A stretch of 49,843 nucleotides of DNA from Planctomycetota bacterium. GTDB taxonomy: Bacteria; Planctomycetota; GCA-002687715; DRQF01. Below, piece after piece: positions 1-49,843 of this stretch. The position numbers were made by a program, and so were the translations under genes. Location of the stretch: positions 1 to 49,843 of the forward strand of contig JAZGFI010000130.1 of NCBI GenBank assembly GCA_036479435.1. Reading direction: 5' to 3'. Numbering within the stretch: position 1 is the stretch's first letter; each line of letters starts with the position of its first letter. The notes beneath the pieces are model-generated. The model saw only the letters and a list, made by a program, of their open reading frames with translations, had not been told where the DNA came from and did no database searches.

Positions 1-1265
1 GACCAGGCGCGCGCGCTCGTGATCTCGGCTGGCGTGTCGGCGCCTTTTTCCTTGGTGAGTTCACCTTTGAATTCGGCTTCGATGAGGATTTCGGCGACTT
101 CGCTCAGTCGCAAGGAGTCGGCGGAACGGCCCAGCACAAAGCGTCCCGGACAAAGGGCGTCCTCGACTAAGATCCCCTTTGACACGAGGTATTCGCAGAC
201 CTCTTCAACGTTTTCGTGTTGAGTAGCCATGTCCGTGGCCATTTCGCGGCTGGTTTGTGCGGGGATACCATTGGACAAAGCGGCATCGATCCTCGTCAAA
301 ATTTCGAATCCGATCAACAGCTTCGAGCGTTGCCGATCCGGTGCGCGCGAGGCCTTTCTGATGGTCGCGAGATTTTGGTGAACGTAGCTTATCTCGGCCC
401 CAAAAATCGTGATGGCCCAACTCAGGTAAATCCAAACCAATAGCAGGGGAACCGTGGCTAGCTGGCCATAGAAAGTCGCCGCGGTTGTCGCCTTGGAGAC
501 GTAGAGAATGAAGCCCACTTTGGAAAGGCTCCACAAAAGTGCACCGGTGAATCCACCGGCCAATGCAGAACGTAGGCGTACGCGAGTCGCGGGCAAGAAC
601 AGATAGACCGTCGAGAAACCGAGCAGGGCGGTGACGAATGGAACGCCAAATTCGTAGATCTGACGGATGATCCAGTAGTCGGCCAGCAAGCCTTCAAACA
701 CGCCGTCTTTTGGCACCAAGACCGCGCCGATCGAGATCGAAGCCGCAATGAGGAAAGGACTGGTCGTCAGGATCAACCAAAAAGCGCTAAGGCGCTTTAG
801 GTAACCACGGTTGCCTTTGATCTTCCAGATGACGTTGAAGATGCGTTCGGCGGCCGTCAGGAGGCCGAGCGCCGCCACTAAGAGCGCGGCGATGGCAGTG
901 GTGTTGACGACGCCGGCGGGGCCCGACGAGAAGGCCTCTTTCGAGATGTTGTTCGCAAGCCACTCAGAGATCTGTTCCTGAAATTCTGGCGCGACGAACT
1001 TAAAAACCTGCTCTTCGACATACTTGATGATGCGGTCGCCACCGCCGAGCATGCCGGCGAAGCCAAAAAACAACACCGTCAAAGGGATGAGGGATAAGAT
1101 CGTGGCAAAGGACAGGGTCGCGGCGCGCTCAAGTCCGATGTCGCGGCGGAATTCTCGGATGGCGTAGACCAGGATGCGCAGCGTGTCCAAGAACTTCTTG
1201 GGCATGCTGGCCAAGCGCTCTTCCAAGGTGAGTAGTTTTTCGCGCAGCTTGTGACTATTGAACAC
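1..1265 (-). CDS. YihY/BrkB-family inner-membrane protein with a probable C-terminal winged-helix region (runs off the window edge)
   Basis: Not in the ORF track because its stop is outside the window. Manual translation from GTG at 1265 is open to position 3: MFNSHKLREK...ERAATLSFATILSLIPL...AERIFNVIWK...FYGQLATVPLLLVWIYLSWAITIFGAEI. These match YihY family motifs, with several TM helices. Confidence 0.85.
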   Translation of the reverse strand, partial: MFNSHKLREKLLTLEERLASMPKKFLDTLRILVYAIREFRRDIGLERAATLSFATILSLIPLTVLFFGFAGMLGGGDRIIKYVEEQVFKFVAPEFQEQISEWLANNISKEAFSSGPAGVVNTTAIAALLVAALGLLTAAERIFNVIWKIKGNRGYLKRLSAFWLILTTSPFLIAASISIGAVLVPKDGVFEGLLADYWIIRQIYEFGVPFVTALLGFSTVYLFLPATRVRLRSALAGGFTGALLWSLSKVGFILYVSKATTAATFYGQLATVPLLLVWIYLSWAITIFGAEISYVHQNLATIRKASRAPDRQRSKLLIGFEILTRIDAALSNGIPAQTSREMATDMATQHENVEEVCEYLVSKGILVEDALCPGRFVLGRSADSLRLSEVAEILIEAEFKGELTKEKGADTPAEITSARAW

Positions 1266-1371
1266 GGCTCAAACTTTCTATTCGACCCCCGTGAGACGAG
1301 GCTCAGCCTCTCTAAGGTGTTAACAAACCCCTGGGACTCGAATCCCCAGACCTGACCTCAAGGCCGCGATC

Positions 1372-3027
1372 GTGACGAAGAACGAACGACAACTAGGAGC
1401 TGCCATTCGCGAGGCCCAAGCGTCTTTGGTCGCTGATGTGTCGCCAGCGTTTTTGGCCGAGCGCCTCCGTTTCTATTTCGGCATGTGTGCCGTCTTGGCT
1501 TTTGCGGCGGGCATCGCCTTTTTGGCCTTTGGGTTCAATGATGGCCGCGATTGGGTGCAGCGGGTCCTCGATACCGAGTTGACGCTGACACCTTGGTCGA
1601 CCGCCTGGTTGATGGGTTTGGGATGGGCGCTGACGCGATGGCTTGCGCTGTCCAGGCCCCTATTGTTGGGCCTGGATGCCGTCCTTTCATTGGCCTTGAC
1701 CGCCAATGTCGCTTTGAACGCGGTCTTAGGCCGCGGCATCGCCAACGGACTTTTGGTCGTCTTGTTCATGATGATGACCCAGCTCTTTCGGGCCGTCGCC
1801 ATTCCATCTTCGGGATACCGGACCGGATTGATCGCCGGATGTGCGGGCGTGATCGCTTTCTGTTCGGTCTGGCGCGAAGAACTCGTTTGGCGAAGTGTCG
1901 GTATTTTTAGCCGCGAGCCCGTGTTGCCCTTAGTTAGCTTCGGGGCGTGGATTGTGTCGGCCGTCGCCATCGCCGTGACGGCGTCGCATGTGATCTACGG
2001 TCTCCGACGTGAAATAGACCGTGCGCGCAAACTCGGTCAGTACACTTTGATCGAAAAGATCGGTCGTGGCGGCATGGGGCAGGTCTTTCGGGCCCGGCAC
2101 GCGATGTTGCGGCGACCCACGGCGGTCAAGATCTTGACGCGGGCGGATGGCGACGAGGAAGCGCTCTCGAGGTTTGAGCGCGAGGTCCAAGCGACGTCGA
2201 TGCTCACGCACCCCAATACGATTGCGATCTATGATTTCGGTCGGACTCCGGAGGGCATCTTCTACTACGCCATGGAGCATCTTGATGGCGCGAACCTACA
2301 GGAGGTTGTGGAACGCAGTGACGTGTTCTGCGAAGCCCGCGTTCTGCACGTCTTGGAGGGCGTGGCGGCATCGTTGGCCGAGGCGCACGCGAGTGGTTTG
2401 GTGCACCGAGACGTAAAACCGGCCAACATCTTTTTGTGCCACCAAGGTGGCCGCGACGATGTCGTGAAGGTTTTGGATTTTGGATTGGTCAAAGACCAGC
2501 GTTCTGAGAACGCCCCACTGAGGCCAGCGGGGATGATCCTTGGAACGCCCGAGTACTTGGCTCCCGAGGCGATCATGAATCCGTCGGGGGTGGACTATCG
2601 CGTTGATCTCTACGCCTTGGGTGGCGTCGCCTATTTTCTGTTGACGGGTCGCGCTCCCGTGGTGGCCGAGACCATCAGCGAAGCACTTCGGATGCAAATT
2701 GAAGTCGAACCGCCGCCGATCGAAGACCTGCGCGAAGGTGCTATCGATCCCGAATTGGTCGAGTTGATCGAGGACCTTCTCGCAAAGGAACCATCCCGGC
2801 GCCCCAAGACGGCCAACGAGCTGTTGGATCTGCTGGAGCCGCTTATGCAGCGGCTGACCTGGAGCGGGCGGGCGGCGACGGAGTGGTGGGACGAGTGGGG
2901 AATCAAAGTCCGCCGCAAAAGGCCAGATCCGCTGCTGCCAAACTCTCCCGGCGCGAGCGGGTTTCAGACTCTAGAAATCGACCCCACTGAGCTTCAAGCC
3001 ACCAGCCGCCGCCCCTTTTCGAGCTGA
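1372..3027 (+). CDS. Hanks-type Ser/Thr protein kinase with N-terminal multi-pass membrane domain
   Basis: About 6 hydrophobic helices, then GRGGMGQV, AVK, HRDVKPAN, DFG, GTPEYLAPE and DLYALG. Confidence 0.93.
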   Translation: MTKNERQLGAAIREAQASLVADVSPAFLAERLRFYFGMCAVLAFAAGIAFLAFGFNDGRDWVQRVLDTELTLTPWSTAWLMGLGWALTRWLALSRPLLLGLDAVLSLALTANVALNAVLGRGIANGLLVVLFMMMTQLFRAVAIPSSGYRTGLIAGCAGVIAFCSVWREELVWRSVGIFSREPVLPLVSFGAWIVSAVAIAVTASHVIYGLRREIDRARKLGQYTLIEKIGRGGMGQVFRARHAMLRRPTAVKILTRADGDEEALSRFEREVQATSMLTHPNTIAIYDFGRTPEGIFYYAMEHLDGANLQEVVERSDVFCEARVLHVLEGVAASLAEAHASGLVHRDVKPANIFLCHQGGRDDVVKVLDFGLVKDQRSENAPLRPAGMILGTPEYLAPEAIMNPSGVDYRVDLYALGGVAYFLLTGRAPVVAETISEALRMQIEVEPPPIEDLREGAIDPELVELIEDLLAKEPSRRPKTANELLDLLEPLMQRLTWSGRAATEWWDEWGIKVRRKRPDPLLPNSPGASGFQTLEIDPTELQATSRRPFSS

Positions 3028-3069
3028 CCCTCATCGATGTCGATGTCGATGTCGATAGGGCCAGGTCAG
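3024..3069. terminator. Hairpin between convergent genes, containing (TCGATG)x3
   Basis: CCCTCATCGA...TCGATAGGG forms an imperfect inverted repeat and CTGACC/GGTCAG flank it. It sits in the 45-bp gap between convergent stops. Confidence 0.4.
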
Positions 3070-3072
3070 GCC

Positions 3073-3477
3073 TTAGAGGATCGCTTTCGCGCCCGCAGCC
3101 GCCACGGCATGGTCGTCTTCGACGCTGCTGCCGGAAACACCGATGGCTCCGATGATGTCACCGTCTCCGTTTTTTAGCGGAATGCCGCCGGGGAAGGTAA
3201 TGAGGCCACCGTTGCTGTGCTCAATGTTGAAGAGCGGGCCACCGGGCTGCGACAGGCCACCAATCGCGCCAGTATCCATGTTGAAGTAACGCGCGGTGCG
3301 CGCCTTTTTCAGCGCGATATCGATGGACCCAAGCCAGGCGCCGTCCATGCGCGCAAAGGCCTTAAGGTTCGTGCCGGCGTCGACGACCGCGATGTCCGTT
3401 TTGACGCCCATTTCTTGTGACTTTGCAAGGGCGGCGTTCAAGGCATCTTGCGCGGTCTTGAGGGTAATATCGGTCAC
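3073..3477 (-). CDS. GlcG/HbpS-family heme-binding protein
   Basis: Motifs IAVVDAG..L.AF.RMDGA...SIDIA.KKARTA and GGIPL...IGAIGVSG...DD. Start moved to GTG 3477, which follows an AAGGAG RBS. Confidence 0.9.
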
Positions 3478-3585
3478 GAGGAACTCCTTCACTGGGGTTT
3501 GTTGTTCGGTCTTGTACGCTAAAGAATGAAGGGCGTGCCGAGATAGGGCCGCCCCAGGATTTGATTCTAACGAGGTGGCAGGTTC

Positions 3586-4443
3586 ATGCGAGTCGCGAAT
3601 GAGATCTTTGAGCTAAGACAGATTCGGGACCTTTGGATCCGCGAGGGGCGAAGCATCGGCCTTGTACCCACCATGGGGTTTTTGCACGAAGGTCACCTTT
3701 CGCTGGTCCGGGAGAGTGTTCGAAACTGCGATCGCACGGTAGCGTCGATCTTCGTCAATCCCGCGCAATTCGGGCCCGAAATGGATTTGGATCGTTACCC
3801 CCAGAGTTTTGACCGCGATTGCGAGATTCTTCGCGAAGAGGGCGTCGATCTGGTGTTCGCTCCTAGCCCTAAGATGATCTATCCCGAGGGTTTCTCGACC
3901 TGGATTGAAGTCGAAGATCTCGTGGAGCATTTGGATGGTGCTTCGCGTCCCGGCTATTTTCGGGGTATCGCAACGGTGGTGACCAAGCTTTTCAACTTGG
4001 TACGGCCGTCCTCGGCCTACTTCGGTCAAAAAGACATCCAGCAGGCCATCGTTATCCAGCGGGTGGCAAGGGATCTCGACCTGGAAGTCGAGGTGGTCAT
4101 CATGCCAATCATCCGCGAGTCAGACGGTCTCGCCATGTCGAGCCGTAACCACTACTTGAACCCCGAGCAGCGCCAGATCGCTGCGACGCTGTACCGCGCC
4201 TTGATGAAAGCCAAAGAACTCTTCGATACTGGCGAGCGCAGCGCCGCAGTTCTCAAGGCCGCCGCGCAAGCCGTCATCCAATCCGAACCCAAGCTCATCA
4301 TCGACTACGTCGAAATCGTCGACGACCTCAGCATGCAACCCATCAAGGAACTTTCCGGTCCCGCCTACCTAGCACTCGCCTGCGACCTCGAAGGCACCCG
4401 CCTCATCGACAACCAAAAACTAACCATACGGCGTCAGACTTAA
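3586..4443 (+). CDS. panC: Pantoate--beta-alanine ligase
   Basis: Motifs [28 protein letters not shown] and [19 protein letters not shown] upstream. Confidence 0.97.
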
Positions 4444-4558
4444 TTCTCCCGCTTTTTTAGGTCAGACCTAAAAAAGCGAACCATACGGCGTCAGACTTAA
4501 TTCTCCCGCTTTTTTTGGTCAGTCCTAGAAAAGCGGGAGAATTAAGTCTGACGCCGTA
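4422..4558. repeat. Nested repeat: two 57-bp tandem copies plus a 30-bp perfect inverted repeat (REP-like element or bidirectional terminator)
   Basis: 4422-4478 and 4479-4535 differ at 3 positions. 4484-4513 is the exact reverse complement of 4529-4558. An internal palindrome spans 4450-4478. Confidence 0.9.
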
Positions 4559-4585
4559 CAACCGGTTTGTTTTCCAATCAGATTC

Positions 4586-5647
4586 TCAACGGACGTAGCT
4601 GTGGATGGCTTGCGGAATGCCTTCGGGGTAGTAGTGATCGGTCCAGCGTTTGGCGTCGTAATTCTCAATTGGCTCTGGTCGTTCAGAGCCCAAAGCGAAC
4701 AGCGAGTAGTGAACATCGCCAAGGGCTGAAACGTCGACTTGCACCAGGCAATCGCGCGCTAGATCTCCGAGCCCGGTGGCGACGAAGGTGATGCCACTCG
4801 ATTCCTCGCGTTGCAAAAAGACGTGGTAGCGGTTTGGGAAGGCACCGGTGTCACCCGATATCCAGTGGACTGACTTGGTCTTGGCGGTAGCTACGAGATC
4901 TTCGCGGAAGCTCTTAGTTGCAGGAAAGAGATCCTTTGCGAAGTGTGCGCTGCGCAACAGGTTGCCGCCTTGATTGCTCGCGAGGGCTGCGATGACGAGT
5001 TCCTTCGAATCGGCCCAGAGCATCTTGTGCGTGAATAGGAACACCGTCTTCAAACCCGAGTCCTCGCGGGCTGCCGCCAGCTGTGACTTGAGAAACTTCA
5101 GCTGATCTCCCATGATCCGCCACTCTTTGGTCTCAGAATCGAGGACTAAAAACAGGGTCACGCCAATCCTGAACGCGTAGTAGTTGGGACCGAATTGCTC
5201 GCTCCACCATGTTTTTCGGCTTCCCAGATCATGGTTGCCGACGGCGTTTAAAACCGGAAAGGGCAGGGTCTTCAGAAAGCCCAAAGTGCGTTCGACTTCA
5301 GCTTTGTCTTCGATGCGACAGAACAAGTCCCCGAGTCCCATGAAGAACCGTGGTAGGGCAGCTATGAGGCGATCCTTCGACGATGTCCATGTGAGCGCGG
5401 GTCGTGGTTTTTTGGGGTCCGGGCTGCCGTAGAGGTGACCTCCAGTGAAAAAGCGAAATGCGGCGGGACCGGGTGCGAGCGGAAGGCCGTTCAGGCTGCG
5501 CTGGCCGATCGGCAGGGCCGTCGCGACCGGCGGCTTCTCGGCATCCTGTTGTTCCTGAGCCGTTTGAGTTTCGGCCGAACTTGGAGGCGTCGCGTTTCCG
5601 CAAGCCAAACCAAGCCCCAAGCAGGCGAACAACAGGCAGCGCATCAT
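4586..5647 (-). CDS. Calcineurin-like metallophosphoesterase, predicted lipoprotein
   Basis: Lipobox (LGLAC-G) follows MMRCLL. Contains GDL, GNHD, TH and GD motifs; the first motif is the variant GHLYG. Confidence 0.75.
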   Translation of the reverse strand: MMRCLLFACLGLGLACGNATPPSSAETQTAQEQQDAEKPPVATALPIGQRSLNGLPLAPGPAAFRFFTGGHLYGSPDPKKPRPALTWTSSKDRLIAALPRFFMGLGDLFCRIEDKAEVERTLGFLKTLPFPVLNAVGNHDLGSRKTWWSEQFGPNYYAFRIGVTLFLVLDSETKEWRIMGDQLKFLKSQLAAAREDSGLKTVFLFTHKMLWADSKELVIAALASNQGGNLLRSAHFAKDLFPATKSFREDLVATAKTKSVHWISGDTGAFPNRYHVFLQREESSGITFVATGLGDLARDCLVQVDVSALGDVHYSLFALGSERPEPIENYDAKRWTDHYYPEGIPQAIHSYVR

Positions 5648-5785
5648 ACGTTTTGTTTCGCGAGTTTTGAGCAATGCGGATTCTCCCAGGTTCTCCGAAT
5701 CTTAGCAGGCCTGACTTCCGCTTGGAGTTGGGGACAAAAAACGTGACAATTCCCCACAGTCCTTCTTCTCTTTGGTGAGTCAATC

Positions 5786-6763
5786 TTGAGCCATCCGTCA
5801 AATTCACAAGCTAACGACCAATGGCACACTCGATTTGCGGCAGCAAAATCCCTCGCGGTCGCGATGAGTGGAACAAGCGGTCTCCTGGGGCGCAACCTAA
5901 AGGCGGTACTCGAATCTCAGGGCCATCGGGTAGTTCCGATTTTGCGTGCTGCGAAGTCGGGCGAGACGGATTCGATCCAATGGGACACCGCGAAACAGAT
6001 CATGGATGCTCGCGGTTTCGAAAATTGCGACGTCGTCGTCCACCTGGCGGGAGAAAACATCGTGTCCGGGCGGTGGAACAAAGCCCGGAAAGACCGCATC
6101 TCCGAGAGCCGCATCCGCGGCACGCGTGCCGTGGTTGACGCGCTCGAAGAATCGTCGCCTCGGCCACGTCTGTTAGTTAGTGCCTCGGCCGTGGGCTTCT
6201 ACGGGAATCGCGGCGATGAGATCCTCGACGAAAACTCGGCGGCGGGGGAGGGGTTTTTCGCAGACCTTGCGCAAGGCTGGGAGGCGGAGGCCTTGCGGGC
6301 CGAAACCCTAGACGTCCGCGGCGTCTGCCTTAGATTCGGCGTGATCTTGACGCCGGAGGGCGGGGCTTTAAAAAAGATGCTGCCCGCTTTTCGTGCGGGG
6401 ATGGGCGGAAGACTCGGCAGTGGTCGCCAGTGGATGAGCTGGCTGTCCATCGACGATGCGATCGGCATCATCCTTGAGGCGATTCGAAACGAGGATTACC
6501 GCGGCCCCATCAACGCCGTCGCCCCCGAGCTCGTAAACAATCAACAATTCACCAAGGCCTTGGGCCGCGTGCTCCGTCGTCCGACCATTTTGCCGGTTCC
6601 GGCGTTTGCACTCCGAGCGTTGTTCGGCGAGTTGGCCGACGAGGCACTCTTGGCGAGCACGCGCGCCCAGCCGGAGCGCTTGCAGCAGTTGGGATATGAG
6701 TTTCGCGACGCTGAGCTCTTTCCCTGCTTGTCTCGACTTTGTGGGCGGTCGGATGTCGATTGA
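5786..6763 (+). CDS. TIGR01777/YfcH-family NAD(P)-dependent epimerase
   Basis: Motifs SGTSGLLG, VVHLAGE, SASAVGFYG, GGRLGSGRQWMSW and GPINAVAP. The start codon is uncertain. Confidence 0.92.
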   Translation: MSHPSNSQANDQWHTRFAAAKSLAVAMSGTSGLLGRNLKAVLESQGHRVVPILRAAKSGETDSIQWDTAKQIMDARGFENCDVVVHLAGENIVSGRWNKARKDRISESRIRGTRAVVDALEESSPRPRLLVSASAVGFYGNRGDEILDENSAAGEGFFADLAQGWEAEALRAETLDVRGVCLRFGVILTPEGGALKKMLPAFRAGMGGRLGSGRQWMSWLSIDDAIGIILEAIRNEDYRGPINAVAPELVNNQQFTKALGRVLRRPTILPVPAFALRALFGELADEALLASTRAQPERLQQLGYEFRDAELFPCLSRLCGRSDVD

Positions 6764-6844
6764 GGTGGGGGGGGGGGGCGGCGCGCCAAGAGGGTCGGAA
6801 AAAAGTGGGAGAATTGTGTCTGACGCGGTATAGCCGGTTTTGAT

Positions 6845-7483
6845 TTAGGTTTGTTGTTCGCGGTAGTGGGCGATGCGCCATAGGTACAAGCTGGCGACGC
6901 TTCGCCAGGGGCTCCATCTTTCGGCCCAGGCATCGCATTCGCGAGGGGTCAGTTTTTCGAGACCCCTTACTCTCGCCATGCCGTTGCGAAGCGCGAGGTC
7001 GCCGGAGGAAAAGACGTCGGGGCGTCGAAGATCGAAGATCGCAAACATCTGAGCGGTCCACAGTCCGATGCCGCGCACTTCGGTGAGGAGTCCTTCAAGC
7101 TTTTCTTGGGGCAGGGCCGAGAGGCGCTTTTTGGCGAGCGCCCCCGAGCTAAAGGCCTCGGAAAGGGCCCGCAAGTACGAGATCTTTTGCACCGACAGCC
7201 CCGCAGAGCTTAGTTTCGCGTCCGAAAGCGAAAGCCAATCCTTAGGGCGAGGATGACCCGTCTTTTCGCAAAGCGCAAAACTGCGCGCGATGATGGTCTG
7301 CGCCGCGCGATTGGAAATCTGTTGGCTAATGAGCGTTCGAGACAGGCTCACGAACTGAGTGGGCTTGCGCGGTGGCGCGTCGAGGGGCCCGATCTTCTTC
7401 ATCCAAACGCCAAGTTCTGGGTCTTTGCGCAACAAAAAGCGCCGACCTCGTTTCATGCCTTCGGCGTCAATGGAATCTGCCAT
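6845..7483 (-). CDS. DNA-3-methyladenine glycosylase II (AlkA/HhH-GPD family)
   Basis: Motifs ISQQIS..AA, HhH GIGLWTAQM, RPDVF..GD and WSPWRSVASLYLW. Confidence 0.92.
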   Translation of the reverse strand: MADSIDAEGMKRGRRFLLRKDPELGVWMKKIGPLDAPPRKPTQFVSLSRTLISQQISNRAAQTIIARSFALCEKTGHPRPKDWLSLSDAKLSSAGLSVQKISYLRALSEAFSSGALAKKRLSALPQEKLEGLLTEVRGIGLWTAQMFAIFDLRRPDVFSSGDLALRNGMARVRGLEKLTPRECDAWAERWSPWRSVASLYLWRIAHYREQQT

Positions 7484-7577
7484 TTAGAACTCCGTCTTCA
7501 GAATTTACGCCGCTCCTGCGACTCTTGTCATCACCCAAGACAATAATTCCATCGATGAAGAAATTGAAGGGACGATC

Positions 7578-8063
7578 ATGAAGATTCGCGTTTGCTGTGT
7601 TTGTCTGGGCAACATTTGTAGGTCGCCGACCGCGGAAGGCATCTTGTTGGATCTCGTCAAGAAGTCTGGGCTCTCCGATCGCGTCTCAATCGACTCGGCG
7701 GGTACCGCTGGCTACCACTTGGGATCACGGGCCGACGCCCGCAGTCGGGCGATCGCCAGTCGCCATGGTGTTGACTTGCCGAGCCGCGGGGCGCGTTTTG
7801 ACTGCGAAGATTTTGACCGCTTTGACTACGTCTTGGCGATGGATTCTGAGAACGCCTCAAGTCTTAAGGCCCTGGCGCGCGATGACGATGAGCGATCGAA
7901 GATCTTTTTGTTTCGAAGTTTCGACTCAGATTCCGCCGCGGGGGCCGAAGTGCCCGACCCTTACTACGGAGGCGACCGTGGATTCGAAGAGGTCTTTCGC
8001 ATCTGCGAGCGCGCGGCCGCGGGCTTTGTGGCTCACTTGCAACAAAAGCTGTCATCGCCATGA
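7578..8063 (+). CDS. Low-molecular-weight protein-tyrosine phosphatase
   Basis: P-loop VCLGNICRSP, DSAGT and general-acid loop VPDPYYG. Confidence 0.96.
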   Translation: MKIRVCCVCLGNICRSPTAEGILLDLVKKSGLSDRVSIDSAGTAGYHLGSRADARSRAIASRHGVDLPSRGARFDCEDFDRFDYVLAMDSENASSLKALARDDDERSKIFLFRSFDSDSAAGAEVPDPYYGGDRGFEEVFRICERAAAGFVAHLQQKLSSP

Positions 8064-8935
8064 ACGAGGAGCTGCAAGTTTGCCTGGCCGACAAACTCGG
8101 CGGTCGCATCCGCAGCGTTCAAAGCATTGGCGGCGGTGATCTCAGCGAAGCCTTTTGCGTCACCTTGGCTGACGGCCAAGTCGTGTTTGCCAAGACCATG
8201 CTGGGCGCAGACCCGACTTTGTTTTCAGCCGAGGCCGCGGGACTCGAATGGCTGCGAACGTCGACCTCCCTGACCATTCCCGAGGTCTTGGCGGTCTCGT
8301 CCCCGAAAGACAGCGAGCCGCCGTTTTTGGTTTTGGAATGGCTGGAAGCGGGAACAAAGTCAAAACACTACGGCGAGCGATTGGGAAGGGGCTTGGCCGA
8401 ACTTCACCGCGCATCACTCCCCGAGTTTGGCCTGAACCGTGACAACTTCCTCGGGCCGCTTCGGCAAGAAAACACGGCGCTAACGACATGGGCTGAATTC
8501 TACTCAGAGCGGCGCTTGCAGCTTTTGTGGAAGCGGGCCCAGAAACTCGGCCTCACGACTTCGGGTTTCGATCGAGGCATGGAAGCCCTCATCGCAAACC
8601 TCGCTGCGGCCATGGGACCACCGGAGCCACCCTCAAGACTTCACGGCGATTTGTGGTCGGGAAACGTCATGACGACCTCAACCGGCCGGCCCGCCTTGAT
8701 CGACCCCGCCGTTTACGGCGGGCACCGCGAGATCGACCTCGCAATGCTGAAGCTCTTTGGATTCGCTCACCCCGAGGCCTTTAGCGCCTACGAAGAGAGC
8801 TTCCCCCTTGCCGAGGGCGCCGACCAAAGAATTCCGCTCTATCAGCTCTACCCGCTGCTCGCGCACCTCAATCTCTTCGGCGGCGGCTACTTGGCGAGTT
8901 GCGAAAACGCTCTGCGCCAAGTTCGTTGGAAGTGA
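8060..8935 (+). CDS. Fructosamine kinase family protein
   Basis: Motifs LHGDLWSGN and LIDPAVYGGHREIDLAML. ATGA overlap with the upstream phosphatase. Confidence 0.93.
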   Translation: MNEELQVCLADKLGGRIRSVQSIGGGDLSEAFCVTLADGQVVFAKTMLGADPTLFSAEAAGLEWLRTSTSLTIPEVLAVSSPKDSEPPFLVLEWLEAGTKSKHYGERLGRGLAELHRASLPEFGLNRDNFLGPLRQENTALTTWAEFYSERRLQLLWKRAQKLGLTTSGFDRGMEALIANLAAAMGPPEPPSRLHGDLWSGNVMTTSTGRPALIDPAVYGGHREIDLAMLKLFGFAHPEAFSAYEESFPLAEGADQRIPLYQLYPLLAHLNLFGGGYLASCENALRQVRWK

Positions 8936-8945
8936 GAAGCCTGAA

Positions 8946-11900
8946 TTAAGCCGTTCCATGGGCTCGTCGGGGCGATCGGCCTCGCAGGGAGCGTCTTCGA
9001 GTTTTTGGTCTTGCTGGCCATAGCTTCACGATGAGGCAAATGAAGATGACCAGCAAGTTGATGAAGATAACGACAGAAAGCAATCCCACAGCCAAGTCCA
9101 ATGTAAGCGAATGAAAAGAAGATACTTGGCCTTGGATCAGAGCGGAGAAAAGCAACAAGGCTGCACTCGGGGCGAGCATCGTGAGCGTGATGCCGAGGGG
9201 AATCACGGATTTTTGCTTGTCGAGGAAGGCCATGAGCGTGTAGAAGAACGCGCTGAGCAAAGTCATCGCTATGATCGTAGTTTGGATATTGGACGACAAC
9301 AAGACGTCAGTGCGGAGAGCCCCGAAGGCCAACTCGGAGATCACCAAGACGACGGCCATGATGCCTAAAAACCGTGCCGGGAAGGGACCAAAGAGACGCC
9401 GGCTTTCGTCTGGCCCGGTTTGGTAGCGAAAGGCGAAGATCGAAAGGCCGGCGAACGCGGTGAGTTGGGCGAAACCCATGGCGTGCCAAGCGTAGGGAAT
9501 AGCAAAGGCGCGAAGCTCAGTGTTCGCCGCCAAGACTGTCGCTGCCGCAAAACCCGCCGGCGCGAGATACCGCCAGGGATTACGGCAGCGTCTCGCCGCG
9601 TAGGCGGAAGCCGCGGCGGCAAGTGCCCATCCAAGCGTATCGGGCAGGTAGTCGACTCCCTCAAGGTACTGGTGAAAACACGCCATGCCGACACCGGCGA
9701 GCATAAGGAACGCGGAAGCGAGGAGGCGGTAGCGCGGCAGCACCATCAGGAAAAGCGAAAACAAGAACATGGCGTAGAGCACAAAGAACAAGAAGCCGAA
9801 GTCTAATAGAGTTGCCAACTGAGACCAAAGGAGCCTCGGGCGGTGTTCTTGATCGAGGTGAAACCGGTCGATCAATCCGCCAGGGATTTCGGCCCCAGCG
9901 CGGTAAGCTGCGGCAAGTGCAGGACGAATCGGATTTCGGAAGTGAACGTGTTGGAGTTTCTGCCAAGCGAGTTCGCGTGCGGCATCTGAAGGTGAATTCG
10001 AGGCGATGTTGAGCCAAAACTGTTCGGGATTCTTGAAAGGGGCATCGTGCCCGTAGATACGAACCTGCTCAGCGCTTAGTTTCGAAATCAGTTCCCGATC
10101 GCCGGACATCAGCTCCGCAGTCCGAAGATACTCGAACCGGACCCGTTCGATTGGATGAGGTGGAGAGATGACTACCCAGCCCGCGGGATTCTCACGAGCC
10201 TTAAGGAAGAATCCATTCGGACTCTCAAAGTCTTTTGCCCATGAGTTGAGGGCGCTCAGAGCTTTTGGAACCCCGAGAAAGCAAGCGGCTCGTGAAAGAT
10301 CCGAGATGACTTCGCATTGGGCGGAACCGACGGATCGACGAGGGTTGATCGTTGTCCCCTTGGATTCTTCATGCTCTGCGATGATGCAGGCACTCAGCCT
10401 AGATATCCAGCCCTTTAAGGACCAGCTTGTCTTGGCAATCGCATCGCTACTACTGAAAACCAAGACGACTCGGCGTTCCAGCCCGCCGCGAATTCGGGTG
10501 TTGCTTCCCAAGTCTCCAAGAACGGTCATCGTGCCGATTTTGATACCGCGACGCTGACTTGCGGTGAAAGACATGTTGCGGTCTTGCTGCCGATCAAGCT
10601 TTTGAACCCTAAGCGTGAGTTTACCTTGCCGAGTCATGAGGCGAGCCCAAAGCTGGAGCTTGGAGTGGCCCGGTGTTCGCCGAATCGGCGAGAAGCCAAC
10701 AACCGGCATCGAAAAGGCGGTATCGACCCTGTTGGCGGTACTTGTTTGCAGCGAGCTTCGAGCGAAACCTCCGCTGCTGTCCGTCGCGTGATCGTGATCG
10801 GAGCGAAACTCGGCTGATGATGGCGGTACCCAGCCGAGGGAGTCGTTGATTGCCGGCGCCGTCGTGAAAGACTGGCTGACGCCATTGCCGTGGGCATCGA
10901 ACTTGAGGGCTAGGCGGGCGTAGTGCTCACTCGATGGTTGCGACGCGATTTTCCCCCCAGCTAATTCGAAAACGCCGAACTTGACGTAAACGAAAGTGTC
11001 GGACCTTCGACCCTCAAGGTCGAGAAGCTGCCGCCATCGAGACAATATCTTGTGCCCGTAGGCGCGAGCCGCGCCCGCGGGGCGATTCCAGATGATGAGG
11101 TTACTGGCGGCGCTCTCTTGGCTGGAATCGACGCCGTCGCCAGCGGCGAGGATTTCCTCGATGTTGGCGTCCGGGGATACTCTGAGCTGGTCCGACCACC
11201 GGATAATCGGGTCGGCGTCTCGATGCCGACTCCACCAAACGTAGGGATCTTCGATCTTTGGCCCACAGGCGGAAAGCGTTCGAAACCAAGGGTCAAGAAG
11301 TCGCGTGGGGTTCAAGCCCAAGATGCCTACGCGGTCTAACCTTAGCCGCCGACGGCCTGCATGGTCGAGAGCCTTGAGTTGTTCCCAGGCATCAACGATC
11401 GACTGGACGCGGGGCTCAGTCCAGTCGCTGGCCTGACGATGTGCGAAGCGATCTGGGAGATTTGCCGCAATAGCCAGGTGCATGCAGACGCTCGGAATCC
11501 AAGAGAGAGGGATCTCGCGCCGTCGAACTAGGCCTGCGAGTTCTTCACAGAGCGCGTCATCGAGGTGGCTTTCGAAGGCATCGCTACGAAGGTGTAAGTT
11601 TCTGAAGTGTCCGGCAACTGAGAAGAAACCGCGGTGCTGAGGTTCGAATTTCGAGAGCAGGTCAAAACGCGAGAACCCCGTCCCGCTCAGGACTTGGCGC
11701 GCCCACCTACGGACTAGCAGGTTATGGTCGTCGAAGAGCTGGATGATTTGGCGCTCGACGTGGCCCTCACGAGCGAGCCAGTTCGAACGTGGGCTAAAAA
11801 ATCCGAAGATGTTGTGGCCACGAGGGTGAGTTCGATTGAGCCGCTCGATGGATTGTTCGTTCGAGATCTGCTGTCCAGAGGCGATCTCGGAAGCGATGAG

Positions 11901-13382
11901 TTCGACGACCAATCGCGCACCCAAGACCCAAGGCCTTTGTCTGGCGTTGGTTTGGCCCAGATTTTTCGAATTCGCCCTTAGCTGGTTGGCTTCGCGAAGC
12001 GTCTCCTGGAGAAGCTCGGCGGCTTCCTTGGCTTTGTTGGCATTCCGCAAGCCCTTGGCTTTGGCCATCCGGCCTTCAATAATGCGGTCGAATAGGAAGT
12101 CGTCACTGGGATCGTCTGCGAAGGCAAGTTCATAGGCGTCGAGCGCGCCCTCAGCATTTCCTGATTCCCATAGTTTGTCGCCGAGGGTGCGAGCCGTATC
12201 AGGATCGTTGCCCAGGCGCGGCAAGATCGTCACCGCGAACAACACGACCATGACCAAGGCCGAGGCGAAGGCTGCGAGCAAAGGGACGGTCTGCTTTCTT
12301 AGCTTGCGCCAAATTTTCGTGCCGAGGTCAACACGCCGGGCTTGAATGGGGAAGCCCTTCTCGAACCGGGTGAGGTCTTATAGGAAGGCATGCGCGGTCG
12401 CGTAGCGTTCGGCGGGGTCTTTTTGTAAGGCGCAAAGGCAGATGGCCTCAAGATCTGGGGGGCAACTGCGGGTGATGCTACGCGGATGCGGTGCCGCGTC
12501 GTGGATGACTTGGTGAAGAACCTGAACCGCGCTGTCACCACGAAAAGGCCTGCGGCCACAAAGCAACTCGAAAAGAACCACACCCATGGCCCAGACGTCG
12601 GTGGCCTCTCCGATCAAGTCGCTGTCGCCGCGTGCTTGTTCGGGGCTCATGTAGGCCGGCGTTCCGAGGATCTGGCCGGTTAGCGTAAGGCCTGGGTCTT
12701 GCTCGTCGATCTTTCGTACTAGCCCAAAGTCGGTGACAAAAGCGTGATCGTCATCGCCGATGAGGATGTTGTGCGGTTTTAGGTCTCGGTGGACGAGCCC
12801 TCGCTCGTGGATGTAGCTAATCGCTGAAGCAACCTGCCGCATGATGTTGACCGCGCGTGACGGCGTCATGGATCGACCTTTTTTGAGCAGGGCGTGGAGT
12901 GAGCCGCCCTCGATGAGATCCATGGTGAAATAGACTTGGCTCTCGATTTCGCCAACTTCGTGAATCGTCACGATGTGAGGATGTTGAAGTCGAGCGAGAG
13001 CCAGAGTCTCTTGGCGGAAACGAGCGAGAGAACTGGCGGACGAAAACTCACCCGATCGAAGGAGCTTGATGGCGACCTCGCGGTCTAGTGACTTTTGCCG
13101 AGCTCGAAAGACGACGCCCATCCCGCCGCGACCCAGCTCTTCGATTGGCTCGTAGTCGTCGGGGAAAGGGAAAGGCCTTAACTCGCGTTCTTCAAGTGCA
13201 GGTCCGATTTCAGGGGAGGGGTCCGCGAGTTCCTGCAGGCTTCGCAAGCCCTCAAGGCAACTCCTCACTTCTTCATGGTCGATGCCAAACTCTTGGGCGA
13301 TGGCTTCGACCTCAATGCTCTGATTCGCGTCGAGCTTAGAGAGGAGCACCTCGACCATTTCAGAAAAGCGGTCGCGGCTCAT
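8946..13382 (-). pseudogene. Membrane Ser/Thr kinase (~1478 codons) interrupted by one in-frame TAA at 12378-12380: kinase domain, TM, TPR-like and large extracytoplasmic region, C-terminal multi-TM domain
   Basis: ORFs 12378..13382 and 8946..12281 share a frame. The read-through gives ...KDPAERYATAHAFL*DLTRFEKGFPIQARRVDLGTKIWRKLRKQTVPLLAAF..., the usual post-kinase linker. Catalytic motifs are intact: GRGGMG, VAIK, HRDLKPHN, DFG, GTPAYMSPE. Confidence 0.85.
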
Positions 13383-13981
13383 GCGGATTCACCAAGGTCG
13401 CGAAGCTGTCTGGCGAGTCGAATAGCTGCCTCACCCAAGATACGGCGCACGCCGCTGGGGCTTTTTCCCGTGGTCTTGGCGATCGCGTCAAGAGTCCGTC
13501 CTTCGAAGAATCGGGCGAGGAGCACCTGCCGAATGTCGTCGGGTTCGGCTTTGAGGGCCGCGTGGATTCGATCTTTACGCTCGGAACGCAGCGCGGCCGT
13601 CTGCGGGCCCGTGACGCGATCTCTCACTCGATCCATAATCCCAGATAGCGCCTCGCGCCGCCCCGGCGAAAGGCGCTTCGCGGCGTTTGCCTTTTCGCTT
13701 CCTTGCAGACTGCGGTGTTCGATGATGCGACATAGCCACTTCAAGTAGTCGCCAAAACTGTCGATGTCCGCCTGCGGAAGGTCACGGTGAGCGGCAACGA
13801 AGGCCTCTTGGAGAATGTCCATCGAGTCGACTTCTTGGCGTAGACGAGCCCCAAGGCGTAGTCGGATGTAAGAAAGCGCTGGCTCTGCTGCGGCCTCAAA
13901 AAGCTGGGCTTGCGCTTTTTGGTCGCCGCCGCGAGCCCGGGCGATCAGGGGGTCTGTAAGGCTTGATTCCATGCTGGCCAT
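13379..13981 (-). CDS. ECF sigma-70 family RNA polymerase sigma factor, kinase-coupled
   Basis: Sigma2 region (IRLRLGARLRQEVDSMDILQEAF, WLCRI) and sigma4 HTH (EGRTLDAIAKTTGKSPSGVRR). ATGA overlap with the kinase gene. Confidence 0.88.
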   Translation of the reverse strand: MASMESSLTDPLIARARGGDQKAQAQLFEAAAEPALSYIRLRLGARLRQEVDSMDILQEAFVAAHRDLPQADIDSFGDYLKWLCRIIEHRSLQGSEKANAAKRLSPGRREALSGIMDRVRDRVTGPQTAALRSERKDRIHAALKAEPDDIRQVLLARFFEGRTLDAIAKTTGKSPSGVRRILGEAAIRLARQLRDLGESA

Positions 13982-14093
13982 CCTCCACCGGATTGAGCCG
14001 GATTTGGAGCTGTTTGCGCCAAGAAATCTCAGAAACCAGATTTATCTCTCTCGTCAGCAAGTCGCTGACCAGTCCCCAGAAGACAAAGCCAGC

Positions 14094-15125
14094 CTAGAGC
14101 CCGGCTAAGACGTCGCGGGCTTGTTGGCGGAGGGCTTCGCTGAGGTTGGGGTCGTTGGAGGCGGCGTTGAGGCGTTGGCGGTTGACGACGTCGATGTTGC
14201 GGCCGTACCACTTGATGGCTTCGCCCATGATAGCGGTTTTTCGGGGCCCGGAGACGCGGGAGAGGAAGTCGTCGATGAGCGGGCGGACGTCGCTGTGATT
14301 GACGAGAAAAAGGCCCCCTTCGAGAGCTCGCCGCATGGCCTGGGTGTTTTTTTCGTCGTTCAGGTAGGCGCGGGCCTGCTCGAAGCTCTCCTTGTCGCCC
14401 GTGCGAAGAAGTCCCCACATCGAGTTGACGCGGGCGCCCTCGTGAGGGGAGTTGGCGATGGTGTTCTTCATGGCGTTGATGGCGCCTTTGCCATCGAGCT
14501 TCATTAAAGACTGGCTGGCCCAGGCGGCGAGGTCTGCGTCTTCGGGGGCGATGGCGGCGTCGGCGAGGGCGTCCGGGACTCTTGCGTCGTCGAGCATGCC
14601 GAGGAGCTGGACGGCGAGGAGGCGTTCCTCTTTGTTTTCGCCGTCGAGCATGGCGAGGGCCATGTCGACGCCTTCGTCACCGAGGGCCTTGATCGTGTCG
14701 ACCAGTTCAGCAAACTTTTTGGGCGCAAGTATGGAGGGGAAAGTCGTCTTCGACAATTTGGCGGCGACCAATTTAGCTTCTTTCAGGCGCTGGGCGAGGT
14801 CGGCGGTTTTAGAGCTATCGTCGACGCTGGCCACGGGCTGCTCGCTGATTTCTGTGGCGGTCTTGAGGTTCTTCTCGAGAAGGGCGATCTTCTTATTCGC
14901 CGCTAGCAGATCGCCCTGGTGCATCTTCTTGGCGCTTTCGAGGCGTCCTGCACGTGCTTTGGCCTGAGTAAGCTGAGATTCAGCCTCACCGAGTTGCTGT
15001 TGCAAAGCCTCAATCTTTTCGGCCGAATTCACCTCGAGTTGGTCATTCGAGTTATGGTCTGCGAAGACAAAGAAGCCGGTGGCCAGGCCAGCTAGGATTC
15101 CGACGGTTGCGATGACGAGTTTCAT
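14094..15125 (-). CDS. Membrane-anchored coiled-coil / HEAT-repeat-like protein
   Basis: N-terminal hydrophobic anchor, a coiled-coil stalk, and helical repeats (ERLLAVQLLGMLDDARVPDAL). GGAG RBS upstream. Confidence 0.8.
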   Translation of the reverse strand: MKLVIATVGILAGLATGFFVFADHNSNDQLEVNSAEKIEALQQQLGEAESQLTQAKARAGRLESAKKMHQGDLLAANKKIALLEKNLKTATEISEQPVASVDDSSKTADLAQRLKEAKLVAAKLSKTTFPSILAPKKFAELVDTIKALGDEGVDMALAMLDGENKEERLLAVQLLGMLDDARVPDALADAAIAPEDADLAAWASQSLMKLDGKGAINAMKNTIANSPHEGARVNSMWGLLRTGDKESFEQARAYLNDEKNTQAMRRALEGGLFLVNHSDVRPLIDDFLSRVSGPRKTAIMGEAIKWYGRNIDVVNRQRLNAASNDPNLSEALRQQARDVLAGL

Positions 15126-15183
15126 GCCGTTTCTCCATCTGCACTCAGAGCCAGCGCGGCTCCTTGGTGCCTTCGAAAGATAC

Positions 15184-15209
15184 TGCGCCGCAGCTCGCGA
15201 CGGCGTGAC
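15184..15209 (-). promoter_or_regulatory. Candidate ECF-sigma promoter for the HEAT-like gene
   Basis: The minus strand reads GTCAC-N17-CGCA(GTAT). GTCAC resembles the -35 element of some ECF groups. Inference only. Confidence 0.3.
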
Positions 15210-15217
15210 GAGATTTC

Positions 15218-15772
15218 ATGATGTCGGATTTTTCTGAAACCTACCGCTTAGCTCGCGAAGGAGATCGAGATGCCTTCGAAAGCATCGTCGAGGATCTGCG
15301 CGAGCGCCTACTGCGATTCATCGATCGCAGAATGGGAGCACAGGTGCGGCGAAAATCTGAGCCCGCGGACATCTATCAGAACGTGGTCTTGACGCTTTTG
15401 GACCGTTTGTCGCGGTATCCTGGGGACCTCGGGGAAGACGAATTGCGGGGTTATGTGTTTCAGATTGCAAAGTGGAAGATTGCCGACGTCATGAAAAAGG
15501 GCACCCGAGAAGGTGGCGAGTCGCTGTTGCCCCCAGGTGAAGTTCCCCTTCCGGCGGACAGCGTAGGCCCCATTACTCGCGCCGACGAACGCCGTTGGAC
15601 CCAAGAGCAGATCGCGAGTTTGGCGGACAAGTACGCCATCGTCTTGAGGCACTACTACGTGGAGGGTGCTTCCGTAGTACAAATATCCAAGTCGCTCGGG
15701 CTTAGCGAGGACGCCGTCAAGCAGCGTCTTTCTCGGGGCCGCAATCAACTAAAGGAACGGCTCGGCCCATGA
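15218..15772 (+). CDS. ECF sigma-70 family RNA polymerase sigma factor, kinase-coupled
   Basis: AREGDRDAFE, sigma2 (DIYQNV, YVFQIA) and sigma4 (YYVEGASVVQISKSLGLSEDAVKQRLSRGR). ATGA overlap with the kinase. Confidence 0.9.
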   Translation: MMSDFSETYRLAREGDRDAFESIVEDLRERLLRFIDRRMGAQVRRKSEPADIYQNVVLTLLDRLSRYPGDLGEDELRGYVFQIAKWKIADVMKKGTREGGESLLPPGEVPLPADSVGPITRADERRWTQEQIASLADKYAIVLRHYYVEGASVVQISKSLGLSEDAVKQRLSRGRNQLKERLGP

Positions 15773-17883
15773 CCCCAGAATCGGTCGAACAGCTTTTTCG
15801 CGTCCTGTTTCTCGCGGACCTTGAGGGAGACGAACCCCGCAGTCTCGAGACCTATCGCGACCTTTTCCCCGGTCACGAGGACGTCGTCGAGACGCTCTAC
15901 GAACGTCTTTGTGAATCGGAAACGACCGGAGATCTGCGCGTCCCGGTGACGCCCGCCATTTTCCCTAGTGGTCCCGGCGACATGATCGGCCGTTTTAAAA
16001 TCTTGCGCGAGCTCGGAAGAGGCGGTCAGGCGATCGTCTACCTTGCGGCCGACGACGAATTAGGACGGCAAGTCGCCGTGAAAGTCCTCACCAAGCTTGG
16101 ACCGGGCTCCGAGGGGACTTTGCAGCGCTTCAAACGCGAAGCTGAAGTTTGCTCGCGGCTCGATGTGCCGGGGATCTGCACGGTGTACGAAGCGCACGTC
16201 GAAGGGGGTATCCCCTTCATCGTCATGCAATACATCGAAGGGATTACGCTGGCACAGCAGCTTTCGCGCCGCAACTCGACCCAGGGAGACAGCGACGACT
16301 TTGATATCAGTCTTGATGATGAAGCGGAAGATGCCTTGGCCGCTGCTCCCGACGCGACGGCGGCCGATGCTCCTGATAAACAGGAAATTGAATCTCAGCT
16401 AAAGACTTTCGAGGCGGCAGCTCAGGCCTTGGACGCGGCGCACCGCGCGGGCATCCTGCACCGGGACATCAAGCCCGGCAACATCATGGTTCAGCCCGAT
16501 AGCATGCCCGTGGTCTTGGATTTCGGCTTGGCGCGCTCCGAAGAAGAGACGCACCTTACGTTGACTCAGACGGGGGATTTCTTCGGCACTCCGGCCTACA
16601 TGTCGCCCGAGCAAATCTCCGCGCACCGGATTCGGCTCGACGAACGCTCGGATGTCTTTTCCTTGGCGGTGACGCTGTTCGAATGCCTGACCCTGCGTCG
16701 GCCCTTTGACAGCGCAAGCCGCGAAGGCATTTATCAGGCGATCTTGATGAAAGATCCGCCCAATCCTCGAAGGATCAATCCCGCGATCTCGCGAGACCTC
16801 GCCGTGGTGCTAGAAAAAGCGCTCGAAAAAGACCGCGACCGTCGCTATCGAAACGCCGGTGATCTCGCCGAAGAACTACGTCGTGTCCGGAGTTTTGAGC
16901 CCATCGAAGCTCGGCCCGCCGACCCCATTTTGCGACTACGTCGTTGGACCCAACGCCATCCCGGAGTGGCCGCCATGGTCGCGCTGTTGGCGGTGGTCTT
17001 GGGCCTGGGCTTTGCCTTCTTTTTGTATCACAGCGACAAACAGGAAAAATCCGCCGCAGCTGCGCGAGCGGAAGAAGAAGCTCGCGAGCGTGATGAGTTC
17101 TCGGCAGATGTTCGCAGGCGTGGCGAAAAGATCATCGCCATCGTCAAGAACAACCCCTTCAACCTGTTCTTGTACCAAGGCATGATCGGCACCTTCTCGG
17201 TCGATGTGGTCAAGATGGGCGAAGAGGGGAAGGCCTATGCGCGTTCTTTGGTGACGTCTGAGGAGGCTACTCGCCGAGCAGTGGCCACGATCTTGTTGCA
17301 GTACGTACCCGACAGTTCGGCGATCGACGACTTGCGCGACTTAGCTCTGAATGACAAGGATGACCTCGTGTCCTCGTCTGCTTCGAGATCCTTGATCTTT
17401 CACCCTCATGAATCCACGGCCAACGCTCAGCGCGAGATAAGAGACGAGGTTCTGTCGCGAATCAAAAACAAGCCAACCTCCTACCGTGGTGAGGCCGAAT
17501 TATCCGTGCTCGGAAACTCAATGGCTGGGCTGGTGGTGCAAGGAGATCCCCTGGTTGCCGGCGGGATGGTTGAGCTCTTCAAAGACGGGACTTTTCAGTC
17601 TCCTACCCTTGGGCTGATGGCCAACTTCCTGTTGGCTCTCGGCGGGAGGGATGTCTTGGTCTTTATCGACTACCTCAGGGATCGCATTATCAACGGTGAC
17701 ACGGTCTTGGCACTTTACTTTGATCCGGTCCTGGCATACTACAAAAAGCTCGGCGACACGATGGGGCTCGACCGCTTGGAGGAACTCGCGAACGACGAGC
17801 GCTTGTCCGCGGAGATGAAGGAAAAGGTCGTGAAAGCGCGTGACGAATTACGTGAGACTTTGAACCTTGGTACGCCCGACTAG
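15769..17883 (+). CDS. Single-pass membrane Ser/Thr kinase with a C-terminal HEAT-like extracytoplasmic domain
   Basis: Motifs GRGGQA, VAVK, HRDIKPGN, DFG and GTPAYMSPE; TM segment VAAMVALLAVVLGLGFAFFLY; helical C-terminal domain. Confidence 0.93.
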   Translation: MTPESVEQLFRVLFLADLEGDEPRSLETYRDLFPGHEDVVETLYERLCESETTGDLRVPVTPAIFPSGPGDMIGRFKILRELGRGGQAIVYLAADDELGRQVAVKVLTKLGPGSEGTLQRFKREAEVCSRLDVPGICTVYEAHVEGGIPFIVMQYIEGITLAQQLSRRNSTQGDSDDFDISLDDEAEDALAAAPDATAADAPDKQEIESQLKTFEAAAQALDAAHRAGILHRDIKPGNIMVQPDSMPVVLDFGLARSEEETHLTLTQTGDFFGTPAYMSPEQISAHRIRLDERSDVFSLAVTLFECLTLRRPFDSASREGIYQAILMKDPPNPRRINPAISRDLAVVLEKALEKDRDRRYRNAGDLAEELRRVRSFEPIEARPADPILRLRRWTQRHPGVAAMVALLAVVLGLGFAFFLYHSDKQEKSAAAARAEEEARERDEFSADVRRRGEKIIAIVKNNPFNLFLYQGMIGTFSVDVVKMGEEGKAYARSLVTSEEATRRAVATILLQYVPDSSAIDDLRDLALNDKDDLVSSSASRSLIFHPHESTANAQREIRDEVLSRIKNKPTSYRGEAELSVLGNSMAGLVVQGDPLVAGGMVELFKDGTFQSPTLGLMANFLLALGGRDVLVFIDYLRDRIINGDTVLALYFDPVLAYYKKLGDTMGLDRLEELANDERLSAEMKEKVVKARDELRETLNLGTPD

Positions 17884-17903
17884 GATCTTTTGGCGAACCA
17901 GCG

Positions 17904-19391
17904 CTACTTCGAAAAGTCGATTGTCGTAAGAGACCTTTTGCCGACGGTGATCAAACGGGCCACGCCGTCTTGGCCGAAGCGCCGCGCGCCGAATCCTTCA
18001 AACTGAAGGAGAGAAATCGAGCGTGTCGCTTTTGAGGCCAGTTTGTAGCCGCCGCCTTTACCGCGGCCGGGAAAGAGCTCAAAGACGTGCTTTTTGCCTT
18101 GGCGCCGCATCACGACGAGGTCGACAATCTTGTCGCCGTCGAAGTCGTGTTGAAAGTGCGCGGCGTTGCGCCCGCTCCAACGATCGAAATCGGCGACGGC
18201 AACTTTGAGTTTGTGCTCCAAAGACGGCGCCGAGTCAAAGGGGCCGGAGTCGCCCCTGCGGCCTCGGTAGAGCCGGAGGACAACCGGCACGACGCCGAAA
18301 AATCGACTCACCGCATCCGCAAGGCGTGCACCATAAGTGCCAATGACCAAGTCGGTCATGCCGTCACCGTCGATGTCGCGAGCGTGGGGGCCGATACCCA
18401 CGACGCCCTTGGTGCGGATGACGGTGTCGGGCTGCCTTGGAAAGGGGTCTTTGCCGCCGCGATTGAGAAGGATCACGATCGTGGTCTCCATGTCGCTGAC
18501 TTCACCCGCTTTGGAGCGCATCCGTGACAAGACGAGGTCGGCGCGCCCATCGCCATCTAGGTCTTCAAGGCCAATGTCGGTTTGTTCGATCACGCCATCG
18601 GCGGTGCCTGATGCCAGCCAGGGCAAGGCGAACAGTCCTGGGTTCGCGAGGTCAAATTGTCCGGGCTTTGGCTGGAGGTAATAGTGCAGACCATCCGCAT
18701 CGAACCACGCCAAATCGCTGCGGCCGTCGCCGTCGATGTCAGCCATGGTTGGCGAGGGAAGGTCACGCTGGTACATAAACGCGCCGCGGCCGTCGCGAGC
18801 CACGCTGCGTCGCCCCGGGAGCGGGAGGAGTTTGGATTGCGGGCTCAGTCCCTTTTTTTGTCCCTTGAACCAAGCGACTCCGGTGGCGACTGGCAGAAAA
18901 AGGTCGTCTTGTTGGTCGCCATCAATGTCGAGAGGCCAATGCCAAAGGTGGGGCACTTTACGCAGCGGAGCTCGGAACAGGCTCGCGTGTTTGATCTCGA
19001 CTTGGCCATTCAAAGTCAAACTCAGAGGCTTGCCGGCTTTGCTTCCGGCTCTCCAGATCTGGACTGAAGACGGAGAGATGGCGGCAACTCCCATGCCGCC
19101 ACCGCCGAACTGACCAAAGGCCATCGCGGATGTCGCGGCCGAAATGTTGGTGGTCGGACTTTGCAGAAAACTGCCGTCAGTCTGCCCCCAGGCGACGGCG
19201 AGGGGGCGTCCGCCCGGGTGGTTTTCGCCGACGAGCAGGGCGTCTACCAGGCCGTCATCGTTGAGATCAATGAGGTGCCAGACCTCAAAGGCGAAGGTCA
19301 GTGGCGTCGTCTTTTGAGACTGAGCATGGATAGTGGGCAGCGCGGCAAGTATCCACGCCAACAAGATCCATGGTCGGGGCAGCCGGTTCAT
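17904..19391 (-). CDS. Secreted FG-GAP/VCBS-repeat protein
   Basis: Signal peptide and repeated DxDGDGxxDL motifs. Start at ATG 19391 gives a TGATG overlap with the permease stop. Confidence 0.85.
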   Translation of the reverse strand: MNRLPRPWILLAWILAALPTIHAQSQKTTPLTFAFEVWHLIDLNDDGLVDALLVGENHPGGRPLAVAWGQTDGSFLQSPTTNISAATSAMAFGQFGGGGMGVAAISPSSVQIWRAGSKAGKPLSLTLNGQVEIKHASLFRAPLRKVPHLWHWPLDIDGDQQDDLFLPVATGVAWFKGQKKGLSPQSKLLPLPGRRSVARDGRGAFMYQRDLPSPTMADIDGDGRSDLAWFDADGLHYYLQPKPGQFDLANPGLFALPWLASGTADGVIEQTDIGLEDLDGDGRADLVLSRMRSKAGEVSDMETTIVILLNRGGKDPFPRQPDTVIRTKGVVGIGPHARDIDGDGMTDLVIGTYGARLADAVSRFFGVVPVVLRLYRGRRGDSGPFDSAPSLEHKLKVAVADFDRWSGRNAAHFQHDFDGDKIVDLVVMRRQGKKHVFELFPGRGKGGGYKLASKATRSISLLQFEGFGARRFGQDGVARLITVGKRSLTTIDFSK

Positions 19392-20281
19392 CAAGGGTTC
19401 AACTCCCGCGTGCAAAAAGTCAGCTTGCTCACGCCCAAAAACAGCGCGAAGCCAAAGAGGGGGTAGAGCAGTTCGGGGTGTGTAAAGCCGAGCGCTTCAA
19501 TGTCTTGCACTTGAGTCTCGATTCCCCGGGCGGTTTCTGCGCAGCGCTCGTAGCCGATCTCAATCGCTCGAAGGCCCATGAGCGTTTCTGAATCGGGAAA
19601 GGCCTCGGCTAAGAACCCGAAAAACATGCGACTCAAGATGGCGAGCGTTACTGCCGTGGCCTCTGAATCGATGAGGGTCGAAACCAATAGACCCAAGGCA
19701 GCAAAGAAAAACAGCGGCAGGGTGGCGACCAACTGCAACTTCAGGGCCATGGCTCGCATCGACTCCAGGTCAAACTTCAAGACCGGGTCAAGCCCTTCGA
19801 TCTCAACCAAGACCGGCCCAAACCCGAACCTAAACTTCGTAACTAGCCAAGCGATGGTCAGCACCGTGCCAATGAGAATGAGTGCGAAGAGAAACAGGGT
19901 CGCGGCCTTGGCGGCAACGATCTCGGACCGAGCGACGGGGCGCAGTAGATAGGCTCGCAAGGCACTGGATTGGCGTTCGCAGTTGACACAAGACGCGCCG
20001 AGGATGACCAGCAGCAAGGAGCTGATCTCAAAGCCTCGGCGGACCATCTCGGCGAGTTCGGTCCAGGATTCCCCGGCATCAAGGGGCAAATCGGAGAACG
20101 CCGGCACCGAAAAGACGGCGAGGGCGGCGGCGAGAATGCCTAACCAGGGCAGAGCACGCCGACGCGTCTTGGCGATTTCAAAGCGCAAACAGCGGATAAA
20201 TCTCCGCGTGCGACCGGCGGGCGAGCTGGTGGTCAAGCGGCGTTTGTTTTCGACGATCTCCTCAGTTTGGACTTCGGTCAC
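19391..20281 (-). CDS. ABC-2-type transporter permease
   Basis: About 6 TM segments and the signature E...ALRAYLLRPVARSEIVAAK. Coupled to the ATPase gene. Confidence 0.8.
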   Translation of the reverse strand: MTEVQTEEIVENKRRLTTSSPAGRTRRFIRCLRFEIAKTRRRALPWLGILAAALAVFSVPAFSDLPLDAGESWTELAEMVRRGFEISSLLLVILGASCVNCERQSSALRAYLLRPVARSEIVAAKAATLFLFALILIGTVLTIAWLVTKFRFGFGPVLVEIEGLDPVLKFDLESMRAMALKLQLVATLPLFFFAALGLLVSTLIDSEATAVTLAILSRMFFGFLAEAFPDSETLMGLRAIEIGYERCAETARGIETQVQDIEALGFTHPELLYPLFGFALFLGVSKLTFCTRELNP

Positions 20282-21216
20282 GTCAGGCTGCCTTCACGGC
20301 GAAGGGACGATTGACTGAGGAAGAACTCTTCGAGGGTCACGCGTACTTCAGCTAGAGTTCGGATCTCAACGCCCGCTTTCACCAAGTCTCGGTGCAAGCG
20401 ACCCAACTGATCCGGCGAGATTTCGAACTTGATCTGCTGGGAAGGGATGCGTTTCACATTGAGACAGTCATCGTCTTGACCCAACAACTCCAGCGCGCGA
20501 TCGGCATCGACTTTCGATGCGCAGTTGAGCGAGAACCGGCCTTTCAGTCGGCTTTGGAGCGCATCCATGCGGTCGGCAAAAACGAGCTGGCCGGATTCGA
20601 TCATGATAACGTGGTCGCAGATCAACTCGATCTCGTGTATGAGGTGACTTGAGATGAAGAAAGTGACGCCGGACTCACGGTTGAGTTTTTGGATGAGCCG
20701 GCGCATCTCCATGATGCCGTTGGGGTCCAAGCCGTTCGTTGGCTCGTCCAAGATAATGAGCTCGGGTTGGCCGACCAAAGCCAGGGCGATGGCCAAGCGT
20801 TGCTTCATGCCCAAAGAGTAGTGGCGAGCCGGTCGATCTGCGGCGTCGCTTAAGCCGACTTGCTCTAAGACCTCATCCACTTCGCCTTGGTAGCCGCCGA
20901 GCCCCGACAAAAATCTGATGTTTTGGCGACCGGTTAGTCGCGGATAAAAAGCCGCAGAATCGACGAGGGCCCCAATGCGCCCTAAGGCGGCGGCGCGTCC
21001 GCGGCGGTCGTTAGCGCCGAAAAGTTCGAAGCTACCTTGGTCGGGAGCGAGCAGTCCCAAAATGATGCGCAAGGTCGTGCTCTTGCCCGAGCCGTTGAGA
21101 CCGAGGAATCCGGTGATGCTTCCGCGTTCAACTCGGAGAGAAAGATCATGCACGGCGCGCACCGGTCCGAATGACTTTCCGAGTCCTTTAGTCTCGATGA
21201 GGGCTGGCTTGGACAT
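20278..21216 (-). CDS. ABC transporter ATP-binding protein
   Basis: Walker A GLNGSGKST, signature YSLGMKQR, Walker B ILDEPTNGLD and H-loop SSH. Start could be 21216 or 21234. Confidence 0.95.
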   Translation of the reverse strand: MSKPALIETKGLGKSFGPVRAVHDLSLRVERGSITGFLGLNGSGKSTTLRIILGLLAPDQGSFELFGANDRRGRAAALGRIGALVDSAAFYPRLTGRQNIRFLSGLGGYQGEVDEVLEQVGLSDAADRPARHYSLGMKQRLAIALALVGQPELIILDEPTNGLDPNGIMEMRRLIQKLNRESGVTFFISSHLIHEIELICDHVIMIESGQLVFADRMDALQSRLKGRFSLNCASKVDADRALELLGQDDDCLNVKRIPSQQIKFEISPDQLGRLHRDLVKAGVEIRTLAEVRVTLEEFFLSQSSLRREGSLT

Positions 21217-21254
21217 GTGGTCTCGACTCTTCAATCCCGTTTAATACGCGAACG

Positions 21255-21471
21255 CGGCTTGATCTTGGAACTTGGCTTTCAGTCTTAACGGAGCCTACCC
21301 GTAAGGTCGGTCGCTTCGCAAGACGACGGGGGGCGGAGCGGGTACGGGTCTGCATAGTTACCCCTTGGCCCCTTACGTTAAGTCCAGGCTTAGATGCGCT
21401 CGATACAGATCTTGTCGAGAGGGGTATGAAAGCCGCAAGGCTCCCCTCCCCAGACACCAGATTCCAAGCCG
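21255..21471 (+). ncRNA. Candidate structured non-coding RNA, family not recognised
   Basis: Six compatible helices, a closing stem joining both ends, and two GCAA tetraloops, within a 510-bp gap between divergent operons (see findings). Confidence 0.6.
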
Positions 21472-21744
21472 GTCAGATCCGTGAGGTCAGTGCCGGCAAG
21501 GACGCTTCAAAAGCGATGAGCATTTGAGGGGGCCCATGGTCCCCCAAGGAGTTTGAAAAAGCCAGGGTTGCCGCTGTGCGTAATTCTTTCTGACCATCTC
21601 ACATTTCCCTCTTCTATTCCCTTTTCCTTCTTCTGAAGAGAGTTCCCGAGGCTTTTTCATTTTACTTCGCTTCAAATACGGGACGCGCGCCGAGGACTTC
21701 GGCGCGCGTCTTGCGTTGGGGCCCACAAGCGCCACAATTGGAGG

Positions 21745-23145
21745 ATGCAGACCGGCCGCCACATTCTGAAGCGACTCGAAGTCCGGAGCCGAGGTCCGGC
21801 CTTGACCGGGTTCTTACGGTGTTACCTGAAGCTTTTGGGACTCGGGCTGTTTTTGTTGCCGCTCGCCGCCTTGTTGTACCGGCTTGAGTTTGGCCGGCCC
21901 CAGCTTCCCTTTACCGGCGTTTTCTTGGGGCTGATCCTCTTGGCGATCTTGCTGCTTTTCTTGGCGGCGTTTGAATTTCTGCGAGGCCACGGCCAGGCCT
22001 TGACGGCGGCTCGCGAAGCTGACCTTGAACTGGGCGGCGGGGAACGCTTGTTGTCGGCGGTCGAGACCGCAACGCTCGATCGCAAGGGTCGTTTAGACCC
22101 TCTGTTGTTTCGCGACGCCGAACAGGCCCTCAACCGTTTGCCGACAAAGCGCCGACCTTCTCGCGGCTTTCCCTGGCCGCCCCTGCGGCGTATTGCCGTC
22201 GTCGTGGGTTTGGTCTTGCTGATCCTGTTTGTGCCCGCGGCCAATAGCGGCCGTTGGGGCTCCACATCAAATAAGAGCGCTTCGGTGTACGAAGGGCCCA
22301 AAGACGATGTCGTGAAGGGTGACGAAGCCGCGGCGGGTGAAGAGGCAAGCGCCGGAGATTTCGCGGGCAAGGTGACGGTACGGGCGGAAACAGATGCGCG
22401 GCTTTACCTTTTGGGTCAAGAGATCAACCTCAGTCTTGAGCTGAAGACTCTCGAACCCCTGCCCGAAGGGCGCCGGCTCAAAGCAGTCCTAGTTATCGAC
22501 GGTTCGAAGCGACTAGAGTTGCCTTTGGATTGGACGCTTCCCACCGAAACGGGGCAACGATTGGAGGCGCGCTGGGCCTTGAAGGCGCGCTTGGAGGAAA
22601 TCGAGCGCTACGAAAGTGGGCTGATGTCCATCGAGGCCTACGTTTTTGCCGCCGTTCAACGCGAAGATCTCAAGGGCCCGGCGGCCGCTAACGGGCTGCT
22701 GATCCAAATCTCTGAGAACCAGGAGCGCCTTCGCAGCAAGATGCCGCGTTCGGCTAAGAAGGAAAAGAAGCCGGATACAAAACCCCGCCGAAAGCGCCCC
22801 AAGAAAGAGCGCCCGAATCGCCCGCCTCAAAAAAAGAAGAAGCCGCGTGCCGCCGCGGCCCCCGGCCCTGGCGAAAAGCCCCCCGAGAAGATCGAGTCGA
22901 TTGAACACGTCATCGAGCCCTTGTTCGCAGGCGATCAAAAAACGAAACGCAAGACTCGCATTTTCAAACGGGACCTCGAAGATGCTCCGCCCTTGCCGCC
23001 GGAGGAAAAGAAAAAGGCCCGTGACCGCGCTTACAGCAAGGGCGTTGAGGCGGAGTTTAGGCGCATCAAGCTAGGCGATCGCGAGCGCGGGCTAGTGCGC
23101 CGCTACCTGGACGGCTTGCGTCCGGGTGGGACCTCGGGCCCATGA
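21745..23145 (+). CDS. Membrane protein of a DUF58/vWA cluster (3 TM, Lys/Pro-rich tail)
   Basis: TM-TM-(AREADLELGGGERLLSAVE)-TM architecture and C-terminal RGLVRRYLD, as seen in MoxR/vWA-associated membrane proteins. Confidence 0.6.
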   Translation: MQTGRHILKRLEVRSRGPALTGFLRCYLKLLGLGLFLLPLAALLYRLEFGRPQLPFTGVFLGLILLAILLLFLAAFEFLRGHGQALTAAREADLELGGGERLLSAVETATLDRKGRLDPLLFRDAEQALNRLPTKRRPSRGFPWPPLRRIAVVVGLVLLILFVPAANSGRWGSTSNKSASVYEGPKDDVVKGDEAAAGEEASAGDFAGKVTVRAETDARLYLLGQEINLSLELKTLEPLPEGRRLKAVLVIDGSKRLELPLDWTLPTETGQRLEARWALKARLEEIERYESGLMSIEAYVFAAVQREDLKGPAAANGLLIQISENQERLRSKMPRSAKKEKKPDTKPRRKRPKKERPNRPPQKKKKPRAAAAPGPGEKPPEKIESIEHVIEPLFAGDQKTKRKTRIFKRDLEDAPPLPPEEKKKARDRAYSKGVEAEFRRIKLGDRERGLVRRYLDGLRPGGTSGP

Positions 23146-24031
23146 GTGCAGATTCATTGGGTTTGTTGGAGCCGGAGTTTCTCGCCCGCCTCCAACGCTT
23201 GGAGATCGTGGCCAAAAAAGTCGTCGCGGGTGAATTGCGCGGCGAGCTCCGTTCGCGACGGCGCGGCGTGGGCTCTTTGTTTCGTGACTACAAAAGCTAC
23301 GCACAGGGCGATGATCTGCGCTTTTTGGATTGGAACGTCTACTCGCGTTTGGGCGAATTGCTCATCAAACAGTTCGAGGCCGAGGAAAACCTCGACCTTC
23401 TTTTGGTTGTCGATGCGAGCGGCGGGATGGACTTTGGCGACGCAAACAAGTTTGACCATGCGCGTCGCGTGGCGGCAGCGCTTGGCTTTGTCGCATTGGG
23501 AAAACAAGCCAGTGTACGTCTCGCGTTTGCGCCCCGCCTGGCGAAAGACGAGGCCAAAACGGTTTACTTTGGAGCGCGGCAGCTACAGCCGTTTTTGCAG
23601 CGACTTGAGGATCATCCGGGGGCCGGCGAGCAAGCGGACTTCTTCGAGACTTTCTCCGCGGCAGTGGGGCGGCGAAAGAGCCGGGGACTGGCCATCGTCT
23701 TGTCCGATTTCATGGGGGCGAAGGGCTACGAAAAAGGCCTCAAGTTCCTTCGGCATCAAGGCTACCGAGTAGGTGCCATCCAGGTGTTGGATCGCCGCGA
23801 TTTACACCCTGGGTTGGGCGGCCGATTGCGCCTGATGGATCTCGAATCCAACCGCAACGCCAAAGGCGTCGTCTCTAAAAAGATCCTCAAAGCCTACGAA
23901 GATGAAGTGCGCCGTTGGTGCGAAAACGTCGCCCGCTATTGCCGTCGCCAAGGCATTGATCTGGTGACTTTGGACACCTCGCTCGGTCTTGAGGCCTCGA
24001 TAAGAGAGTTGCTGAGTGGGGGACTCATCGA

Positions 24032-24035
<4 letters not shown>
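23142..24035 (+). CDS. DUF58 family protein
   Basis: F.DYKSYAQGDDLRFLDWNVYSR...IKQFEAE, LVVDAS and VLSDF. Confidence 0.92.
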
Positions 24036-27535
<3,500 letters not shown>

Positions 27536-27536
<1 letters not shown>

Positions 27537-29101
27537 TGGTTTCCGAAGCCCGCAACGAACATGAGCACGAACGCGTCGTCATCATCGACTACGGTTCGCA
27601 GTACACGCAACTCATCGCTCGACGGGTGCGCGAACATCGCGTGTTTTGCACCCTCACGACGCCCGCGGTCAAAGTCGAAGAGTTGCGCGGCCCGGACGTC
27701 AAGGCCATCATCCTTTCCGGCGGTCCTTCGTCGGTCTACGGTGAAGACAGCCCACAGCTTCCCGCCGGGCTCCTAGATCTGGATGTCCCGATCTTGGGGA
27801 TTTGCTACGGGCACCAGCTGCTCTCCCAGGCCTTCGGCGGTCGTGTCGAAGCGGTTAAAGAACGAGAGTTTGGGCGTCGATCGCTCGAAGTTGATTGCGA
27901 CAGTGTGCTGTTCACTGGCACTCCTGCCGTCCAAGACGTGTGGATGAGCCACGGGGACCAGGTCGAAGATCCCAAGCACATGTTTGAGGTCATCGCCAAG
28001 ACCTCAAGCTGCGGGCACGCCGCCGCGAAGCACCGCGAACGACCCATCTTCGGCATTCAGTTTCACCCTGAAGTTCACCACAGCGTTCACGGCTCGAAGA
28101 TCATTGAGAACTTTTTGTTCTCGGTCGCGGACTGCCGCGGTGATTGGGAGATGAGCACCTTCATCGACGACCAGGTCACCAAAATCCGCGAACAAGTGAA
28201 AGACCGCCACGTCATCTGCGGCCTTTCCGGTGGCGTCGATTCCAGCGTCGCCGCGGTCTTGGTACACCGCGCCATCGGTGATCAGCTCACTTGCATTTTC
28301 GTCGACAACGGTTTGCTGCGCAAAAACGAAGGTGACGAAGTCGAAGCGACTTTTGGCGATGCCTTCCACATGGACTTTCATCGCGTCAATGCCCAGGATC
28401 GTTTCCTCTCCGAACTCGCCGGCGTCAGCGACCCCGAGACAAAACGCAAGATCATCGGCCGTGTGTTCATCGAGGTCTTCGAAGAAAAGGCCAACGAACT
28501 GACCGATGTGGGGTTCTTAGTGCAGGGCACGCTCTATCCCGACGTCATCGAATCGGTCTCTCCGCACGGAGGCCCTTCAAAGATGATCAAGAGCCACCAC
28601 AACGTCGGCGGGCTGCCCGACAAATTGGGCTTCGCCCTCATCGAACCGCTACGCGACCTCTTCAAAGATGAGGTGCGAGCTCTCGGCCGCGAACTCAACA
28701 TCGACAACGAACTCATCCGCCGGCATCCCTTTCCGGGACCGGGCCTCGCCGTCCGCATCCCCGGTGACGTCACCGTCGCCAAAACGCTGCTCCTCCAAGA
28801 CGCCGATGCCATCTTCCGCGAAGAGATCGAAGCCGCCGGACTCTACGACGAAATCTGGCAGGCCTTCGCGGTCCTTTTGCCCGTCGATACCGTCGGCGTG
28901 ATGGGAGACGAACGCACCTACGAAAAAGTTTGCGCCCTACGCGCGGTCACCAGCACCGACGGCATGACCGCCGACTGGTACCACATGCCCTACGACGTCC
29001 TCGCCAAGATGTCCAACCGCATCATCAACGAAGTCCGCGGCATCAACCGCGTCGTCTACGACATCTCCAGCAAGCCGCCCGCCACCATCGAGTGGGAGTG
29101 A
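27536..29101 (+). CDS. guaA: GMP synthase (glutamine-hydrolysing)
   Basis: [33 protein letters not shown] and terminal [14 protein letters not shown] coupling to guaB. Confidence 0.98.
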
Positions 29102-29242
29102 AGGATCTCGTCCGATGGCCGCGGACTCACAGCGTAGTTGCTCAGCGGGTCGTCACCGAACTTGAGCACAAGTTTTCGACTGCGAAGGCGGAGTAGATTG
29201 CGGCTGTGATCTCTGCAACGACGCTCGGGATCGGCATCAAGT

Positions 29243-30283
29243 TCACATCAAACGTGGTAGTTGAGGAAAGCCGACGTTGCCGTTTTTTGGGCTAACGATG
29301 AGGGCCCTCGCGCGACCTTGATCGTCAACCGGAAACTCGACTCGGTATCCGTTTTTGATCACCCGTGTCACTGCAAGTGGCTTACCCCATTCCGTCCACT
29401 GGTGATGGAGCAAGAATTCGACAGCTCGTGCTTTGGCTTCCTGAGTGGTCGAGATGGGTTTTGGGGCATTTTCGACCGGAATCGACACGGTTGACAAAGG
29501 GGCCTTCACCGTTTGCCCCGAGTAGATTCGTTCGGCGAGCCACTCTTTCCAAGGCGACCGAACCAAGCCCGGCTCTTCGGCGTCGCCTGAACGCGACCTC
29601 AGGTCGAGCGTATTCCCATCGACGGTGGCGAGAATCAGGCGAGTCGGCATCTTTGCTTCTAGTTCGGCATCGTTGATCGCCACCAGATTTTCCAAAGAAT
29701 CCTCGGCCGAAATAGGGGCAAAGCTCGAACTTTCGATGACCATGTGCCGAGTAGACGAGGCAACCTCAATCGTTGCGATGCAAACCGGCCCAAACTGACG
29801 ACTAACTCGTACAACATCTAAAGTCACAAACCATCGGTGCCGGCAATCAGAGTTTTGTGCTTCCGACTCTCGCTTAGGATCCGGAAAGATCAGGTCGACC
29901 CCAAAACATGTGGCCATGGGACGCCAAGGCTTGCCCCCGACCACGGTCCAGATCCAACTTAGATGTTCGGTAGTTCGAAGTAGCTGCTTCGGACGCGAAA
30001 CTCGTACCTTTCCGACATCGGGCAAGGCGCCAACTACTCGAGGGCAATTCCGCTTCGTATCCCGCAAGCCCAGCTCTTGAATGATCCTGGCGGCTCCCTC
30101 CCCCTCCCCCTCGTCCTCCCAAGCGCGGAGCTGGCTGAGTGCCTTCGGCGTCACCGCAAATTCACCGTGATTTCCGTCGCGATGCCCGCAGATTTCACAG
30201 ACTTCGATGTCGGATATTTCGCGGTCAGTCCCTGGATCATCGCAGCCCATCATCATGATGAGTAGCAGCGCCATTGTGGCCAT
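29243..30283 (-). CDS. Hypothetical lipoprotein with CxxC-H motif
   Basis: Long ORF with lipoprotein signal MATMALLLIMMMG-C and CEICGH...H. Start could be 30283 or 30334. Confidence 0.6.
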   Translation of the reverse strand: MATMALLLIMMMGCDDPGTDREISDIEVCEICGHRDGNHGEFAVTPKALSQLRAWEDEGEGEGAARIIQELGLRDTKRNCPRVVGALPDVGKVRVSRPKQLLRTTEHLSWIWTVVGGKPWRPMATCFGVDLIFPDPKRESEAQNSDCRHRWFVTLDVVRVSRQFGPVCIATIEVASSTRHMVIESSSFAPISAEDSLENLVAINDAELEAKMPTRLILATVDGNTLDLRSRSGDAEEPGLVRSPWKEWLAERIYSGQTVKAPLSTVSIPVENAPKPISTTQEAKARAVEFLLHHQWTEWGKPLAVTRVIKNGYRVEFPVDDQGRARALIVSPKNGNVGFPQLPRLM

Positions 30284-30609
30284 GCTTGCGATTGGGAGTG
30301 AAGGCTCAGTCCTTACGCGAACCTCAGCATTCATCTGGTGATCCTCATTTTTTTGGTGCCTCGACTGTCGTTTCGCGGCACAACGCCCGGTTTCGGAATT
30401 GCCGGAGGAACTTTGTGGTGTCTCGGTACAAAGAGCCTCAAGTCTTCGGGAACGCCAAAACCAGTGGAGCCCTCAGCCTAACCAAGTTGCCACTATCTGC
30501 GCCACGCAAAACGCTAGGTGGAACTGCGGCGAGTTGATGACTTAGGTGCATGGGCCGGTTTCGGTTACGATTTGCCCTGTCCTGAGTCCTAGAGCAAGGC
30601 CCTTCGAAA

Positions 30610-31893
30610 ATGCGTCGAACCTATTTGATCCTGTCCTTATTTGCTCTGATGCCATGTTGTCTTGCCCAACGGGAAATCGCTCAGCTTCACCTTGATCGCG
30701 CTAAGTCATTGGTGGAGTCGAAGGGCCGAGACGGGGCCTGTTACGAATTTTTCTTGGCCGAGTGCGCGAATCGTGAAACCACTGACGCGCTTGAGTCCGC
30801 GAACTTCCAAAAGGCGCTAGATGAATTTGGGCCTGGGGTCGATCCCCTGTTTTCGCAACGCAAGAAAGTCAACCTTAGTCTGGTCAGAGAGCTTCAAGAG
30901 CTTGTGAAGCATCTCTTGTCCAAGCGTTGTGTTGATGCCGCTGAAATACTTGTGGAGCGAATGATGCCCGTGGCCCCGGAGGCGATGGAGAAGCTCCAAG
31001 TTGGTCGCATGCGCTCCGGAAAACGCATTCCCATTCAGGTGCTTCCGATTGCGGATGCACGGGTAGTCAATTGCCTCGTCCTCCAGAATATTGGCTTCCT
31101 TAATAAGGGCAACGTTGTCGGCGAGGAGTGCCTTCGCTCTATGGAATTCACAAATCGAGCGGCTCAGTCTGTTCTCCCGATCGCTAAGAGCTACCAGAAG
31201 AAAAGGATGCCTCGCAGTGCAGCTTGGATTGCGCGAATTGCCATGGGCCTCGATCCTGAAACGAAGAAAAGTCTCGCATCGATTCTCAAAGCGGCTGACA
31301 AGTCATCGATGAGAGCTTGGAGCAAACAACACGCCAATAGAGTGATGGCGCAGCTGAAGGCGCGGAAAATCGAAAGTGGTGTACTCAAGCGATGGAAGTT
31401 GGGTCGCGGTAAGATTAGCTCACCAAGTTCGACGAAGGCCGGTGACTCGGTCTTTCTGACTTGGGGCGAAGTCTTTCAGGAGGCGAGTTTCAGTGTCCAA
31501 CATCACAAGCGAAACATTGAGATCATCTTGGGTACTGAAAACCCAAGCGAATCTTACCGTCTGCAACTAGAGCCGCCTTTGATCGGAGCTTCGTGGTACC
31601 TGCATGTCTATCGGCCCGGCGAGACCAAGTCGTTGTCTGACGCCCGTTTCAAGTATCAGCAGGGCGAGCGAATCCCCATTCGTTTGTTTTTTCGTAGCGG
31701 TACGCTCCACGCTTGGATCGGCTCGACCTACGTTGCGGTGCCGATGACGCTGCCGGCAAGAACTCACTTCGGTTTTCGGGTCTCGCAGCGCGCACCTACG
31801 ATGAGCACTCATCCGAGAACAAAAAAGCGAGTTCAGTCTCGGAAGACCGAGCCGATTAGGGTCTTTGAACTCAACACGGTGTTTGAGAACTAG
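30610..31893 (+). CDS. Hypothetical secreted protein (helical N-terminus, beta-rich C-terminus)
   Basis: 427-aa ORF with a signal peptide; no family recognised. Confidence 0.6.
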   Translation: MRRTYLILSLFALMPCCLAQREIAQLHLDRAKSLVESKGRDGACYEFFLAECANRETTDALESANFQKALDEFGPGVDPLFSQRKKVNLSLVRELQELVKHLLSKRCVDAAEILVERMMPVAPEAMEKLQVGRMRSGKRIPIQVLPIADARVVNCLVLQNIGFLNKGNVVGEECLRSMEFTNRAAQSVLPIAKSYQKKRMPRSAAWIARIAMGLDPETKKSLASILKAADKSSMRAWSKQHANRVMAQLKARKIESGVLKRWKLGRGKISSPSSTKAGDSVFLTWGEVFQEASFSVQHHKRNIEIILGTENPSESYRLQLEPPLIGASWYLHVYRPGETKSLSDARFKYQQGERIPIRLFFRSGTLHAWIGSTYVAVPMTLPARTHFGFRVSQRAPTMSTHPRTKKRVQSRKTEPIRVFELNTVFEN

Positions 31894-32023
31894 CCTGTGG
31901 TTGCCGAAGTCCCTGAGTCGGGCCCCACAAGTCGTCAAGCGAACAAGACAACGTTAGCCTGAGTTCCGTCTACCTTCGCGATTGACTCCAGCCCTCCTCC
32001 CTGCTCGCCTAAAAGGCCCGTAC

Positions 32024-33490
32024 TTAGATTGTCATGTCTCTAAGCAACTCGGATAGTTTCGCGGCATTGGCTCGGCCTTGGCTTTGGCGCATGGCCCAGC
32101 CTACAAGGGCGTGTTGGGCCGGTTGAGTTCCGCTTTTGAGAGCTTCCCAGGTGTCGGGGTTGGCGTCGATGGACTGTCTTAGGAGTTCGCGGAGTTGGTC
32201 GGGATCGTTGAGCTGTAAGAGGTCTAGGGTCTTGGCGAGGTCCTGAGGACTGGCGGTTGATGAGCGCAGTTCGTCGAAAAGGGTATGGGCGGCGTCTTGG
32301 CTAATGAGGCCTTCGGTGGTCATGTTGATCAGCTCGGCCACGATGGTGGGAGTTGGTCGGATGGGAGCTATGGCCTCGGCGGAATTTGCGGCGGCATTGA
32401 GATGAGGAGCGGCCTTGAGGGCCGGGAGGACTTTGGCGATGACCCAGTTCGCAGCCTTTTTGGCTGAGGAAATGAGGTTAGTGAGTTCTTCGAAGTAGTT
32501 TGCGGCGCTGGCGTTTTGGACGAGCTGCTGGGCGTCTTTGGCGGAGAGGCCCAGTTGTGATTGGTAGCGCTTGAAGCGCGGACCGGGCAGCTCGGGGAGT
32601 TGGGCTTTTGTCTCTTCGATCCAAGCCTTGGCGATGCGGAAGCGGGGAAGGTCAGGGTCGGGGAAGTAGCGGTAGTCGGCGGAACTTTCTTTGCGACGCA
32701 TAGAACGGCTTTCGCCCGCCTCGTCGTCCCAGGTGCGCGATTCTTCCGCCCCGATGCCTTTGGATGTGTCGTAGAGGGCAGCTTGGCGTTTTTGCTCGTA
32801 CTCGATGGCTCGCTTGATCATGCGATTAGAGTTGAGGTTTTTGAGCTCGATTTTGCGACCGAGCGTGGTGCTACCTTTCGGTTTGAGGCTGATGTTGACG
32901 TCGCAGCGGAGGCTGCCCTTTTCCATATCGCAGTCGCTGGCGCCGATGTAACGGAGGATGAGTCTTAGTTCGCGAAGGTAGTCGAGCGCCATGTCGGCGG
33001 AGTGAATGCTGGGGGTGGTAACGATTTCTAAAAGAGGGACGCCGCAACGGTTGAGGTCGATGAGGGTGCCTTCATCTTTGTTGCCGTGCAGGCTCTTGCC
33101 CGAGTCCTCTTCGAGGTGGGCGCGCAGGATGTGGACGGTCTCGCCAGCTTGGCCGAAACTTAGATCGAGGTGGCCGTCGAAATGACTCGGCGTCTCAAAC
33201 TGCGTGATTTGGTAGGCCTTGGGCAGGTCGGGATAAAAGTATTGTTTGCGATCGAAACGCAAGGTCTCGGCGATACGGCATTGAAGAGCCAAGCCCACCC
33301 GGAGGCCGAGCCGAAAGGCCTCGCGGTTGGCGACGGGTAAGGCTCCTGGGAGACCCAAGCAGGAGGGGCAAGTCTGGGAATTGGGTGGGGCACCGAAGTG
33401 GTACGCACACCCGCAAAACATCTTGGTTCGTGTCTTGAGCTGGACGTGAGCTTCGAGGCCGATGACGGTGTCGTAGCGCTTGTCGATCAC
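32024..33490 (-). CDS. gatB: Asp/Glu-tRNA amidotransferase subunit B
   Basis: IGLEAHVQL, YFYPDLPK, HLEED, GSLRCDVNIS and DYRYFPDPDL. Start at GTG 33490 overlaps the gatA stop. Confidence 0.97.
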   Translation of the reverse strand: MIDKRYDTVIGLEAHVQLKTRTKMFCGCAYHFGAPPNSQTCPSCLGLPGALPVANREAFRLGLRVGLALQCRIAETLRFDRKQYFYPDLPKAYQITQFETPSHFDGHLDLSFGQAGETVHILRAHLEEDSGKSLHGNKDEGTLIDLNRCGVPLLEIVTTPSIHSADMALDYLRELRLILRYIGASDCDMEKGSLRCDVNISLKPKGSTTLGRKIELKNLNSNRMIKRAIEYEQKRQAALYDTSKGIGAEESRTWDDEAGESRSMRRKESSADYRYFPDPDLPRFRIAKAWIEETKAQLPELPGPRFKRYQSQLGLSAKDAQQLVQNASAANYFEELTNLISSAKKAANWVIAKVLPALKAAPHLNAAANSAEAIAPIRPTPTIVAELINMTTEGLISQDAAHTLFDELRSSTASPQDLAKTLDLLQLNDPDQLRELLRQSIDANPDTWEALKSGTQPAQHALVGWAMRQSQGRANAAKLSELLRDMTI

Positions 33491-34968
33491 AGTCTTGGCG
33501 ACTCGCGATGAAAGCCGCCGATCATTTCCCAAGCCGTGGCGAGTCGCAGGATCAAAGCCTCCTCAAAGGGCTTGGCGATGATCTGTAGACCAATGGGGAG
33601 GCGTTGTTCGTTTTCGACGGCAAACCCTGCGGGAACACTGGCTCCCGGAAGACCGGCCAGATTTAGGGAGACCGTGAGCACATCGCTCAGATACATCGCG
33701 AGGGGATCATTGCGCAAAGAACCGAGCTTGAAGGGCAAGATCGGCGCGGTTGGTCCCAAGATGAGGTCGCACTCATCGAAAGCGGTCGCGAAGTCGTTTC
33801 GCAACAGCGTTCGTACGCGAAGGGCCTTGTCGTAATAGTCGGCGTAGGAGTCGGAGGAAAGGCAGAAGGTGCCAAGCATAAGCCGGCGTTTCACTTCGGG
33901 CCCGAAACCCAAACTTCGAGACTGCGCGTAGACTTCGTCGAGGGTTTGCGCGGCTTCAGCCCGTCGTCCGTACCCGATTCCGTCGTAGCGAGCGAGGTTG
34001 CTGCTCGCCTCTGAGGTCGCAATGACGTAGTAGGCCGGGATGGCATAAGGCGTGTGGGGCAAATTGACGTCGACAAGTTCGGCGCCTGCGTCGCGGAGGC
34101 GCTGACAGGCTGACATGATCTGAGCCTCGATCGCGGGGTTGATTCCCTCGCCAAAAAACTCGCGAGGAAGCCCCAATCGCAAACCTTTGAGGTCTAAGGG
34201 GCTCAGCTCGTCGAGGCCAAAAGCGGGCCGTGTCGATGAGCTGCTGTCACCTTGGTCATGCCCCGAAATCACCGCCAAGATCGCAGCAGCGTCGGCGGCA
34301 GAGCGGGTCAAGGGCCCTATTTGTTCCAAAGACGAAGCGTAGGCGATCAGGCCTCGCCGCGAAACGCGACCGTAGCTGGGTTTTAGTCCAGTAATCCCGC
34401 AAAAAGCTGCGGGCTGCCGGATGGAGCCTCCGGTGTCCGAACCCAATGCGGCGGCGCACATGCGGGCGGCCACCGCCGCCGCCGAACCTCCGCTCGAACC
34501 GCCCGGAGTGCGGGATGGCGACCAGGGATTGCGCGTGATACCGAACGATGAGTTCTCAGTGGAGGACCCCATGCCAAATTCATCCATGTTGGTGCGGCCG
34601 ATCAAGAGCGCGTCAGCCGCTTCTAAGCGTTCGATGACCTCGGCGCTGTAGGGAGGCCGAAAATTCTGAAGGAAGGCGCTTCCGCAGCTTGTAGGTTGGC
34701 CCTTGATACAGATATTGTCTTTGATCGCGATGGGGACTCCGGCGAGCGGTCCCAAGGGGCGACCGTCTTGCCGTTTGCGGTCAATTTCTCGAGCACGATC
34801 ATGAACTCCGTCCACGATCGACAAAAAAGCACCGTACTTGGCGTCGTGTTTTCGAATCTGCTCGAGGTGAGCCTCAAGAATCTGGACGGCCGTCCAGGTC
34901 CCCCGGTGGAGCCCTAAGGATAGGTCGACGACGCCAGCGTCAATAAGGTCAAACGGAGAAGGGTTCAA
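33487..34968 (-). CDS. gatA: Asp/Glu-tRNA amidotransferase subunit A
   Basis: Amidase signature KDNI, GGSSGGSAAAV, GSDTGGSIRQPA and EVKRRLMLG. Confidence 0.97.
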   Translation of the reverse strand: MNPSPFDLIDAGVVDLSLGLHRGTWTAVQILEAHLEQIRKHDAKYGAFLSIVDGVHDRAREIDRKRQDGRPLGPLAGVPIAIKDNICIKGQPTSCGSAFLQNFRPPYSAEVIERLEAADALLIGRTNMDEFGMGSSTENSSFGITRNPWSPSRTPGGSSGGSAAAVAARMCAAALGSDTGGSIRQPAAFCGITGLKPSYGRVSRRGLIAYASSLEQIGPLTRSAADAAAILAVISGHDQGDSSSSTRPAFGLDELSPLDLKGLRLGLPREFFGEGINPAIEAQIMSACQRLRDAGAELVDVNLPHTPYAIPAYYVIATSEASSNLARYDGIGYGRRAEAAQTLDEVYAQSRSLGFGPEVKRRLMLGTFCLSSDSYADYYDKALRVRTLLRNDFATAFDECDLILGPTAPILPFKLGSLRNDPLAMYLSDVLTVSLNLAGLPGASVPAGFAVENEQRLPIGLQIIAKPFEEALILRLATAWEMIGGFHRESPRL

Positions 34969-35252
34969 CGTGTTTTTGGCACGCGAAAATAGGGGCCGCT
35001 GCGAAGGGCTGCGTTGCCAAGGGCATCGTCTAAGCTGAGGCAGGGGACTGGGTCATCCTCGCGAAAGAGGTTCTCGTCACTGCTCAGATAAACCAGTGGA
35101 TCTACCGAATTCGTATCGACTTCCGCCAACTTGAGAAAATGTCCCAGAATCTTGGCCATCTGCTCGCTGAAGACTCCGATTTCCTCGTCCGTCAGCTCGA
35201 TCTTTGCCAGAGCTGCCACCCGCTTGATCTCGGCGCGATCGATCTTGCTCAT
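34965..35252 (-). CDS. gatC: Asp/Glu-tRNA amidotransferase subunit C
   Basis: 95 aa with VAALAKI, FRED and YFRVPK; first gene of gatCAB. Confidence 0.95.
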   Translation of the reverse strand: MSKIDRAEIKRVAALAKIELTDEEIGVFSEQMAKILGHFLKLAEVDTNSVDPLVYLSSDENLFREDDPVPCLSLDDALGNAALRSGPYFRVPKTR

Positions 35253-35367
35253 CTCTTTGCTCCCAATTCTCCTGGTTTGTCATAGCTTACCCCAAGGTTC
35301 GCGATAGGTGGGAATTGACAGCTATCCTCCGCCGTGTTCAGATTCCGCAGCTGCAACAGGAGGGAGC

Positions 35368-35889
35368 ATGAGCCAATTCGACGTTGAGTTTTTGAGTTTG
35401 GCACTTGCGACCGTGGGGCTTTTCTTCATTTGTTGCGCTGTCCTACAAAAAAAACCGAAGCACGTCCTGGCCGAGCTCTTCGGCGTCAACAAACGTGGTC
35501 TGCGCGATCTGAAGTCATCGGTGTTCAAGCGCAATCAGGTGGTCATGGGTTTTCTGTGCGTGGTCATGGCGATCGTCGTGGATGTTTTCATCGCCCCGGC
35601 TCCTGACGCCGATGGCATTCTTGAGGACTTGTCGCCCGGCGCGAAAGTCCTGGCGCTCATCGCCTTTTTGGTAGCACTCTGCGGAATCCTGAACTACCTA
35701 TCGCGTCTTTGGAGCAAGGCGGCGTTCAAGCGCCTCGTGTTCGAGGTGGTGACCGAGTATCAGTGGCCTTTCGAAGAGAACATGGTGTTGACTAAAGAGA
35801 TCGGCAAGCTGTTGGGCGTTCCCCAAAGTGACGATGATACCGTCGAAGCCTATGTCGCGCGCATTCGCAAGCACCTCAAGATCCCCTAG
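35368..35889 (+). CDS. Hypothetical membrane protein (3 TM)
   Basis: GGAGG RBS before ATG 35368; three hydrophobic segments. Confidence 0.7.
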   Translation: MSQFDVEFLSLALATVGLFFICCAVLQKKPKHVLAELFGVNKRGLRDLKSSVFKRNQVVMGFLCVVMAIVVDVFIAPAPDADGILEDLSPGAKVLALIAFLVALCGILNYLSRLWSKAAFKRLVFEVVTEYQWPFEENMVLTKEIGKLLGVPQSDDDTVEAYVARIRKHLKIP

Positions 35890-36001
35890 GAAGTTTCCGA
35901 GAATTCGAGTCACCCAAGTCGTTCTCGATTCGGCTAAGAGGGGAAGAGGACGGTGGTGTCGCTGTCCGCGGACTTTCCGAAATTCTGGACTCTCTCATCT
36001 T

Positions 36002-36766
36002 ATGGGCCTACCCTTGTGGTCTTTCGGTCGAAACCTCGGCCTTGGTATTCTCGAACTTCTTCAGCCTTCTTTCTGTGTCCTTTGCGGACCTTTGGTCGCA
36101 GAAGAAGATTGGCCTTTTTTGTGCCGGTCCTGCGGCGACGAGTGGATTCAGGAGTCGAATGAACTTGGAGCACATTGTCGGGTCTGCGCTGCGGCACTTG
36201 ATGTCGATCTTCAAGAAGATGGGCGTTGTCTTGGATGTCGGAGAAAACGACCGTCGTATTCAGACCTACGAGCGCTCGCCGAGTACGACGGCAAGACCGC
36301 GGAGTTAGTGGCCGCTCTCAAGTATCGCGGAATGGCCGCAGCCGCGCGACCGCTGGCCTTGGGGCTTGCCTTTTTGGAAGCGGCTCGCCTGCAGGATAGC
36401 GACCTGCCAAAGGCCAACCTCATCGTCCCGATTCCTCTGGATCGGGCGCGATTGCGGACCCGAGGTTTTAACCAAGCCACTCTTATTGCGGCGCGCCTCG
36501 CCGCCGTCCACGACGCGGTCTTGGACGAGAAAGCTCTGTACCGAAAACGTAGGAGTGCGCCCCAAGTCGGTCGCAGCGCATTTGAGCGCAGGAGACTCTC
36601 GGCGTCGCGCTTTAAGGCCTGCGCCCGCCGAGTTGGCGGGCGCAGAATTCTACTTGTGGACGATGTCGTAACGACCGGCGCCACTTTAAGAGCTGGGGCT
36701 ACTGCATTGAAGCGGGCCGGGGCGATCGACGTGCAAGCGATTGTCGTCGCCCGAACGCCGATCTAA
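36002..36766 (+). CDS. ComF-family protein (zinc ribbon plus phosphoribosyltransferase domain)
   Basis: Four CxxC motifs, LKY.G, RGFNQA and LLVDDVVTTGAT. The start is approximate. Confidence 0.9.
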   Translation: MGLPLWSFGRNLGLGILELLQPSFCVLCGPLVAEEDWPFLCRSCGDEWIQESNELGAHCRVCAAALDVDLQEDGRCLGCRRKRPSYSDLRALAEYDGKTAELVAALKYRGMAAAARPLALGLAFLEAARLQDSDLPKANLIVPIPLDRARLRTRGFNQATLIAARLAAVHDAVLDEKALYRKRRSAPQVGRSAFERRRLSASRFKACARRVGGRRILLVDDVVTTGATLRAGATALKRAGAIDVQAIVVARTPI

Positions 36767-36774
36767 GTCTTGGG

Positions 36775-39288
36775 CTAGGGTCCGCCCGCGCTACCCACGT
36801 CGCCTTCGGGCTCGTAGTTGAGAACCTCCATGAAGACAGAGTTAGTGGCGACGAGGGCTTCGTCACAATTGAAGTCCTTGTAGATCCCCTGGGTGAAGTC
36901 GGCGGCGTTGGCGTAGCGCCGCGGATCATTGTCAATCTCTGTTGGCCCCAAGGCCTCAAGGAATCGGCCCTGCGGTGTCGCTCCCAGTTCGACGTAGAGT
37001 GCGGTGTGGACGCCGGCGTCCGCCTCGAATGCAAGGAAAGGCCCGGTTTGTCCGAGTAGGCCGAAGTTCTCGATGAGTCCGTCCAAGGGGTTTTTGAACT
37101 TGTCATTGAACAGCGCGTAGAGGCTGATGCCACCGGGGACCGGGTAGACCGCAGCGTGAGCCGCATTGGAAGCCGGTGTGAAGTTCATGTACTTGACATG
37201 ACCCAAAACCGTTTCTGAAGTGCTGAGCCCGGCCCAAGGAGTTGGCGTCCAGGGACTCGCCGAAAAACTGAGGTTCGGGAGCAGTTTGTTGACGAGATTG
37301 TTGTAGTAACGTGATGCTTGACCAACAGCGTAGGCCAAGGCCAGGTGGTTATTGCGCCAAGACCGATCGTTGCGGAAATCGTGGGCGCTGGGAACGGTCT
37401 CGGGAAACCGGAAGTTGACGTCGTGATGACGAATGCCGTAGGCCTTGAGTTTCTTGAGACCTCTCTGGTAGAAACCGAACATCAACAAGCTGACGACGGC
37501 CTCGGCAGATTCGACATCGGCGTCCATATCCCAGCGAAACATCATCCTAAGGATGTCTCGCACTTCAGCGTTGTTGGACAGCCTTGAGTTCCCCATGGCG
37601 ATCGGGACGAGAGGCCGTACGCCGCGCCACCACAAGTCAATCGTGTCGATGCTGATTTCCTCAGCTTCTTGGATCGTGAAGGGGCCTGAGCCCAGTCGGA
37701 GGAGTTCGTGAGCTCGAATCTGGCGATAGGGGACCGGTAGCCCCTTGTGCACCATGTATTGCGGATAGTCATCTAAATCGATGGTCGGCACCGGCCGGAC
37801 GTAGTCTGCGCGGGCGTTGCACTGAATCCAGACGTCATTCAAGCCGCTCACCGGGGCTACGATGGAGCCACCCGGCTGAAACTCAAAGGGGAGGTCGGAA
37901 GCGGGGTGGATGGAGTGCCAGCGGAGGAAACTTTTCGTGCCGTCCTGCACCTCACTCCAGGTTGTACCAGGCTGTGGGTTGCCACGAATGGGAACTCGAC
38001 CAGCCCACAAGTAGCCCTTTGCACCGTTGTTGTCGCCGATCAAGAAGTTGGAATAGGTCACGGCATTTTCGTTCATGAGAAGTGCCGTGGCTGTAGCGAC
38101 AGTTGCCGAGCGACCGAGGCCGATGAAAGTGGTCCAAATGGACGGCGCCGACGTGAATGAGGCCTTGCCGTACCAAATGGAGTCATCGCCGTTTTTGTCT
38201 GGACCTTCGCGAAGAATCGGCAGATCGAAATGGCCGGCGTAGGCGATTTCGATGATCTGTTGTCCCAGCGTCCCGGCGTCGAAATCCCACACTCCGATAG
38301 TTTTGGGTATTCGGAGGACGGGTCGGGTTCCACTGTCGTAGGGATAAGAGTCGACAGCCCCGGAGATTAGGGGAGCCTTGTAGGCGTCGAAACTATCGGG
38401 GCTGTTAGTGGTAACGGCCCAAGCCATCGAATTGTTGTAGCCGATCGCAATACAGGGCCAGGCGGGAAAACTGATTCCGCAGACAGAAATGCCAGGTCCG
38501 GTGATCTGAGCGAAGTAGGAGCGGTACTGCGTTTCCAGTTGAAGACCGAGGTGCGGGTCGATCATGAGGATCTGGTTGCCGGAGCTGCTGGCGCTTTCGC
38601 CGATCAACCAACTGTTGGAAGCGTTGCTGATCAACTCTTCGCTAGCATTCTCATCTTCCGATTCAGCGAGACCCTGTAGCCCAAACATGGCCGTGTTGCC
38701 GTTGATCTGAATGCCGTGGCAGATGACATCGTGAACGGTGACTTTGCGCGACAAAAGGCGGGTGATTTCGTCTAAGTCGAGTGCGATTGGAGATGTGTTG
38801 TTGGCAAGGGCGCTGGCATTAGTCAGCCACTCAAGGCGGGCCTTGTTGATTCCGGCTACATAGGCCGTGATCATGCCGCGAACGTAGGGCGACAGTGTTG
38901 GCATGAGGGCGGTGGCACGCAGCGGAATGCGCCACAGCCAAGTGCGGCGATCTCCAGCGATATTGAAACCAGGTTGGCTACCGGAAAAAGCACCTCTACC
39001 CCGGTAGGCTGCCAGTTCTCCGGCAGCTCCCGCAAAGTTGATCGAGGTGCTGACGGGCAGGTCCATCATTTGGGCGCGCCCAAAAGCACAAAATGCTGCG
39101 GCGTCGGTAGTACCAAAAAAATGGGGCGCAAACTGCGGATCGCGATAGATCGTGACCGGCTCTGGCGGAGGAGAGGTTCCGCCTCCTCCGCTCTGTGCGC
39201 AAAGCGGGCTCGCTATTGCCATGGCAAAGATGATGATGGCCAAGGCGACTCCAAGGCTTGAAAAAGAAATCGGAAAACTGCGGCTCAT
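36775..39288 (-). CDS. Secreted penicillin-acylase-family Ntn hydrolase
   Basis: Signal peptide, VTIYRD...PH, spacer, then nucleophile motif A-SNSW, DPHL and IGYN...WAVT. Confidence 0.85.
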   Translation of the reverse strand: MSRSFPISFSSLGVALAIIIFAMAIASPLCAQSGGGGTSPPPEPVTIYRDPQFAPHFFGTTDAAAFCAFGRAQMMDLPVSTSINFAGAAGELAAYRGRGAFSGSQPGFNIAGDRRTWLWRIPLRATALMPTLSPYVRGMITAYVAGINKARLEWLTNASALANNTSPIALDLDEITRLLSRKVTVHDVICHGIQINGNTAMFGLQGLAESEDENASEELISNASNSWLIGESASSSGNQILMIDPHLGLQLETQYRSYFAQITGPGISVCGISFPAWPCIAIGYNNSMAWAVTTNSPDSFDAYKAPLISGAVDSYPYDSGTRPVLRIPKTIGVWDFDAGTLGQQIIEIAYAGHFDLPILREGPDKNGDDSIWYGKASFTSAPSIWTTFIGLGRSATVATATALLMNENAVTYSNFLIGDNNGAKGYLWAGRVPIRGNPQPGTTWSEVQDGTKSFLRWHSIHPASDLPFEFQPGGSIVAPVSGLNDVWIQCNARADYVRPVPTIDLDDYPQYMVHKGLPVPYRQIRAHELLRLGSGPFTIQEAEEISIDTIDLWWRGVRPLVPIAMGNSRLSNNAEVRDILRMMFRWDMDADVESAEAVVSLLMFGFYQRGLKKLKAYGIRHHDVNFRFPETVPSAHDFRNDRSWRNNHLALAYAVGQASRYYNNLVNKLLPNLSFSASPWTPTPWAGLSTSETVLGHVKYMNFTPASNAAHAAVYPVPGGISLYALFNDKFKNPLDGLIENFGLLGQTGPFLAFEADAGVHTALYVELGATPQGRFLEALGPTEIDNDPRRYANAADFTQGIYKDFNCDEALVATNSVFMEVLNYEPEGDVGSAGGP

Positions 39289-39561
39289 GGTGCTCTCCTC
39301 TTCTCAGTTGGACCGAACTGGTCCGGATGGTGAATAACTCGCTGCGCCGCCCCGAAAAATCTTGAAGATTCACGGTGCGCGTTGAGTCTCGGTCTTGCCG
39401 TGGAGACGCCAGCTGGGAGATCAGTTGTCTGCAAGTTTTGGTAAAAGCCTGATCGTCACTTGGTGGCGCTCCCCGGGGTGCCAAACAAATCAATGCTTGG
39501 CTCTCTCAGTGGCTACCGATAATCAGACCCTAGTTATCTGCGAGGGAATCGCCAAGCGATT

Positions 39562-42500
39562 TCAATTTTCTTGGGAGCGACTGAGCTTGATGGATCGAAA
39601 AGCAGTGCCCGGTCCCCAAGTGGCCATGCCCACTCGATGGCGCCCTGGTATCGCCTTGATGGCGACGCGATGAAAGACCATCTGAGCGTCGAGTTGAACG
39701 TTGCAGATTCCGTCGCGTAGTTCCAGGCGGAGGTGATGACTGCTTTCGACGTTCTGCAATTTGAATGGCGGCGCTTCATAGACCAAGCGGTCGTAGCGTT
39801 CTAATCGCGCCGCGACTTTTCCCGGTCCGGCAGGGTGGAGAATCAGATTCCAACCCGAAAGGCCGTCTCGGCCACCCTCGCCCATGAAGGTCACCACGAT
39901 TTTGGGAGCTGCGGCATCCAAATGAAGATCCAAAGCAAAGTCCTTCAGGTCGCGCGTGTACTTCTCTTTGATCCACAATAAGTTGGACGGCGAGTCTTTC
40001 TTGACTCCGGGTTTGATCGTGAAGGGACGCCAAATCACCTTGCCGTCTCGGCTTCGGCCTTCGAGTCGCTTGCGGGAAACTTTGTAATTGCCGACGGTCA
40101 CCTCGAACTTCGAGCGGTAAGACTTCGAGTCGAATCGGTAGCGAAGTGCTCGCTTCCACTTGGCGTCGGCGATAGTTGTCTTGCCGTCGCTTGCGGGCAT
40201 CGACTGGCTCTGAGCCGAAAACTTGAGGCCCGAGATCGTCTCCCCGTCGGCCGCGCTCAAAGCGGCGGCGAAACCGGCGGGGCCCCGGCGATTTTTGATC
40301 TTCAGCAACAAACGGTTCCAACCCGCCTTGAGCTGCAAGGGAAACACGATGGCATCGGGAAGCGTTGCCGCCGGCCCGCGCCACCACAACCAGCTGCTTC
40401 CGTTTCTGCCGCGATTGCGGTATTTCCCGACGAGCGTTGGGCCGATCCAGGCGCTCAAGTCGTCATCGCCGCGCAGGTGGAGGAGGGCGTCTTGAGTTTT
40501 GTCGGCGTGGACCCAAGTGACCGCGTACATCGCCGAGTTGTCTTGGTAATTGTATTCGATGCGGACCCAACCGTGCGCCTTCGCGGTCAGTGGCTTTTGG
40601 TCCTTCGGCTGTCGCCATCGGCAGAGGTTGCTGCCGGAGCGATACTCGGCGGCGAGATCGATCTCGCGTTCAGGGGGAAAAACACAGGCGTCTGCTTCGA
40701 CTCCCGCTCGCCGAAACGGCCCTATCACGTTCCAGTCGAACAAGACGCCCAACTCCTCGGCGGCGAAAGCCCTAATCTCATCAACCGGGTCGGGCCGCCG
40801 CATCATCTCCATCAAAAGTCGGCCGAGCTCATCGCGACGAAAGTAGCTGTTCGGATGATCTTGCAGCGCATCGCCCGGCGAATCGGAGGCTTCATCATCG
40901 AGGCCTGCGACAGCGACACCCGCATGCAGTAACTCCAAGGCGATCGCGCGGCGATCGTCGGCGGTGAGCGGGAATCGGAACTTCCTCAGATCTTCAAAGG
41001 CTTCTTCACCGAACACTCGAACCAAGTAGTAGGCAATGGCCCGCACGACTTGGTGGTCACGACCGTCGAGTACCGGCAAAGCACGGTACTCGCGGAAGAA
41101 GGTTCGGTAGGTCTTCCAATCGTGGAGGCCGTCTTTTCGCTTGGCGTATCTCTCGAGGAAATGCAGAAAAAAACCGCAGCTCGGGTCGTACTGCTGGATG
41201 CGCCAGTATTCGAGGTCGCGTTCGAGGAAGCTCTTTCGAAAAGCCTCCAGCGGGCTGTGAAACAGAGCGGCATTCGGCTTTCTGCGCGAAATCATCTCTT
41301 CGCAGTAGATGGCGCCCATGTTGGCGAGACCCTCGGTGAAGCCTCGATACTTGGGCCGCATGTTCTCGATGCAATGCGTGAGTTCGTGGTACATCAGGCT
41401 GTTGTCGACTCGGTGGCCTTTGCGCTTGGGGTCGGCGCGCCCGATGTCGATCGTCGTTCCACCCGCAACCCCACCGGAAAACTCCCAGAGTTCTTTGAAG
41501 TAGACCGTGATGCGATCGCCACCGGGGTTTGAGATCCGGCCAAAGAGGTCACTCAAAAAAACGTAGGCGAGGTCAAACTTCTCAATCGACTCCACGGGGA
41601 TGTTGTCAATCAGGATCTTGGGGCCGATGAGAATGAAATGATGAGTCAGGCGGGACTTTGTTCGCGCCCACGCGGGATGGTTGACGGCACTTTCGACAAG
41701 GCGCGTCTCTTCGGCGGGCGTGCGCCCAATCAACAGGGCGTCGATCGCGTGAAGGCGGCGATAAGCCTCGTCGCGATCACCCGGTTCGTCGGTGAAACGC
41801 AGGGTCTTGTAGAGCGCACGAGCTAGTTCGAGTCGTCCTTTCTTCTCGATGGACTTGGCCTTCTTAAGGAGTTTTGAGCTCCGACCAAGCTTGTCAGCCA
41901 GGCGTACGGCTTCTTCGCGATCGGTCTTGGTAATGCGCTCCCGGATCTTGCGCCGAAGGTCTTGACGACTCTTCTCACTGCGCTGGATCGCGGTCACGGC
42001 GCCGATGACGGCCTCCGCCGCGTTTTCTTCCAAGCGCCCGCCGATGTCGCTGAGGATCTGGAGAGCGGCGTGCCATTGTTCACGATCGTGAAAAGTCCCG
42101 GCCAAGCGTCGCAAGTAACGGTTCTTTTCGGCCGCGATTCTAGACTCGACCGTCTTCGCTTCCGACACGCTCATCGGACGCGGTCGGATGCGACTGTTCG
42201 CGAGGTCGTAAATTACGTCCCGAAAGCGTCTCTTGTCGTCGTCCTCAATCGCTCGCCTTATTCCCGAAACCGCGAGTTCGCGAGCTCGGAGGGACGCGCC
42301 AGACTTCACGAGCCTTTGGCCACGGGCCAACAACTCCTCGACGTCCTCTTGGCTCGCGAGCCGTTCCCAGGTGGGGAGAGTTAGGTGACCCGCGAGGCCG
42401 CAGCCGTTTCGGTCGGCCCGCTGCCCCCGCGCACAAATCACCTTTTGGGTCGCGGCATCCACGAAGCCGATGCGGATTTGGCAACGGCCACTGCGGCCAA

Positions 42501-42864
42501 AGAATCGATCGAAAGGAAGGCTGGTTGAGAGTTCCCAAGTTTGGGGGGAACCCTTTTTCCAGCTTAGGGTCGGAATGGGGGCAAGATGGTCGCGATGTAA
42601 GAGGACTTCGCCGCCCAGGACGAAGCGAACGCGAATTGCGTAGGCGCGATCGATGTCCTCCAGAGGCAAAACCTTGATCTTCAAGTCAAAGATGCCGGTG
42701 TCGTCGAAGTCTTGGCCCTTGCCTTCAGCGCTGACCTCAACCGCCAAGAATGGTGGTGGGCCCACTGCCTCTTCGTCTTGGATGCTCGCCGAAAGCGTGG
42801 TGGCCAATCCAAAGCACAATAGCCAGCAGGCAGTAAGAGCCGCGACCGTCCAGCCAGAGTTCAT
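39562..42864 (-). CDS. Large secreted protein with a gluzincin-like metallopeptidase motif and C-terminal beta-sandwich domains
   Basis: Signal peptide; YHELTH...FTEGLA; W.VIGPF...GDD...GWNRLLLK module; jelly-roll-like tail. Confidence 0.65.
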   Translation of the reverse strand: MNSGWTVAALTACWLLCFGLATTLSASIQDEEAVGPPPFLAVEVSAEGKGQDFDDTGIFDLKIKVLPLEDIDRAYAIRVRFVLGGEVLLHRDHLAPIPTLSWKKGSPQTWELSTSLPFDRFFGRSGRCQIRIGFVDAATQKVICARGQRADRNGCGLAGHLTLPTWERLASQEDVEELLARGQRLVKSGASLRARELAVSGIRRAIEDDDKRRFRDVIYDLANSRIRPRPMSVSEAKTVESRIAAEKNRYLRRLAGTFHDREQWHAALQILSDIGGRLEENAAEAVIGAVTAIQRSEKSRQDLRRKIRERITKTDREEAVRLADKLGRSSKLLKKAKSIEKKGRLELARALYKTLRFTDEPGDRDEAYRRLHAIDALLIGRTPAEETRLVESAVNHPAWARTKSRLTHHFILIGPKILIDNIPVESIEKFDLAYVFLSDLFGRISNPGGDRITVYFKELWEFSGGVAGGTTIDIGRADPKRKGHRVDNSLMYHELTHCIENMRPKYRGFTEGLANMGAIYCEEMISRRKPNAALFHSPLEAFRKSFLERDLEYWRIQQYDPSCGFFLHFLERYAKRKDGLHDWKTYRTFFREYRALPVLDGRDHQVVRAIAYYLVRVFGEEAFEDLRKFRFPLTADDRRAIALELLHAGVAVAGLDDEASDSPGDALQDHPNSYFRRDELGRLLMEMMRRPDPVDEIRAFAAEELGVLFDWNVIGPFRRAGVEADACVFPPEREIDLAAEYRSGSNLCRWRQPKDQKPLTAKAHGWVRIEYNYQDNSAMYAVTWVHADKTQDALLHLRGDDDLSAWIGPTLVGKYRNRGRNGSSWLWWRGPAATLPDAIVFPLQLKAGWNRLLLKIKNRRGPAGFAAALSAADGETISGLKFSAQSQSMPASDGKTTIADAKWKRALRYRFDSKSYRSKFEVTVGNYKVSRKRLEGRSRDGKVIWRPFTIKPGVKKDSPSNLLWIKEKYTRDLKDFALDLHLDAAAPKIVVTFMGEGGRDGLSGWNLILHPAGPGKVAARLERYDRLVYEAPPFKLQNVESSHHLRLELRDGICNVQLDAQMVFHRVAIKAIPGRHRVGMATWGPGTAFRSIKLSRSQEN

Positions 42865-42881
42865 GGGCCCTTGGATACCTA

Positions 42882-44144
42882 TTATTCGCCGCCCTTCGCC
42901 TTTATGTTCTTTGGCTCCCTCGTTGGCAAAGTCCAGCTCGGGATCTTAGGGATGTCCTTCATCATGACTCCCATCATGCCGAAGGCGGTGCCGTAGTTGC
43001 GAGAGCGGGCGAAGACCCGGTCGTTCCAACCGCCGTCTTCTTCTTGTTCGTAATTCAACAGGGCGTGGAGTTTGGCGCGATAGCCGTCTTTGTTGTTGCC
43101 GTCAGGGAGCATCTCAATCGCGCGTGCAACGTAGTAGTGGGCGTACATGAAGTAGTAGGGTGCGATGCCGTTGTTGCGGCGGTCGTGGGTGCCGTCTTGT
43201 TGTTTACGCCGTTTTAAGTTCCACCAGTGCTTGAAAAAAGTCTCGACGGAATCGCGAAGGCGCTGTTCGTCGCCGCGGTCGGTCAAAGCCAATGTCTGTT
43301 CGACGACACACATCCGGCCCATGGCTCCGGGTTTGGTGTTCATGAAGGCGCCGGAGCCGCGGCGTTTTTTTAGCTGGGCTTTAAAGTCATCTTCGGTGAC
43401 CTCATTCATGTTTTTTCGGGGGCTGTAGGCGTAGCCGCCGGAAGCCGTCCGCCCCGCTTCAAGAGCATCGAGGCTGCGGTTGACGAGATCGGCGTCGACT
43501 TCGTAGCCGAGTTGTTTGGCATGGAAGAGCGCCTGTAGGGTTGGGCCGGTCATAAATGGTGAGGCGGTATTGGAGGCCTTTCCAAATCCAGCCCGGCGGG
43601 CGTAATTCCAACCGCCGCGCTCCGGGATTGCGGTCTTTTGTAGAGTTTGAACGAGCCACTTCGTGGACTTTTTGACCGCGGTTTTTTGGCCGGACGGCGC
43701 GAAGTCGAGTTCTTGCAATCGTAGGAAGAACAAAAGGGCGTAGGTGTGGCCCCAGCCGCGCACGTCGTAGCCTCCTTTGAAGCTATCCGTCATCAAGGGC
43801 TCCTTCAGTCCATTGAGGACAAAAGAAACGGCTCGCTTGATCGCCGCCTTACGCTTTTCGTGTTTGGCGTAGCCCGGCGCTTCGATGAGGGCTAAACCTG
43901 CGATGGAAGTACCGCCGACGCGGTAGCCAATCGGGATCTTTTGATTCACGCGATAGACACCCTCGTAGGGCCATTGATTCCGTTTTTTCCCCTCCTGCAT
44001 ATCGACCAAGACGCCACAGCAACGCTGCACAAGTTGCTCGGCCCAGGCTTGTTCATCTTTCTGCGCGAGCGTCAAGGAGCTTAGGGAGGCGAACAAAAGA
44101 GCGCTCGACACGACGAATAAAACGCCGGGGAAAAAGCGAAACAT
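42882..44144 (-). CDS. Secreted prenyltransferase/squalene-cyclase-repeat-like (alpha/alpha toroid) protein
   Basis: Signal peptide and QW-like repeats (MQE..NQW, GGWNY, GGYAY, QEEDGGW). Confidence 0.6.
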   Translation of the reverse strand: MFRFFPGVLFVVSSALLFASLSSLTLAQKDEQAWAEQLVQRCCGVLVDMQEGKKRNQWPYEGVYRVNQKIPIGYRVGGTSIAGLALIEAPGYAKHEKRKAAIKRAVSFVLNGLKEPLMTDSFKGGYDVRGWGHTYALLFFLRLQELDFAPSGQKTAVKKSTKWLVQTLQKTAIPERGGWNYARRAGFGKASNTASPFMTGPTLQALFHAKQLGYEVDADLVNRSLDALEAGRTASGGYAYSPRKNMNEVTEDDFKAQLKKRRGSGAFMNTKPGAMGRMCVVEQTLALTDRGDEQRLRDSVETFFKHWWNLKRRKQQDGTHDRRNNGIAPYYFMYAHYYVARAIEMLPDGNNKDGYRAKLHALLNYEQEEDGGWNDRVFARSRNYGTAFGMMGVMMKDIPKIPSWTLPTREPKNIKAKGGE

Positions 44145-44179
44145 GGCAGATCTCCGCGAGGGTAAATCGAGGCCGGATT

Positions 44180-47100
44180 CTATCTATTTAGGGACGGCGC
44201 GTCGTGTTTGCGCCGCAGAAGAGGCGAAATGAGCAAATAGACTGCCGGGACGAAGAACAAGGTCAGCAGCGAGGCCACCACCAAACCGAAGGACAGCGTG
44301 GCGGCGAAGGGCGACCAAATCTTGCTTTTTCCCGTGAGCTCGAAAGTCATCGGCAACAGCCCGAGAACCGTTGTCGCAGTCGTCAAGATGATGGCGCGCA
44401 ACCGGTTGCGACCGCCGGCGACGAGCGCATCGACGACGTCTTTGCCTGCGCGTCTTTCGTTCTCGACAAACTGAACGAGCACCAGGGAGTCATTCACCGA
44501 GATTCCAGCGAGACCTACGATCGCGATCATGGACATGATCGTGACCGGAAACCCCATGATTACGAGCCCGAAGATGACCCCCAAAAAAGCGAGCGGCACC
44601 GCTGAAATGACCACCAGCGGTAGGACGTAGGAGCGGAACTGCGCGGCGAGGATCGTGAAGATGCAAAGGAGGCTAATCACGAAGGCCTTCCCGAGGGAAG
44701 CGAAAGACCTCTGCGTTTCCTCAAACTCACCGCCGTAATAAAGCGTGACCCCCGGGTACTGATCCATCAGGCCTTTCATGCGCTCGGCGAGGACTTGGTT
44801 GACTTCGTTGCTACTCGTCAAGGCCGTATCGACGTCAGCGGTCACCAAGACCGTGCGGTCGCCGTCGTAGTGGTAGCGGCTGAGATGTGATCGGCGGAAT
44901 TCAAGATCTACCATTGAGCCGAGCTCTATCCGTTCGCCCTGCGGGCCACGTACCTCCGCGTCGGCGAGCGTTGCCAACTTCGATGAACCTGCCAGAGATG
45001 TTGACGCCAAGCGAACCCGAAGGTCAATCTCGTCGAAACTGCGGCTATCCTTGATGGTGCCGGCAATCAAGCCGTCGTTGGCGAGTCGCGCGGTTCTGGC
45101 GAGCGGTTCGAAAGTCAAACCACGGGCACTCAAGTGAGTGCGGATGGGCAGCAGGCCTAACTCTGGCGGGCCTTCTTCGAGGTTGTCCTCGATACCGCTT
45201 ACACCCGGCATGCGGCTTAGCTCTTTCTTGATGCGTTGGCTAAGAGCATGGGCCTGCTCGTAGTCGACGGACTTCACCCTTACCGCGACAGGCTTTCCGA
45301 TCGGGGGGCCGTCTTGGAAGGAGTCGACGGAGATTTTTCGGTAGTCGTGCTGGGCCGCCTGGCTTCTAGACCAGTCGGTAATGCGCTTGCGAATAGCGGC
45401 GATGATCTGGTCTGGGTCGCCCTCGTTGGCGACTTCATCGGTCAAGGAGACCAAGATTTGGCAGACGTTGGGCCGGATCAGAAGCTGGTTGTCCGGCGTC
45501 CATTGCACACCGACGGTCGTCGTGAAATCCTCGATATCACCACCGCCGAGATACTCTTCTAGTATTTCCTCGACCGGCGTCGTCGCGTCTTCGGTATCGG
45601 CGAGCGAGTACTCGGCCGGAAGCTTGAGGTTGACATAAAAGGCCTGGAAGTCGCTCGGGAACAGCTCAACCGGAAGGCGCCCGGAGAGCCCGAGTGCCCC
45701 GCCAAACATCAACAAGCAGACGACGATGACGGTTTTGGGCCAGGCTAAGATCTTGCGCAGTAGTCGAGCGTAGCTCTCTCGAAAGCGGTCAAAGCGCTCA
45801 TCGAAGCGCTTGCTTTTTCGCGACCTTGAGCCGTAGTCGACGTAGTGGGCGGGCAAAATCAGGAAACACTCGATGAGGGAAACCAACAAACAAATAGTGA
45901 CGGTCTTTGGAATGATGGACAAAAAGACCCCGGTCACGCCCTCCATCAAGAGCATCGGCAAGAACGCGGCCATCGTCGTCAGCGTCGCGGCGAAGACCGG
46001 TGCCGCGACTTCGCGAGTTCCGTCCACGGCCGCTTCGAGGACCGGCTTACCCATTTCCACGTGGCGGAAGATGTTCTCAATCACAATAATCGCGTCGTCG
46101 ACGATCATCCCCGAAACGAGCACCATACTGAAGAGCGAGATCGCGTTGATGGTGATCCCCATGGGCTCAAGGATCGTCAGCGCTAAGAGAAATGAAAAGG
46201 GAACGCCAAGCACCGCGAGGACAGAGTTGCGGGCTCCAATGAAAAGCCAAAGCAACACAAACACCATGACCACGCCGAAGAGGAGGCTGTTCTTTAGGAC
46301 TCGGATGCGGCTTTCAATGACCTTCGTGGTGTCAATAGCCGTGGCGATCTTGAGGCCCTTGGGTAAGCGCTCTTTGCGAAACCCCTCGACAACCTTTTGA
46401 ACTCGGGCCCTTACTTCGAGGCTGTCCGCTCCTTCGCTCTTGAAGACGCCGAGGCTCAAAGAAGGTAGGCCGTTGTAGCGACTGGATGTCCTGCGTCTTT
46501 CGAAGGCGGGGACGATCTCAGATAGTTGTCCCAGTTTGATGCGTCCAGCCCTTCCGGGTGCTGAAACCATAAGGTCCAAGATGTCGTCAACAGTGCGGAG
46601 CTCTCCCAAAGCGCGCACCGAAACCTCGGATCTTTCGGTGGCAAGCGGGCCCAAGGGAAGGTCGAGGTGATTGCTCCGCAGCGATTCCCAAACTTCTAAC
46701 GCGGTCAAGTCATGCCGCTTTAGCTGGGCGGGATTCAGTTTGACGACGATTTCGCGGTCGCGAATGGCGAAGTCGGAGACATTGAGAACTCCGTCGATTG
46801 CCTCGATGCGATCGCTGACCTCTTTGGCGAGGTCACGCATGACGAGTTCGGACTCGGTGTCAACGCGGTGGGCGAAGGGCCCGTCCTTGGCGTAGATGAT
46901 GACCTGGACCAGGGGGTAGATCTCGTTGACGGTTTGCTCTTGCAAGGTCGGGCGCTCGACCTCCTCGGGAAGATCCGTAACCCGTGCTAATGCGGCGCGA
47001 AGGTTGTTGTAGAAACGGTCGTATTGAGCTTGGCTCAGATCCTCGCGAAACTTCACATCGATAAAAGATATGTCCTTTTGCGAATAGGACGCGATCCGAT

Positions 47101-47332
47101 CGACGCCCTGGACTTCGCCAATCTCGTCCTCGATCTTACGAGTGATGAAAGTCTCAACGTCTTCGGCTGAAGCGCCCGGCCATTCGGTCGTGATCTTGGC
47201 CTGGGCGAAACTGACATTCGGAAAGACGTCGACGTTCATGTCGCCGAGAACGAAGACACCGGCTGCGATACCTACCAGGAAAAGCAGGTGCACCAAGAGA
47301 CGATTGCGGACCGAAAAGAGGGAAAATATCAT
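44180..47332 (-). CDS. RND efflux permease (AcrB/AcrD/AcrF family)
   Basis: GASAEDVE...IED, GMIVDDAIIVIENI, RLRAIILT and 12-TM pattern. Start at ATG 47332 (ATGA overlap). Confidence 0.95.
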   Translation of the reverse strand: MIFSLFSVRNRLLVHLLFLVGIAAGVFVLGDMNVDVFPNVSFAQAKITTEWPGASAEDVETFITRKIEDEIGEVQGVDRIASYSQKDISFIDVKFREDLSQAQYDRFYNNLRAALARVTDLPEEVERPTLQEQTVNEIYPLVQVIIYAKDGPFAHRVDTESELVMRDLAKEVSDRIEAIDGVLNVSDFAIRDREIVVKLNPAQLKRHDLTALEVWESLRSNHLDLPLGPLATERSEVSVRALGELRTVDDILDLMVSAPGRAGRIKLGQLSEIVPAFERRRTSSRYNGLPSLSLGVFKSEGADSLEVRARVQKVVEGFRKERLPKGLKIATAIDTTKVIESRIRVLKNSLLFGVVMVFVLLWLFIGARNSVLAVLGVPFSFLLALTILEPMGITINAISLFSMVLVSGMIVDDAIIVIENIFRHVEMGKPVLEAAVDGTREVAAPVFAATLTTMAAFLPMLLMEGVTGVFLSIIPKTVTICLLVSLIECFLILPAHYVDYGSRSRKSKRFDERFDRFRESYARLLRKILAWPKTVIVVCLLMFGGALGLSGRLPVELFPSDFQAFYVNLKLPAEYSLADTEDATTPVEEILEEYLGGGDIEDFTTTVGVQWTPDNQLLIRPNVCQILVSLTDEVANEGDPDQIIAAIRKRITDWSRSQAAQHDYRKISVDSFQDGPPIGKPVAVRVKSVDYEQAHALSQRIKKELSRMPGVSGIEDNLEEGPPELGLLPIRTHLSARGLTFEPLARTARLANDGLIAGTIKDSRSFDEIDLRVRLASTSLAGSSKLATLADAEVRGPQGERIELGSMVDLEFRRSHLSRYHYDGDRTVLVTADVDTALTSSNEVNQVLAERMKGLMDQYPGVTLYYGGEFEETQRSFASLGKAFVISLLCIFTILAAQFRSYVLPLVVISAVPLAFLGVIFGLVIMGFPVTIMSMIAIVGLAGISVNDSLVLVQFVENERRAGKDVVDALVAGGRNRLRAIILTTATTVLGLLPMTFELTGKSKIWSPFAATLSFGLVVASLLTLFFVPAVYLLISPLLRRKHDAPSLNR

Positions 47333-48393
47333 GGCTTGCCTGAGGTCCACCTTAGCACGGCAACGCCGTCGCTGAGGCCGTTCCAGGGCCCGGTGATAAT
47401 CTGGTCGCCAACCTTCAAACCGCTGGTGATCTCGACGCGATCGGGCCGGCCGGGGATCGGTCGCGTCGTTAAGGAGACTTCCTGAGCGAGCGTCGTGCCT
47501 TCGCCGTTTGTCTTCAGGACGTAGCAGAAATCTTGCTCAAAGCGCCGAGATAGCGATGTCTTTAGCAAGACGATGCCGCGTCGCTTGTTGGCAAGTGTCA
47601 ATTCGGCATCGATGACCATTCCGCATAGGAGGCCCGTCGTGCCGGTCGCAAGATGAAGTTCCGCTCTGAATCTTCCGGTGTCGACTCGGGCGGTTGAGGC
47701 GAGATTGACAATCGTCGCGTTGATGACTCGGTCTCCTAACGCACGGCTGCGGCAGGGAATGACCTGTCCCTTCTCGACGCTTAGGCGTTCGAGTTCTGAC
47801 AGATCAAGAAAGACCCGCAGGTGATTGAGGTCGACCAGGCGTACCAAAGGGGTGCCGCGTTTGACCCACTCGCCCACCTCGACCATGATTTCTTCGACTC
47901 GGGCTGCACGCGGCGCGAGGGTGGAGCCTCGTCGCAAATCGTCGCGCGCCATTTTCAGTTCAAGGCCGAGTTGTCGCCGCCGGGAAGCGGGAGTGGACGC
48001 GTTGAGATCGGCCTCCTCAGCTAGGGCTTTGGCCTGCGCCAGTACGAGTTCGGCCCTAACGTCATCCAATCGGACTAGGAGCGAGCCAAGCTCGACATCG
48101 TCTCCCTCAGCGACGGCTCTCCGCACGACCGGGCCGTCACGTTCAGAGCTCAATGTCAGGTCGAATCGTGACTCGATGAATCCCGCGAGTTGCGATCGCC
48201 CGCCGCAGCTCTCCTCGGTGACCCTGAGTGTTTGTACTTCCGGAACGAAGGTAGATGCCCGATGATTTGGTGTTTCCAAACTCTGTTCGCCGCAGCCGCC
48301 GAAGGTCACGGCAAGCAGAGCGGCCAAGTGGAGTATGCAGAGCTTTCCAGCTGAAGTCTGAGGCGCCATGCGTTCCTCGCGAGTGCGATTCAT
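47329..48393 (-). CDS. RND periplasmic adaptor (MFP), lipoprotein
   Basis: Lipobox FGGC, lipoyl-like halves (EGDDV..G, AP...V..GEWV.RG) and EITSGLKVGDQII. Confidence 0.88.
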   Translation of the reverse strand: MNRTREERMAPQTSAGKLCILHLAALLAVTFGGCGEQSLETPNHRASTFVPEVQTLRVTEESCGGRSQLAGFIESRFDLTLSSERDGPVVRRAVAEGDDVELGSLLVRLDDVRAELVLAQAKALAEEADLNASTPASRRRQLGLELKMARDDLRRGSTLAPRAARVEEIMVEVGEWVKRGTPLVRLVDLNHLRVFLDLSELERLSVEKGQVIPCRSRALGDRVINATIVNLASTARVDTGRFRAELHLATGTTGLLCGMVIDAELTLANKRRGIVLLKTSLSRRFEQDFCYVLKTNGEGTTLAQEVSLTTRPIPGRPDRVEITSGLKVGDQIITGPWNGLSDGVAVLRWTSGKP

Positions 48394-48395
48394 GG

Positions 48396-49184
48396 TTATC
48401 GGCCTCCGCAGATCCAACCGACGGTCATGCCTGGTCTCAAGCGCCTTTTTCCGGAAGCGAGCGCAGCGGGGACGTCTAAGACGACTTTAAAGGTCCTGGC
48501 GGCGTTGTCGCTCCCGGGTGCGATGGAGCGGATTTTCACCTTTGGTGAGGAGGGTAAGTCCAAGATGATAGACTTCGAGTTTGCTTCCAACTGCCGCAAG
48601 GCATGTGCATCGACATGGCACTCGATTTTGAGTTCGTCGACGGCCACCATGGAAAACAGGACTTGGCCCCGTACGACGTATTCGTACGTCTCCGCCAACA
48701 AGGAGTTTATCACTCCGTCGAATGGCGCGGTGACGGTTGCCTTTTCGAACGCAAATTGGGCTCGATCGAACTCGGCTTCAGCGCGTGATAGCGAAGCGTT
48801 CGCGCGCTTCTCCTCGGCGCCCGCTCGGTCCAACTCAGAGGCGCTTGAAACGTCCGAGCGGCTGAGTCTTTTCGCGCGCACGAGCTCACTTCGGGATAAT
48901 TCCAATCGAGCCTTCGCATCGCTGACGCCAGCCCCGGCGGCCTTGAGGTCGGCCTTCTTCAAGCGATTGTCCAGTCGAAAGATCACCTGTCCCTTTTTCA
49001 CCGGCCGGTGTTCGCGCACCAAGCGTTGTACGATACGGGAGTCGATTTCGGCGGAGATCTTTGCGCTGCGTTCAGCGACGACGAGACCGATGCCCCGCGG
49101 AAGGTCTCGGGTTGGGAAGGCGTGCTCTGAACTTGTACCCAGAGCAAGCAGAATCATCGAAAGGAACAGTGCCGTTGATTTCAT
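48396..49184 (-). CDS. RND periplasmic adaptor (MFP), short form
   Basis: VKKGQVIFRLD, helical hairpin, VTAPFDGVI and LRPGMTV. Confidence 0.88.
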   Translation of the reverse strand: MKSTALFLSMILLALGTSSEHAFPTRDLPRGIGLVVAERSAKISAEIDSRIVQRLVREHRPVKKGQVIFRLDNRLKKADLKAAGAGVSDAKARLELSRSELVRAKRLSRSDVSSASELDRAGAEEKRANASLSRAEAEFDRAQFAFEKATVTAPFDGVINSLLAETYEYVVRGQVLFSMVAVDELKIECHVDAHALRQLEANSKSIILDLPSSPKVKIRSIAPGSDNAARTFKVVLDVPAALASGKRRLRPGMTVGWICGGR

Positions 49185-49235
49185 GTATTCCTCCCGGGAG
49201 CCCTATTCTAGGTTGCGGTGGCAGCCTTAGCCAAC

Positions 49236-49664
49236 TCAGGCATCGCGGCCATAGCGGCGCGAACGGCCTTTTTTGATGTCGGACCGTTGTTTTTTTTGTT
49301 CCAAGCGCCGTCGGACCGATCCCCGCGTCGCTCGCGTCGGGCGGCGTTTGCGTTCGACGAACAGGGCTTCGCGAAGGATCTCAATGAACCTCTCGACAAC
49401 CAAGCGCCGGTTGCCACTCTGCGAGCGCTCCTTTTGAGAGACGACGCGGAGGATTCCATCTTTTGAAATCCTGGTGCTTAACTGCTCGTGGAGACGAGCG
49501 CGCTGGGAGGCGGTCACGCTAGCGGAGTGCTCGAGGTCAAAAAGCAAAGTGACGCGCGTTTCGACTTTGTTGACGTTCTGGCCGCCGGGTCCGGAAGCAG
49601 TTCCCGTTTCGAATTTGAGGTCTTCGTCGGGAATCGTCAAGTTTGGAAGGACGACAATCGGCAT
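49236..49664 (-). CDS. arfB: Alternative ribosome-rescue peptidyl-tRNA hydrolase (ArfB/YaeJ)
   Basis: SGPGGQNVNKVETRV, SQKERSQ..N and a basic C-terminal tail. Start at ATG 49664. Confidence 0.95.
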   Translation of the reverse strand: MPIVVLPNLTIPDEDLKFETGTASGPGGQNVNKVETRVTLLFDLEHSASVTASQRARLHEQLSTRISKDGILRVVSQKERSQSGNRRLVVERFIEILREALFVERKRRPTRATRGSVRRRLEQKKQRSDIKKGRSRRYGRDA

Positions 49665-49843
49665 AGTCTCGTGGGTTGTATAGTAAACTCGTGATTTATC
49701 AAGTAGATCGCATTGCGTCCAGCGATTCCGCATCTGCTGGTTCTCGCCATCCCTTCAGGCAAGGCCAACGAGCCTCAAAGGTGGTTTAGAGGCGGGGCGT
49801 AGGTTTGATGCGGAGAATAGCGCCTTCGAATTGCGAGTCTTGT

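Follow-up and report, generated by a model that had tools for sequence, protein, structure and literature searches.

An ECF sigma factor and kinase locus of Planctomycetota in which the kinase ectodomain is paralogous to the product of the divergent neighbouring gene

Organization of the locus

What can a receptor kinase sense if its extracytoplasmic domain resembles the product of the gene next to it? This question was raised by a contig of a Planctomycetota bacterium (GCA_036479435.1, JAZGFI010000130.1), the whole analysed stretch of which, 49,843 nucleotides, is called the window. The locus is a variant of the kinase-linked ECF sigma factor systems, with a kinase ectodomain paralogous to the product of the divergent gene, designated here as the free protein. 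The consulted parts of the literature assign essentially no inputs or targets to the many kinase-linked ECFs of Planctomycetota; the present module comes with a putative promoter, one presumed target gene, and a candidate site of phosphorylation, and could therefore be rebuilt in a laboratory host. Its parts are as follows.

14087..14106, minus strand: hairpin resembling a terminator, where the free gene ends (pattern match only)
14094..15125, minus strand: free protein gene, 343 aa (ORF recheck in agreement with the preliminary description)
Residues 3-21 of the free protein, minus strand: N-terminal hydrophobic anchor or signal (hydropathy)
Between this segment and the HEAT-like domain, minus strand: helical stalk (hydropathy)
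14765-14097, about residues 121-343, minus strand: HEAT-like domain of the free protein (profile, structure model)
15184..15209, minus strand: putative ECF promoter GTCAC-N18-GCA, oriented towards the free gene (motif conservation)
15218..15772, plus strand: ECF sigma factor gene, 184 aa
Residue 47 of the ECF, plus strand: candidate phosphosite Ser47
15575-15577, plus strand: candidate phosphosite Thr120 in the ECF linker
15769..17883, plus strand: Hanks Ser/Thr receptor kinase gene, 704 aa
Residues 77-360 of the kinase, plus strand: kinase domain
Residues 400-418 of the kinase, plus strand: transmembrane segment (hydropathy)
17131..17850, residues 455-694, plus strand: kinase ectodomain, diverged paralogue of the HEAT-like domain of the free protein

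The ECF and kinase genes share 4 nt, the stop of the former overlapping the start of the latter, and the hairpin suggests a one-gene transcript for the free protein. The kinase scored 125.8 bits with Pkinase and had intact catalytic motifs (Gly loop, VAVK, HRDIKPGN, DFG, and SPE). Pfam gave no WD40 or N-terminal zinc finger match for it but a weak HEAT_2 match instead. The sigma factor is short and contains sigma2 and sigma4 only, as is typical of ECF (group 4) proteins. It matched Sigma70_r4_2 (41.7 bits; cut-off 25.7) and TIGR02937 (58.1; cut-off 42.9), the r2 match being weak (E 0.012); its TIGR02984 score of 57.8 was far below the cut-off of 183.75. The module ECFs form their own clade, placed near kinase-linked ECFs with weak support.

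Linker Thr120 was invariant in six aligned module ECFs and was also present in a seventh (G007), and Ser/Thr occurred at position 47 in four of the six. A linker Thr is required in EcfK, according to the consulted part of PMC13147305. Judged from the alignment, the predicted phosphorylation of the ECF would probably be at Thr120, possibly at Ser47.

Homology of the kinase ectodomain and the free protein

The preliminary description, based on manual ungapped blocks, had proposed that the ectodomain along its whole length resembles the C-terminal ~200 aa of the free protein, and BLASTP, shuffling, and profile searches bore this out. Recounting gave exactly 19/60 and 14/57 identities for the first two blocks; the third held 7/23 counted from the Asp, or 8 with the preceding Tyr. 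BLASTP aligned residues 142-340 of the free protein with residues 478-694 of the kinase (26% over 218 columns, E 3e-6). The Smith-Waterman score was 111 against 34±5 for shuffles; with 2000 shuffles of each of two types, none reached 111. The two proteins were reciprocal best matches in the set of 8627 genome ORFs with at least 150 aa (next best score 75).

To avoid circularity, a profile was built from 33 free or anti-sigma-type homologues, with no kinase and no module protein included. It scored 90.6 bits on the kinase ectodomain (positions 9-225 of about 227), against 28.6 bits for the next genome ORF and at most 48.6 bits for the best domain in 106 long multi-HEAT proteins. These comparisons confirm, at the level of sequence, a family-specific HEAT-like domain common to both proteins and not the generic HEAT similarity that had been named as the alternative. 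The HEAT_2 Pfam scores of the two window proteins (18.8 and 16.5) were under the cut-off of 27.7; their homologues were mostly above it.

The structure model of the free protein (pLDDT 92.5) was all helical, an alpha-solenoid fold, and the closest folds in Foldseek were alphaRep/HEAT protein binders (TM about 0.6). For the domain, Foldseek yielded nothing beyond generic HEAT/alphaRep/armadillo matches, and ESM Atlas generic HEAT clusters only; NCBIfam had no family for free or anti-sigma proteins, and in a word-indexed protein search the query itself was the sole match. All five kinase copies retained Arg168, Asp180, Asp194, Ser204, Asn234, and Gly238.

As previously described, each protein has a single hydrophobic segment (3-21 and 400-418, by hydropathy only) followed by a helical stalk, about 35 residues long in the kinase vs. 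about 100 in the free protein. The free protein and the kinase ectodomain are predicted to be periplasmic. Complex prediction for the two ectodomains gave ipSAE of 0.01 and 0.00 and a mark of 0.32, values that speak neither for nor against an interaction.

Conservation and descent of the module

The expected co-location of kinase-fused and stand-alone copies was conserved: the three-gene layout was present in this genome (G000) and in 6/8 family genomes (seven loci). An ECF orthologue was found in 7/23 order genomes, exactly those carrying the module. The suggestion that the members of a pair would be each other's closest relatives found no support in trees and best matches. A clade of the G002 pair was rejected by tree test (p-AU 1e-74), and with it a recent local duplication in that genome, while a G000 pair clade was neither favoured nor rejected (p-AU 0.14); the related genomes are not independent, and p-values obtained from them therefore overstate the significance. 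Among six module free copies, the own neighbour was the best match of the kinase ectodomain in 1/6 cases only. Such relationships fit one old duplication.

Identity between orthologues was 22-44% for kinase ectodomains vs. 31-69% for free copies, and the mean between the two groups was about 23%; the drifted kinase ectodomains may now sense something else. It is accordingly conceivable, although improbable in our estimate, that the kinase long ago recruited the nearest available periplasmic domain, that of the gene it targets, and now responds to an unrelated input, the remaining link being transcriptional only. Besides the fast drift, this reading accommodates the nine best matches of the G000 ectodomain, all free or anti-sigma copies with no kinase copy among them, and the many shuffled accessory domains that planctomycete kinases bear (PMC11032199, in the part consulted). 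Against it stand the conserved polar positions retained in all kinase copies, the coupling of the same domain to several unrelated ECF lineages with the free form usually kept (see below), and the finding of a specific neighbour paralogue for only one of the 35 kinase tails of the genome.

In that scan, tails were compared with neighbouring genes only; 2/35 matched a neighbour, and a general occurrence of the design in this genome was rejected. The second matching tail looks like a generic domain of FHA type, present in many copies (name read from the sequence).

No regulator-fused copy was found in 5/5 free-only genomes searched, and a G333 kinase adjoining a free gene was without the HEAT-like domain. 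Since the free copy is more conserved and occurs without a regulator, the earlier proposal of a kinase-less co-receptor or decoy does not hold as its whole role. In all probability the free protein came first, as a working effector, and regulators were repeatedly built from it, once, at this locus, by duplication onto a kinase and elsewhere, probably, by fusion behind an anti-sigma/FecR-like protein keeping an internal in-frame start.

Putative promoter of the free gene

Control of the neighbouring gene by the ECF, proposed in the preliminary description, was supported as far as a conserved ECF-type promoter-like motif goes. GTCAC-N18-GCA, found post hoc, faced the free gene in 7/7 module loci and in 0/16 free genes outside the module. 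It was common to 6/6 loci, shuffles reaching at most 3/6 (0/300 matched), and to 4/4 loci when one genome per genus was kept; it also occurred in G007, which was held out but shares its genus with G004. TGTCACA is described as an ECF -35 element in the consulted part of PMC7826278. The motif is short, with 148 matches genome-wide and no excess at spacer 18, and therefore no regulon was derived.

The free gene is the predicted target of the module ECF. That it lies outside this control, with the motif serving another factor or a divergent promoter and the cluster persisting by descent from the duplication, seems very unlikely to us. The shortness of the motif would allow it, GTCAC might alternatively be read as a -10 element, like the one upstream of the anti-sigma-type ECFs, and by eye GCA overlaps a possible opposite-strand -10; a sigma-70 scan found no such -10. 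The exact spacing in 7/7 loci, amid intergenic DNA otherwise 48% alike, and the absence of the motif where the module ECF is missing argue for control by the ECF.

Proposed mechanism

The three genes likely form one feedback unit. In the reading that we prefer, with roughly even confidence, a single periplasmic protein or peptide would be the ligand of the free protein and also of the kinase ectodomain, the old diverged copy; the ligand-bound kinase would activate the ECF by phosphorylation, the ECF would act at GTCAC-N18-GCA to raise the free protein, and the latter would soak up the signal, giving negative feedback by titration. On the ligand side, this reading draws on the polar positions retained in all five kinase copies and on the likeness of the fold to alphaRep/HEAT protein binders. 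It suggests a rule for guessing the ligand of such a sensor, namely to look at what its free twin binds.

The main rival of a shared ligand is a direct heteromer. In this case the free copy would serve as a co-receptor or inhibitor without a kinase domain, attaching to the ectodomain or stalk of the kinase, which would derive from a self-associating domain, and the kinase would count the free protein present or assembled. We consider this unlikely, though less so than a merely borrowed domain. The common topology and helical stalk are in line with direct contact, as is the suggestion in the consulted part of PMC13147305 that the PknS periplasmic domain restrains its kinase, and in the nested systems below the long and the short product would carry one and the same ectodomain within a single membrane. 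Against direct contact count the lack of pair-specific similarity between kinase and neighbour, which speaks against the preferred reading as well, the much shorter kinase stalk, and the free proteins of genomes where no regulator-fused copy was found.

Anti-sigma-like relatives and putative nested starts

The HEAT-like domain was also C-terminal in ECF-linked anti-sigma-like proteins of Planctomycetota and Myxococcota. Neither these nor their nested-start versions figured in the preliminary description. An ECF gene lay immediately upstream wherever the contig reached, and these ECFs fell in at least three lineages other than that of the module ECFs. As in FecR-like anti-sigma factors (PF04773), the relatives have an anti-sigma-like N-terminus, one transmembrane segment, and a putative FecR-like beta region (Pfam, structure model); FecR Pfam scores were above the cut-off in 4/16, just under it in one, and 11 had no match.

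They differ from such factors by an inserted Shine-Dalgarno sequence, start codon, and hydrophobic stretch, which would yield a second, free-type protein. In 17/19 aligned proteins the in-frame start and hydrophobic stretch reproduced the layout of the free protein. For 11 genes with DNA, mean Shine-Dalgarno pairing was -9.2 kcal/mol at the nested start and -3.5 kcal/mol at 100 other in-frame ATGs; within the nested Shine-Dalgarno, Gly was encoded by GGA in 13/16 cases vs. 36/446 elsewhere. By these measures, the nested Shine-Dalgarno is strong and codon-selected; in 4/11 genes another in-frame ATG had a stronger one. The distant G039 and G072 proteins had no nested start and no clear free copy, and the L025 protein was likewise without a nested start. 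Nested starts as a general trait of ECF operons in this genome were rejected, with three weak candidates only.

These unrelated anti-sigma systems likely make a sensor and free pair from one gene via a hidden internal start. This would be a so far undescribed way of wiring feedback, and a single bacterial gene would encode both regulator and effector, in a conserved arrangement that annotation misses; literature searches returned no description of such an insertion inside a FecR-like region. A wider reading, which we hold tentatively, is that sensing with a copy of the own product is general in ECF signalling: on several occasions, one membrane-anchored HEAT-like protein would have been made to sense its own expression, either through duplication onto a Hanks kinase or through placement of the whole gene inside an anti-sigma gene. 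The free copy would close a negative loop, as a competitor of the sensor or as its binding partner. Nested genes would use a single stretch twice, for a FecR beta strand in the long product and for the signal anchor of the short product.

Comparison with known systems

BlaR1 and class D beta-lactamase-like sensors are related to ligand-binding effectors, and CpxP, once induced, acts in the periplasm to damp CpxA, the sensor that controls it. Their folds and transducers differ from those of the module, and in neither case does an ECF and kinase pair lie next to a gene for a paralogue of the ectodomain.

A close layout is that of planctomycete ECF59/ECF62, with a one-TM Hanks kinase at +1 and no anti-sigma factor; the module shares it, as compared by description. 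As far as PMC7826278 was consulted, the module differs from these groups in its HEAT-like ectodomain, in place of WD40 or TPR, and in the paralogy of this domain to the divergent gene product. ECF62 is described there as lacking a conserved promoter motif, which the module has, and the largest ECF62 subgroups carry WD40 repeats and an N-terminal zinc finger on the kinase, which it has not.

In ECF43 (PknT/EcfP and PknS/EcfK; PMC8999054, PMC13147305, consulted in part), the kinase likewise adjoins the ECF and has a helical-repeat periplasmic domain, and Thr106 of EcfK resembles the candidate linker Thr. In ECF43 a non-acidic S/T motif, STTA in EcfP, takes the place of DAED in sigma2.2 (PMC8999054), whereas module ECFs retain an acidic one (EPAD/EAED/EVDD) and in this differ from ECF43; this acidity and the incomplete conservation of Ser/Thr at position 47 count against the proposed mechanism; no ectodomain paralogue is among the targets described in these parts of the two sources.

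Brassica SLG/SRK, as presented in the consulted part of PMC3616866, also combines a receptor Ser/Thr kinase with a closely linked kinase-less ectodomain copy from an ancient duplication. This is an analogy only, from a plant system with an unrelated fold and no sigma-factor loop; SLG is described as kinase-derived, whereas the free form of the module looks older.

Shared domain of the kinase and its neighbor

The window (contig C130 of genome G000) is probably from Planctomycetota, judging from the most frequent taxon of the top Atlas cluster and from matches below the cut-off to a Planctomycetaceae ECF model. Three genes were confirmed in the module, and the start of the kinase gene overlaps the ECF stop:

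14094–15125 (−), 343-aa membrane-anchored protein with a HEAT-like domain (free protein)
15218–15772 (+), ECF sigma factor
15769–17883 (+), 704-aa Hanks kinase, ectodomain at 17131–17850

The preliminary description aligned the kinase ectodomain with the divergent neighbor on the basis of manual identity blocks, and a recount returned the same values (19/60, 14/57, and 8 identities). The two domains aligned over ~200 residues with 26% identity (E 3e-6) and a score of 111 vs. 34 ± 5 for shuffled sequences, with 0/2000 shuffles as high, and were the reciprocal best pair among 8627 ORFs (≥150 aa) of the genome. A profile built without any kinase or module protein matched the kinase ectodomain end to end with 90.6 bits vs. 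28.6 for the next ORF of the genome and 48.6 for the top of 106 long generic HEAT proteins; the similarity thus goes beyond that to generic HEAT repeats. The twin-domain observation is real, specific, and conserved. It comes with a predicted promoter and a candidate phosphosite, and predicted nested genes form a convergent counterpart to it.

The domain was confidently modeled as an all-helical solenoid (pLDDT 92.5). Its closest structures were alphaRep/HEAT binders, and the structure search revealed no specific natural match. Arg168, Asp180, Asp194, Ser204, Asn234, and Gly238 were conserved across free and anti-sigma-type copies and retained in 5/5 kinase copies; these residues may line one putative binding groove. 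Identity between orthologs was 22–44% for the less conserved kinase ectodomains and 31–69% for free copies. A kinase domain that was borrowed and now has a new ligand seems rather unlikely.

Distribution and history of the pair

The expected co-location was borne out, the module layout being found in 6/8 family genomes. The free gene pointed leftward and the ECF and kinase genes rightward in G002, G003, G004, G006, and G008, and the layout was also present in G007, whose contig truncates both outer genes. The kinase of G008 was apparently divided between two contigs. That of G003 (locus L009, 8613–10666) was in frameshifted pieces between intact-looking flanking genes, by either decay or assembly error; the ECF of this module has Cys at position 47. 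The domain profile matched in 15/23 order genomes, and an ECF ortholog occurred in 7/23, precisely those with the module. The others comprised seven with a free-type copy only (two on short contigs), two with an anti-sigma-type fusion, and seven without a match. No second full-length copy was detected in five free-only genomes searched at E 1e-8. The arrangement was unique among 35 kinase tails of G000, the genome studied. In G333 (locus L062, 3250–9317), a 1339-aa kinase ORF was immediately preceded by a free-type gene, but the domain was missing from the tail of this kinase.

Module pairs had been predicted to be each other's closest relatives. This did not hold: the own neighbor was the top match among six module free copies for just 1/6 kinase ectodomains, and a clade of the G002 kinase with its own neighbor was rejected by the tree test. 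In a 36-row tree built without the G003 kinase fragment, the five kinase copies grouped together with 84/78 support (100/97 for four of the five) inside the family clade (95/95); support for the kinase clade in a 19-row tree was 70/95. These data are most simply read as a single old duplication, after which the kinase copy drifted faster. The G000 ectodomain was more like free copies than like other kinase copies, and a G000 pair clade was not rejected (p-AU 0.14); the kinase ectodomain of the G000/G003 line could also be a separate acquisition.

Promoter motif and proposed signaling

The motif GTCAC-N18-GCA, facing the free gene, was common to all six intergenic regions, which are otherwise 48% alike; shuffled regions shared it in at most 3/6 (300 trials). 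It was present in 4/4 regions when one genome per genus was taken, in the held-out G007, and in 0/16 free genes outside the module. The motif is short, with 148 matches across the genome, so another match at 49528–49553 (−) is probably due to chance. TGTCACA is described as an ECF −35 element (PMC7826278). GTCAC may instead be a −10 element; under both readings the free gene is pointed at. That the free gene escapes control by the module ECF appears improbable. A terminator-like hairpin was found at the end of the free gene.

In module ECFs, the sigma2.2 motif stays acidic and linker Thr120 is invariant. The sigma4 motif KQRLSRGR presumably resembles those of ECF41/42. Thr120 is comparable to linker Thr106, which EcfK requires (PMC13147305); the module ECF may be phosphorylated.

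The most likely mechanism, to which we give about an even chance, is a circuit in which the kinase ectodomain and the free protein share a ligand. A single periplasmic protein or peptide would be recognized by both copies and would switch the kinase on; the phosphorylated ECF would then transcribe the free gene, and the free protein would handle and titrate the ligand. A direct heteromer of the free and kinase copies, or assembly counting, is a less probable alternative.

The module would work like kinase-linked ECF systems. It shares the gene layout of ECF59/62, and its ECF lacks the ECF43 motif. The closest analogy for the twin is plant SLG/SRK (PMC3616866), and BlaR1 and CpxP provide further analogies. 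In the literature searched, which contained few subscription papers, neither the twin-ectodomain module nor the nested start was described.

In G001, the free gene was followed by an MscS-family gene, and in G017 it was preceded by an SPFH/flotillin gene, both on the same strand. These neighbors are weak hints of a membrane or envelope context. Convergent S9 and S46 peptidase genes were further neighbors. The neighbor loci were:

L014, 2605–6788
L018, 4979–7036
L011, 4338–7787
L020, 9744–11318

Anti-sigma-type relatives with a predicted nested start

When 1.84 billion representatives were searched with a profile, the best 150 hits were single full-length matches of three main kinds: free proteins (~320–345 aa), two kinases, and anti-sigma-like proteins of 480–560 aa. 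Genes for the last kind follow an ECF gene and occur in both Planctomycetota and Myxococcota. FecR scored above the cut-off in 4/16 anti-sigma-like proteins, and the ECFs of these loci fell into at least three lineages separate from the module ECF (FastTree).

Immediately before the final FecR-like strand, 17/19 aligned proteins carried an insertion consisting of Met (16) or a GTG codon (1), mostly a basic residue, and then a hydrophobic stretch; the stalk and domain follow, as in the free protein. The insertion was absent in L060 and L024, and in L025 outside that alignment. Shine-Dalgarno pairing at the predicted nested start averaged −9.2 kcal/mol in the 11 insertion genes whose DNA reaches the site (that of L080 and L083 stops short of it) vs. 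−3.5 at 100 other in-frame ATGs; another ATG scored better in 4/11 genes, and three loci of the set are close kin. Gly codons at the site were GGA in 13/16 cases vs. 36/446 elsewhere. In a low-confidence model of the long form (pLDDT about 45–60), the stretch was a loop and beta strand; the long form would thus have one TM, and the predicted short form would be anchored by the stretch.

CGAAGGA occurred upstream of the ECF in 6/7 loci checked (L074, L076, L077, L079, L081, and L082), and CGAAGGA(A/T)-N13-(G/A)TCAC, with fixed spacing, in 5/7. The latter suggests a likely autoregulated ECF promoter, so that induction would give more of the predicted short product. The 330-aa database protein P0113 begins exactly at the nested Met and retains the FecR-like strand; it may be a short form that has become independent, or else a gene predicted on a fragmentary sequence.

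Other kinases

A second pair of ECF and kinase genes lies directly behind the free gene:

8946–13981 (−), second ECF (13379–13981) and second kinase

The second kinase was read as a 334-aa ORF, one TAA (12378–12380), and a 1111-aa ORF in the same frame, which contains one TM, then a large domain without a Pfam match and several further TMs. The two ORFs probably belong to a single receptor kinase (~1480 aa) that is interrupted through an error or as a pseudogene; it was not present in the syntenic region of G003. Among 50 kinase-domain ORFs of G000, 17 lay ≤1.5 kb from an ECF-profile match. An additional kinase was located at 1372–3027, and contig C99 of the same genome carried a kinase/phosphatase/FHA-like cluster (8141–17316).

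Follow-up and report, generated by a model that had tools for sequence, protein, structure and literature searches.

In the 49,843-nt stretch of planctomycetotal DNA analysed here (the window), two operons diverge from a gap of 528 nt, which is bounded by the start of a minus-strand ABC-transporter ATPase gene at 21216 and by a plus-strand gene for a 466-aa protein. The ATPase gene is followed by genes for an ABC-2 permease and an FG-GAP protein, and the 466-aa protein, with orthologues in 18 of the 23 genomes that represent the class in our collection, heads an operon of DUF58 and BatA-vWA genes. Gene order around the region is retained in the family and in much of the class; the source genome, 92% complete, is the sole member of its genus searched. 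The features discussed below are the following:

20278-21216, minus strand: gene for an ABC-transporter ATPase, first of the divergent operon (Pfam ABC_tran, E 1.7e-30; start from our own gene calling)
21255-21471, plus strand: the 217-nt candidate, unsupported as a single folded RNA
21292-21321, minus strand: predicted sigma70-type promoter of the ABC operon (-35 TTGCGA at 21321-16, 18-nt spacer, -10 TAGGCT at 21297-92)
21378-21406, plus strand: predicted sigma28 (FliA/WhiG)-type promoter (TTAAG, 18 nt, CGATA)
21413-21665, plus strand: predicted small RNA of ~250 nt, its start set by the sigma28-type promoter, +/-2 nt
21419-21448, plus strand: first hairpin of the predicted RNA, AGGGG/CCCCT (pair probability 0.97-1.0 in the predicted transcript)
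21555-21658, plus strand: conserved 3' domain, defined by models R1 and R2, covariation and alignment
21592-21633, plus strand: C/U-rich apical loop, a candidate seed region (~30 nt near-invariant class-wide; mean unpaired probability 0.73)
21682-21710, plus strand: strong GC hairpin after the domain, terminator-like with a weak U tail (pair probability ~1.0; -30 kcal/mol)
21711-21738, plus strand: predicted sigma70-type promoter of the 466-aa gene, 6 nt before its ATG and so of leaderless type (8/14 loci, 1/284 controls)
21745-23145, plus strand: gene for the 466-aa protein, first of the DUF58/BatA-vWA operon (no Pfam family)

The original prediction took positions 21255 to 21471 as one plus-strand structured RNA, closed by a terminal stem and containing nested helices, GNRA loops and two possible pseudoknots. 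All of its stems exist where it drew them, as does the alternative pairing of 21328-39 with 21440-51 that it set against part of the fold, but with one mismatch. The stretch is indeed rich in self-complementarity: it holds eight Watson-Crick helices of at least 7 bp against 1.2 in shuffled sequences (none of 300 shuffles reaches eight), and three GNRA loops closed by two pairs, a number equalled in 21 of 2000 shuffles. The eight-helix count is reached by 69 of 50,728 genome windows (0.14%), many of those being repeats, and by 20 of 33,119 at matched GC; the most self-complementary windows include a CRISPR-like array on another contig of the source genome (C227, ~11300-12200). Much of the excess can be put down to selection, as the stretch was chosen from about 500 windows, but the surplus of perfect helices is only partly accounted for in this way and is not fully explained.

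These perfect helices are mostly mutually exclusive. The fold as drawn has an energy of -42.6 kcal/mol (-57.2 after constrained refinement) against an optimum of -83.7, placing it 26-41 kcal/mol above the best structure, and the closing stem, both pseudoknot helices and the three inner stems on the 5' side all have pair probabilities of at most 0.01, as computed by a folding program that cannot model pseudoknots. The folding z-score put forward as a check came to -1.79 on the plus strand and -1.03 on the minus strand. What holds in the fold of the 217 nt is its 3' end, where the hairpin at 21420-21447 has pair probabilities of 0.75-1.0 and that at 21399-21419 is partly formed (0.3-0.4).

Relatives of the stretch were equally elusive. 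A scan of the window with Rfam 15 gave no match at the gathering threshold and, below it, none over 21255-21600, so that no catalogued family, 6S RNA and the raiA motif included, was recovered at this locus. BLAST found a homologue of the 217 nt in none of 60 relatives and a covariance model of the drawn fold (R3) reached a best E of 0.27 in the 22 other class genomes and of 0.08 when run unfiltered on 21 syntenic loci, both searches covering relatives outside the source genus; the syntenic loci of relatives held no homologue, and no further copy was found in the genome itself, in plasmids or in phages. A three-part sequence pattern had two matches in metagenome contigs, which do not align outside it and appear to be chance occurrences in coding sequence. 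Covariation at the strain level could not be seen because the contigs of four sequencing runs carried no variant letters. The drawn fold is very probably not a unit, and both it and its boundaries appear to be wrong.

The 5' two thirds of the stretch instead hold two conserved promoters. The minus-strand promoter at 21292-21321 overlaps the first GCAA loop of the drawn fold, which is part of its -35 box, and the TACCCG arm; the arrangement recurs at 7/9 loci of the family and at 7/18 loci showing the ABC gene, with 0/143 control windows matching, and we infer from this sequence pattern that it works as the promoter of the ABC operon. The plus-strand sigma28-type promoter at 21378-21406 overlaps the CGTTAAG and CTCGATA arms. 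Its motif lies upstream of the conserved domain in all 22 orthologous loci (0/228 control windows), at a distance of 86-218 nt, with a spacer of 17 nt in 16 of them, 18 in five and 16 in one; the window has 18. The same motif precedes 23/60 flagellin genes of the class and 100/4199 genes of the source genome, the flagellin count being the sole independent check on promoter patterns that were tuned on the RNA loci; genome-wide, the spacing of the two boxes shows a mild peak only. The promoter type is thus shared with flagellin genes, in a genome that encodes two FliA/WhiG genes above cut-off. The boxes agree with the E. coli FliA sites given in Table 2 of PMC4183435, the spacer being 1-2 nt longer here.

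The presence of these motifs and their conservation are established, and a start near 21413 would follow from them. Such a start splits the drawn fold in two and leaves only the hairpin at 21419-21448, the 3'-most of the original prediction (AGGGG/CCCCT with a GCAA cap), which was correctly drawn and is thermodynamically solid, its sequence not being conserved. The 217-nt stretch is therefore probably a divergent promoter region together with the 5'-terminal 60 nt of a separate small RNA. At three loci of family f3 (L052, L056 and L057) the sigma28 -35 box coincides with, or lies close to, a TTGACA-like box on the minus strand that is directed at the ABC gene, and the two form a tight divergent promoter pair.

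The structure that relatives do share lies 85-190 nt past the 3' end of the 217 nt. It consists of a 13-bp basal stem, a three-way junction with the near-invariant letters GGUUG and GUAA, a short side hairpin and an 8-bp stem that bears a C/U-rich loop of about 40 nt. Two-sided changes are seen in 19/25 pairs among the 22 orthologues and in 23/25 among 45 sequences (0/500 shuffles), with a covariation score of 0.49-0.51 against at most 0.17 for slid registers; the underlying alignments (A4 and A5) were made to fit the model and contain related, non-independent sequences, and a structure-blind alignment still gives two-sided change in 13/21 pairs. The strand is the plus strand, as a U-G pair is kept in 42/45 sequences and the plus-strand consensus supports 21 pairs, that of the minus strand only 10; the same evidence speaks against a GGA-rich decoy read from the minus strand. 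A small peptide encoded in the loop was discarded by eye: third positions do not vary, one locus (L003) carries an extra nucleotide, and differences in loop length do not keep the frame. This covarying domain is almost certainly a real RNA, and it bears out one general claim of the original prediction, that an uncatalogued plus-strand non-coding RNA is encoded in this intergenic region.

The transcript that would join the sigma28-type promoter to this domain likely exists as an independent RNA, as far as sequence can tell. It would measure ~250 nt, or ~300 nt if extended through the next hairpin (21682-21710, absent from the terminator-scan listing), and in the orthologous loci predicted RNAs measure 167-307 nt up to the end of the domain. 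The segment between promoter and domain varies in length and sequence and folds as local hairpins. Folding z-scores are -4.0 for 21412-21560 and -3.6 for 21412-21716.

A model built on 15 sequences (R1) matches all 23 genomes of the class, the match in one of them (G019) being a paralogue, as its orthologue is broken by a contig end. A broader model of 45 sequences (R2) matches 33 of 151 sampled Planctomycetota genomes and 26 of 144 outside the class, with one to seven copies of the family per genome; a match in G060 was judged probably false, the junction being missing. Rfam recognized the 3' domain in none of nine orthologous and 20 paralogous or distant loci, and the RNA family is uncatalogued. 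A second copy in the source genome (C288:70203-70305, minus strand, locus L169) has a different loop followed by a U-tailed hairpin, and sits upstream of a gene labelled by eye as an LpxA-like acyltransferase. Another orthologue group (L066-L073) has a near-invariant loop of its own; its members lie directly after what looks by eye like a low-molecular-weight phosphatase gene, some with a sigma70-type promoter. In viral contigs the loop pattern had no matches, and the 57 matches to the junction pattern, the best with E 0.012 and 0.038 under R2, were treated as chance; the second of these values belongs to a sequence that partly resembles the junction and basal stem (L108:282-416), itself probably fortuitous. 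The one Bacteroidota sequence matching the loop pattern consists of a simple repeat and lacks the stems.

The loops offer the best clue to what the domain might do. Among 42 distinct loops 85% of the letters are pyrimidines, with 49 G in 1564 letters, and the words AUUCC (41 vs 5.6), UUCC (100 vs 47) and also UCCC are enriched, the classic anti-Shine-Dalgarno words CUCC and UCCU showing no enrichment. In the source genome, which is 92% complete, we found neither Hfq nor CsrA nor Ro60. Across the sampled phylum CsrA occurs in 57/151 genomes and the RNA in 33/151, with an overlap of one (the doubtful G060) against 12.5 expected, so that 1/33 RNA carriers encodes CsrA; this near-exclusion may reflect one deep split in the phylum, so that its nominal p-value is too strong. 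Several flagellins are encoded in 22/23 class genomes, and the sampled members are without CsrA.

Searches for pairing partners gave a mixed picture. Against 4395 predicted start regions of its own genome the loop has 588 sites below -20 kcal/mol, compared with 607-713 for shuffled loops; a flagellin gene (C136:10725) ranks 14th, the predicted duplex extending over its start codon and SD region. Scattered matches without an obvious shared target were obtained for a 17-nt loop complement allowing two mismatches, and no strong antisense match is conserved in the class. Among the 60 of 62 recovered flagellin leaders that were long enough (the loop of G021 standing in for that of G019), eight carry a perfect loop complement of at least 9 nt against 2.8% of 4290 leaders of the source genome, and one of 200 shuffled-loop sets reaches eight. 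Seven of these eight are among the 27 leaders of this family, compared with 1/33 elsewhere, though the loop is class-wide; four of the seven belong to a single genus, and one of the sites overlaps the promoter of its gene. The word GGAA is present in 46/60 flagellin leaders versus 43%, ordinary SD words being likewise common there. One genome (G017) has the RNA and its promoter and no flagellin match, and leaders of the source genome that carry the sigma28 motif show no excess of complements (3/50 vs 94/4149, p 0.11). As a true target flagellin is, on this sequence evidence, possible but doubtful.

Taken together, we lean towards two promoters and the front of a separate small RNA with a pairing loop as the explanation of this region. 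The sigma28 holoenzyme would initiate an RNA of 250-300 nt at ~21413, whose variable 5' half would fold into local hairpins and whose 3' domain would form a rigid three-way-junction stalk presenting the 40-nt C/U-rich loop in an open state. This loop would pair with purine-rich stretches, containing GGAA or GGGA, in mRNA leaders and ribosome-binding regions, and would thereby lower translation without Hfq or CsrA. Paralogues would reuse the stalk with different loops for different targets, and in this family flagellin leaders are candidate targets, which could provide feedback late in flagellar assembly. That the RNA acts by antisense base pairing seems somewhat favoured by the composition and conservation of its loop, which would probably silence mRNAs in this way.

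Could the original prediction nevertheless be right, with a young, lineage-specific 217-nt RNA made from a weak plus-strand promoter and overlapping both conserved ones? Its eight perfect helices and three GNRA loops speak for it, its ends close in a 7-bp stem of probability 0.8-1.0, a TTTAAT hexamer seen by eye at 21240-45 would place a start near 21252, and an RNA of this kind would show no homologue when only one member of the genus is searched. Against this, no sigma70-type site passed the scan, the fold lies far from the optimum with a z-score of -1.8 and no homologue, the positions conserved in relatives are promoter boxes, and several of the helices are mutually exclusive and pair the start of the sigma28 RNA with DNA that lies upstream of it. 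The RNA as drawn is unsupported, and we consider it very unlikely. About as improbable is that the 3' domain acts in cis as the leader of the next gene, be it as attenuator, riboswitch or translation enhancer, although at six loci of families f2 and f3 (L058-60, L062, L064 and L065) a gene starts soon after the domain, with an SD-like stretch and ATG seen by eye within ~15-50 nt, and a U/C-rich tail comes after the basal stem. The downstream genes differ among genomes, in several relatives the 466-aa gene is separated from the RNA by other genes, and in one genome (G007) the RNA stays beside the ABC gene with the 466-aa gene on a different contig. We saw no alternative fold. Hairpins at or below -20 kcal/mol come after 17/45 copies compared with 4/45 controls, a threshold chosen afterwards, whereas the preset -12 kcal/mol does not discriminate (32 copies vs 29 controls). 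The suggestion that the RNA might be a cis-element of the DUF58/vWA operon also loses ground, because that operon has a conserved promoter of its own at 21711-21738; its mRNA appears to begin leaderless (window 21711-21747, loci L004-L010). A cis role may still apply to the domain in some of the six f2 and f3 loci.

The main rival to antisense pairing is a protein decoy, in which the junction or the AUUCC/UUCC words of the 3' domain would titrate an RNA-binding protein such as S1, Rho, a KH protein or an uncharacterised flagellar regulator. Such a role would suit a multi-copy RNA with common short words in otherwise different loops and near-invariant junction residues, and it would also fit the lack of a strong conserved antisense match in the class and of a global excess at translation starts. 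It sits poorly with some 30 loop letters that are nearly unchanged class-wide, a length that exceeds a short protein motif and is typical of seeds, and with words that complement GGAA, unlike CsrA-type GGA sites; we regard the decoy as unlikely. Less likely still is a bolder variant, in which lineages without CsrA would have replaced CsrA-type translational control by a modular RNA family, its fixed three-way-junction scaffold recruiting a dedicated protein and bearing exchangeable C/U-rich guide loops, with one copy wired to sigma28 against flagellin; if true, such a guide-and-scaffold small RNA system would be independent of Hfq, ProQ-type chaperones and CsrA. The best reading remains, by analogy, an Hfq-independent antisense small RNA working like RepG of Helicobacter pylori.

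A class-wide, multi-copy family with an unusually conserved scaffold would give a handle on post-transcriptional control where Hfq and CsrA have not been found, and the near-exclusion of RNA and CsrA offers a testable example in which an RNA may have taken the place of a protein regulator. In the literature searched we found no study of small-RNA regulation in Planctomycetota, nor a description of this family; subscription papers or the supplements of PMC11109978 and preprints could hold the motif, and the term Planctomycetes does not occur in the main text of PMC11109978.

Known RNA classes do not account for the locus. The raiA motif, an RNA of ~200 nt with a closing stem and pseudoknots, most resembles the fold of the original prediction, and no RF03072 match was obtained with E up to 1 in the genome or up to 10 in the region. 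For 6S RNA there is no RF00013 match at the locus, the only candidate being on contig C271 at 35.2 bits against a cut-off of 46.4; that candidate (8802-8988, plus strand) lies tail to tail with an RNase P RNA gene (9052-9435, minus strand). RNase P RNA, tmRNA and SRP RNA have full copies elsewhere in the genome, on C271, C17 and C252, HDV-like ribozymes and group I introns gave no Rfam match, and a bacterial Y RNA was set aside as the 92%-complete genome has no match to Ro60 (TROVE, PF05731). The CsrB and RsmZ decoys likewise come as several RNAs built on repeats of short words and are linked to the flagellum, CsrA controlling flagellin; the words here instead complement GGA-type sites, and a decoy of that kind is ruled out by the scarcity of G in the loops and the missing CsrA. 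For the Rhodopirellula-1 motif, which has a rod-like fold, the three supplement rows and the consensus text of PMC2864571, compared by eye, show no GGUUG/GUAA junction or C/U loop.

Closer parallels are found among flagellar small RNAs. UhpU, MotR, FliX and FlgO of E. coli are sigma28-dependent and several of them pair with flagellin mRNA, but they derive from UTRs and their pairing falls mostly within the coding region of fliC (PMC10578931), whereas here we have a predicted free-standing gene with a conserved domain in a genome where Hfq was not found. CJnc230 of Campylobacter jejuni, likewise flagellar, blocks ribosome-binding sites with a single-stranded anti-SD stretch; as described in PMC11187230, it is linked to RpoN and RpoD, exposes 12 nt between hairpins and targets flgM, for which the Pfam FlgM model has no match in our 23 class genomes. 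A 101-aa ORF with a sigma28 motif near a fliA gene (C235:57528) may be a diverged FlgM.

Helicobacter, to our knowledge, is without Hfq. Its RepG is an intergenic small RNA that exposes a C/U-rich loop on a 3' stem and pairs through it with a purine run in the mRNA leader of the chemotaxis receptor gene tlpB (PMC8295292), and a conserved, exposed C/U-rich loop on a 3' stem is what we find here too. The differences are that the loop in our family is borne on a three-way junction and is ~40 nt long and that the family is multi-copy, while RepG targets a phase-variable G-repeat; the likeness was compared through Rfam only, which gave no match. By analogy, the planctomycetotal RNA would work most like RepG and the flagellar small RNAs of E. 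coli and C. jejuni, yet it belongs to none of them.
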